DNA from: Rebecca billardiae RCC1528
Taxonomy: Eukaryota > Protista > Haptophyta
Assembly: GCA_965240325.2 (NCBI GenBank)
Contig: OZ251245.1
Span: 682,001 to 746,000, forward strand
Length of the DNA stretch: 64,000 nucleotides
Direction of reading: 5' to 3'
Shown: positions 1 to 64,000 of the stretch, one piece after another
Layout: every line of letters starts with the position of its first letter
Position numbering within the stretch: position 1 is the first letter of the stretch
Notes under the pieces: generated by a model
The model's database searches: none
Seen by the model: only the letters and a program-made list of their open reading frames with translations
Told to the model about the DNA's origin: nothing
Translations under genes and position numbers: made by a program

Positions 1-456
1 CAGCACGCCCTTGACGGCATCCATCCTATGCACGGCCCGCGGGGCACCGAGTCGCGCTGCTCGGTCCCTGAGCCCACACTTGCCCAGTGCACGATGGTTA
101 CGTACCCGAGCTCGGCGCCCAACGCATCGGATGCGGATGCGCTCGCACAGTCCTTTGTGGCCTCACTTCGGCAGGTGCTCAGCACGTACACATGTGAGCA
201 GCAAGGTGGCCTGTGGAGCTGCGATGACTGCATCGATGCGTACGCGCGCTGGGCATGCGGCTATGCCTTCCCGCCGTGCGACCCGGCCGAGCGCTGTCAT
301 CGAGCCTGCCATGACGTGATGCGCAAGTGCCCACAAGGGATCAACTTTGCGTGCCCGACCCAGTTCATACCGCCACGGTCCCGGTGGGCACGGCCGCGCA
401 CGGCCGACGCCGACACCGACACCGACGTGTGCTCGCATCTCATGCGCGCCCGATGA
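1..456 (+). CDS. 3' part of a Mid1/NALF(FAM155)-like Cys-rich (frizzled-like) protein; 5'-truncated by the window edge
   Basis: Frame is open from base 1. The Cys pattern WSCDDCIDAYARWACGYAFPPC...CHRACHDVMRKCP.GINFACP matches the Mid1 C-terminal pattern as recalled (CxxCxxAYxxWxCxxxxPxC...CxxxCxxVxRxCP...FxCP). Confidence 0.6.
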   Translation, partial: QHALDGIHPMHGPRGTESRCSVPEPTLAQCTMVTYPSSAPNASDADALAQSFVASLRQVLSTYTCEQQGGLWSCDDCIDAYARWACGYAFPPCDPAERCHRACHDVMRKCPQGINFACPTQFIPPRSRWARPRTADADTDTDVCSHLMRAR

Positions 457-485
457 GCAGCATGGCTCCGTGGCGCGCGGAGCGA

Positions 486-1204
486 CTAACCGCCACGGAG
501 CAGGCACCGCCGGGTCGGGGTTCCGCACCTGAACTGCTCCGCAGGGAACGGCCGGCGGGCCCGGGCGCGGGATGTGATCGCGAGCAGCTGCCGGCCTCCT
601 TGCGCTTCGTGGGCAAGCGCGCGCGATGTCTTTCCGCGGGAGTGCGCAGGGTGCAGCTGCGCAGCAAACGCATCGTGCTCGAGCAGCGCGCGAGGAGGCG
701 GCACGGGTGCTTCGAGTCGCTGTGACTCTGCCACTGCCAGGGCGTGTACTCTCTACACCTCACCTGCCGAGCTGGCTACCCTGTCGGCTGTCTTCGCTTC
801 GGCCAGCGATCGACGCGCGCGCACACGCGGTGTTGACGGCTCGATCCGCCCGTCTCGGTGCCGTTCGGCGCGTGCTGGAGGACGGGCAGGGCGAGCAGCT
901 GCGCTGGCAGGAGAGCGGCTGTCGCTTCTGCTAGGGCGGCGCTACCTACGGGTGTCCAGCGCCGTGTATGTCCACTGGTACTCACGTCCCAGTCGCCGCA
1001 CATGCAGGCGGCCCTGATGTCGATCTCGACGGATGATGACCGGGATGAGGCTGCGCTGACTGTGAGTCCCTCCGCCGGGGAGTCCGACTCGTCAGCATCA
1101 GGCTCAGCCTCGTCCGCGCAAGTCGGCACTCGCGGCACGTCCGGCAGACGGGCAGTCCGCCGGTCCGAGACGGTCAGTGAGCTTGGCCCGGAGTCCGCCA
1201 TCAT
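486..1204 (-). CDS. Possible small intron-containing hypothetical gene
   Basis: ATG-started ORF at 1204, a consensus GTGAGT donor at ~985 and a GTGAGG donor at ~763. No recognisable domain, and the model is uncertain. Confidence 0.2.
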
Positions 1205-1272
1205 CGAGCGTCAGCGCGGCAGCGCCGCCTCATTAAATGATTATAATTTGTAATAATTAAATGAGTCGTCGC

Positions 1273-1282
<10 letters not shown>

Positions 1283-1311
<29 letters not shown>
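1283..1311. repeat. (TA)n microsatellite in an AT-rich intergenic island
   Basis: Direct reading. Similar TA tracts occur at ~1837-1903, 37744-37763, 53113-53138, 54674-54693, 56878-56889 and 61517-61532. Confidence 0.9.
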
Positions 1312-1315
<4 letters not shown>

Positions 1316-2098
1316 GTGGCGGGGTTATATTGGCGGTACGCAATTATAAACTGATTGTCTAAGACTAAGTGAGGACGACAAGAACGCCCCCGGGCGGCCC
1401 GAGGCGACGAGCGCCGCTCATCAGCCACATCGCCCTATATTTAATATATAATTATAACAGACGACTGACATATATCGGCCTCAGGCTCCGAAACCGCTCA
1501 AAGGGCGCTGATGCTCCCAGGACAAACTACAGTCGCGGTGCAGGCTATGCTCTGCCACCAACGCCGACTTCGTGTCGACGATCGGGCACTGCCGCCGACG
1601 AATCAGGAGACCCGCGTCGTCCTACCTGTGTCGTTAAATCATAGAATGAGTCTGTCCGGGTTTTTCTGCCGCCCAGGAGATCGGTTTCCGCCGCGCCGGC
1701 CTCGCCCTCTGCCGCCTGCTTGGCGCCCGAGCGGCGCGGCGTGCGAGGTGGCTCCAGCCAAGCTCGTCCTGCGTCGCCGGCGGCGGCGGCTCGCACGCGG
1801 GTGGCGCGTCGCGTGCACCGACCAACATCGCGCCCGTATATATATGATATGATATATATATGACTTCGTCGTCGCGCCTGCAATTATATATATATATATA
1901 TATAATTTATTTATTTAATAATAAGATCGACTGTAGTTTATTTATAGCTACACGCACCCACTACTGCTACGGTCCGCGCGACTCAGGAGAACGGACTCGG
2001 TCTCCGCCGGCCCGCGCCGGCCCCGGGGGCTCGGCCTCGGACGACGCGACGCGACGACTCCAGGCCCTCAGACCCTCCACGATCGAGGCGTCATCCCA

Positions 2099-5057
2099 TC
2101 ACTGCACGACCAGCCGCCTCTGCGACAGCTTGTGCATCGTCTGCTCGCGGAAGTCGTTGGACTCTTGCGCGTCTGCGAGCGAGCGCAGCGAGTCGACGAT
2201 GAAGCGCGCACGCGTCGACGTCTCGAGCAGCTGCGCGTGCAACTCTGCGGGCAGCGGCTGCTCGGGCGGTCGGCCGGAGGCGACGCGGAGCTCGGCGAGG
2301 GTCTGCATCACGTCCTGCCGCGTGCGCTCCATCACGAGCTGCTGCGACACCACCTGCGCGCCCAGCTGCTGCGACTGCTGCTCGTACTCGCCGATGCGCG
2401 CGCCCGCGGTCGAAAGCGCCTGCGTGGGGCGCGCGCGCGCGGGCGGTCGGCGGTGGCGGTCGGTGCGGGCCGCGCGCGCAGAGGCGCCGCGCGGCGCGCG
2501 CGCGGCGAGCGGCGCGCGCGCACCTCGGACACGTCGTGCTGCGTCTGCGCCATGGCGTGCAGCTCCTCCTCCAGCTCGTTCTGGTCGAGCCTCGCGCTCC
2601 TGAACTTGCTCGTCGCCGCGTGCTGCTGCTCCTCCAGCAGAAGCTTCTGCTCGTACAGCGGCGCCGACTGTTCGACCAGCGAGAACGATTGCTTGTACGC
2701 GGCGTTCTTTGAGTAGAGATGGTTGAGCGTCTTGCCGAGCGCGACGATCTCGCGCTCGATCTTCTGGATGTTCTGGTCGAGCTCGTCGCCCTCGCGCTGC
2801 AGCTCCTCGCGCTCCTGCCGCCGAGGGAGGGGGCGGGCAGGCCGGTGAGGGCGCGCGAGCGGTCGGTCAGCGGTTGCGCAGTGTCGCGCGCGCTCAGCGG
2901 CCCGCGAGCGGCGAGCGCGCGCGCGCGCGCGGCGGTGTGCGCGGCCGCGTCGAGCTGGGTGCGCGGTCGCGCGCGCGCGGGGGGGGGGGGGGCGCCGAGT
3001 GCGCCGCGCACCTGCGCCGCGCGGATGATGTAGTACGCCTGCGTGTTGGTCTCGCCCGCGTCTCCCGAGCCATCCTCTGGCGGCAGCACTTTCCCGGAAA
3101 CGACCGCGAACTTTTGCCGAAGCTTCTCGATGCGCATCTCGCGCTCGGCGAGCATCTTGGCGATGCGGTGGCGCTCGTCCTCGGCGGCCTTCTGCTGCGC
3201 CTTGAGCACGTCCGCGTGCACCGCGATCTCCTTCTGCCGCTCGTCCATCGACAGCGTGAGCTGCGCCTTGCGGTTCTCGAGGCCGAACGCCTCGTCCACC
3301 GCGGCGGAGAGCGTCTCACGCAGCTTGCGCACCTCGAGTTTGAGCACGTCGTGCGCGACCATGCGCTCCTCCTTCTGCGCGGCGAGGGTCTTGAGGTGCT
3401 GCGAGGAGGTGTGGTTGCGCAGCGAGAGCTCCGCCAGCTCGCCCTCGAGCCCGCCCACCTCCTTCCCCAGCGCCTCGTGCCGGCGCGTCGCGCCCCACAC
3501 GTCGTTGCGAAGCCGCTTGAGCTGAGAGGTGAGCATTGTGTGCTGCGCGGTCGCGGCCTCGACCTCCTCGGTGAGCGCCTTGATCTTCTTGGTGAGGTCG
3601 CGCTTCTCCGCCTCGGTGCGCTCGCCCTGCATCCGCGACAGCCGGCGCTCGAGCAGCTGCAGCTTGAAGTCCGCGTTGTACACCAGCTCCCGCTGCCGCT
3701 GCGACTGCTCGTCCAGCTTGCGGATGCGCGACGACGCGTTGCGCGAGGTGCGCTGCGCGCCGTTGATCTCGGCGACCATGTTGGCCTCCTCCTGGCGCTG
3801 GGCGAAGAGCTTCTCGGACTCGCGGTACAGCCGCTCCTTCAGGTCCTGCAGCTCCTTCTCCGCCTGGTTCGCGCGCGCGTCCGCGTCGCGCGCCATCGCC
3901 TCCACCTCCTTGGCCGCCTGCTCTAGCGAGAGCGCGCGGCCGCGATGCGATTCCAGTTCCTTCTCCGAGCGGATGAGCGCCTTCTTCTTGCGCTCGAGCG
4001 TGCGCTTCTTCTCGTCGAGGGTGTTCGCGAGGCTCGTCGTCCCGTCGCGCTTCGTCTGCAGCTCGCTCGCCGCCTTCGCCAGCGTCGACTTCATCACCTC
4101 GATCTGGTCGGTGATCTCGTCAAAGCCGGCGGTCGAGAGCGCCTGCTGCTGCCGCACCTTACCGAGCTCGCGCTCGTCGGAGGCGATCTGCGCGTCGAGG
4201 CCCTCGTTGTCGGCGAGCTGCGCCTGCAGCGCGCCCTCGCGCTCCGCGTGCGTCGCCTGCTTCGCCGCCAGCGCCTCCTTCAGCCCGCGGTACTTCTCGC
4301 CCGCCGCCTCGATGTCCCGGTCGCGCCGCTGCATCGCCTGCACCGCATCCTCCCACTGCCGCACGAGCTGCTGCCGCTCGGCGTGCAGCCGGCGGAAGTC
4401 CTCGGCGGTCTTGTCGAGCACGATCTGCTGCGCCTGCGTGTCCGTCACCTCCGCCTCCAGCTCCGCGCGCTTCCCCTGCACCTCCGCCATCATCTTCTCG
4501 ATCTGCAGGTTGAGCTGCTTGATCTTGCCCTCGTCCGCCTTGGTGTACTTGAGCAGCGCGAGCGAGTCCTCCTCCTTCTGCCGCGCGGCGACGGCCCACT
4601 GCTCGAGCTCCTCCTGGTTCCAGTTCATCTTGAGCTTGAACGCGTCCATCTTCTCGTTCCCCTTGAACATCGCGTTCTGCGCCAGGTTGAGCTTGTCCTG
4701 CAGCTCGGCGACCTCGGCGGCGTGCTTCTTGAGCTCGGCGGCGAACCGCGCGCGCTCGCGCTCGGCGAGCTGCTTGAGGTGGTCCTCCGTCTCGATCTCG
4801 TGCACGCGCGCGTCGACGAGCTGCTGCGTCACCACCTGCTCGTTCTCCACGTTGGACAGGTGCTCGCGCATCGTCTTGATCCGCTCGACCGTGTCCTCTT
4901 GCTCGGCGCCGAGCGCGACCACCTCCTTCTCCATGTTGCGAAGGACGGAGTGCAGTTCCTTGTTCCGCTCGTTCGCAAAGTCGGGGAGGTCATTGAACTC
5001 GTACGTGTCCTCCTCGCCGCCCTCCTCCTCGCCCAGCGGGTCCTCCATCGCCGCCAT
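2099..5057 (-). CDS. CCDC39: CCDC39/FAP59 axonemal ruler coiled-coil protein; exons 5057-3012, 2814-2524, 2419-2099
   Basis: Long coiled coil with LKMNWNQEELEQWAVAARQKEEDSLALLKYTKADEGKIKQL and QAYYIIRAAQ|EREELQREGDELD. GT-AG introns 3011-2815 and 2523-2420 keep the frame. Confidence 0.92.
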
Positions 5058-5302
5058 CTCGCGCGACAGCCCCGCGCGCGGCGCTCACCACCGCCCCGCG
5101 CTAGGCAAGGGTGCACACTCAAACTGCCGCCACGCCACGATGGCGGGTGCCCCGGCCGCGAAACTGACATCAAGCTGGGTCTTGAGCGTGCGTCCGGACC
5201 GAACGGGTTGACGCCCCACGCCCGCGTCACCCGAGCAAGCAAGGGCGGCGAGAAACGATCTGCTCGCCGCAGCCTCACGCCCCGCCGGGCGCGAGCAAGC
5301 CG
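5058..5302. promoter_or_regulatory. Putative bidirectional promoter between CCDC39 and CFAP69
   Basis: Divergent ATGs separated by only 245 bp. Confidence 0.55.
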
Positions 5303-8300
5303 ATGGTGGCCGCTGCGCGCGGGCCGCCGCCCGGCCCCCCGCCGGGGCGGCCCCTGCCCCCGCCGGAGACGCACATCGAGCCCTCCGGCGCCGTGGGCAA
5401 GCGCCCGCCCTCCGAATACTACGACAAGATGATTCTCGCGCTCAGCTCGCGTCGGATGCGCGACGCGCACGTGAGGCACATCGCGGCGGTCGAGCGCGTG
5501 CTCGCGCTCAACCGCGACGGGTTCCTGCTGCGCGACCTGGCGCACATCGCCGCGCTGCTCCGCGCCGTCGCCGCGCGCGCCGAGGAGGACCCGCCCCACT
5601 ACGAGGACGCCGCGATCGGGTTAGCGCGCGCGGCCGGCCGGCCGTTCGTGCGCGCGCACGCGGCCGACGACATCCGGCACCAGCGCGATGCGGTCGAGCT
5701 GGTGCACGCGCTCATCGAGCTGTGCGAGTCGTCGCTCCCCGGCCTCGCGCTCGCCGCCGCCGCCTCGCTCAACGACCTCGCGCAGCCGCCGCCGTCGGCG
5801 CCGCCCGTCGGCGGCGGCGGCGGCGGCCGGCCCGGCGGCGGCGGCCACCTTGGCGGAACGTCTTACGAGCAACGACGGAACCGGGGGTACCTCTTCGCCG
5901 CGGACGCGCTGGTGCGCATGGCCGAGATCGCCGCGCGCGCGGGCTACGCGCACGCGCAGCCCCTCGGCCAGCTCGGCGCGCGCGAGGGCGACGACGCGGC
6001 GGCAGCAGCGGCAGCGGCAGCGGCGGCAGCGGCAGCGGGAGCGCCACCCTCTACCGCTGGCTCGCTCGCTGAGCGCGAGGCGTCGGCGTCGGCTGCGGCG
6101 GCTGCTGAGGCGTCGGCGGCGGAGGCGAGTGCCGCCGGCTCGGGCGCGGCGCAGGGCGGCGGCGAGCGCGTGCTCGCCGCGCGCAACCTGGCGTGGCTCG
6201 CGCCTGCCAGCGACGCTGCCGCGGCGGCCGCGGCGCCGGGCGAAGCGATTTTCGCCCAGCTGGTGGCGCTGCCGAGCGGGCGCGTGGCGCAGACGGCGGC
6301 GTGCGCGCCCGGCGAGCCGCCGGCGTGGGCGGCGGGTCTGGACCTGGAGCTCGCGCCGGACGACGAGGGCGTGCGCTGCGAGGTACGCGCGCGGCACATC
6401 ACGGCCGAGTGGAGCTCCGCTGGCCGGTTGCTCGGTGCGGCGGTGCTCAGTCTGGTCGAGACGGCGGGGGCGGGCGAGCTGAAGCTGAGCGCCGCCGGCG
6501 GGCGCGGCGGCGCGGAGGAGGGCGGCGAGGGCGCGGCCGCCGCGGAGATGGCGGGGAGCACGCCCGCCGCGGCGCAGTCGTACGTCGCAATCGAGTGGGC
6601 TGTCGGTGAGCGCTCGGAGCTGGCTGGTGCGGCGGACTGGGCGGAGGCGGCGGGTGCGGCGGAGGCGGGCGCGGCGGGTGCGGCGGGCGCGCGGCAGCCG
6701 CGCCGCGACTCGCCGGCCCTCGCGGCGGCGGACGCGGCGGATGCCGTCGCCGGCCCGCTCCTCATCGCGCTCGTCCGATTCTTCGTCACGTGCGCGCGCG
6801 AGCCCTCGGGCGCGCGCGCCTTGCTCTCGCCGCGTGCCGCGCCCGGGCTGCGGCGGCTGCTGCGGCTGCTGCGCGCGCCCGTCGGCGCGCGCTCGGCCGC
6901 GGCGCGCGGCGCGGCCGCGGCCGCGCCCGCCTGGGTCGTCGAGCTGCTCTGGTCGCTGTGCGAGGTGGGGCAGGACGCGGCGTTGGGCGCGCTCTTCTTC
7001 CCGAGCCCGAGCCCGAGCCCCAGCCCTAACCCTAACCCTAACCCTAACCCTAACCCTAACCTGCCGCCCGCTCCGGACGGCGCGGACGACGCCGCCGCCG
7101 CGATGGGCGGCGCCATCGACGTGGACGGCTCTCGCGCCGCGCTCGCCGAGCTGTCGGGCGCGCTCGTGCGCGTGTGCGCGCGCGGCGGCTCCGAGGCTCA
7201 GCGGGAGCTGCGCAACGAGCTGCTCGCGCTGGCGAGCGCGCTGCTGGCGCACACGGCCGCGCGCGCGCGCGCCGCGCCGGCCGGCGCGGTCGGCGCGGGC
7301 GCCGACGCGGACGCGGACGCCGCGTGCGCGCCCGCGCGCTTGCTGCTGGAGAGCGGGGCTGTGCACGCGGCGGTTGGGCTGCTGGGCGCGCGCGCCGGCG
7401 GCAGCCTGGGCGCGGAGGAGGAGGGCGCGCTCGGCGCGCTAGCCGCGGCGGGGGTCCCAGACGCCGCCGCCCTGGGCGCGCGCCCCTTCAACGCCGCGCC
7501 GTGCGCCGCTAATCTCGAGTCCACCCTCGCCGCTCTGCTCATCTGCCAGGGCGCGGCCGACCTTGGCGCGAGCGCGGCTGACGCGCGCGTCGCGGCGCTG
7601 GCGAGCGCGCTGCTCGGCGGCGGCGACGCGGACGCGGGCGCGGGGCCGGAGGAGGCCGAGGCGGGCGGCGAGGGCGAGGGTGGCGCGCACCAGCCGCCGC
7701 AGCCGCAGGACGCGCGCGCGGTCGGAGGCGGCGGCGGCGGCGGCGGCGGCGCAGACGGTGCTGCTCCGATGGTGGCGAATGAGGGCGGCGGCGGGGCAGA
7801 GGGCGGCCATGGCGCGCGCAGCGCGGCGGCGGCGCGCGCCGCGGCCTCGGCCGCGCCCCCCCTCTTGAACGTCCTCCTTGCCCTCGCCGCGCCGCCGCCA
7901 GACGGCCTCGGCAGCCTGCACTGGGGCACGCCCGCGCCGCCGTCGCGCGCCGCGCCGCCGCCCGGCATTGCGCACTTTGCGAGCGGGCGGTCGTGGGGTC
8001 CGGCGGCGTCGGAGGGCAGCGGTGTCGGGCTGGGCGGCGCGGCGGGGGCGGTGTCGCTCTCGCCCTTCGAGCGCTTCGGCCCGGAGCACGGCCGTGAGGT
8101 GCAGGTGTGTGGTGCGCTCGCCGCTGTGCGCGTTGGCGCAGGCACGAACGCGCACCGCGCCGCGGGCCCCAAGCGCCGAGCAGGGCGCGCCGCCGAGCGC
8201 GCGGCGCGCGCACGCAGCCCACCGGCTGCGCTCGACGCCTCGCAACCCGGGGCTCGGCGCGCGGCGCGCGCGGGGCCGGCCGCGCTCCTCACACACACAC

Positions 8301-9064
8301 ACACCCGCGCGCGCCTCCGCCCTCGCGCGCGCGCGCAGGCCGCCGCGCTGCGCGCCCTTCGAGCGCTCCTCCCGCTGACGCCGATCACGTTTGCACGCGC
8401 GTCGGGGGCCGCCACGCTCGCGCGCGCGCTCTGTGACTCGCTCGGCATCCCGGAGGCGGAGGCGCTGCCGCCGGCGGCGCTGGGCGCGAGCGGGCTGGGC
8501 CCTCTGCACGCGCCCTCGCGCGGCGCGGCGGGCGGCTCGCCGCCGCCGCTGCCTCCGCCCCTCACCTTCTCGCAGCGGCCGTCGGCGCTGTCGCTCACGT
8601 CGGCCGAAAGCGCTTCGCGCCCCGACCCGTTCGCGGCCGCCGCGCGCCGCGCCGCCGGCGGCGGCGCGGACGCGGCGGAGGGCGTGGGCGGGCTGATCAC
8701 GGCCGTGGACGATGGCCGTCGATCCGTTCGGGACTCGGCGTTCCGAGCGCTCGCCGCCGCCGCCGCGCTCGTCAGCCCGCCGCCCAGCTCCGTCGAGGCC
8801 GCCTCCGCCGCGCGGCTGCGCGCGCCAAGCCTCGAGCAGCAGCTGTCCGCGGCGGCGCGCGAGCGCGCGCTCGCGTCCGCGCGCGCCGCCATCGCCTCCG
8901 ACCTCGCCGACGCGTCCGCGGTGCGACTGGCGCTGTCGATGGCTGCGGTGCTCGGCGGCGGCGCGCGCGGCGCGGGCGGCGCGGGCGGCGCGGCGCTCGC
9001 GGGCGCGATGCGCGATTCTTCCATCTCGCTGCTCGACGTGAGCGCGCTCGTCGCAGCGCTGTGC

Positions 9065-9106
<42 letters not shown>

Positions 9107-9370
9107 GGCAGCGGCGGGCGCCGCGGCGGATCGGCCTTGGCCGCGACCGAGGCCGAGGCGGAGGCGGCGGCCGAGGCGGCGCGCGCGTGCGCGCGCCACC
9201 ACGCCGACTTCATCGAGGGCGGCGGCCTGGGCTGGCTCGCGCGCGCGCTCCCTGCCACCGCCGCCGGCGCGGCCGAGGCGGCGCTGGGCCCTCTGCTGGC
9301 GGCGCTGGAGCTGTGCTGGGCGGTCTTACTTCCCGGCGGCGCGGGCGCGGGCGCGGGCGCACTTCCCGGC

Positions 9371-9413
<43 letters not shown>

Positions 9414-11823
9414 TGGGGGCTGTCAGCGCCGAGGAGGGCGCGCCGCGCAGCGCCGCGGCGGCCGACGCGTCCGACTCGCGCGCGGCCGCGCGGCGCGCGC
9501 TCCTGCTCGAGCACGACCTCGCCCAGCGCCTCGTGTGCGCGCTCGACGGAGCGCCCGCCGCCGCGCTCGACCCGTTGCTAGGCCTTGCCGCCGAGCTCGC
9601 GTCGGCCGACCGCGCGTGCGCCGAGCGCCTCGCGGCGGCGGAATCGCGCGGCCGCGGCCTGCTGCAGCTGCTCGCGCGGCTCTGGACCGAGGCGGAGGCG
9701 CGCGCGGGCGTGCTTCGCCAACGGGGCTCGGCACACGTCGGCGATGCCCGAAGACCGCTCGCCGGCGACCTGACGATGATCAGCGCTGCCGCCGCCGCGG
9801 GCGGCGGCGGCGGCGCGGGCGGCGGCGAGGAGGCCCCCAGGGGAGATCGTGCCACGCGGCTGGCCGCGGCGCCGCCCGCAGCCGCCGCGGCCGAGGACGC
9901 GCCGCCGGCCGACGCGGCCGCGGCGGCCGCGCGCGGCCGCGACGCGCGGCACGTGCCTGACCCACCGAGCGACTCCGACTCCGACGCAGCCGAGGCGGCG
10001 GAGGCGGAGGCGGAGGCGGAGGCGGAGGGTGGCGGGGGCGCGCGCGGCGGCGGCGGCGGTGGCGGCGCGGCGCGCGTGTCGCGTGTCGCCACGCTCGTCC
10101 GCTCGGTCGAGGGCGCGCCGGCCGCCGCGCTCAGCGAGCCCGCGGCCATCCAGGCGCTGCTGCGCTCGACCACTGCACACGCTGTCGCCATCGGCGGCCG
10201 CGCAATCGCGCCGCGCGCGGGCGAGCGCGTTTCCGAGCCGCTGGCCGCGGCGAGCTCGCGGCGGGATTTGCGAATGCGCATCTACTCGCTAGCGCACGCG
10301 CTGCGCGCGGCGACCGGCCAGGCGGACACGCCGCTCGCCGAGCTGCTGGGCGCGCGCGCCAAGCCGCGCGCAGCCGCCGCGTCCGCGGAGGAGCTGAGCA
10401 CGCTGGCGGCCATGGATTCTTTCGAGACTTTCGCCGAGGCGCACGCATGGGCGGAGGTCGAGCCCAGACTGGTGCGCGCGCGGCGCGCGCGCGCGCGCGC
10501 GGCGGCTGCGCGCGGCGCCGGGGTGGCGCCCGGCGCGGCGGCTGCGCGCGGCCGGGGTGGCGCGGGGCGCGGGGCCCGGCGGGCGCCCGAGGACGACACA
10601 AGCGCCAATGCAACACCTGACAGCGACTGAGCGTGCTTCGACGCGCGCGCTGACGGCATTGAAACGTGTCAGCTGAGGGCGCGGCGCCGGGCGCGCGGCG
10701 GCGGCGCGGGCGGACTGCGGCGAGCGATCGCGCAGCGGCGGTGGCGCGGCGCGGGCGCGCGGGCCGGCGATGTGGTGTGGTTGGGGCGCCGGGGGGACTG
10801 GGCGAGGGCGAGGGGGGCGTTGCGGGGCGCGGTGTTGCGCGGGGCGCGTGCGCCGCGCGTGCACGCCCTGCGCCCGCGCGGCACTGACCCACCCCGCTTC
10901 GCCTCCACGCCCGCGCGCGCGCCCGCGCGCGCGCCCGCCCGCGCGCCCGCCCGCCCGCCCGCGCGCGCGCGCGCCCGCCCGCGCGCGCGCGCGCGGCGCC
11001 GCGCGCAGGCGGCGGAAGGGCTGCGCCCGACCTCGCGGGACGCGGCGCGCGTGTCCGAGGCGCTCTCAGCGGCCGAGCGCGAGGCGAGTGCGGTGCGCGC
11101 GCAGCAGGAGGCCGCGCTGGACAAGAGCGCGGCCGCGGCGCACGCAGAGGCAGCGCGCACGCTCCACTATGTGACCGAGCCGGCCGCGGGCACGCACACT
11201 CAGGTGTGCGCAGCGGCGCACTGCGCGCGCGGCGAAGCGCCGCGCTCTGCGGCGGGCAGGCGGGCGGCGGGAGGGCACGCGCGCGCGAGCGCGCCGCGCC
11301 ACACGCCCTCACCCGCCCCGCCCCTCGCGCCCCGCCCTCGCATGCGCGCACGCGGCGCGCGCAGCCGCCGCGCGCGCGCACATTCACACAAATGCTGGCG
11401 ACGCGCGAGCGCATCGACAAGTCGATCGCCAACTCGTTCGTGGGGTACGGCGGCTCGCTGAGCGGGCTGAACCACACGATCGGGCTGACGGGCTTCCCGT
11501 TCGCCGCGACCGCGCGGCCGGCCAAGGACGAGGCCACCCGGCAGCGCGAGGAGGCGGAGGCGGAGCGAAAGCGCTTGGAGGCTGTGGGCACCGGCGGCGG
11601 CGCGGCGGAAGAAGTGTCAGACTCGGAGGACGAGGGCGAGCGGCGCGCGGCGAAGCCGGCGAGCAGCGTGGCGGGCTCGGCGCAGCTCGGAGCGGAGGGC
11701 GGATTCGTCGTCACCGCCGAGCAGCCCGCGTTCGAGGTGACGGTCGACATCGAGCGCTCGCTCAAGGCCGTCTCGCGCCCGATCAGCCGTGAGCAGGCAG
11801 CGCGCCCGCTGACCCCTGAGTAG
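5303..11823 (+). CDS. CFAP69: CFAP69-like ARM-repeat flagellar protein with Ala/Gly-rich insertions; exons ~5303-8104, 8339-10471, 11009-11203, 11365-11823
   Basis: N-terminal DGFLLRDLAHIAALL...GRPFVRAHAADDIRH and C-terminal WAEVEPRL|AAEGLRPTSRD resemble recalled CFAP69 motifs. GT-AG introns 8105-8338, 10472-11008 and 11204-11364 keep the frame. Confidence 0.8.
7024..7059 (+). repeat. Interstitial telomeric repeat (CCCTAA)6 inside the CFAP69 exon, read as PNPNPN
   Basis: Six exact CCCTAA units, preceded by (CCCGAG)n. Confidence 0.9.
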
Positions 11824-12016
11824 CCGCGCGGGTATTCATCTGTAGTAGCAGAAGAGAGAATAGGCGGGTAAGGCCGTTCAAGCCTCACGTTTGTAGATAG
11901 ATAATCAACGGAGCCAGCCGTTACTGCCAGCCGTAGGCGGGACGCTCCGGCTGCTGGCTTGAACGAGCCGCCACCTGCGCGGCCTCCAACCGCTGCCGCC
12001 GCCGGCAGGATAAACG

Positions 12017-15000
12017 ATGCCGGCGCGTGGCTGGCGCCGCGCAGCGGCGGTTGCGCTCGTCCTCGGCGCCGCGCCGGTGGCGCCGCAGTTCCCGCCGCTC
12101 CCGCCCTCGCCGCCGTCCCCACCCTCGCCCCCGTCCCCGCCCTTGCCGCCCTCGCCCTCGCCGTCCGCTCTCGGCGCCGCGTGCGTCGACGGCCCGGACG
12201 GCAACCTGGTGTACACGGCTGGCGCGGTGCCGACGTGCTTCTCGGCGTTCACCTCGTCGGCGCTCACGTTCTCGGCGGCCGCGCTCGCGTGCTCCACGCT
12301 GGGCACCACGCACTCCCTCGTCGGCCGCCTCGCTCTCCCCGAGGACTCGGATGCACTCGCGTCAATCTACGTCGCGTTCTCACTGTCGGCTCTCAGCGGC
12401 GCCGGGCCGTGGCTCGACGGGAGCGACGCGCTGACGGAGGGCGTGTGGCTCGACTCGACGGGCGCGGCCGTCGGCTACCAGAACTGGCACCCCGACAACG
12501 ACCCGCCCGCGGCCGACCTCCTCCAAAACTGCATGCACATTCTCGCGCCGGCAACTTCCGGAGGTTTCTACGCGGACGCCGCGTGCACCGACTCGCTCGG
12601 GTACATCTGCCAGCTGCAAGAGGCGCAGCCCAGCCCGCCCAGCCCGCCGCCCAGCCCGCCGCCCAGCCCGCCGCCCAGCCCGCCGCCCAGCCCGCCGCCG
12701 AGCCCGCCTCCGCCCGCTCCGCCGCCGAGCCCGCCGCCGCCACGCCCGCCGCCCAGCCCGCCGCCCGCGGCGCCGCCATCGCCTCCGCCGAGCCCGCCGC
12801 CGAGCCCGCCGCCGAGCCCGCCGCCCAGCCCGCCGCCCAGCTCGCCACCCAGCCCGCCGCCGAGCCCGCCTCCGCCCGCTCCGCCGCCGAGCCCGCCGCC
12901 GAGCCCGCCGCCGAGCGCACCGCCGAGCCCGCCGCCACGCCCGCCGCCACGTCCGCCGCCCAGCCCACCACCCAGCCCGCCACCCAACCAGGCACCGCGC
13001 CCCCCGCCTTCGCCGCCGCCAAAGCCGCCGCCGAGCCCCCCGCCCAGCCCCCCGCCGAGCCCCCCGCCCAGCCCGCCCCCACCCGCGCCACCGCCGAGCC
13101 CACCCCCGCCAAGCCCGCCGCCAAGCCCGCCGCCGAGCGCGCCGCCGAGCCCACCGCCAAGCCCGCCGCCAAGCCCGCCGCCGAGCGCGCCGCCGAGCCC
13201 ACCGCCGAGCCCGCCGCCCTCGGCGCCGCCAAGCCCGCCGCCGAGCCCGCCGCCAAGCCCGCCGCCCATGCCGCCGCCATGCCCGCCGCCTAGCCCACCG
13301 CCCAGCTCACCGCCAAGCCTGCCGCCGCCGAGCCCGCCGCCCTCGCCGCCGCCCGGCTCGCCGCCAAGCCTGCCACCGACCCCTCCGCCACTGCCGCCGC
13401 CCTCGCCGCCGCCCTCGCCGCCGCCCTCGCCGCCACCTCCCGCGCCGCCCTCGTCGCCGCCGCCCCCAGCCGCACCGCCGTCGCCGCCGCCGAGCCCGCC
13501 GCCAGCCCCACCGCCGTCGCCGCCACCCACCCCCGCGCCAAGCCCAAGGCCGCCGCCGAGCCCGCCGCCACCGGGTGCGCCGCCAAGCCCGCCGCCCAGC
13601 CCGCCGCCCGGCGCGCCGCCAAGCCCACCGCCGAGCCCACCGCCGAGTCCGCCGCCGAGCTCTCCACCTGCGCCGCCTCCGGCTCCGCCGCCGAGCCCGC
13701 CGCCGAGCCTGCCGCCCAGCCCGCCACCCAGCCCGCCGCCACCCAGCCCGCCCAGCCCACCGAGCCCGCCGCCCGCGCCGCCGCCGAGCCCGCCGCCGAG
13801 CCCGCCGCCAAGCCCACCGCCAAGCCCGCCGCCAAGCCCGCCCCCTCCCTCGCCACCGCCCTCGCCACCGCCGAGCCCGCCGCCGAGCCCACCGCCAAGC
13901 CCGCCGCCCAGCCCGCCGCCGCCGAGCCCGCCGCCCAGCCCGCCGCCGAGCCCGCCGCCCAGCCCGCCACCGCCCTCGCCGCCGCCCAGCCCGCCTCCGC
14001 CCAGCCCGCCGCCCAGCCCGCCACCCAGCCCGCCTCCGTTCTCCCCGCCCTCGCCACCGAGCCCACCGCCCAGCCCCCCTCCAAGCCCGCCGCCACCCTT
14101 GCCGCCGCCCTCGCCGCCGCCCTCGCCGCCGCCGGCGCCGCCACCCAGCCCGCCGCCATCCCCGCCGCCGTCCCCGCCGCCGTCCCCGCCGCCGTCTCCG
14201 CCGCCCTCGCCGCCGCCCAGCCCGCCACCGCCCAGCCCGCCGCCCAGCCCGCCGCCCAGCCCGCCACCGAGCCCGCCGCCCAGCCCGCCGCCGAGCCCGC
14301 CCCCACCCTCGCCCCCACCCTCGCCGCCGCCCAGCCCGCCGCCATCGCCGCCGCCCAGCCCGCCGCCGCCCAGCCCGCCGCCCAGCCCGCCGCCCTCCCC
14401 GCCGCCGAGCCCGCCGCCGAGCCCACCGCCGCCATCGCCGCCACCCTCGCCGCCGCCGAGCCCGCCGCCCTCGCCACCGCCCAGCCCGCCGCCGAGCCCA
14501 CCCCCGCCTTCGCCACCGCCGAGCCCGCCACCCTCGCCGCCTCCAAGCCCGCCGCCCTCGCCGCCGCCGAGCCCGCCACCGTCGCCGCCGCCGAGCCCGC
14601 CGCCGAGCCCGCCGCCATCGCCACCGCCATCGCCGCCGCCCAGCCCGCCGCCGCCGCGCGCCCCGCCCTCGCCGCCACCGAGCCCGCCTCCCAGCCCGCC
14701 GCCGCCGTTGCCGCCGCCGAGCCCACCGCCGAGCCCGCCGCCGAGCCCGCCGCCACCGCGCCCGCCCCCGTCGCCGCCGCCATCGCCGCCGCCCAGCCCG
14801 CCGCCGCCACGCCCGCCACCCACGCTTCCGCCGTCGCCACCGCCGAGCCCGCCGCCGAGCCCGCCGCCGAGCCCGCCGCCATCCCCGCCGCCGAGCCCGC
14901 CGCCGAGCCCACCGCCGAGCCCGCCCCCGTCCCCACCGCCGGCCGCGCCACCAGAGCCGCCGCCGTCGCCTCCGCCGAGCCCGCCGCCGAGCCCGCCGCC

Positions 15001-16557
15001 GAGCCCGCCGCCGAGCCCGCCACCGCGCCGGCCGCCGCCGCTCCCGCCGCCGAGCCCGCCGCCGCAGCCGCCGCCGCCGAGCCCACCGCCGAGCCCGCCG
15101 CCGTTCAGCCCGCCGCCTCGGCTGCCGCCTCCGAGCCCACCCTCCGTGCCGCCGCAGCCGCCGCCTGTGCCGCCGCCAGCGAGCCCGCCCGCGCGCCCGC
15201 CGCCACTGCCGCCGCCGTCGCCGCCGCCACTGCCGCCGCCGTCGCCGCCGCCCATGCCGCCGCCGCCGCCGCCGCCACGGCCACCGCCACGGCCGCCGCC
15301 ACGGTCACCGCCGATGCCGCCACCCCCGCCGCCACCCTCGCCGCCGCCCGCGCCGCCACCGTCCTCGCCGCCCGCGCCGCCGCCACTGCCGCCGCCGCCG
15401 GCGCCACTGCCGCCGCCCGCGCCGCCACCCGCGCTGCCGCCGCCACCTCGCACCGAGCCGTTCCCGCCTCCCTCGCCGCCGAGCCCGCCGCCCAGTGCGC
15501 CTCCGCCGTCGCCGCCACCATCGCCGCCACCCTCGTCGCCGCCCGCGCCGCCACCGTCGCCGCCACCATCGCCGCCACCGTCGGCGCCTCCGAGCCCGCC
15601 GCCCGGCCCGCCGCCCAGCCCACCGCCGAGTCCGCCGCCGCCATCGCCGCCGCCATCGCCACCGCCGAGCCCGCCACCGTCCCCGCCGCCGAGCCCGCCG
15701 CCCGGCCCGCCGCCCAGCCCGCCGCCGTCGCCTCCGCCCAGCCCGCCACCGAGCCCGCCACCGAGCCCGCCGCCCAGCCCGCCGCCCAGCCCGCCGCCGA
15801 GCCCACCGCCATCGCCGCCGCCGAGCCCGCCGCCCAGCCCGCCGCCCAGCCCGCCGCCCAGCCCGCCGCCCAGCCCGCCGCCACGCCCGCCACCCTCGCC
15901 GCCTCCGAGCCCACCGCCGCGGCCGCCGCCGCCGACACCTCCCCCGAGCCCGCCACCCTCGCCGCCGCCCTCGCCGCCGCCGTCCCAGCCGCCGCCGCCG
16001 CCCTCGCCCTCGCCGCCGCCGCCCTCGCCGCCGCCGCCCGCCCCGCCCGCGCCGCCCCCAACCCCGCCGCCGCCGCCGCGCGTCGAGCCGTTCCCGCCGC
16101 CCTCGCCGCCCTCGCCGCCGCCACCCTCGCCGCCGCCGCCGCCCTCGCCCCCGCCGCCGGGCACCGTCTACTTCATCCGGCTCGTGCTCGAGGGGAGCCT
16201 GGCCGAATTCGACGGCGGCGACGAGGAGAGAGTTTTGGGCGCGCTGGCGGCGCGGCTCCAGCTGCCGCGCCGCAGCCTCGCGGTGCGCTCGCGCGCCGAC
16301 GCGTCCATCGTGCTCGTCGTCGCGGTGTACGCGGCCGCGACGGACCCGGTCGACGCGCCAGCCGTCCTGGCGGCCGCAGGCACCGACGCAATCTCCGCCG
16401 ATCTCGGCGTGCCTCTTCTCGAGCCGCCGGCCGAATTGTTCGGCGGCTGCACTGAGACGGCGGCGCTCAACTACGACTCGAGCGCGACCTTCGACGACGG
16501 GCGGTACTGCGAGTACTCCGCGCCGCCGAGCCCGCCGCCGAGCCCGCCACCGGCGCC

Positions 16558-16588
<31 letters not shown>

Positions 16589-19500
16589 TCGCCGCCGCCG
16601 CCCAGCCCGCCCGACCGGCGCGGCGCGAGCGTGGTGGTCGCCGTGTCGTCTGTGCGATTCTCAGTGGAAGGCCTCTTGGCGTGGGTGGCGGAGGGCACGC
16701 TGGTGTGGTGGGCGCGGCCCAACGCCGTCGCCGGCAGCGGCGCGAACTGCTCGGACACCGCCGCGTCGGCGCCGGACGCCAGCCTGGGCGGCGCGCAGCC
16801 TGTGAGCGCCGCCGGAGCCGCCAACTTCAGCGCCAACGAGACGGGGCGCGGCTTTGAGTTGTGTGCCGCCGTGACGTTGGGCGGCGGCGGCGGCGGCGGC
16901 GCGGAGGGGCTGCCGTGGCAGCTTGACCTCTTCTCCGTGGCAGCCGTCGAGCCCGTCACCGTCGCCGAGCGCGTGAGCACCGAGCTCCGGCTCACGGTGC
17001 TGCCCGTCGCACGCTCGGGCGACCGCGCCGCGTGGGTGCCGGCGGGCGCAGGCGGCTGCGCGAGCGCTCCGCGCGCCGCGCTCGGCGGCGCGGCGGCGGT
17101 GGGCGCGGGTGGCGTGGTGACGCTCACGCCGACGCTCGGCGGTGCCGGCGCGGACGGCTGGCTCGAGCTGTGCTACGCCTTCGACGGGCTCAGCCCCGGC
17201 GCGGGCGGCGTCGACGGCGGCAGCGGCGACCGGTACATGCATTTCGGTTCCGTGCGAGCGCGCGTGCTCGGACTCACGTCGGCGACGGTGGAGCGCGCTG
17301 GCGGCGGCGGCGGGGCGCAGCGCGCCGCGGCCGGCCTGCCGGCTGACGTCGTCTTCAACGGCACGGGCGTGTCGGACGGCGACATCGCGGCGTGGGTGCC
17401 GCCGCCGTCCGCGGGCGGCGGCTGCGCGCCCGTTGACGAAACGACGGGCCTCCCGCGCGCGGCGGTGGCCGGCGGCGTCGCGGTCGTGTCGGCCGGCCGC
17501 GCGGCCGCCGTCACCTTCGCCGAGCCCGCGGCGGGCCTGCGAATGTGCTACCGGCTGAGTGCGGCGGCGGGCGCGCCGTGGGTCGCGTACGACGCCGCCG
17601 ACGGCGTGGACGCCGCGCTTTCCCTCAACGTCTCCGGCGTCGCCGCCCCGCTCGCGCTACTGGCTGTGGCGGGCGCCTCTGAGGCAGTGCAGTGGACTGG
17701 CGTCGGGCTGGGTGCTGGCGACGTCGCACGCTGGGTGCCCGCCTCGACGGGCGCGGCGGAGGGCGCGGGCGCGTGCACCGGCGCGCTCGCGACGCCCGGC
17801 TCGCTCGTCGACGCCGCCGGCCGCGCGACCATCCCCGCGCTGCCGCCGTCGGACCTGCTCTGGCTCTGCTACGCACTCGCCCCCGTTGGCGGCGGCGGCG
17901 CCGACGTTGGCGGCGCCGACGGCGCCGGCGGCGCCGGCGGTGCCGACGGCGGTGTGGGCACCGAGTTTGCGCTTCGGCCGAACGTCACGCTCGCCGTGGT
18001 AGGTGCCACCGCCGCGCTCGACGCGCGCGTGGTGGTTGGCGCGGCGCCGACCGCGCTCGACCTCAGCGCCGCCATCGCCGGCGTTCGCGCGGCGGAGGAT
18101 GCGGCGCACTGGGTAGCGCGCGGCGCGGCCGGCGCGTGCGCGCCGGGCGGTGCCCGTGCGGATTTGGGCGCGGTGGCGGCGCTGGGCGCGGGGGCGGTGC
18201 TATCGCTCGAGCTCGGCGCGCCGCCCGACCCCGCGACGACGGCGCTCCCGCTCGAGCTCTGCCTCGCGCTCCGCGGCGGCGCGCGCTACCACCACGTCCC
18301 CAATGTCACGCTCTCCCCTCTGCACGTCATGGGGCCCGCGGCGGCGCGCGCCGTCGTCGGCGTCGCCAAGAGGCTGGTCTTCGAAGGCCTCGGCGTGGGC
18401 GCGGGCGACGAGGCGTTCTACGCGGCGCCGGGCTCGAGCTCGTGCGCCGGCGCAGACGCCGACCCGGCCGCCGCCGCCGCCGCCGCGGCCGTCGGCAACT
18501 GGCTCCGGCTGGACGCGGCCGGCGGCGCCGAGTTCAACGCGAGCGTCGCAGTCTCCTCAGCCCCCCTCTGCTTTCGGTTCGCAGCCACCGGCGCCTTCGT
18601 GCTGTACGGCGGCGCGTCGGGCGGGTTCGAGCGCGTGCTGCACGCGCTCGACGTGACCGGGCCGGCGGAGAGCGTCGCGGTCGTCGGCATGCCCGAGACC
18701 ATCGCGCTCGCCGGCGTCGGGCTCGCGGGGAGTGACTTTGCTGCGTGGGTGCGCGCGGACGGCGGCGAGCTCGGCGCGGCACGCGCGTGCGCGCACGCGC
18801 TCGGCGGCGCGAACGGGAGCAACGCGTCCGCCGCCGCGGGCGTGGCGCACGACGAGCTGATCCTCCGCGTCGGGCCCACCGCCGGCGGCGAAGCGGCGGG
18901 CGCGCTCGGCCTCGCGTTCACGCCGCTGTCCGCCTCGGCGCCGCCAGCGTGGGCGCCACCCGACGCCGGCGCACCGCTCGCGCCGCCGCCCGCCGAGTCC
19001 GGGCTGGTATTGTGCTACGCGTTCGCGGGCGAGCCGGCCGCGGCGCGGCCGGCGGTGCGGCTGCACGTGTTCGACCTCGCGCCGCGCAACGGCAGCTACA
19101 TGGCGGTGACGCGCGCGCCCAAGCGGCTCCCGTTCGCCGGGTACGGCGTCCAAGCGGGCGACCGAGCCTACTGGCTCGCGGCGGGCGCGGCCGATGCGCC
19201 GAGCGCGTGCGCGGGCGCCGCGCCGGCTGACGCGTATGGCGGGGTGGTCGGCGTGGACGGCGGCGGCGAGGCGACGCTCGAGGCGAGCGCGGGCGCGCTC
19301 GGCCTCAGCCTGTGCTACGCCTTCGGCGCCGAGCCGTTCAAGCACTACGCCTCTCACCGCCTCGACCTGCTGACCGTGACCGGGCCGGCGGCGAGTCTGC
19401 TCGTCGCTGGCCAATCAAAGGCGATCGCGCTGAGCGGCGTCGGGCTGAGCGCGGGCGACCGCGCGTTCTGGGCGCCGGCGAACGCGAGCGCGCGCGCGGG

Positions 19501-22500
19501 CGTCGAGTGCGCCGGCGCCCCCGACCCGCGCTGGGGCGGCGAGGCCGTCCTCGCTCCCGGACCGTCCGGACTCCTCGCGCCCTTTTCCGCGCCGAGCGCG
19601 AGCCACCCGGACCTCCGCCTCTGCTTCCGCCACCGCGCGGAGCCGTATGCCGCGCACGCGGGCGTGCGCGCGGTGGCGGCGGAGGTGCTGGGCCCGGCGG
19701 AGGTGGTGGCGATCGCGGGATTCGCCGAGCGCGTCGTCTGGCAGGGCGTGGGCGTGAGCGCGGCGGACACCGCGCTCTGGCTCCGCGCGGACGCGGGCGC
19801 GGCCGAGCGGTGCGCCGCTCGGCAGGCGGACGCGGCGCTCGGCGGCGCGCTCGCCGTCAGCCGCTCGGGAGCGTCTCGCTTCACGGCGGCGCCGAGCGTG
19901 CTGCTGGGCAACAGCAGCAGCGGCGGCGGCGGCGGCTTCGCCGCGCCGTCCTTCGCGCTGTGCTACGCCTTCGCCGCCGAGCCCCCGCGGCTGTTTTCAA
20001 ACGTCACGCTCACGGTCCGAGGGCTTGTGGGGCTGAGCGGCGCGCGGCGCGCGCTCGCCGGCACGGCGCACACGGCGGGGCTGGTAGGCGTGGGCGTGTC
20101 CGACGAGGACTCGGCGTACTGGGTGCTGCCCACGGCGGAGCAGGCGGCGGGCGGCGGCGCGGACCCGTGCGCCGCCGCCGAGCTCGGCGCGCGCACCATG
20201 CACGGGGGGCTGATGCGAGTGCGAGACGCGCGCGTCACAGCAACTTTCCTGCCCATCGCCGCTGCCGAGGGGTTCGCCCTGTGCTACCAGTTCGCCGGCG
20301 AGCCGTTCCGCTTCTACCCCGCGCTCACGCTCGACGTGCTCGCGGTGCGCACGCCCGAGGCGACCATCGCGGTCGAGCGCGAGCTCGAGCTCGTGCGCTT
20401 GGGCGGCGCGGGCGTGCGCGCGGGCGACCAGGCGGCGTGGGTGCTCGCCGCGCCGGGCGGCGGCGGCGGCGCGGACGCGCCGTGCGACGGCGAAGCGGAC
20501 GCGGTGGGCAACTCGACGGTGGGCTCGCTCGACGAGTCGCTCGTCGCCAACTTCACGTTCCGCGGCGTGTTCACCGGCCTCGAGCTCTGCTACCGCTTCG
20601 GCGGCGCGCGAGGGGGCCTGCCGTGGGTGCGCTACCCTGCTGTGAGCCTGTCAGTGGCGTACCCGCCAGACCCGTTCGCCTACGCGGAGCTGAGCGGGCT
20701 GGTGCCGTCGGGCGCGCCGCTCGGCGGCGAGGGCACGCGCGTCACCGTGCGCGGCCGCGGCTTCGAGCCCGCCGTGGCGGAGGCGCGCATCATCCGGTGC
20801 ATCGTCGACGGTGTCGTCGCGCCCGCGCTCACCGTCACGCCGCGCACCATCGAGTGCCTGGCCAACACGAGCCGCACGGCGGGCGCGAGCGTGCCGCTCG
20901 CCGTCTGGGCGGACGAGCTGGACAACGCGACCGGCCTGCCGCGCGAGCCGATCCTTGTCACCTCCGCCTTCGGCTTCTACGACCCGCGCTCGGTGGCGGC
21001 GGAGGCGGTCGTGCCGCTCGGCACGCACCAGGCGCGCGAAGGCTCGCAGATCGACATCCGAGTGGCCAACCTGACCGACTACGGCCGCCTGAGTGTGCAG
21101 TTCGCGAACCGCGCCGCGCCGGTGCGCGCGTTCCGACCGGACGCAGGCGAGCCGATCATCCGCTGCGCCGCGCCGTACATCTCGCCCTTCCTCCCCGAGG
21201 CGGTGATCGGGCTCGAGGTGAGCCTGGACGGCGTCACGTTCACGCGCTCCGACCCGCCGGTGGCGTTTACGCTGTACACGTCGGCGGTCGCGGCGATCAC
21301 GCCGCAGGGCGGGCCGCGAGGCTTCCCGACGCTCGTCACGCTGAGCGGCACCGGCTTCGTCAGGCTGGAGGACGCGGCCGCATGCATCTTCACGCCGAGC
21401 GGCGCGGCGGCGGCGGCGGCGGCGGGCGCCGAGGCCTCGGACGAGGAGGAGGACGAGGCGGCGGCGGGCGCGGGTGCCGCCTTCCAGTCCGGTGCGGACG
21501 TGCGCAGCGCGGTGCAGGTCGTCTGCCCGGTGCCCGACGGCGTGGGCGTGGGCGTGTACGACGTCGCGCTCACGCTGAACGGCGGGATCGACATCGAGCC
21601 AAACCGCTTCGACGAGATCCGCTTCACCGTGTACGAGCCTGGGATTGCGCGCCTGCTTCGCCTCGAGCCGCCCGCCGGGCCGGTGCGCGGCGGCACGGCG
21701 GTGACGCTGCTCGGCGAGGGCTTCCTCGACCTCGGGCCCGGCCAGCTGTGCTGCGTGCTGCGCACCGCGCCCGCGCCCGCGTCGTCGGCGCTCGCCGAGC
21801 CGTGCGCGGCGCCCGCCACCCTTCTGCCCGCACTGGACAACGCGACGACGCGCGCCGTGTGCACCGCGCCCGCCGCGCCCGCCGCGCCCGCGGGCGGCGC
21901 GCTGTGGACCGCCGCCAGCCTCGAGCTCAGCATCAACGCGGGCGTCCCCGGATCCACCACCGCGAGCGCGCTGCGGTTCGTCTGGTACGCCCCGCCGACC
22001 GTCTCGGCCGTCGAGCCGTCGAGCGGCGACGCGAATGGCGGGCTGCGCGTCACGCTCGCGGGGGCGGGCTTCCGGGCTCTGGCGGACGCGAGCGTGGCGT
22101 CGGCGGGCGCGGCGCCGCTCGCGAGCTACGCGCGCGTGCGCTTCGGCGCCGCGCTCGCGCCGCCGCCGCTCGCGCTGCGCGCCGGCACGCTGGACGTGCT
22201 CACGCCGTACGGTGACGACGGCGCGCGCGCGCCAGTCACCGTCGCGCTCAACGGCCAGCAGTTTGACTCGCTGGCCGCGCCGCCGGGCGGCGCCGAGGGC
22301 GCGGCGGCCGTCACGTTCGGGTACGTCGGCTTGCACGCGCCCGCGCTGCTTTCGGCGGCCTTCGACGCGCAGGCCACGTCGCTGCTGCTGCGCTTTGACG
22401 CGCAGCCGACCGACCGCGCGGGGATGGCGGGCGTGCAGCCGTGCGCCCTCGTGCTCGACGACGCCACCGTGGCCACGCTGCGCGGCGAGCCCTCCGCGCC

Positions 22501-25500
22501 GCAGCCGCAGTGCTACTGGGCTGACGACAGCACGCTGGTCGCGCCCCTCCGAACGGAGACGGCGATGGCCCCGGGGCGCGCCGTCGCCGTGCGCGACGGC
22601 GCGCTCCGGCCCGCCGGCTTTGGCGGCTCGTGCGACGGCGGCCACCCGCTGTGCGCGTCGGCCGCGCGCGGCGGCGCGGCGACGATCAGTGTCGACGCGC
22701 CGTGCGAGGGAGGTTGCCCGCCGGTGGCCGCGTCGATCAGCGCGCCGTCGCTCGTCTCGGCCTGCCCCAACTCGACGCTCACACTCGACGCGTCCGCCTC
22801 CGCCGGCGGCGGCATCAAGCCGCTCAGCTTCAAGTGGCGGGTGGACCCGCGGCTCTCGGACTTCCCGGACTTTTTGAACGCGCGGCTCGGCGCGCTGTCG
22901 CCGGAGACGTCCGCGCTGACGCTCACCGCCGACGACGACCTGAACGGCGAGCGCTTTGTCTTCCTGCTCCGCGTCAGCTCCTTCCTCGGCCTCACCTCGG
23001 AGGTGCTCGACTGGGCTGTCGTGCGCTCGGGCAGCGCCGTGCCGACGCTCTCGATCGACGGCCCGCCGGTCGTGCGCGCGCGCGCGGCGGCGGCTGTGCT
23101 GCTGCAGGGGCGCGCGCAGGCGGCACCATGCTGGCCGCCGGAGGCGTCGGGCTCGATCGCGTTCGAATGGGCGCACAACGGCACGCTGGACAGCGAGACG
23201 GGCGCTCTGCTCGCCGGCGCGCCCGCGCTCGCGCTCGCCGGCGCGGACAAGGCCACCCTCTCGCTCCCACCGTTTTCGCTGAGCGCGGGGCGCACCTACT
23301 TGCTCACGCTGACCGCCACGATGGCGGACGCGCCCGGCGTCGCCTCGAGCGCGGCGGTGGCGGTGGCGGTGCTCGCGGAGCCGCTGCGCGCGGTGATCAG
23401 CGGCGGCGACCGCACCGCGAGCGTCGCGGACGCCCTTCAGATCGACGGCTCGGCCTCATACGACCCGAATGTGCATGCAGCCGCCGTCGCCGAGAGCGGC
23501 GGCGCGCCGCTCGCGTTCAACTGGACGATCACGCGGCTCAACGGCACCGCGGCGGGCAGCGGCGGCGAGTCCGGGGCCCTGGGCGCCGTGCAGCTCCCCG
23601 CGGGCGTCGACGGCGCCGCGCCGGCGCTCACACTGCCGGCGGGCGCGCTCGGCGCAGGCGTGTATTCGGTCCGGCTGACCGTGTCGCGCGCCGACGCTGC
23701 CGCCGCCTCCGCGGGCGCGGCCACCGCCGCGATCACAGTGACGCTGCTCGGCGCGCGCGTGCCGACGATCGCCTTCGAGCCGCTCGCGCGCGCCAAGTAC
23801 CCCGCCGTGTGGGCGCGGCCCACCGAGCGCCTCTCCATCCGCACGCGCGTCAGCGCGGGCGGCGGCGGCGCGCCGCCGGCAGGCGTTTACACTTACGCGT
23901 GGCGAGCGTACGCGGTCACCGCCGCGGGCGCGCCGCTCGGCGCCGAGCTGGAACTGCGCGACGCGGCGGCGGTGACGACGACGGGCGCGGCGCAGCCCAC
24001 CCTCGGCCTGCGCAGCGGCGCGCTCACGCCGGGCGCCACCTACGAGTTCGAGCTAACCGTGCTCGGCGGCGACGCGCCGGCGGTCGGCGCCGTCCGGGTC
24101 GAGATCAACCGGCCGCCGTTTGGCGGCGTGTTTGGCGTGACGCCGAGCGTGGGCGGCGTGGCGCAGGGCGTGGCGCTGCGCACGCGCTTCGAGTTCAGGG
24201 CGTCCTTCTGGACCGACGACGCCGACGACCTGCCGCTCGAGTACGCCTTCGGCCTCAAGGCGGCGGCCGCGGGCGCCGCGGCCGAGCTGGCGGGCGGCGC
24301 AGCCGAGTCGCAAGCACTCTCCGAGCGCGTGCGCTCCCAGTCAGTGCGCACGGTGCTGCCAGCTGGCGAGCACGTCGCGACTGTAACCATCTACGACCGG
24401 AGCGGCGGGCGCGCGGTGGCCGAGGTGGGTGTGCTCGTCCGCGCGCCCGCGGCCGTCTCGCAGTCGGAGCTCGCGCTCGCGCTCGCCGCGGCCGACAGCG
24501 CCGCGGCCGCCGGCCAGCCCGCGGAGACGCGCCAAATCGTCACGGCCATCGCCTCGGCCGCCGCGCGCGGAGGGAGCGGCGGCGGCGAGGAGGACGACGA
24601 CGCGGGGCGCGCGGGGATCACCTCGCAGCTGCTCGAGCTCACCGCGCGCGCGACCGCCGCGGGCGTGGACACGCCCACGTCGCGGCTGCAGGCCTCGGGC
24701 ACGCTAGCGGCGGTCCTCGGCGCAGCGCCCGAGGGCAAGCTCGACGGCGGCGCGCAGGCGTCGGCGAGCGCGCAGCTCGCGAGCGTGGCGCGCGCGGCCG
24801 CGACGGACGGCGTCGAGACGACGCTCACGACCAACGTGCTCGACGGGCTCGAGCAGGTGCTGCGGGCGAACCAGTCCACCGCCGCGGTGACGGCGGCGCA
24901 GCGCGCCGCCGTCGACGGCGCCGTTGTGGACGTGGCCGCGGGCATGGCGCGCGCATTCGTCGCAGGTGCGGTCTCTGGCGAGGCGCGGGCGAGCGCGTCC
25001 ACTGAGCGCGTGGCCATCTCGGCGGGCAGGCAGAGCGCCGAGGCGCTGGGCGGCACGGCGCTCGACGCGCCGGGCGTGCCCGGCGGCAGCGTCGCGCTGC
25101 CCCCGTCCGTGTTCGACGCGCACGCCGCCGAAGCACTTTCGGACGGCGTCGACGTGCTGCTCTATTCGCTCAACCGAGATGTGTATCTCGTGGACCAGCC
25201 TGCGGCCGCGTCTGGCGGGCTGGACGGCGTGGACGCGGGGAACGGCGTGGGCCGGCTGGGCCGGCGCGGCTCGAGGCTGCTCTCCGCCACCGCGGCGAGC
25301 GCGAGCACCGCCGCCGAGCTCCGCGTGCGAGACCTCCAGGGCGATGAGCGCGTGACGCTGCTCCTGCGGCGTCTGCCTGACTCGCAACTCGACACGCCCG
25401 CGCTGCCGGCGGCGCCGTGCGCCGAGGACGCGGAGTGCGGCCCGGCGGGCGAGTGCGCGGCGGAGGGCGTGTGCCAGTGCCTGGGCGAGTGGCACGGCCC

Positions 25501-28190
25501 GCGGTGCGAGCTACGCCACCTCTGCCACTTCTGGAACCTCACCGCCGCGGCGTGGGACACGAGCGGGTGCGAGACGCGACCCGTCGCCTCCGACCCGGCG
25601 CTCGCCGCGTGCGTGTGCTCCCACCTCACCACGTTCGGGCTCTTCTCAGTGCCGCTCACGCCGGAGGAGCTGCGCGCGGACGCGGTCTCGTTCGCCGGCT
25701 CGGTGAACACGGTCGACGCGGACGACGCCGCGGCGGTCTTCACCACGCCGCCCGAGCAGTTCGTCCGGCGCAACCCGTGGGTCGTTGGGCTCGTGGGCGC
25801 GCTCGCGGCCGGCTGTGCGCTCAGCGTCGGAGTCGCTCTGTGGCGCGACGCGGTCATGTGGCGGCGGATGCGCGCGCGGCAGGCGGACGAGGCGGAGGAC
25901 GACCACAAGCGCTCGCAGGCGTTCGCGGACGTGCTCGAGGAGCGCCTCGACGCGCTCGAGGACCAGCTCGACGACGCGCTCAACGACGCGGCCACGATGG
26001 TGCGCGCGCGCGTCGGCATGCTCCGGCGCGCGTCGAGCGGCGACCTCGAGCGAAGGCGCGCGGCGCGGCGCGAGGACGAGCACGCGGTGACGAAGCTGGT
26101 GCGCACGCTCGGGACGGAGATCTCGGTGAACCACACGCTGCTCGCGCTCTGCTTCGCGCCGCCCGAGAACCAGCGCCGCGCCGAGGTGGTGCAGACCTTC
26201 TGGTCGGTGCTCATCGTCGAGGCCTTCATCGAGACGTTGTTTTATTCCGACGCGGACGACGACGACATTGTGAACGTGACGCATTTCGTGCTCGGCGTGC
26301 TGGTGACGGGGATGGTGGCGTTCCCCGTGATGTGGCTGATCCCGCGCACGTTCGACTGGGCGTACGGCCGGCGCGGGCCCGTGCTCACCCGCCTCTTCGT
26401 CGCGCTGCGCGCGCACATCAACGAGCAGATCGTGCGGGCGGGCGGCGACGAGGACGCGCTGCCGACGAGCGCGTCGTTGCAATCGCCCGCGCGCAAGCCG
26501 CGCGGGAGCAAGGCGCGCCGGTTCATGTCGGCGCGCGGCGGCGGCGGCGGCGGCGGCGCAGAGGAGGGCTCGCCGCCCGCCTCGCCCGCGCGCTTCGGCT
26601 CCGGCCTGCCGCGCATGCTCAGCGCGGCCGGGAGCAGCTCGAGCGCCATGCTGCTTGACGCGCGCCCGCCGGCGCGCGCCCAGCCCGGCCTAACGAGCCC
26701 GTCGGGCGCGCGCGCTCGCACCAGCCCCGGCGCGAGCCCGCTCGGCGACGACGGCGTCGAGTCCGGGGGCGCCGGGGGCGGCGATGGCGCCCGCATGAGG
26801 GCCGCGGGGCCGCCGGGACAGGCGATCGTGCCGCTGAGCACGCGCGCGGCATCGGGCGGCGGCAGCGCGCTGCCGGCGCCGCCGCCGCCGCCAGCCGGCG
26901 CGGCGGGCGGCGGCGGCGGCGCTGGCAGGCCGCCGCCGCCGCCCTCGCGCCCGCCGCCGCCGCCGCCGTCCTCGCCGCCGCCGCCGGCCGAGCCCGCCGC
27001 CGCGCCCTCCGCCGCGCCCGCCGAGCAACCCGCGCCGGGCGGCGCGGCCAGCGCGCGCTGGCAGCAGCTCGCGAGCACGACGACTGCCGAGGGGCGGCAG
27101 CCGGCGGCGGCGAGCGCGCCCCGTGGGCCCGGCAAGAGCACCCTGCGGTTCGGCGCGGCGGTGCAGGAGCTGACACTCCGGCGCGACTCGCTCGAGAAGG
27201 GCGGCGGCGCGCCTCGGCCGCTCGAGATCGAGGCGGACGAGCCCTCGCCCTCGCGCGTGCGCCGCTCCGAGTCCTCGCGCACGCCCACCTCCGTCTACTC
27301 GGACGGCGCGTGGGTGGCGACTGACATCCTCTTCCATCTCCGCGCCATCTTTGACCGCTACGACGAAGGCCACGCGGGGAGCCTCGACACCGCCGAGCTG
27401 GGGCGGATGGTGCGGCACATGGTGCACCGCGCGACGAACGAGGACGACGAGGACTCGCTCGCCGCCGAGATGCGCGCGGTGGACAACAACGCCTCCGGCG
27501 CGATCAACTTTGGCGAGTTCCGCCGCTGGTACCGCGCCGAGCTCGCCAAGGCAGAGGAGGCGGAGGCGCGGCGCGCGCGCGGCGCGCTGCGCTTTGTGCC
27601 ACGGCTGCCCGAGCGCGCGCGCGTCGTGCTGGGCTGGCTCTTCACGTGGGCGGTGTTCGGCGTGTGCGCGCTGCTCGTCGTGCTGTGGGGCTCGGTGCTG
27701 GGCGACGCGAAGGTCGAGGCCATGCTGCTCAGCTGGGCCGTCGCGCTCGGGCACACTTTTGTGATTGAGGTGCGCGCGCGCGAGCCGCCGAGCGCGCGTG
27801 CGCGCGCACACACCCGCGGCGCCGGGCGCGCGCGCGCGGCTGCCGCGCGCGAGCGAGCGGCGTCGCGGCCGTGACGTGCGGCCCCCGCCGCGCGCCCCGC
27901 GCGCCGCCGCGCCGCAGGAGCCCGCGCTGATCGCGGCGCAGGTGCTCACACCCGCCGTGATCGAACTCACCAATCTCTCCACACTCGGCGTGGGCGCGGC
28001 CGTGCTCGCCGCCGGCGCGGGCCGCGGCAGGCGGCAGCGCGAAGGGCCGGACGTTCGCATCGAGCCCGAGGCGGGGCCGGACCTGCGCATCGCGCCCGAG
28101 GGGGAGAGCGAGGAGGGCGGCAGCCCCGTCGGGCCGAGCGGCGGGAGCGGCGCGCCCACGCCCCCCGCGCCGGCGGATGGGCTGCCGTAG
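12017..28190 (+). CDS. Giant polycystin-1/REJ-like adhesion receptor (~5,340 aa): signal peptide, C-type lectin, Ser-Pro3 stalk, 12 Cys-bridged repeats, ~5 IPT/TIG, REJ, EGF, GAIN/GPS, ~5 TM, EF-hand pair; exons 12017-27769 and 27918-28190
   Basis: C-type lectin (WLDGSD...EGVW...YQNWHP...NCMHI...C....YICQ); GPS motif CHFWNLTAAAWDTSGC...CVCSHLTTF; IPT motifs (P..GP..GGT.VTL.G.GF); EF loops DEGHAGSLDTAE and DNNASGAINFGE. Intron 27770-27917 joins IE|EP. Confidence 0.85.
12626..16160 (+). repeat. Coding Ser-Pro3 (extensin/HRGP-like) tandem repeat, ~1,180 codons
   Basis: Degenerate 12-bp unit AGCCCGCCGCCG encoding SPPP. Confidence 0.95.
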
Positions 28191-28758
28191 CAGTATTGTA
28201 TCTAGTGGGCCGTGCGCTGAGTCGTAGTCAGCTAGCAGTCGCGTAGTAATCCGACCACGCTCGCTGATGATTGAGCAGTCGTGACGATGCTTGCGCTGCT
28301 ACTACGACTATATACTCACTCTGCACTGCTACTGGACGGCTGACGACGCGCCAGCAGCAGCAGGCGGCGGCGGCGGCAAGTAGACTACTGTGACAGCGGC
28401 CGCGCCGCCCGCGCTGCCCCGCGCAGACTGAGACCCGCTGATGACGACCCGCACGACAGACGAATGCTCGCATATATGATGGCCCGCCGGGCGCGCGCGC
28501 CGCCACCCCGACCATTACGTCCACACGCGCAGTCACGGCAGTGCCGCCGCCGGCCACGGCGGCCACCGCCCGACCAGGCTGCTATCCAGGCCCGGCGCAT
28601 CCACCGCCCGCGCGCACGGCCTGGCTCCGAGCTCGCATCCGCCGGTCACGTGGCGGCTAGCGATGGCTGGCGCGCGCGCACACGCACGCACCACGAGCCG
28701 CGCGCTGCCTCCCGCCGGCGGCCGCCGCCCGCGCAAGGCGCGCCACCTCGCCCGTTGC

Positions 28759-35764
<7,006 letters not shown>

Positions 35765-35880
35765 GGCGCGAGGTGAGCGCGGGGGCGAGCGACGGTCTGA
35801 GCGCGCGAGGGGAAAGGGCACCGGCGGCGGGCGCGAGGCGACGCTTTGCGCGCGTGTTTGCGTCGGTCGGCGCGCCCAGC

Positions 35881-36990
35881 CAAGGGTGTCCAGGGTCCGC
35901 AACAGCCAGTGCGCAGCGCGGCAGAGGCTGTGACATCGCGAGGTCGCCGCTCGCCAGTGGGACTCGCCCGCCCGCCGCCGTGCACGGCGGCGGAGCCGCT
36001 TGCGCCGTGCGCTCCTGCGGCCGTCGGATCGGGCTGCGTAGGCGGCGCGCGGCTTGGGCCGTCGCTGAGCCACCCAGCGCCCCTCGCTGCGCCGCGCGCC
36101 TTCCTCGTCCTCGCCTTCTCCGCGCCTTGGAGCAGCACGCACACGCGTGGCGCCGCACAAAGGCAGCCCAGGCGCTCGCGTGCAAGCGTGCGCGCGCGCA
36201 GCGCGACGGGCTCGACTCGGGGCTCGCGCCGCTGCGGGGGCATGCAGCACCATCCCATGCGCGCGCGACGCCACCTCGAGCCTGCGCATCGCTGTGACCG
36301 TCACGCGCCAAATGCTCACACGTCCTCGTGTTAAAGTAGGCCCAATCTGACCAGAACCTGCCATGCGTCAGGACAACTTCTTAGGCAAGACACGATGACA
36401 GCTACGACGCGGCGCTTCTCAGAAAGCGTGGAGACCACAAGACAAGCGCACGCAAGCATGACCGTCTCCGCGTCGATCGCGTCGACGCACTCAAGGCCCG
36501 TTGTGGAAGCTTCCGTCGCACGTGTGATGATGCCAAGTCAGACCATTTTGTAACGTGCATCAGCGTGCACTGACGGTCAAACGCGCAGGTTCGAGGTGGC
36601 GTCGCGCGCGCATGTGATGGTGCTGCATGCCCCCGCAGCGGCGCGAGCCCTGAGTCGAGCCCGTCGCGCGCTGCGCGCGCGCGCTTGCACGCGAGCGCCT
36701 GCGCTGCTTTTGTGGCGGCGCCGCGCGTGTGCGTGCTGCTTCAAGGCGCGGAGGAGGCGAGGACGAGGAAGGCGCGCGGCGCAGCGAGGGGCGCTGGGTG
36801 GCTCAGCGACGGCCCAAGCCGCGCGCCGCCTACGCAGCCCGATCCGACGGCCGCAGGAGCGCACGGCGCAAGCGGCTCCGCCGCCGTGCACGGCGGCGGG
36901 CGGGCGAGTCCCACTGGCGAGCGGCGACCTCGCGATGTCACAGCCTCTGCCGCGCTGCGCACTGGCTGTTGCGGACCCTGGACACCCTTG
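35881..36990. mobile_element. Non-autonomous foldback DNA transposon, 1,110 bp, ~407-bp TIRs (35881-36287 and 36583-36990), 7-bp TSD GCCCAGC
   Basis: Arms are near-perfect reverse complements starting CAAGGGTGTCCAGGG. GCCCAGC lies at 35874-35880 and 36991-36997. No recognisable transposase in the ~295-bp spacer. Confidence 0.88.
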
Positions 36991-38101
36991 GCCCAGCCCG
37001 GCCCGGGCGGCCGCTCCTTCGCGCGATTGGTCGCCGACGACCGCACCGGACGCACAGAAAGAAGCACGGCGAAGTGCTCAACGCTCAACGCGGTCCGGAC
37101 CAGCAGCCGCAGGTTCCTCGCCGCTCTCCCCCTTGGCGCCTAGGCCTAGCACTAGTAGTGGCGGGTGACAATGGCGCGCTGCTTGTCGCCGCATACGTCG
37201 ATCTGACTTGCTCGGCGCGTCCCGTCAGGTCCCTGTTACACCACGGTACCGACCACGCTGCGGTACAGTGCGCTGCAGACTCGGCGGTGCGGTCCGTCAA
37301 AGCAGCAGAGACTAGAGTAGCTATAGTACAGTTTCGATTTATTGTTTTAGCGTGCGTCAGCGTAAGGCTCACGGTGGCAGGTTGCCGCGCCATCCTTCAT
37401 CGCACGCTCAGCGGAGAGTAGAGTGCCAGTTCACTCCGAGTTCGAGACTGACTCGGTTGACGGTTCACGGTGCCAAGACAGCTGCCAACGCGGTCAACTG
37501 CCGTACCGTTGGCGTTGATGGCGCGGGACTGAGTTCCGTGTTCGACTGATGAGCACTGAGTTCGCCGAATCACATTAAGCCATCATCGTAGTGATGCGCC
37601 TCGTAGTTAATCGTACTCTTGAGTCGGACTCTCGGTGACTGGACACTGGTGACTCATTCAAGAGCAGCGATCGCGTGAGCGATCGCGGTGACTCACTCAA
37701 GAGCAGCGGTCCGCCCGGGTCCGCGGAGCCGATTAAAAAAATAATATATATATATATATATATCTCGTCACTTTCACCGCCGGCCGCACTAAGTGACTAC
37801 GGTACTCTGATACGGTTGTACGTACTACGTAGCCTGCGCGAGACGGCGCCGCGCCCGCGGCCAGCAGATTCGGTGTCGCGCCGCCGCGCCCGGACCGGCG
37901 ACCGGTGATACCACTCGCGAGACACCCGCGGATATCTGGTGAGACTCCGTGACCGGCTGGTGTCCCGAAGGAGCCAACGAGCCATGTCGCCCCAGCGTTT
38001 CTCGACGTGGTGTCGGCAGCAGAAGTGCGCTGCGTGAGCGCCGAGCGGCACTACGCTCGGCGCTCGGAGAGCTCCTGCCGCCGCCAGGCCGACGCTCAGG
38101 A

Positions 38102-39652
38102 TCACGGCGGCGCCGGGCGAGGAGCAGAGCCAGAGGGACGCCTGGCAGCCGCCATCGCCTCTGCGCCGGCCAGGCGCCGGGCAGCCGCCGCCGCCGCGCC
38201 GGTCGCCCCCGGCGCGGGCGCCATGGCCCGCGCGGCGCCGCCGCCCTTACTCGCCGAGCCGCCTGCCGCCGCCGCCGCGATCGCGCCGCCTCCGTCCAGC
38301 TCGGTGCACGACGCAGCGCGCCGGCTCACACCTGGGCGCGCGTCCCTTCGCGCGGCGCCGGGCGCAGCACCGACCGCGCTCGAGCGGCGGCTGGACGGCG
38401 CGCTCGCGCCCGCCGTCGCAGCCGCTGCAGACGGCTCGGCTGCCGATGCGGCGTCAGTCTGCGCCGAGGCCGCGCCCCGCCCCGCGCCCGCGCCGCGCCG
38501 CGCGCCACCGGCGCCACCCAGGGCACCGGAGGCCCCGAGCCGAGAGCCGGCGCCGCGCCCACCCACGCCGCCGGTGCGCTGCCCCGCCTCCCGAGCCGCG
38601 CTGCCCAGCGACGCGTCGGCACGCCCAGCCGCTGCGCTCGCGGTCGCCGCCGCCGCGCTTCCCCCTCCGCCGCGCGCGCGCCGCGCGCCCGCGGCCGCGC
38701 GACCCGCCTCCGCTGGTGGCGGCTGTGACGCCCTCTCCGGCGCGGTGGCGGCTGGGGGCGAGGCGGCGTGCGCGGCGTGCGCGGGCGGGCCGCGCTCCAG
38801 GCGCCAGCCCGGCCGCGCCCATGCGCGCTCCGCCTTGGCCACAGCCGCCGGCGAGAGCGGCGGGGACGCCGCCACCTCCGCCTGCTGAACGCTGGCGCCG
38901 CCAAAGCCCGCGCCGTCCGCGCCGTCCGCGCCGTCCGAGCCGCCCGCCATCGAGGCGCGCAGCTCGGCGGTCATCTGCTCCATGCGCTCGGCGCGCTCCT
39001 GCATGCGGCGCAGGCGCTCCTCGAACTCGTCCGCCGAGCGCTGCGCGCCAACCGAGCGCTCCGCGAGCGACGCGACGCGCGGGGCCAGCGTGGGCGCCAG
39101 TCGTGTTCCGCGGTCGCGCGCGGCGCCGCTCGCGACGGCGGGCTCATCCTCGTCGTCGTCGTCGTCCGCGAGCGCGCGCTCGCGGTGCGCCGCGCGGTGC
39201 TGCACGAGCAGCGTCGCTTCCGCCTCACGCAGCGCGGACTTGAACGCCTCGTCCTCGCTCGCCGCGTTCTCAAGGCGCTCGCGTAATTTTCGTGATCGTT
39301 CGGTTGTCGCCATGAACGTGCGGCCAAACGTACGCAAGCCGGCCTGCGCCTCGTCGGAGGCGTGCAGTGCCTCGTCGAGCGAGTGATCGAGCGATTCGGC
39401 CAGCATGCCGCCGTGTGCGCCGCCGCCGGCAGACGTGTCAGCTGCGGGCTCGGGCGCGCCGCCCACTTCGCGCGCGCGCGTGGGCGCGGAGGCAGCCGCC
39501 TGCTCGCCCGGCGGCGGCGCGGACGCGCGCTGCTGCTTGAGCGTGTGCGCGGCGCGGGCTGCAGAGCCACCGACGGCGTTGGCGATTGGGGCAGAGCCCG
39601 ACGGGTCGACGCTCGCCATCTGCTTGGCGCCGTTGTCGCTCGCCACGAGCAT
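38102..39652 (-). CDS. Hypothetical coiled-coil, Ala-rich protein
   Basis: GC3-biased ORF with coiled-coil segments (ERSRKLRERLENAASEDEAFKSALREAE; FEERLRRMQERAERMEQMTAEL). Start taken at 39652 (39619 is an alternative) because the ORF's upstream extension crosses a MITE. Confidence 0.6.
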   Translation of the reverse strand: MLVASDNGAKQMASVDPSGSAPIANAVGGSAARAAHTLKQQRASAPPPGEQAAASAPTRAREVGGAPEPAADTSAGGGAHGGMLAESLDHSLDEALHASDEAQAGLRTFGRTFMATTERSRKLRERLENAASEDEAFKSALREAEATLLVQHRAAHRERALADDDDDEDEPAVASGAARDRGTRLAPTLAPRVASLAERSVGAQRSADEFEERLRRMQERAERMEQMTAELRASMAGGSDGADGADGAGFGGASVQQAEVAASPPLSPAAVAKAERAWARPGWRLERGPPAHAAHAASPPAATAPERASQPPPAEAGRAAAGARRARGGGGSAAAATASAAAGRADASLGSAAREAGQRTGGVGGRGAGSRLGASGALGGAGGARRGAGAGRGAASAQTDAASAAEPSAAAATAGASAPSSRRSSAVGAAPGAARRDARPGVSRRAASCTELDGGGAIAAAAAGGSASKGGGAARAMAPAPGATGAAAAAARRLAGAEAMAAARRPSGSAPRPAPP

Positions 39653-39851
39653 CCCAGCCCCGCCGCCGTGCGCGGGTGGGCTGCCCTCGCCCGTCTTGAA
39701 CGGCCTCTCAAAACCGTTCTCAAGACCGCGGAGGCGCGGAGCGGCTCGAACAAAATAGCGCATCGATCTTGAAATGCTTGAAATCGACATGAACCGTCTT
39801 TGTGCGCGCAATTCATTTTCGCATTGGTGCGTTCTGAGTGTGAGTGTAGTA

Positions 39852-40458
39852 TGGAGCGCTCGTTGGAACTTGGCGGGGCTTGGAACTTGACACCGCATTT
39901 CCCAGCGAAGTGCCCCATCTCGGCGGGGCTGGCACGGTCGGCACACGCTCCTGAGCGCTCGCTTCGCGGTGCGGCAGGCCTTGGGCAGCCCAGACAGACA
40001 TGCCGCGACCGAATTACCGGGCCATGCGCGCACCACACCCGCGCCACATGGCCTGCGCGCTGGACGACTGAGAGGCAACGCCGAACCACTGCATTCCACT
40101 GCCCCGCATGCACCCCAAGTCACCTTCAGAGGGCGTCGACGAGCGCAGAGCGGGTGCGTGGGAGTTCGACCAGCTCGTGTACCTTCTTGCTAGCACCAGC
40201 GGCGAGGTCGCAAGCCGAACCTTGACCAGCCGTGGAACTTGAGCTGGTCGGCAGCAAAACCACCGTTTAACCCGGATCAAGTTAGCAGCGTGCGAGGAGG
40301 AGGCGCGGTGCGCGTCCGCGGCTGGCGAGAGGCGTCCGGACCGTGCCGTTCTCGGCCGCGCCCGCGCGCTTCCCGCCGCCGCGGGCCCCGTGTACGCCCG
40401 TCGTCGCCCTCGCCGCGCGGGCGCCAAACCGGCGTCACTAGTTCCAACGAACGCTCCA
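39852..40458. mobile_element. 607-bp MITE with 19-bp TIRs (TGGAGCGYTCGTTGGAACT) and TA TSD, Tc1/mariner-type
   Basis: 39852-39870 matches the reverse complement of 40440-40458 at 18/19. TA at 39850-51 and 40459-60, where symmetry ends. TGGAACTTG recurs internally. Confidence 0.75.
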
Positions 40459-40595
40459 TAGTTCATCATCGACTCATCGTCCGTCGACAGCGTCGTCCCA
40501 CACGATGCAGCAATGCTGCACAATTCGGTTCATAACTTCAGTCGCATGTTGACCGGCTAATACGCAGTCTACTAGAACCTCCTCAACCACCGATC

Positions 40596-43500
40596 TCAAT
40601 CCTCATCCGCCTGCGCGCGCTCGACGACTTGCCCGAGCAGGCCGCGCACGACATGGTTTGTCCGCTCGAACCCGACGAGCTCGATCGCGGTCTGCATCGC
40701 GCGCTTGCGGAAGGAGTCCCTCCGCGTGAAGGAGCCGGAGGTCGTGGCCGCCGCCGCCGCCATCGCCCCAGTACGCCCAGTAGGCGCGCTCCCCGCCGCG
40801 GCGGTCGCGCCGCGTGGCGCGTCGCAGCAGCAGTCGGCCGCGTGGAACGCGTCGATGCTCGCGACGGTCGCGCGCACATCGGCGCCGGAGCTCGCGACAA
40901 TCTGCACGTCGATCTCGGACGCCGAGCGGCCGAGCGCCTCCCACGCGACGCAAAGCGCCACCACCGATGGGTCGTCCATGGCGCGCGGCCCCGCGAGCAG
41001 CAGCAGCCGCTGTGTGAGGGCGAGGTGCACGGGCGTGTGCGCCAGCACCTGCGCCGGCGTGAGGCTCGAGTCGTCGCACACCGCCGGGAGGTAGATGCGC
41101 GGCGCGCGGCCCTCGCGCGCGACAAACGCGCTCACCCAGCGGCTGAGCGTGAGCGCCTGCGCGCGCGCGTCGTCGGACGCGGAGCTCACCACGTACGCGT
41201 CGCACAACGGCGCCACGCCGCCATCACGCCCGCCATGCGCCGTGGGCGACGACGGCGGCGAGTCCGACGGAGTCTCCGTGCCCGAGCTCGGGATCTCGCC
41301 GGACGCACGCAACGCGTCGAAGCGCGTGCGGCTGCGTTGCGCCCGGAGCGAGCGGCTCGCGCTCGCCAGCACGCCCATGCCCAGCTGCTCGTACTGCGAG
41401 CGGACGAGCTGGCCCAAGTGCACCGCGCCGCCACAGCTCCGCGCCTCGACGGCTGCGGCGGCGCGCTCGGCCGAGAAGGGCAGCGGCATGAACGCGCTCA
41501 CCGCCTCGGAGACGAGCGCAGCAGGCGAGCCCATGCCGCGCGCTCCGCCCGTGTGCTCGAGAAAGGAGGCGAGGGCCGCCTCGATGGGCAGGCTCGGCCG
41601 CTTGCACAGCCGTGGCGGTGCGGCCGGGTACGTGCTGTGGCACACGCCGGCTGCGGCGCTGATGGTGGCCGAGACGATGGCGGAGGCGCGTCCGGCGCAC
41701 GCGCCGCAGCCACCGCTCCGGGCGTACCGCGCGCACGCGCAGCACAGCGCGGTGAGCACCGCGCACTGCCATTGCCACGACTGCCGCATTGCGAGCGCCG
41801 CGAGGCCGACCGCCACGCAGCACACGAGCCCGCCGCGCCAGGCTGGTGCGCGCGAGAGCACCGTCTGCCGCTCGCGCGAGATGAGCTCCTCGGAGCGGCG
41901 CAGCGCCGCCTCCGTCGCCTCCAGGGTGGCGGGGAGGCTCGCGCTGTCGGCGTACTCGCGCCCAAGCCACGCGTCGTGCGCCCACGCGCTGCCGCGGAGG
42001 GCTGCTGCGGCCGAGCTGACCGTGGGTACCGCCCCAGCGGGCGATGGGCCCGCGCTCGGGCTAGACGAGGGGGACGAGTCCTCGGAGCCGCTCGAGCTCG
42101 ACATATCCGAGGAGTTGGAGGCTTCGCGCCGAGACACCCGCGGCTCCGACTTGACGGGCGTGGGCCGCCCTCGCGCGAGCGGGGAGCTCGTGCGCAGGGG
42201 CGAGCCCGTGCGCAGCGAGGACAGCGAGTTGGTGCGCAGCATGGATGCCGAGCGCGGCCGCAGCGCGGCAGGCGAGCGCGAGCGCAGCGCAAACGGTGAT
42301 GAGGCCGTCGGGTCACACGTCGTGTGGGCGCTGTGCCGGTGCGGCCTGTGGCGCGGCAGCGGCTGCTGCTTGAAGAGCGCCCGCGAGCGCAGGGCGTTGA
42401 GCTTGCGGTCGGCGCGCGCGTCGCGCCCAGCCGCGGCCGTGATGGCGGAGACATGGTGGTAAGTCTCGCGCAGCAGCTCGACGACGTGCTCGGCGGCGAC
42501 CATCGCCTGCTGCGAGCGCAGGAGCCGGTGCGTCACGCCGTCCATCTCGAGCGTCTCGCCGAGCCCGTCGAAGAGGGCCGCGGTGCATGGGAGCACCGTC
42601 ATGAGCGCGACCACGTCATACGGCTTGACGTACCCGTGCAAGTAGCGGACGATGGGCGCGTCCACGTCGAGCGACTCGTAGCCGCGCTGGGCGAAGCGTG
42701 CGGCGTCGATGCCGCAGAAGGTCTGCGCCGTCGCGCGCAGATGGAGCAGGCGGAGGGAGCGCCCGGCGGGAGAGGCAGGGGGCGAGTCATGCGTGAGGGC
42801 AAGCAAGGCGCACATCCACACGCCACCGTGCGCATGCTCGCGCAGGCGCAGCGCACCTCAAAGTACCACTGCTTGGTGCAGCGCGCGGGCAGCGCGCCCG
42901 TGTTGAGCTTGCGCCAGAGGCCCTCGAGGCCCTCGAACTGTGCGCGCGCCAGGTACTCCATCACCGGACAGCCGGTGCGCAGAGCGAACGAGCTGGCGAG
43001 CTGCATGGGCAGCAGCGGCACGGCGTCACGCGAGACGACGGTGAGCGGGACGCCGCGGCGGAAGCACCAGCCGTACGCGAACCCGGCCGCGTCGCGATCG
43101 AACTCGTTGTTCTGCGAGCTATCGGGCACCCACGAGCGCGCGCCGGTCGCGCCGTCCGCGGCGGGCTCGATGCCGCCCATGATGGTGACGCCGCGCGTCT
43201 TCGCGCGCACGAGCGCCTCGTCCGCCTCGATGGCGTCCACCATGTCGCGCAGCGACGAGATCAGCACAAACGTGAGCGAGGCGCGCGGCGCCTCGTTGAG
43301 CACCGCGCGCAGCAGAACCGCGCCGTCGTGCAGCTGCTCGTCGGCGACGTGCGCGCACCCGCGCAGGCTGTACTCGTACGCCTCGGGCTCGCGCGCCGTG
43401 CCGGCCGAGCCGATGCCCACCGGCACGTCCGTCGCGCCGATGGTGTCCAGGAGGCAGCGCGCGAGCCGCGCGCGCGCGCGCGGCTCACCTCCGCCGTTGC

Positions 43501-43627
43501 AGATGACCGCGCGGAGCGCGACGCGGCGGCCGACGTGCGCGGTGGCGGCGATGACGAGCACCTTGGCGTCGTCGGGGTCGGGCCCGATGTCGGTGACGAG
43601 CACCAGGCTGGGGCGCGCTTGCGGCAT
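40596..43627 (-). CDS. IU-nucleoside-hydrolase-like domain, Ser-rich linker, 2-3 TM helices and a C-terminal TIR-like domain (~965 aa); exons 43627-42857 and 42722-40596
   Basis: N-terminal LVTDIGPDPDD (NH Asp-rich motif), TIMGG, NNEFDRDAA and PYDVVA. Intron 42856-42723 keeps the frame. The C-terminus CDAYVVSS..DD...W...F....GRAPRIYLPAVC resembles protist TIR-like domains. Confidence 0.7.
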
Positions 43628-44955
43628 CCGGTCCCGTCCGCGAAGCCTCTGTCGTGAGGCAGGGTGGAGAGGGTGCTGGTCGCGCGTCGCAGCGGAGGTG
43701 GGTCGGCCGGATCCCCGTGAACGTTCGTTGCTTTGGTGGAGGTTTTGGGGTATATGATAGATGTCGTTTCGGCGGGAGATAGGAGCTCAGTGGTGATTCG
43801 ACGGTTTTCACCGCCATATTCAGTTTCGAAGGGGTTATATTCATCCGGAGGAGATAGGTAGCTCAGGAGTTGTCATGGACTGACGGAATCTGTGCAAGCT
43901 GAGCGGGCGATTAGTGAGGAGTCCTTAAAAGGTTCTTTGTAAGACACCGTGCGAGTATGACCCTTCCAAGGGTTAAAAACACCTCACGAGGTTCTGCGGA
44001 GATCACGCAATTTGGCCAACCCCATAACCACAATCTCCGGTTGCCGGTTCACTACCCCAGATGGGGCAGATTGAACCTCGCACGCTTGCCAAGGGCTGTG
44101 GCGATCGTCCGACTTGGCCGGCCACCCATGGCGCTGCGTAGCGCTGGGCACACTATGCGCGAGAGGTGTGGCGGGCGCCGCGCTTGCTTGTGGAGCCGGC
44201 GCGATACTCGAGCGGCTGCAGAGTAGTAGCGAGCCTCTTTCTGCGCCACGCGCCTGGCCTCATCTCAGTGCGGCGTCCGCTCCGCGTCTGGAGGTGGCGC
44301 GGAGTGCAGCGCATCGCATGCCGCGGCCCGCGGATCACAGGGAGGCTTGCGAGCGTGGGCAAGAGCGCGCGCGTGGTGCGCGATGTGGTCGATTCAGGGC
44401 GCGATCCGCAGCGGCTCAAGGTAGCACTACCTTTTTCACGCGCTGTGCTGAATCGAGCCTGCGCGTGAGCCGAGCTTGATTATAACGCCAGCAATGATCA
44501 AGACCGCTCCGTGCGGAGGAGGCTCAGCCTAGATTCTCAGACACGTGGAGTAAGCGTGGCAGCCATCACTCATCAGCACGTGGGATGTGCCTAGGGGGGC
44601 ACCGACGAGTGTGAGAGGCCGCGCCGTGATCCCGTCCACACGATTGCAGCACTGGGTCGTGTTCCTGAGACCTGAAGCAGGTGCGTTCCAGAAGCTGAGT
44701 TGCCAAGCGGACTACTGCGCGGCGGAGCGGATGGCGGACATCATGCCCGTGACGTGGTCACGCGGGGCGGCGGGCGCGTCTGGCGGGCTTTGAGCGTTGA
44801 GAGCCTTGGCGTCGAGCGATCGCGATCCGCGACGATCCTCTCGAACGGATCCGCCAAACTTTTGGGATGATGATTATCCCCTGGCCGTGACTCATGAATG
44901 CACAGTGACAGTATCTAGTAGTAGTAGGGTTTTACCCGGCATCTCGCGAGGCAGC

Positions 44956-47900
44956 ATGGGGCGCTTGGGGGGCGCGCCGGCGGGCCAACGCCGCGCGACC
45001 CAGGCGACGAGCAGCACGGACGGGCTCGCGCTCGGCGGCGCGGGCCTCGCCGCCGATGGCTCGCCGAGCGCGCGCACGCCCGCCGCCAGCGACGCCGAAT
45101 CGCTCGAGCCGCTCGGCACGTACCACGCACTCGGCGCCGACATGGAGGTGGACCACCGCGGCACGGGCGTGCTGCTCGACATGCACGGCTCGGAGGTGTT
45201 CTGCGTGGCGTACGTTGGGAGCTGCCTCGTCTCGAGCGCGCTCGACGGCAGCATACACTCGCGCGACAAGCGCACGCACGAGCTGCTCGGCACGTCGGCC
45301 GACGCTGCCGCCGAGCGAGGCGGGCCTCACCAGGATGGCGTCTTCTCGGTGGGCGGCTGGGAGGACCGGTGCTACTCGCTCTCGTGGGACGGGATGCTCA
45401 AGGCGTGGGCGCTGCCCACGCTCGAGCTGCTCTCCACCACCGCCGCGCACGAGCGCACCGACGCCTCCGCGCGGTACGGCGGCTTTGCGCTCGCTGCCGC
45501 GCGAGGCGGGCAGCTGCTCGCGACGGGCGGCGGCGACGGCTGCCGCAAGCTGCGGCTGTGGGGCGTGGGCGGCGGGCGCGCGGGCGCGGACGGCGCGCCC
45601 AGGCTGCTGCACACCGCCGAGGGCGCGCACCACGTCGTGCAGCACCTCGCCTTCTCGCCGGACGCGAGCGTGCTCGCGTCGATCGGCTCGGAGGGAACGA
45701 TCAGACTCTGGTCGATGTCGGAGCTGACACAGCTGGCGTCGCAGCGGCACACGTCGAACAAGGCGTGCGCGTTCGCGCCGTCGGGCCGGCTGCTCGCGAG
45801 CTGCGGCGCGGACCGCGCCCTCCGGCTGTGGAGCGTGCCGCACCTCGAGCTGCGCGCGCAGCGCGCCAACGCGCACGCGTCCGAGGTGCGCGCGCTCGCT
45901 TTCGCGCCAGGCGGCGCGACGATTGCGACGTGTGCCGTCGACTCGAGCGTGCGGCTGTGGGCGGCGGCGTCGCTGCAGCCGCTGCAGGCGCTGTCGGGCG
46001 CGCACGCAGGCACGGTCTTCGGCCTCGCCTTCGCGCCGCACGACGGCGGGCGCACCTTCACCACGTGCGGCGCCGACCGCGCGATCAAGCGCTGGGCGAC
46101 CGCGACGCTGGCGATGCGAACAGGCCTTCGCAAGCGCACGCTGCCGCGCGCGTGCGTCGGCGTCGGCTTCCTGAGCACGGTCGTGGGCGGCGCGTCGGGT
46201 GCGGACACGGCGGACGACGACGCGCGGCAGCTGCTCTTCACCGTCGCCGCCGACCTCTCCCTCGCGCTGTGGGACCTCAGCGCGCCGACGGCGAGCGAGG
46301 CGGCGGCGGCGGCCGCCGCGGCGGAGGCGGCGGCAGACTCGGCGCATGCTGCGACGGACGCGACCGCCGACGGCCTGGGCGGGGCGACGCCGACCAGCGC
46401 CTCGCGGCGCGGCGCGCGCGAGAGCGCCGCCGAGCGTGGGCGCGCGAGCGTGCACCGCATCGGCCCCGTCCCGCTCGCCGAGGCGAAGGGCGTCGCGGAC
46501 GGCGAGGCGCGCCGCGGCGCCATCTCCGCGGACGGCGGTCTGGTCGCCGTACACGCCGGGCGGCGCGGCGAGCTTCTCTTCTGGGCGCTTCGGGTGTGGC
46601 CGGTGGCACGGTTCGTGTACCTGGGCTCGCACCGCGCGCACGCGACGCGCTCGGACGGCCTCGCGTTCGCGCCCGCGGTCGAGCCGCCGCCCGCCGCCGA
46701 CACCGCGCACAGCCCACGCAGTCCGTCCTCGCGCGCGTCGACGCCGCGGCGCGGCGCCGCTCCGCTGTCCGCGCGCGCGCCGCTGCCGGCGGCGCGCGCC
46801 GACGGCCACCGCGGCGGCGCGGCGGCGCAGCGGCACGGCAGCCTGGGCTTCGGCGCGTCGGCGGGCTCGTCGGCCAAGCCCGCGCGCACCCCCTCGCACG
46901 CCTCCGCCTCGAGCGCCCCAGACGTCGCGCACGCGCCCGCCGAGCCGCCGCGGCGCGGCTCGGCCGTCGCGGCCGCACAGGAGGCGGCCAAGGCTTTACG
47001 CGTGAGCATTGACCGCAAGCCGAGCGTGGCGGCGGCGGCCGCGGTGCCCGTGGCGCCGCCGTCCGGGCACGGGGAGCCCAACGGCTCGGCGGCTGGCGCG
47101 GCGCCGCCGCCGGCCGGCCCGCCTTCGCGCCCCACGCCCTCCTCCGCCCCGCTCAGCAAAAGCGGCAGCCGCCGCTTCAGCCTGCTCGGCAGCGGCCGAC
47201 CGCCGTCTAAGCTCGTGCACTCGCACACGCCGCCGCCGCGCTCGGCGCGCTTCGCGGCCGACGGCGGCGACGCGTGCTCGGAGGAGGAGGGCGAGCCCGA
47301 GGCGGGCGAGTCGAGCCCGCGCGCCAGCGGGATGGCGGACGAGGGCGCGCGCGAGCTCGCCACCGGCTCCGAGGACGGCAGCATTCGCATCTGGGTCGTG
47401 CGAGCGCCGCCCGCCGCCGCGGTCGCCGCCGCGCACGCGCCCGGCGGCGGCGGCGGCGGCGCGCTCAACGCGACCACGCCGGGCAGCGTGCTGCTCGAGC
47501 AGATCGGCGCGTGCGAGGAGGCGCACGGCGGCGAATACGTCTCGGACGTGTGCTACTCGCCCGACGGCCTCCGCCTCGCTTCCTCCTCCGTCTTCTCCGA
47601 GCTCCGGCTGTGGGCGTGCCGCCGGAAGTACCGACGCGGCCGGCACGCGCCGCCCTCGTCCGTCGTGCTCCAGCCGTTGTTTGCGCTGCCGCACGCGCAC
47701 CCGCGCGACGCGTCGTCGTACGCGCAGTCGGGGCTGGCGTGGGCGCCGGGCGGCGCGACGCTCGCCTCGTCCGCGGACACGCTGCGCGTGTGGAAGGTCG
47801 CGGCGGGCGGCGCGCTCGAGCTGGAGCAGGAGGTGACGCTGCAGGCGCGCTGCGCGCTCGCCTACACGGCGGATGGTTTCGAGTTGGCGCTCGGCTGCGC

Positions 47901-50762
47901 GGACGGCGGCGTGCAGGTGTACTGGACGCAGCACATGCCGCCGACGACGGCGACGCCGTTCGCCGCGGTGCTCGACGCGCTGGAGCACGCCGACCTCGAC
48001 GCGCTCGCCGCGCTGCCCAGCGCGTGGTTCGGCCTTCGCGACGAGCGCTCAGGGCCGACTCACGGTTGGACGCCGCTGCATCATGCGGTGCACCTGGGGC
48101 AGCCCGGCGCGGTGGGTGCGCTGCTCGGCGCGGCGCCGGGCGCGCTGGCGGACGCGATGGCGCCGCCGTTCGACGGGGTGCGCAGGCTCGCGGGCGGCGA
48201 GCTGCGCGTGCTCGAGCCGCCGCTCCCGGCGGGCGCGCGCGGCGGCGGCCCAGACGCTGACCCGACGGCTCTGCGCGGCGCGGACGGCGGCGCGCGGCGC
48301 GGCGGCGGCGGCAGCTTCGGCCGGAGTGCCGCCGCGGCGCGCTGGGGGAGCCAGGTGCTGAAGCTGCGCGTGGCGCAGTGGCTCTCGGCCGCGCCGACGC
48401 CGCCCAGCGCCACGCCGCACAAGCGCTCCTCCCTCGGCGCGCGCCGCGCGCCGACAAAGCGAGGCGGCGGCGGCGCGCACGAGTCGCCGCTGCGCGCTCT
48501 GCTGGCGGCGCCGTCCGCGCCGACCGTGCCGTCGGTGATCGACGTGGCGCTGGCGGGCTCGTCGTCGCTCGACGCGAAGATGTGCCTCGCGCTGGTGCTC
48601 GAGGGCTTCACGCGGCTCGCGCGCTCCGAGCCCGACACCACCGCGCTCCTCACCACCACGGACGCGGGCGCGCGGCTGCTGCCGCAGTTGCTTCAAGTCG
48701 GGACGTGGCACGCGGATTTATTGGCCGCGACGCTGCCGGCGCTGTCGCTGGTGCATCAGCCCGGGGGCACGGTGACCGTGACGATCGTCGGGCGGGAGAA
48801 GCTGTACGCCGCGTTCTCCGACGAGCCGCTCCCGCTCGGCCTCGCGCGCGAGGCCAAGGCCGACTCAGCCGACCACGTCGCTCGAGTGATGGAGGACATG
48901 GCTGCCGCGGCGCGCGCGCTGCGCGTCGCGCCCGGTAGCCCGAGGCGGCGCGGCAGCCACACGGCAGGGCGGCGCGGCTCTCGCGCGCGCGAGCTGATCC
49001 GCTCGCTCACGGCGCGCGGCGGCTCGCGCGCCGCGGGGGAGCCGCCGAGCCGCGCGCGCTCGCACGACGCCCTCGAGCTCGCACGCTCGTCGGGCGCTTC
49101 GGACGACGACGCGGCGGCGGCGGCGGGCGATTCGGGCGGCGCGCGCCGGCTCGCGTCGCGGCGGCGCGAGGAGGAGGTGGCGGGCGTGGTGGCGTTCTGG
49201 ACGTCGCGGCGGCGCGGGCGCAGCCGGCCCGAGGCGGTGGGCGCCGGCGTGCGCGGCTCGGCGCTCGCCTCCACCTTCACCTCGTGCGTCGTGCCGCTGT
49301 CGGGCGATCTCGTCGGATATCTCGAGGCGCTCGAGAGTCTGAACGGACGGCGCACGCGCACCGCGCTGTACGACAACAACGCGAGCATCGCGGTGGTGCA
49401 CGCGCTGTGGACGCACGGCGCGGGGAAGTGCCACGCGCTGATGTGCTGCCTGTACGCGCTGCTCATCGGCGTCGTCGCGGCGGACGCCCTCCTCTTCAAC
49501 AGCGGCATGCCACGATGGACCCTGCTGATCTGCGCCGCGCCTTTCGCCGCGTTCGAAATCGGCACCGCCTTCACGTCGGACTCGTTGCTCGCCTATCTCG
49601 CCTCGACCTACAACTACTTCGACTGGGTGCGTGGCGCGCGCGGCCGCCCCGCCGGCCCGAGCCGCGCGGGGCGTGGGGCGCGGCGCGCGGAGGGCGCGGA
49701 GCACGACGCGCGCGTGCCCGCCGCGCCGCGCCGCCGACCCGTCCCCCCCGCCGCCCCGCGCGCGCGCGCGCGCTCGGCGCGGCTCGGCGCGCGCGCTCCG
49801 CCCCGCAGGCCACGTACGTGCTGCTCGCGATGGTGGCGATCCCAGACGTGCTGCCGCACGACTCTGAGCGGCGGCGGTGCGTGCACGCGCTGCTGCTCGT
49901 GCTGATGGGCTTCCGCGTCCTCTTCTACATGCGCGCGTACACCACGCTCGTGCGCACCATCATGCAGGCACTGCGCGATCTGGGCGCGTTTGCCGGCATC
50001 GTCGTGATGATTCTCCTTTCCTTCTCGCTGGCGTTCTCCGTGCTGCAGAGCGGCGGCGAGGGCGCGGGGCGCGGCGCGCAGTCGGCCGACCTCGAGCAGG
50101 CGGGCGCCTTCCTCCGCGTCTTCGCCCTCATGCTCGGCGAGTTCGACATCACCGAGTTCACGGTCGGGCCGGAGCGCACGCCGACGTCAATTGTCGCGCA
50201 GGCGCTCTTCTACGCGTACGTGTGCCTCGTGGCCATCGTGCTGCTCAACCTGCTGATCACGATCCTCTCGGACTCGTACGACCTCTCGACGGAGCGGCGC
50301 AAGGCCGAGCTCACGCGCATGCGCGCGCAGCTCGCCGTCGAGTACTACCGGCTGCTCCCATGGCTGCTGCGCCCGCGCGGCCGCTGGGTGCACGTGCTGA
50401 TCAGCTCTGCGCTGCTCGCGGAGCAGAGGCGCGAGTTTGAGTTGGAGGGCACGCAGGCGATGGACGACGACTGGGCGAGCCGGCTCTCTGTGATCAAGGT
50501 GGGGCTGATGCACCTGCGCCGCGACACGGCCAGCGCCGTCGCCAAGCTCGAGCGCCAGCTCGGCGCGTGCAACGCCCGCATCGAGAACAACGCCACGCAG
50601 CTCGAAGCCATCTTGGGGGCGGTCCAAGGTATCCTGGCGGCGCAACAGGTGAACGCGCCAGAGGACGGGCTGGGCGGCGGCGGCGGTGGCGCGCGGGAGC
50701 GCACCGCGCCGCGCCAGCAGCGCCGCTCGATGCAGATCGCGCAGCTCAGCCCGAAGCGCTGA
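44956..50762 (+). CDS. WD40-repeat and ankyrin-containing TRP-family cation channel (~1,870 aa); exons 44956-49626 and 49809-50762
   Basis: Many WD40 repeats (e.g. LAFSPDASVLASIGSEGTIRLW); ankyrin GWTPLHHAV; TRP S4-S6 region LVRTIMQALRDL...FLRVFALMLGEFD...IVLLNLLITILSDSY...RAQL; C-terminal coiled coil. Confidence 0.85.
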
Positions 50763-51276
50763 CGGGCGGCGCGCTCGGGCGCGCTCGCTGCTGCTTGGCG
50801 GCGCGCTTGGACCCGCGCGGCGCGGCACAGCCGACGCCGCAGCGGAGCAGCCGACCGATCGGCGTGACGCCAGAAGCGCCGACCGGCGCGGGCAGCGCGC
50901 TGTGGGCTGGCCGGCGGCCGGGCGACGCGGGCCTGCCACGGCCGCCGGCCGGTTGCCGCCGCGCCCGGCCGGGCGCGGGGCGGGCGCGGCGAGCGGCGCC
51001 GCGCGGGCTGAGCCTGACCAGGGTTGACTTGACGGCAGCGCTCGGCGGGCAGCCACGGCCAAAGCGGCTCCAGCGCACTGCAGCGCAGCACGGCCACGGG
51101 CGGCGCACGGCGGCCCGGGTGCGGCCCGAGGAGGTCACACTCACACCCGCGGCTGGCGGCTCGGCCCAAGTTCCTCAGCCTTCCTTGGACGCGCGACTCG
51201 GCTTCGGACGAGTACCTATCCATACATACCAGACCGCCCTTGATACCAGTCTCTCGCCCATCAATGGTGCTTGAGC

Positions 51277-51314
51277 CAAGGGGCTTACAAAAGTGGTATT
51301 TTGTAAGCCCCTTG
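51277..51314. mobile_element. 38-bp transposon remnant or excision footprint: 16-bp perfect inverted arms, 6-nt filler, TSD CTTGAGC
   Basis: CTTGAGC-CAAGGGGCTTACAAAA-GTGGTA-TTTTGTAAGCCCCTTG-CTTGAGC. Confidence 0.8.
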
Positions 51315-51406
51315 CTTGAGCCGCCATCCCCATCGCCTCCTCGTCTGCGGTCTGCCGCCTCCTCCATCCCCAGCTCCACCGCCCCCATCGCCGCCTCCTC
51401 CGGGCA

Positions 51407-52844
51407 ATGTTCGAGCCGGGCGCGCCGTTCATCGCGGGCCTCGCGGGGTTCGTCATCCTCTACACGCTGCTCATGGGGTTCTTCGTCTTGTGGTTGAAGC
51501 GTCCGAAACAGCCCAATGTGCCGCCAGCGGATCAACCTGCCGCTCCAACCGAGACGGTCGGTGATCATCCCCCGCCCTACCTTGGCACGGTCGCGGCGAT
51601 CGGTGTGCCTGAGGAAGCGCAGGGAGGCGGGGCGTTTCAGCTCACGCGCGCCGTGCCTGGCGGCAGTCAGCCACCCGCGCAGGCGGCGAGCGGCGCGCAG
51701 CGAGGCGAGCCGTTTTCGCTCACGCGCATGCTGACTGGCAGCAGCCAGCCAAGCGCACAGCCGACTGGTGCGGCGGACACGCCCGCGCTGGGCGAAGCCA
51801 TCCCAGTCGGCGTGGCTCTCACCGTCCAGACTCGTCTCGGCCTCGCCTGGTACGCGCCGCCCGTCGTGCGCGCGCGCGGGGACGCCAAGCCAGTGGTCGT
51901 CCGCGCGGAGGGCCTCGCCGTGGAGACGCCTCCGCCGTTCGGCCGCCCCCTGCAGCCGCACATCGCCTACTTCATCGTCAAGGCGCCCGCGGGCGCCAAG
52001 CCCGGCGACCGCGTCCTCTTCTCCTTCGACAAGATACCGTTCACGCGCGGTGCGCCGAGCGATGCGCGCGCGCACGCGCGCGTGCCCTGTCGGCGCACGT
52101 GCGCTCGAGCGCTTTGCGCGCGCCACCGACCAAAGATGGGGCGGGATGCGGCGTGGCTCACGCGTGCGCGGCGTGTGCGCGGCGTGTGCGCGCGCCCACT
52201 CACCACTGCGCTGCGCAGTGGGCTGGACGGTCTACCAGAAGAGTCCCACGGCCTCGTTCGTCCTCCCTGAGAGCGCGCCGACCGCCGATGGCGAGACACT
52301 CTTTGTCGCGCCAGTCGATGCGCGCAAGAGCGTGGAGGTAACGATCCAGCGCGCCGGCCTGCGCAAGAGACTCGTGCTGGGGGCAACGCTGCTGTGCATG
52401 CTCGCGGGGGCGCTGTTCGACATGACCCTCCAGGCGTACCTGAGCTTCGCGCTGCACCCAACCTCCGTCGTATTCCTCTCGGCTGCAGTCGTCCTCGCGC
52501 TGGGGCTGGCTGGCGCGTACGGTAGCGCGCTGTTCGTGTGGGCGGTCTACCCGAAGCCCGCGTTCGGGGCAGGCGCATCCGGCGGCAGCGGTGGAGTGGG
52601 TGGCGCGCGTGCGGGGCGTGGCTCTGCCTGCGGCGCTGCGTGCGCGTATGGCGCAGGGTGCGCGGGAGCTGGCTGCTCCGGCGGGGGCTGCGCGACGGGG
52701 GGCGGATGCGGTGGCAGCGGCTGGGGCGGAGGCGGTGACGGCGGGTCAGGGTGGGGTGACGGCGGCGGCGACGGCGGGGGCGACGGTGGGGGCGGCGGCG
52801 GCGGCTGTGGCGGAGGAGGATGCGGCGGTGGCGGCGGCGGGTAG
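51407..52844 (+). CDS. Hypothetical membrane protein (1 N-terminal TM, 2-3 C-terminal TM, Gly/Cys-rich tail); exons 51407-52049 and 52219-52844
   Basis: Hydrophobic helices; GT-AG intron 52050-52218 joins the two ORFs in frame; the protein ends GCGGGGCGGGGGG. Confidence 0.65.
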
Positions 52845-52942
52845 GCAGGGCCGCAGGGCCACTAGGTAGGGAGTAGGGGGTCCACTGTGACAGCAGCCCA
52901 TTGATTTGTGATTATTTCGACAACATGCCATGTATAGGTGAT

Positions 52943-53008
52943 GTCTGCTGACGAGCGTGGCGCTTGCGGAGTCACGTCTGCTGACGAGCGTGGCGCTTGC
53001 GGAGTCAC
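52943..53008. repeat. 33-bp tandem duplication (GTCTGCTGACGAGCGTGGCGCTTGCGGAGTCAC x2)
   Basis: Direct reading. Confidence 0.85.
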
Positions 53009-54987
53009 TCACAAATATATCCCATCAGAGCCCAGCCCAGCAGCCGACCGTGCCGTCGGCTGGCGGCGGTCAGAAGTGCGGAAGCCGCATCACTTTACAA
53101 ATAACTCTTATAATTATTAATATATATATATTAATAATATAAAGTAATAACTGCTGAACCGCGGGGCCGGGCCGTCCGCGCGCCGAGTCGCGCGGTCGTG
53201 CGCGCGCGCTCGGCTGCGCCGGCTGTGATGTCACATAGAGATTCAGCCAGACATCAGCGACTTGTTATGGCGGCTGAATGCCCGATATGTCGTCGGACTT
53301 ACTTATTGACAACCGTTGCAACCCAATCGATCGAATATATAAAACTATGGTGAGATTGCTAAAATTTTAGTAGGCGGCTGATGATGAGTGCGCGTAACGT
53401 CTTAACCGCCCCTATCAGGAGTTGAACCTAGGGCCCCTATTGTTGAACGGAGGCAGTTATTTTCTCTATAGCTATGTAGCAGGCTGATGACGCGGCGGAG
53501 GCGATAGGATCAGCGGCTACCGCCGTGTGCGCCTGGCCAAGGCGCGTCCAACGAGCCCAAGAACGTCGCCATATATAGCCCGCCCCAGCGCCGTCCGCAG
53601 CCGATCATTTGCTGAAGTCAGACCTGAGAATCTGGTGTGAAAAAATGGTTTTCGGCTCCTGTAGGCCGAAGCTTCGGCCGGGAGAGCGCTATTAGCATCA
53701 AGCTTGACAAGCACGGCAAGACTAGCGCTCTCCCGGTCTCACCCAATTCGTAGTGTCACTCGCGCTCCATACATCCACGAGTGCGGCAGCGGCAAGCCGG
53801 CTGCTTGATTCCCCGTTCGGGGAGCGCCCAAAAATACAGTTATTAAGCTGCTGTGAGTGACGCGACGGACCCGGCCACCGCGCCCGCACGGAACTCTACC
53901 GATCGTACAATCGGCCGCCAGGCAGTCTTGCCGTGCTTGTCAAGCTTGATGCTGGTGTCGTGCGGCATGTTGCTGTTGCAAGCGGGGCACGATGCATTGA
54001 TGCAATGCTGAACGCATGCACCAGAGCGCGGCGGAGCATCAGGTCGTGCTTCGCTACGAGCTGACACACGCGCACCAACGCGGCCGATTACCCGGCCACT
54101 AGCAAGCTGCTCGATACGCGGCTGCGCCCCATCACCAATCGGGTTGAGGATCTGGACGCGAGTTTGGCATCCCCGGCGGCGCGGAGACGTGGCTATATTG
54201 CCTGCAGATCGGTGAGCATCCGACAGACCGCGTGCGTGCCTTCAGGTGCCGCTGCTGCACCACTACGCGCGCGCGCGATGAGCTCCGTTCAACAATAGGG
54301 GTCATTCGACCCGTCGACGCATCACCCCGCAAGTGCGCGCGCGCGCGCGCGCACGGGCGGGCGAGTTCCGAGCACCGCAGTCTCAGGGCGGTGCAGCGGC
54401 AGGACCCATACCCTGCATGCATATGGCGGTGGTGCTTGAGGAGTCTGGAACTATAGCTATCCCTCTAAGTATCCCACCCGTAAGTACACATATGCATACG
54501 AGAATGGGTAGGCACACGCGCTTCTCCTATAAATAACGAGTCTCCTATATTGATGACGACAAAAAATCACATGAACTCAAAATTCCATGGTAACCTCAGA
54601 AAAATGAGCATGGTTACCACCACTAACAGTCGAATAAATATTATCCATGAAACAAAAATTATTGCTTGTTTGCATATATATATATATATATATGGATATA
54701 CTTTTCAATAGCTACCACTAGCAGAAAGTGTACTGCAGTACTGACTCGGGGACCCCCCCGGGAGCGTGACTTGGACACGTCCCCAGACACGCTCCCCAAA
54801 AAATACGTTGGTAACCTGAGCAAAATTCAACCAGGTTACCACTGGTTACAGCCATTTGGGGGGTACGGTAGTCGAGCGACGAATATGATATGATGAACGT
54901 ACTATGACGAATATTGATCGATATGACGCGAATAAACTCGTACAGTATGGGGGTAGTCGGATTCTCGTCCGCTTCGCAGCGCAACTA

Positions 54988-55769
54988 CAGGGTCTCCAAC
55001 ATTAAACTGGACACTTTGGGCAGCAGCTCAGCGTACGGCCTGTGGCTGCCTCGCGCGGGGTCAGGAGCGGCCAGCTCGGCTCGTGTGCACCCCACTAGGT
55101 CTGTCTGCGACCGCGCATAGCCGGACAGCCCGCGTGGAGCACCCCTCTGGGTCATGCGGACAGTCGGCACAAGGCTGGTCGTGAGGGCCGTGAAGCAGCC
55201 GTGTGGCTTCTGCGCATGTCTGTAGCCAGCAAGCCCGCTCAAGGCCGCGCAGATATTATTACGTGGCATGGTCGATGACTATGCGGCATGCGCTCGACAG
55301 CCCTGGGCAAGCCCGGACGTAGCGCTACACCAGGAGTATATACGGCCCGATCGGACCAGCCTACCTGTTGCGCACCTCGCTTGCACAGCTGCTGCACAGC
55401 CCATCGATCGGCTCTGGCCGTGCAGGCAAGGGCTACAGTCGGCGCCACTACCCGCAGCGAACGCTGGAGACCCACCAGTGCGCGCACCAACCCGCCCGCC
55501 GCCAAATGCAACCGTGCGCCAGATACGAATTTTAGCAGGCATGCCACCCGCGGGGGCTCCGTGGACCTGTTCAGAGCCAACCGCTAGTCGGTTGAGCTGT
55601 ACATCCAAGCCAGCCCTGGCCACACGCTGAGCGCGCCGCTCGCTGCACCCACACCCTGTCGTCATCCGAGGAGTAAGGTCCATGGCGCTCATGTGAGCCT
55701 CTGGCCCATCTCATCGTTAGCAGCCGTAGTCAGCAAAAATCAATGTCCGACCAATTGTTGGGGACCCTG
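54988..55769 (+). repeat. Left 782-bp terminal direct repeat, a MITE-like module with bipartite 28-bp TIRs
   Basis: No differences from 58587-59368 on line-by-line comparison. Ends are CAGGGTCTCCAACA and TGTTGGGGACCCTG. Confidence 0.95.
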
Positions 55770-55880
55770 TGTGCACACTCGCTTGCCGCATGTTGAGTGA
55801 CTGTCAGCCAGGGAGCTGAAGACGACGGCTTCTCAGAGGCCGCGCGAGCTCGACGGCGGCGCGCGCGGGCACGGTGGGCT

Positions 55881-56717
55881 GGCGCGGCCCCGGCGCACGC
55901 CCATCCGGCCGCACGCCGCCGCGCCAGCCGCTCCTGCACGCGGGCTGACCGAGGCGCCAGCCTCACCCAACCGCCGCTGCTTGCCGTGGAGCTGGTCGGG
56001 AGATGATGGGGTGGGTCGGCTGCTCCCAGAAGCTCCCCACGCGCGCCGCGCGTGCTGCATGCGGGTGCGGCGGGTCGGCGCGGCCCCGCCGCGCGCCCAT
56101 CCGGCCGCGCGCCGCCGCGCCAGCCGCTCCTGCACCCGGGCTGACTCAGGCGTCAGCCTCACCCAACCGTGAGCCGCCAGCTGCTTGCCGTGGAGCTGGT
56201 CGGGAGATGATTTGGTGGGTCGGCTGCTCCCAGAAGCTCCCCACGCGCGCCGCGCGCGCTGCATACGGGTGCGGCGGGTCGGCGCGGCCCCGCCGCGCGC
56301 CCATCCGGCCGCACGCCGCCGCGCCAGCCGCTCCTGCACGCGGGCTGACTCAGGCGTCAGCCTCACCCAACCGTGAGCCGCCAGCTGCTTGCCGTGGAGC
56401 TGGTCGGGAGATGATTTGGTGGGTCGGCTGCTCCCAGAAGCTCCCCACGCGCGCCGCGCGCGCTGCATACGGGTGCGGCGGGTCGGCGCGGCCCCGCCGC
56501 GCGCCCATCCGGCCGCGCGCCGCCGCGCCAGTCGCTCCTGCACCCGCGCTGACTCAGGCGTCAGCCTCACCCAACCGTGAGCCGCCAGCTGCTTGCCGTG
56601 GAGCTGGTCGGGAGATGATGGGGTGGGTCGGCTGCTCCCAGAAGCTCCCCACGCGCGCCGCGCGCGCTGCGTGCGGGTGCGGCGGGTCGGCGCGGCCCCG
56701 CCGCGCGCCGATCCGGC
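55881..56717. repeat. 204-bp tandem repeat, ~4.1 copies, inside the element
   Basis: Units start at 55881 (shorter, diverged), 56077, 56281, 56485 and 56689 (partial). Confidence 0.92.
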
Positions 56718-56844
56718 GCCATCTAGTCCGCCGCTAAGTCATCGGCGCAGCTCAGAATCTCAGTGCCATAGCTAGGCCGCGCAGCTGCCGCCTGTTAGTG
56801 TTACTCATCGATCAGCTGATCTAAGTAATCATCAAAAGCGGCGG

Positions 56845-56889
<45 letters not shown>

Positions 56890-56900
56890 CTGCTCATTAC

Positions 56901-58154
56901 TTAGTGACCAGTGTTCGCGCCATCCTTCTTGATGCAGAGCTCGAGACGGGCGAGCCAACCATCAAACAGCTTCGTCATAAACACTTTGTCACCGGTCACC
57001 TCTGCATACATGTCCTTCACAGCCTGCTCAAAGTCCTGCTGTGACACGTACTTGCGCTGCCGCAGACCCATGCGCCGCACCATCTCAGCCCACACATTCT
57101 CAATCAATGAGAGGTCAGGGCTCAGCGCAGGCCAGTCCCAAAAGCAGCGGCGGGTAAACTTCGTAATCACCTCTCTGCACTTCTGGCCTCGCTCAGTGCT
57201 CGGATGAATAGTGTGGGCCCTCGCACCATCCTGCTGCCAGTACCAATCCTCACCTAGGTCGTTCTCTTCGAACAGCTTTGCCATGTCGCGGAGCATCTGG
57301 AGCAAGATGTCGTTCTGGTACTCCTTCGAGGTCACACCGCGCTTCTTCTTGGGCGGGGCTTCGGTGGGGTTACCATCCTCATCGTAGTCGTCAGCTTCGA
57401 CCTTGAATGCTGTACCAGAGACTTTGGTGATGAGCCTGCTCGCACCCCACCAGCAAATGGCGGCGTATGCGTGCACGCGGAAGCGGCGACCAGTCGGCGC
57501 GTCGTCAGGCTCGTGGTTCTCGCAGCGCACCTTCCACTGCCCGGTGGGCCCCAGCTCGTCCGAGATGAAGATCTTCGAGTCGCTGAAGCTCACTGACTGC
57601 TTGAACTTCTTCCTCCCTCGGTCAGTTGCCCGCTTGACGATGGCCTTACACCACGCAACGCGCTTCTTCTTGTGCGCCTTCTTGAGCGTGTACTTCTTGC
57701 CGATGCGATTCCGCGAGTAGTACGCGCTGATGCGCAGCTTGATCTCCTTGCTCCAAGTCGTGAGGCCGGCAATGCTCAGGTCGCACACCTCACGCAAGGA
57801 ATGCACCTTGCCAGTCTTGATCTTTGCTGCTGCCTCGTCAGCGTCTACTGCCGGCACGCTTGGGGGGCGGCCACGCCCTTCGAGCACCGCGCCCACCACC
57901 CCAGTCTCCTCCCACTTCTTGTAGATGTCGTACCCACCAGCCTTGCTCACACCAAACAAGCCCGCAGCGACCGCCATCGGCATGCCGTAGAGGTGAAGGA
58001 TGATGAGACCCCAGTGCCGACCCTCGCGGCTGATCTGGCTAGGGCCATCACCATGCGTGTGCTTGCGCGCACGCTCGCCCGCCTCCGCATTGGTGCCACC
58101 CCTCGTGATCCCCAGGAGCAGCATCCACCAAGCCACTGGCTGCCGCGGCGCCAT
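56901..58154 (-). CDS. Intact Tc1-like DDE transposase, 417 aa, DD42E spacing
   Basis: HTH region with GRPP; triad in FSDSK, QQDGARAH and WPALSPDLSLIENVW, with 42 residues counted between the second D and the E. Intronless and visibly less GC-rich than host genes. Confidence 0.92.
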   Translation of the reverse strand: MAPRQPVAWWMLLLGITRGGTNAEAGERARKHTHGDGPSQISREGRHWGLIILHLYGMPMAVAAGLFGVSKAGGYDIYKKWEETGVVGAVLEGRGRPPSVPAVDADEAAAKIKTGKVHSLREVCDLSIAGLTTWSKEIKLRISAYYSRNRIGKKYTLKKAHKKKRVAWCKAIVKRATDRGRKKFKQSVSFSDSKIFISDELGPTGQWKVRCENHEPDDAPTGRRFRVHAYAAICWWGASRLITKVSGTAFKVEADDYDEDGNPTEAPPKKKRGVTSKEYQNDILLQMLRDMAKLFEENDLGEDWYWQQDGARAHTIHPSTERGQKCREVITKFTRRCFWDWPALSPDLSLIENVWAEMVRRMGLRQRKYVSQQDFEQAVKDMYAEVTGDKVFMTKLFDGWLARLELCIKKDGANTGH

Positions 58155-58586
58155 GGCTGCCGAAGATCCGCACGGAATCGGCCGGGCATCAGACAGCAGT
58201 ACCCGAATAACGGTTCATCGCGCAGTAACGTCGAAAGCAATGCCTGCCGGCCGCGGCGCGCCGGCGCGCAGGTCAGCACGGCGGGCACGCGCTGGTACGG
58301 ACCACTGTGGTGCTCCTGCGAGCAGCTGCTGACGCGTTGGCGCGATGAGACCAGCGTCCTCGCAAACCCGTGACCAGGTGGCCCAGTGCCACTGCCCTGC
58401 CTCCACACGCTAGTCGAGGGAGTGACGCGTGCCGAATGTGTCTCGCCGGATGACCACCAAGGCTGCTGTCAATAAATATGAGGTGGGTCTCGTCGACAAC
58501 CCGAACTGCTGGGTGTCTATTTGAAATATACTCCGCAGATTCTGCCAGTGGCAGCTACGGAGCTACGCTCGTCGCCGAGATACCTT

Positions 58587-59368
58587 CAGGGTCTCCAACA
58601 TTAAACTGGACACTTTGGGCAGCAGCTCAGCGTACGGCCTGTGGCTGCCTCGCGCGGGGTCAGGAGCGGCCAGCTCGGCTCGTGTGCACCCCACTAGGTC
58701 TGTCTGCGACCGCGCATAGCCGGACAGCCCGCGTGGAGCACCCCTCTGGGTCATGCGGACAGTCGGCACAAGGCTGGTCGTGAGGGCCGTGAAGCAGCCG
58801 TGTGGCTTCTGCGCATGTCTGTAGCCAGCAAGCCCGCTCAAGGCCGCGCAGATATTATTACGTGGCATGGTCGATGACTATGCGGCATGCGCTCGACAGC
58901 CCTGGGCAAGCCCGGACGTAGCGCTACACCAGGAGTATATACGGCCCGATCGGACCAGCCTACCTGTTGCGCACCTCGCTTGCACAGCTGCTGCACAGCC
59001 CATCGATCGGCTCTGGCCGTGCAGGCAAGGGCTACAGTCGGCGCCACTACCCGCAGCGAACGCTGGAGACCCACCAGTGCGCGCACCAACCCGCCCGCCG
59101 CCAAATGCAACCGTGCGCCAGATACGAATTTTAGCAGGCATGCCACCCGCGGGGGCTCCGTGGACCTGTTCAGAGCCAACCGCTAGTCGGTTGAGCTGTA
59201 CATCCAAGCCAGCCCTGGCCACACGCTGAGCGCGCCGCTCGCTGCACCCACACCCTGTCGTCATCCGAGGAGTAAGGTCCATGGCGCTCATGTGAGCCTC
59301 TGGCCCATCTCATCGTTAGCAGCCGTAGTCAGCAAAAATCAATGTCCGACCAATTGTTGGGGACCCTG
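58587..59368 (+). repeat. Right 782-bp terminal direct repeat
   Basis: Same sequence as 54988-55769, offset 3,599 bp. Confidence 0.95.
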
Positions 59369-59375
59369 TACTACG

Positions 59376-61451
59376 ATGGCGGCGCCACGCGCCGTTTGCC
59401 CGCTGGGCGCGCTGCTGCCGCTGCTGCTCGGCGCAGCGGGCAGCCTGGCGTTACGGCGCGACGCACGCCCGAGCCAGCTGCCCCCCCCTTTCGAGTGCGA
59501 GTGCTTCGGCCTCTGCGCCGAGGACGAGTTCGTCGACACGCTCGCGCGGCTGCCGGTCGTGCGAAGCACCGACTCGCCGTGGTACGCGTACCTGACGGCG
59601 GTGTACGGCGAGGCCGTGCCGCTGCCGGTTCAGATGGGCAGCTTCGAGCTCTTCTACACCGCGCTCCTCCCCACACGCCAGTGCCGCGTGCCGCCCGCGC
59701 CGCCGCGGCCCGCGTGCGCGCCGGCCGTGTGCGCTCGGTGGATCCACCCCAGGCGGCTGCCGGCCAACGCAAGCGCCGAGGGGAGCAGGCGTCAGAGAGC
59801 GCGGCGGTCGAGCCTGATCTTCTACGCCGGGCGGTCGAACTACAGCTTCGTCGCGCTGCAGCCCCCGGCGCACCAGCGCCGCGCCTTCCTCTCGTACGAG
59901 TGGGCCGAGGTGGTGCGCGCCGCCTACTTTGCGACACCCGAGGGCCCCGAGTACGGCGCCTGGTTCTACCCGGTCCGGGGCTCGGGCGTGTGGCTCAACG
60001 TGGGGCGCACGGCGAGCTATGCGGGCGTCGGGGACTTCGAGCGCGCGCTCCGGCCGCGCGTCAACCCGCTCCTCCTCAGGCACATGCCGCCAGGCAAGAC
60101 CGGCTGGAGAGAGGTGCAAGGAGCGTTCCTGCGCTGCAACGGTGAGGCGGAAGGCGCGGGCGCGGGCCGGCCGAGTGGCGCGGGCGCGCCTCCGCACGCC
60201 GCCTCTGCAAAGCGGCCGTGGTTCGAGTGTGCGCCCGACCGCTTCCACGCCGCTGCGGTGCGCGCGTCGAGGTACGACTCGGCGCAGCGGCGCTCGACGC
60301 ACGGACGCACAGTCGGCTTCATCGAGCGGCTGGTGCACACATCTCCCGCACACGAGATTGTGGTCGCCACAGGCGAGAGCTCGGTGCCGCGCGGCGCGCG
60401 CTCCGGGTGCGTGGGCGGCCTGCGCGCGGGCTGGCGCGCGTCGCGGCCGTGCGCGTGCCTCGACGACCCGGTGCTCAACTGCGGCGCGATCGCGCACCTG
60501 CAGCCACCCGCGGAGGAGTGGCTTGGCGCGCGGACGGCGGTTGGCGAGCTTGAGGGCGCGGCGGCGCAGCTGCCACATCACTCCGTCGCCCCGCCCTACC
60601 CGGCCGCTCCGATGAACTCCAGCTTCTTCAAGCCCTGGCCCGGACAGCCGGCCGCGCCTTCGCAGTTCTGCACGGAGCACTGGTGCGGCAGGGGGTGCTG
60701 CGCGCGCTGCGAGCAGCGCGCGCAGCGGCCGCGCGTCCTCTTCGCGCACACCGAGAAGACGGGCGGCTCCGCCGTGGAGTGCGCGACCGTCGACCTCGCC
60801 CTGCAGGGCGCGTGGCTCAACATGGGGCACACGACCGCCGGCGCCCTCCGCTGGTGCGCGCGCAAGTGCGCGGCCAGGCCTGCGCCGACGCCGCAGGGCA
60901 TCCCGCTCGCCATCTCGGTGCGCGACCCGTACACCTACTACCAGTCGAGCTACGCGTACACTCGCCAGGCGGCGCGGGACCCGGCGACCCTCTCCTACTG
61001 CTACTGGCTGCTGAACGCCTCCGTGTTCGAGCGGGGCAACCCGTACGCCGTGGGCACGCCGCGCTCGCCGCTCGCCTCGTTCGACAACTTCGTGCGCTGG
61101 GTGACGTCCAACGAGACGATGCTCACGCAGTCGTGGCGCGTGGCGCGCGCGTGCGGCCAGCCGTGCGCGCGCGCGCACGTGCTGCGCACAGAGCACCTGG
61201 AGGCCGACCTGAACACGGCGCTGCAGCGCGCAGGCATCCGCGTCGGGCCGCTCCGGCTGCCGCGGCACAATGTCGCCGCCGCGGACGTCCGGGTGCAGCA
61301 GAGCCAGGGGGGCGCCGGTGCCGCCGCCGGGGGGCGGGTGGTCTGGACGTGTGCGTCGCTCGAGCTCGTGAATGCGGCGGAGGCGAGTATCTTCGACCAG
61401 TTCGGCTACGCGAGGCGGAACTGTTCTGACGACAGTGTCGGCGTGCACTGA
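59376..61451 (+). CDS. Secreted or lumenal protein (691 aa): uncharacterised N-terminal domain plus Sulfotransfer_2-type sulfotransferase domain
   Basis: Signal peptide; 5'-PAPS-binding motif FAHTEKTGGSAV; 3' motif SVRDPYTYYQSSYAY; VLRTEHLEADL...LPRHN. Confidence 0.75.
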   Translation: MAAPRAVCPLGALLPLLLGAAGSLALRRDARPSQLPPPFECECFGLCAEDEFVDTLARLPVVRSTDSPWYAYLTAVYGEAVPLPVQMGSFELFYTALLPTRQCRVPPAPPRPACAPAVCARWIHPRRLPANASAEGSRRQRARRSSLIFYAGRSNYSFVALQPPAHQRRAFLSYEWAEVVRAAYFATPEGPEYGAWFYPVRGSGVWLNVGRTASYAGVGDFERALRPRVNPLLLRHMPPGKTGWREVQGAFLRCNGEAEGAGAGRPSGAGAPPHAASAKRPWFECAPDRFHAAAVRASRYDSAQRRSTHGRTVGFIERLVHTSPAHEIVVATGESSVPRGARSGCVGGLRAGWRASRPCACLDDPVLNCGAIAHLQPPAEEWLGARTAVGELEGAAAQLPHHSVAPPYPAAPMNSSFFKPWPGQPAAPSQFCTEHWCGRGCCARCEQRAQRPRVLFAHTEKTGGSAVECATVDLALQGAWLNMGHTTAGALRWCARKCAARPAPTPQGIPLAISVRDPYTYYQSSYAYTRQAARDPATLSYCYWLLNASVFERGNPYAVGTPRSPLASFDNFVRWVTSNETMLTQSWRVARACGQPCARAHVLRTEHLEADLNTALQRAGIRVGPLRLPRHNVAAADVRVQQSQGGAGAAAGGRVVWTCASLELVNAAEASIFDQFGYARRNCSDDSVGVH

Positions 61452-61795
61452 TGCAGGCCGCGAGCACTGTACACTGAGCATCATCAGCGCGCTGTAATAT
61501 CTGCTGACGATATACTATATATATATATATATGTCGTGTGTATTAACAGTATACTGTATGTATGACTATCAATGGAATATGCGCTGCGGCTGGCATCAAT
61601 AATGTTGATGACTGACGATGATGACTGAGGCTGCCCCGCCTGAGACTGTCGCTCAATAAGGACTCAGAACTACTGGCGGTATCGGCTGCAGAGTCAGAGT
61701 TCAGGGTGACCGTGCTTCGAATTTCGATGAGAGCCGACGCGACGCATTTCAATTATAATATTGACGATGATGATGATTTTTTGATAACGGGCAGC

Positions 61796-62533
61796 ATGGC
61801 GGCGGAAACCCGCGAGATGCGACCGCGTCGACGCCGCGTCGGCGACGATGAGGGGCGGGTGATTCATCGGGCTCGAGGCCCACCCAAACGCCACCCGGTC
61901 CACGGCCTCGACACAGGCCTCCTCCCGGAGGACTGATACCGTGGCGCCTCGGCCACGCCCCGCGTGCCCTACGGCTTCATCTGCGGCTTCCCCGTGCGCT
62001 CTGGCGATTTGTATGGCGGCAACCTGTACGGTCGCTCGGCGCAGCGGCGCGAGTCGCTGCAGGCGCTCGCGGCGGCCGCGGCGGCTGCGCGGTGGGGCGA
62101 GGGAAATGCCGGCAGGGAGGTGATCTGCCACGCCGTGTGCAAGGGCAAGTACCAGCCCTTCGATCGCGCCGGCAACCAGATGTATGGCTGCTTCCGGCAC
62201 AGCGCGATTCGCAAGCGACGAATTGACCGGGCCGGGATGCGCGAGGGTTGGGAGAGCTTCGACCAGTGGGCTGCCGGCGCGGCAGGCTCCTCGCCGAAAG
62301 CCCCTGAGCGCACCACAGCCGAGTGCGCGGCGGGTCCTTAGTCGGCCCGAGCCGGCGGCACGCGGCCGGGCTCGCACACGGCGGCACAGCTACAGACATA
62401 CGTGCGCGTCCACGTGGCGGCTCCGCATGACCTGAGATTGCATGAAACGGCGCCCAAACGCGCGCACAGGGGCGGCACCTCACCACGAGACCGGCTCCTG
62501 TCGCGCGTGGTCGATGCTCTCAGCGACGACTGA
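61796..62533 (+). pseudogene. Possible pseudogene: one frame interrupted by TGA (61934-36) and TAG (62339-41)
   Basis: Three protein-like segments in the same frame; no family recognised. Confidence 0.35.
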
Positions 62534-62695
62534 CTCTGACGCACCGTGACGTGATAGCTTGATATCCGCGCCGATCCAATTCCAGAGTTCTGAGTTATTA
62601 TTGGGCATACATACCCGGCTGCGGAGCCGCCTTGACGCAAGGGCCTTGCTTGACGGTCCGGTTCGGCTTGTCTCGCCGTCTCTCGTTCGGGCGGC

Positions 62696-64000
62696 ATGAT
62701 GGCGCCTCCGGCGCCCGTCCGTCCCTTCACGCTGTCCTCGCGCCGCCGTCTACGCCCGAGAGCGTTCATCTCGCACCATCGCGTCGTGCTCTCTGTGCTC
62801 GCCTGGCTGCTCGTGTGGCTGCCACTGCTCTGGCTGCGGCTGCCTGCGCAGGCGGCGCGCATGCTCTACGTCACGGCGGTGATGGCCTCGCTCTGGATCC
62901 AGCAGCCCGTCCCGCTGGCCGTGACCGCGTTCGTGCCGTTCGTCGCGCTGCCTGTGCTCGGCATCAGCCCCGCGCCGCGCGTGGCTGGCGCGTACATGAC
63001 GGACTCTGGGATGTTCTACCTCGGCGGGCTGATGCTCGCGGCCGCGATCGAGCGCTGCGGCTTGCACCGTCGGCTGGCGCTGCAGGTGCTCGTGAGCTCG
63101 GCGGGCAGCCCGGACACGCTCCTGCTCGGCTTCATGGCGACCACGTTCGCGCTCTCCGCCTTCATGTCGAACACCGCCACGACGGCGCTGCAGCTGCCTC
63201 TCGCGAAGGACGTGCTTCGCCTGATCGGGGACGCGTCGCCGTCGGCCCGCGACGCTGAGCCTGAGGTCGACGCCTTCGCCCGCTCGCTCCTGCTCGCCAT
63301 CGCGTACTCGGCAACGCTCGGCGGCACGACCATGCTCACGGGTACCGGTGCCAACCTCGCGTTCGTCGGCCAGTTCCGCGCGCTCTTTCCGGACGCGCCG
63401 CCGCCGTCGTTTGCGCTCTGGTCGTCGTTCGCGCTGCCTATCTCCGCCACCCTGCTGCTCCTCGCGTGGGCGCTGTTCTCCGCACTGCAGCGGCTGCGCG
63501 CGCGGCGGGGTCGCGCGCACGCGCTGCGGGTCGACGACGCGCCTCTGCGCGCCGAGCTGCGCGAGCTCGGCCCGATCTCCCGCGACGAGCTGGCCGTGGC
63601 GGCCGTGCTCGCGTGCACGCTCGCTCTGTGGTTCACCCGCCACCCGGTCCTTCTCCCCGGCTGGGACATTCTCTTTGAGCCCGAGTGCGTGGCCGACTCC
63701 ACCGTGACAATCGGAGCGCTGCTTGTCCTCTTCGTGGTGCCGGCGAGCGAGCGCGGCGCGCGCGGCGCCGGCGCCGGCGCGGATGGCGGCGCGCCGAGCG
63801 CGCCCGGCGCGGCGGCGGCCGGCCGAGCCCGGCAGACTGCGGCGCCTGGCGGCGGGCAGTGGGCAGCCGAACAGCCGCCACCAGTCGCCGCGCACCGCTC
63901 GCTGCCGCAGCCGGGCAGGCGCCTGCTCGACTGGCCCGCGGCGAGCGCCATCTCATGGGAGCTGGTGCTGCTCCTGGGCGCCGGCTATGCGCTCGCCAAC
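62696..64000 (+). CDS. SLC13/DASS Na+-coupled sulfate/dicarboxylate symporter; 3'-truncated by the window edge
   Basis: Read by hand because it is absent from the ORF track (no stop in the window): PVPLAVTAFVP, LGGLMLAAAIERCGLHRRLAL, LSAFMSNTATT (SNT motif), IAYSATLGGTTMLTGTGANL. Confidence 0.9.
   Translation, partial: MMAPPAPVRPFTLSSRRRLRPRAFISHHRVVLSVLAWLLVWLPLLWLRLPAQAARMLYVTAVMASLWIQQPVPLAVTAFVPFVALPVLGISPAPRVAGAYMTDSGMFYLGGLMLAAAIERCGLHRRLALQVLVSSAGSPDTLLLGFMATTFALSAFMSNTATTALQLPLAKDVLRLIGDASPSARDAEPEVDAFARSLLLAIAYSATLGGTTMLTGTGANLAFVGQFRALFPDAPPPSFALWSSFALPISATLLLLAWALFSALQRLRARRGRAHALRVDDAPLRAELRELGPISRDELAVAAVLACTLALWFTRHPVLLPGWDILFEPECVADSTVTIGALLVLFVVPASERGARGAGAGADGGAPSAPGAAAAGRARQTAAPGGGQWAAEQPPPVAAHRSLPQPGRRLLDWPAASAISWELVLLLGAGYALAN

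What the first reader, a model, noticed from the sequence alone, without database searches (positions are those of the whole stretch)
54988..59368. LTR-like DNA transposon: Tc1 transposase bounded by two identical direct repeats that are themselves MITEs
Seen: TA-[782 bp]-[204-bp array]-[intact transposase, minus strand]-[the same 782 bp]-TA. Each module has its own bipartite TIRs (CAGGGTCTCCAACA-N7-GGACACT vs CAGGGTCCCCAACA-N7-GGACATT), giving four potential ends. Only the outer ends abut TA; the inner ends abut TG (55770-71) and TT (58585-86). Established: Tc1/mariner elements normally have one TIR pair and insert at TA, while long direct terminal repeats are typical of LTR retroelements and bacterial composite transposons. 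Inference: the whole unit moved as a eukaryotic composite transposon with silenced inner ends. Recombination between the repeats would leave a solo 782-bp TA-flanked MITE, a direct route from autonomous element to MITE family analogous to solo LTRs. Identical repeats beside non-TA inner flanks suggest homogenisation or regeneration during transposition.
Basis: partly seen in the sequence, partly recalled or inferred. Interest (0 to 1): 0.9.

Follow-up and report, generated by a model that had tools for sequence, protein, structure and literature searches.

The report
Tc1-like transposon with long direct end repeats
This is a real and probably still active jumping gene of the Tc1/mariner type whose two ends are identical 782-base modules facing the same way, each a complete mini-transposon, a build so far described only for the unrelated KolobokP transposons of animals.

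Summary
The core holds a 204-bp array x4.1 and an intact 417-aa ORF on the minus strand. The ORF is a Tc1/mariner-fold DDE transposase.

The unit is not a one-off or an obvious misassembly. A second autonomous copy and at least 10 transposase-deleted derivatives lie at unrelated TA sites. All have the same non-TA inner joints (TT and TG). About 17 solo modules also exist. The core never occurs outside module brackets.

The inner ends are not fully silent. Three core-core joints carry a 3-nt CAG remnant, the canonical Sleeping Beauty-type excision footprint.

No LTR-like regeneration is needed to explain the identical repeats. The family is very young, and some elements carry private differences between their own two repeats.

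The same build occurs in two other families of this genome and in an environmental relative. Each has 780-812-bp direct repeats, a satellite array, a transposase, TA outside and non-TA inside. This makes it a lineage trait.

The closest precedent is KolobokP (PMC9587614). I found no Tc1/mariner equivalent described. Other notes of this scan report the same build elsewhere in this genome. Read-level checks could not be run.

The parts
54986..54987 (.). left copy of the TA target-site duplication
   Evidence: TA lies on both outer sides at 19 of 19 scorable insertions of the family.
54988..55769 (+). left long terminal direct repeat (LTDR, the 782-bp module), starting CAGGG and ending CCCTG
   Evidence: About 46 left ends and 46 right ends of this module occur in the genome. 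Its ORFs have no Pfam match.
54988..55015 (+). left terminal inverted repeat of the module (14-nt core, 7-nt spacer, GGACA motif)
   Evidence: The bipartite motif is found only at the four module ends.
55742..55769 (-). right terminal inverted repeat of the left module (an inner end, followed by TG)
55770..58586 (.). internal region (INT, 2817 bp), found in the genome only between modules
55881..56717 (.). 204-bp tandem array, 4.1 copies, GC about 0.77, downstream of the transposase stop codon
   Evidence: Comparable arrays of 417 bp and 415 bp occur in the two sister families.
56848..56878 (.). (TC)n microsatellite just after the stop codon
56901..58154 (-). intact 417-aa Tc1/mariner-fold DDE transposase gene; catalytic residues D192, D309 and E352
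   Evidence: An identical protein is encoded at the second autonomous copy on contig 20.
58155..58586 (-). 432 bp upstream of the transposase start codon, kept in all transposase-deleted derivatives (putative promoter and leader)
58587..59368 (+). right LTDR, 100% identical to the left one; its inner (left) end is preceded by TT
59369..59370 (.). right copy of the TA target-site duplication

Best explanation

Each 782-bp LTDR is non-coding and carries its own pair of terminal inverted repeats. The unit therefore offers two left and two right ends. The transposase is encoded in INT. It pairs the left end of the first LTDR with the right end of the second, cuts, and inserts the whole 4.4-kb unit into a TA, duplicating it. 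Whole-unit mobility, the TA duplication and the enzyme class are shown. The choice of ends and the cutting steps are inferred from them.

The same enzyme can also use both ends of a single LTDR. This excises that LTDR, leaves a 3-nt CAG footprint, and presumably seeds solo copies. The footprints are shown; reinsertion is inferred.

Unequal exchange between LTDRs gives multimers and solos. The multimers are shown; the mechanism is inferred.

The inner joints are never TA in any of the four lineages examined. This probably handicaps the inner ends enough for the composite to persist (inferred).
For: Anatomy is confirmed.

Enzyme:
- A profile of the clade matches the Sleeping Beauty catalytic domain at E 2.8e-15, with the triad aligned.
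- An AlphaFold model (pLDDT 75.6) finds full-length Mos1, SETMAR and Sleeping Beauty as its top 18 Foldseek hits.

Mobility of the whole unit:
- A second autonomous copy lies on contig 20. Its core is 99.5% identical and its protein is identical, and it sits in different flanking DNA.
- Ten transposase-deleted derivatives lie at unrelated sites. All have the inner joints TT|module and module|TG.
- 19 of 19 scorable insertions (11 composite, 8 solo) have TA on both sides.
- These insertions share a palindromic target preference, roughly TA-S-TA-S-TA.
- The core is never found outside module brackets.

Inner-end cleavage:
- The genome has exactly three core-core joints. Each is TT-CAG-TG.
- This matches the canonical Sleeping Beauty footprints TAC(A/T)GTA (bioRxiv 10.1101/659086).

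Lineage trait:
- Family 2 has a 794-bp LTDR, a 417-bp array and a 433-aa ORF.
- Family 3 has an 812-bp LTDR, a 415-bp array and a 438-aa ORF.
- Both families have the same order and orientation of parts, TA outside, and CT/AG inside.
- An environmental scaffold (L085) reads LTDR(796 bp)-INT-INT-LTDR-INT. Its outer-left flank is TA and its inner flanks are CA/TG.
- In a quick tree the LTDR-bearing transposases fall together, apart from relatives with classical inverted ends.
Against: Assembly correctness therefore rests on recurrence at 12 loci of a 41-contig assembly.

No empty site was recovered, so the TA duplication is inferred from flanks alone.

The three footprints may trace back to one or two events. 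Core-core pairs can be copied by unequal exchange or carried along by transposition.

No LTDR-less outer end was seen (0 of 24), while inner LTDRs flanked by non-TA on both sides were lost. This does not fit a simple rule that a non-TA flank blocks cutting.

The clade of LTDR-bearing transposases has only moderate support (SH-aLRT 88).
Confidence: 0.85

Rival explanations
1. Composites are built in place. Solo modules transpose on their own. A circular LTDR+INT molecule, popped out by recombination between two LTDRs, then integrates by homologous recombination into a resident solo, as in the translocatable-unit model discussed for KolobokP and IS26. Whole-unit cut-and-paste would then be rare or absent.
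For: This model gives the same picture: TA-flanked composites with constant inner joints at many sites. Solos, multimers and short metagenome contigs with terminal overlaps equal to one LTDR+INT period are all present. The KolobokP authors consider this route (PMC9587614).
Against: No circle junction or solo-then-loaded site was observed. Terminal overlaps in short-read contigs are equally expected from collapse of the repeats. The outer ends are intact Tc1-type ends next to TA, and composites share the target preference of solos, as direct transposition predicts. The private variant present in both LTDRs of locus L037 is not what a single crossover with a circle would give.
Confidence: 0.1
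2. The locus is a one-off. Either two independent MITE insertions happen to bracket a transposase gene that elsewhere has its own different ends, or a single element was misassembled.
For: No reads could be laid on the locus. Two 100% identical 782-bp repeats are the kind of feature that can confuse assemblers.
Against: The core occurs only between modules, at 12 loci on 10 contigs, always with the same inner joints. The inner joints lack the TA that independent insertions would have made. The same build is seen in two other families and in an unrelated metagenome scaffold.
Confidence: 0.02
3. It is an opportunistic macrotransposon. Two nearby copies of an ordinary MITE mobilise whatever lies between them. 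This would be a recent accident of this family alone, not a stable architecture.
For: Composite mobilisation by closely linked elements is known for other eukaryotic DNA transposons (established knowledge; bacterial analogues are discussed in PMC11544213). Family 1 itself is very young.
Against: Three families have transposases only 23-34% identical. All share the same order and orientation of LTDR, array and gene, LTDR lengths of 782-812 bp, and non-TA inner joints. So does an environmental relative of different GC content. No member of the clade with a plain pair of inverted ends was found in this genome.
Confidence: 0.05

Closest known systems
KolobokP composite-like DNA transposons of animals (Kojima and Bao 2022, PMC9587614)
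   Same: Both have the LTDR-INT-LTDR build, with each long direct repeat carrying its own short inverted ends. Both have the transposase in the internal part. Both have many solo LTDRs, multimers of the form (LTDR-INT)n-LTDR, INT-INT joints ascribed to excision of an LTDR, and a constrained LTDR length.
   Different: The superfamily is different: a Tc1/mariner-fold DDE enzyme with a TA duplication and a CAG footprint, not a Kolobok transposase. There is no His-Me finger homing endonuclease; the only other internal feature is a satellite array. LTDRs are about 780-810 bp rather than about 450 or 660 bp. The host is a GC-rich alga, not an animal. Excision here leaves a clean Tc1-type footprint, whereas KolobokP loses 1-5 flanking bases.
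Classical Tc1/mariner elements such as Sleeping Beauty, Tc1/Tc3 and Mos1, and their Stowaway-like MITEs
   Same: They share the enzyme fold and triad, the TA target duplication, ends starting CAG, the 3-nt excision footprint, a palindromic TA-rich target preference, and deletion derivatives formed at short microhomologies.
   Different: Classical elements have one pair of inverted ends directly bounding the gene. Here the ends sit in two direct copies of a complete 782-bp MITE-like module, giving four usable ends. The spacing between the second D and E is 42 residues in this copy rather than 34.
Bacterial composite transposons (Tn5, Tn10, and Tn630 of the IS630 family, PMC11544213)
   Same: Two copies of a mobile module bracket a central segment, and the outer ends are used to move the whole.
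   Different: In bacteria the modules are insertion sequences that encode the transposase, and the centre is cargo. Here the modules are non-coding and the centre encodes the transposase. Bacterial composites are opportunistic; this build is conserved across divergent families.
LTR retrotransposons and solo LTRs
   Same: Both have long direct terminal repeats, solo repeats and tandem multimers. The repeat next to the 5' side of the gene could supply a promoter.
   Different: There is no reverse transcriptase or integrase, and no TG..CA ends. The duplication is 2-bp TA. The repeats are not regenerated at each cycle: private differences between the two repeats of one element exist.

Membership tests
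IS630/Tc1/mariner superfamily | RNase H-fold catalytic domain with a DDE/D triad | tested here: met
   D192, D309 and E352 are invariant in alignment A1. They align with the Sleeping Beauty triad at profile E 2.8e-15. Foldseek finds the Mos1, SETMAR and Sleeping Beauty catalytic domains with TM 0.73-0.83 normalised by target. Pfam DDE_3 scores 27.4 bits, just under its 28.6-bit cut-off.
IS630/Tc1/mariner superfamily | N-terminal bipartite helix-turn-helix (paired-like) DNA-binding domain | tested here: inconclusive
   The model has helices at residues 43-139. Full-length Mos1 is the top Foldseek hit. Pax paired domains appear only weakly, at E 0.045-0.4. Relatives carry weak HTH Pfam hits. Residues 1-40 have low confidence.
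IS630/Tc1/mariner superfamily | insertion into TA with duplication of TA | tested here: met
   19 of 19 scorable insertions have TA on both outer sides. No empty site was recovered.
IS630/Tc1/mariner superfamily | a single pair of terminal inverted repeats directly bounding the element | tested here: not met
   The element ends are inverted relative to each other only over about 28 nt. They belong to two 782-bp modules in direct orientation, each with both end types.
IS630/Tc1/mariner superfamily | excision footprint of 2-3 terminal nucleotides | tested here: met
   Three core-core joints retain CAG between the former inner flanks. The canonical Sleeping Beauty footprints are taken from bioRxiv 10.1101/659086.
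KolobokP-type composite-like (LTDR) architecture | internal region flanked by long terminal direct repeats that have their own inverted ends | tested here: met
KolobokP-type composite-like (LTDR) architecture | solo LTDRs, multimers and INT-INT forms | tested here: met
   There are about 17 solos. One locus is LTDR-INT-LTDR-INT-LTDR (L040). Two loci have INT-INT joints (L038, L039).
KolobokP lineage (membership) | Kolobok-superfamily transposase plus a His-Me finger nuclease gene | tested here: not met
   The transposase is Tc1/mariner-fold. INT has no second credible ORF; the other ORFs lie in the GC-rich array or antisense to the transposase gene. The two module ORFs I scanned have no Pfam match.
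Bacterial-type composite transposon | flanking modules are autonomous insertion sequences encoding the transposase | tested here: not met
   The modules have no Pfam-recognisable ORF. The transposase lies in the centre.
LTR retrotransposon | reverse transcriptase and integrase genes, TG..CA ends, 4-6-bp duplication | tested here: not met
   The only gene is a DDE transposase. The ends are CAG..CTG and the duplication is TA.

The most novel reading that the evidence does not exclude
A sustained lineage of Tc1/IS630-type transposons in algae and other protists has LTDR-INT-LTDR as its obligate build. Its LTDRs are about 800 bp, length-constrained and MITE-competent. Its inner joints are never TA, which biases the enzyme toward moving the whole unit. 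It carries a satellite array in place of KolobokP's homing endonuclease. This would be an independent, convergent origin of 'LTR-shaped' DNA transposons. The LTDRs might also act as promoter and terminator and allow copy gain by unequal exchange.
Probability: 0.5. Interest if true: 0.75.

Novelty: new variant of a known kind. Interest (0 to 1): 0.66.

Why it matters
Direct long terminal repeats are treated as a hallmark of retroelements, and composite transposons as a bacterial accident. KolobokP was reported in 2022 as a unique eukaryotic exception.

A second, unrelated superfamily with the same build would show that the architecture is a recurrent evolutionary solution. Tc1/mariner is the best understood cut-and-paste superfamily and the source of Sleeping Beauty.

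The family here looks active. It has two autonomous copies encoding identical proteins, near-identical derivatives and clean footprints. Its enzymology has well-worked assays. Three questions therefore become directly testable:
- How does a transposase choose among four equivalent ends?
- What does the flanking TA contribute to end choice?
- How do MITE families bud off an autonomous element?

It also matters for annotation. LTR finders and TIR finders will both misclassify these elements.

Tried and rejected
Steps that could not be run:
There is no long-read, empty-allele or RNA evidence.
- Further genome fetches. Some additional ends seen were not inspected: contig 13 at about 727.6-729.7 kb, contig 3 at about 3.95 Mb, and contig 27. 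The full right LTDR of family 3 was not read either.
The target-site tally was redone from stored loci.

Steps that gave little or nothing:
- The metagenome scan returned mostly distant Tc1-like genes with classical inverted ends. Only one close relative was found (L060), which has a downstream tandem array but is too short to show LTDRs.
- Short contigs L056, L083 and L086 have terminal overlaps of one LTDR+INT period and candidate 760-776-bp modules with 12-nt inverted ends. I treat these as suggestive only.
- Aligning LTDRs across families gave no reliable homology beyond the ends and one shared 15-nt central motif between families 1 and 2.
- Pfam found nothing in the module ORFs or in the neighbouring host ORF.

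Readings rejected:
- A core with its own degenerate inverted ends: its two ends show no inverted similarity on reading.
- Extra transposase-binding motifs inside the array or core: none were found.

For families 2, 3 and the environmental relative I considered that the LTDR might start at GGG and be flanked by TA on all four sides. The TA core-core joint would then be an unoccupied site. I prefer ends TAG..CTA with a 2-nt remnant, for two reasons. All five outer flanks read TA-TA-G, and the ends align with CAG of family 1. The alternative is not excluded for those families.
Full report
**What is there**

- A 782-bp module lies at 54988-55769 and again, 782/782 identical and in the same orientation, at 58587-59368.
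- The outer flanks are TA (54986-87 and 59369-70).
- The inner flanks are TG (55770-71) and TT (58585-86).
- Each module starts CAGGG and ends CCCTG. Its two ends match in 13 of the first 14 bases and again at a GGACA motif seven bases further in. That bipartite motif occurs nowhere else in the unit.
- Between the modules lie 2817 bp. They hold a 204-bp tandem array (4.1 copies, 55881-56717), a short (TC)n run, an intact 417-aa ORF on the minus strand (56901-58154), and 432 bp upstream of its start codon.

**The protein**

- Pfam gives only a near-threshold DDE_3 match.
- The single sequence hits the Sleeping Beauty catalytic domain in the PDB at E 1.2e-5.
- A profile built from it, eight database relatives and two paralogous families of the same genome hits that domain at E 2.8e-15, with the catalytic residues aligned.
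- The invariant residues are D192, D309 and E352, with 42 residues between the second D and E. The SPDLSLIEN motif around E352 is the Tc1 signature.
- An AlphaFold model (mean pLDDT 75.6) has full-length Mos1 transpososome chains, SETMAR and Sleeping Beauty as its 18 significant Foldseek hits.
- It is a Tc1/mariner-fold transposase of a sparsely populated clade. Only about a dozen close relatives were found among 5.8 billion clustered proteins. A distinct top group stands above the bulk of 350-aa Tc1/IS630-like proteins.

**Not a one-off, and the unit moves as a whole**

The window is contig 29:682001-746000 of a 72-Mb, 41-contig assembly.
- Searching that genome finds about 46 left and 46 right module ends.
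- A second autonomous copy lies on contig 20. Its core is 99.5% identical, its protein is identical, and it sits in different flanking DNA.
- Ten further loci have the core with the transposase ORF removed. The deletion runs from inside the array to the start codon, at a short microhomology.
- In every one of these loci the inner joints are the same as here: TT before the module and TG after it.
- The outermost flanks are unrelated DNA ending and beginning with TA.
- Of 20 loci with complete outer ends, 19 could be scored; in the twentieth the left module is interrupted. All 19 have TA on both sides: 11 composites and 8 solos.
- Composites and solos share a palindromic target preference of roughly TA-S-TA-S-TA.
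- The core was never found outside module brackets.

It also makes misassembly very unlikely.

**The inner ends are not silent**

- Three loci are multimers: module-core-module-core-module (L040), module-core-core-module (L038), and module-core-core-core-module-core-module (L039).
- The three core-core joints, the only ones in the genome, read TT-CAG-TG. This is the two inner flanks with three bases of the module end left between them.
- This is the exact analogue of the canonical Sleeping Beauty footprints TAC(A/T)GTA, produced by cuts staggered by 3 nt (bioRxiv 10.1101/659086).
- So a single inner module has been excised by a Tc1-type reaction at least once.
- The three joints may descend from one or two events.
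- No element lacking an outer module was seen (0 of 24 outer positions).

**No LTR-like regeneration is needed**

Across 35 module copies there are only 21 variable alignment columns.
- Autonomous-type and derivative-type modules differ at six sites. Solos of both types and intermediates exist.
- Three elements carry a private difference between their own two repeats (contig-20 copy, L035, L040). The repeats are therefore not rebuilt from one template at each move.
- One element (L037) has a private substitution in both repeats.
- The trimer L040 has a private 2-bp insertion in two of its three modules. It shows a route to the L037 state: multimerisation by unequal exchange, followed by mobilisation of a sub-unit.

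**A lineage trait**

The transposase query also finds two other families in this genome, at 23-34% identity. The table compares them with family 1 and with an environmental relative.

| Element | LTDR | Array unit | ORF | Outer flank | Inner flanks | Core-core joint |
|---|---|---|---|---|---|---|
| Family 1 (this window) | 782 bp, ends CAG..CTG | 204 bp | 417 aa | TA | TT / TG | CAG |
| Family 2 (L054) | 794 bp, 100% identical pair, ends TAG..CTA | 417 bp | 433 aa | TA | CT / AG | TA, in long multimers |
| Family 3 (L053) | 812 bp | 415 bp | 438 aa | TA | CT / AG | not seen |
| Environmental scaffold L085 (GC 57%) | 796 bp, ends TAG..CTA | none noted | 410 aa (relative P0018) | TA (left only) | CA / TG | TA |

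- In families 2 and 3 the array lies downstream of the ORF, with the same order and orientation of parts as in family 1.
- Scaffold L085 reads LTDR-INT-INT-LTDR-INT.
- Several short contigs encoding other relatives have terminal overlaps of exactly one LTDR+INT period. They contain candidate 760-776-bp modules. I count these as suggestive only.
- In a quick maximum-likelihood tree the LTDR-bearing proteins group together (SH-aLRT 88) inside a well-supported clade (96). Metagenomic relatives with ordinary inverted ends fall elsewhere.
- LTDR sequences are too diverged to align across families, apart from the ends and one 15-nt central motif shared by families 1 and 2.
- LTDR lengths stay within 782-812 bp.

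**How it most likely works**

Shown:
- A Tc1-type enzyme is encoded in the core.
- Whole units and single modules are both found inserted at TA with the same target preference.
- Single modules can be excised with a Tc1-type footprint.
- Multimers exist.

Inferred:
- The transposase synapses the left end of the first module with the right end of the second and moves the whole unit by cut-and-paste.
- It can also synapse the two ends of one module, which creates solos and destroys composites.
- Unequal exchange between modules creates multimers and further solos.

Why the composite persists:
- The short module should be the better substrate, so something must protect the composite.
- The one consistent difference between inner and outer ends, in all four lineages, is that the inner ends never abut TA.
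- In Sleeping Beauty the flanking TA contributes to cleavage.
- A kinetic handicap of the inner ends is therefore my preferred explanation. It is untested and not absolute.

The role of the satellite array, conserved in position but not in sequence, is unknown.

**Rivals**

- Loading of a circular LTDR+INT unit into resident solos by recombination would give the same static picture. It cannot be excluded without population or circle data. I give it about 0.1.
- A one-off pairing or misassembly is contradicted by the recurrence (0.02).
- An opportunistic macrotransposon restricted to this young family is contradicted by the sister families and the environmental relative (0.05).

**Comparison with what is known**

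- Full-text searches for long terminal direct repeats, composite or macrotransposons and Tc1/mariner found one precedent for this architecture in eukaryotic DNA transposons. It is KolobokP (Kojima and Bao 2022, PMC9587614).
- KolobokP shares the LTDR-INT-LTDR build, LTDR-internal inverted ends, solos, multimers, INT-INT forms and a constrained LTDR length.
- KolobokP belongs to a different superfamily, carries a homing endonuclease and is found in animals.
- Nothing comparable was found described for Tc1/mariner/IS630. The 'Tn630' composite of bacteria has coding insertion sequences as modules (PMC11544213).
[quoted passage not shown] It fails the classical criterion of one inverted-repeat pair.
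- It works like KolobokP without being one.

**Earlier notes of this scan**

Other first-stage notes and two follow-ups on other pieces of this genome describe the same build (790-, 794- and 808-bp repeats). One follow-up also points to KolobokP, and another to relatives in environmental DNA. I reached the KolobokP comparison from the literature search, and I tested the environmental claim myself. I treat those notes as leads, not as support.

**Verdict**

The core interpretation, a eukaryotic composite-like Tc1 transposon that moves as a unit, is supported. The sub-claims of silent inner ends and repeat regeneration are not. It is a new variant of a known kind, and of clear interest to transposon biology.

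Noticed in passing
window 59371-61451: The right end of the element sits 5 bp upstream of an ATG (59376). That ATG opens a 691-codon GC-rich ORF with a signal-peptide-like start. The left flank (54600-54900) is a low-GC island (0.42). The element is thus inserted at the promoter or 5' edge of a probable host gene. The ORF has no Pfam match.
   Followed up: partly
L031:1061-1842 (contig 20:1679960-1680741): A solo module lies in the opposite orientation only about 850 bp from the second autonomous copy. Its sequence is a mosaic of the autonomous-type and derivative-type variants.
   Followed up: partly
L032 (contig 29:1191608-1197385): One transposase-deleted element has its left module interrupted. 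Only module positions 433-782 adjoin the core, and the matching left end lies about 3.4 kb upstream. This suggests a roughly 2.6-kb nested insertion, which was not read.
   Followed up: no
L051, L052, L055 (contigs 7, 30, 3) and contig 1:2.33-2.42 Mb: Family 2 forms long arrays of core units spaced 3999-4832 bp. They are joined directly by TA without an intervening repeat, and many have intact 456-458-codon frames. L055 contains a stretch of N.
   Followed up: partly
window 55770-58586 versus L033-L041: In all non-autonomous copies the deletion runs from within the 204-bp array to the second base of the transposase start codon. It removes the ORF precisely while keeping the 432-bp upstream region. 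The number of array units varies between loci.
   Followed up: partly
window 55400-55435 and L054 about 1330-1360: A 15-nt motif (TCGATCGGCTCTGGC) is shared at the centre of the otherwise unalignable LTDRs of families 1 and 2.
   Followed up: no
L034, L041, L046, L031 flanks: Several insertion sites lie in short palindromes, local tandem repeats or (TA)n runs. The pooled target consensus is palindromic, roughly TA-S-TA-S-TA.
   Followed up: yes
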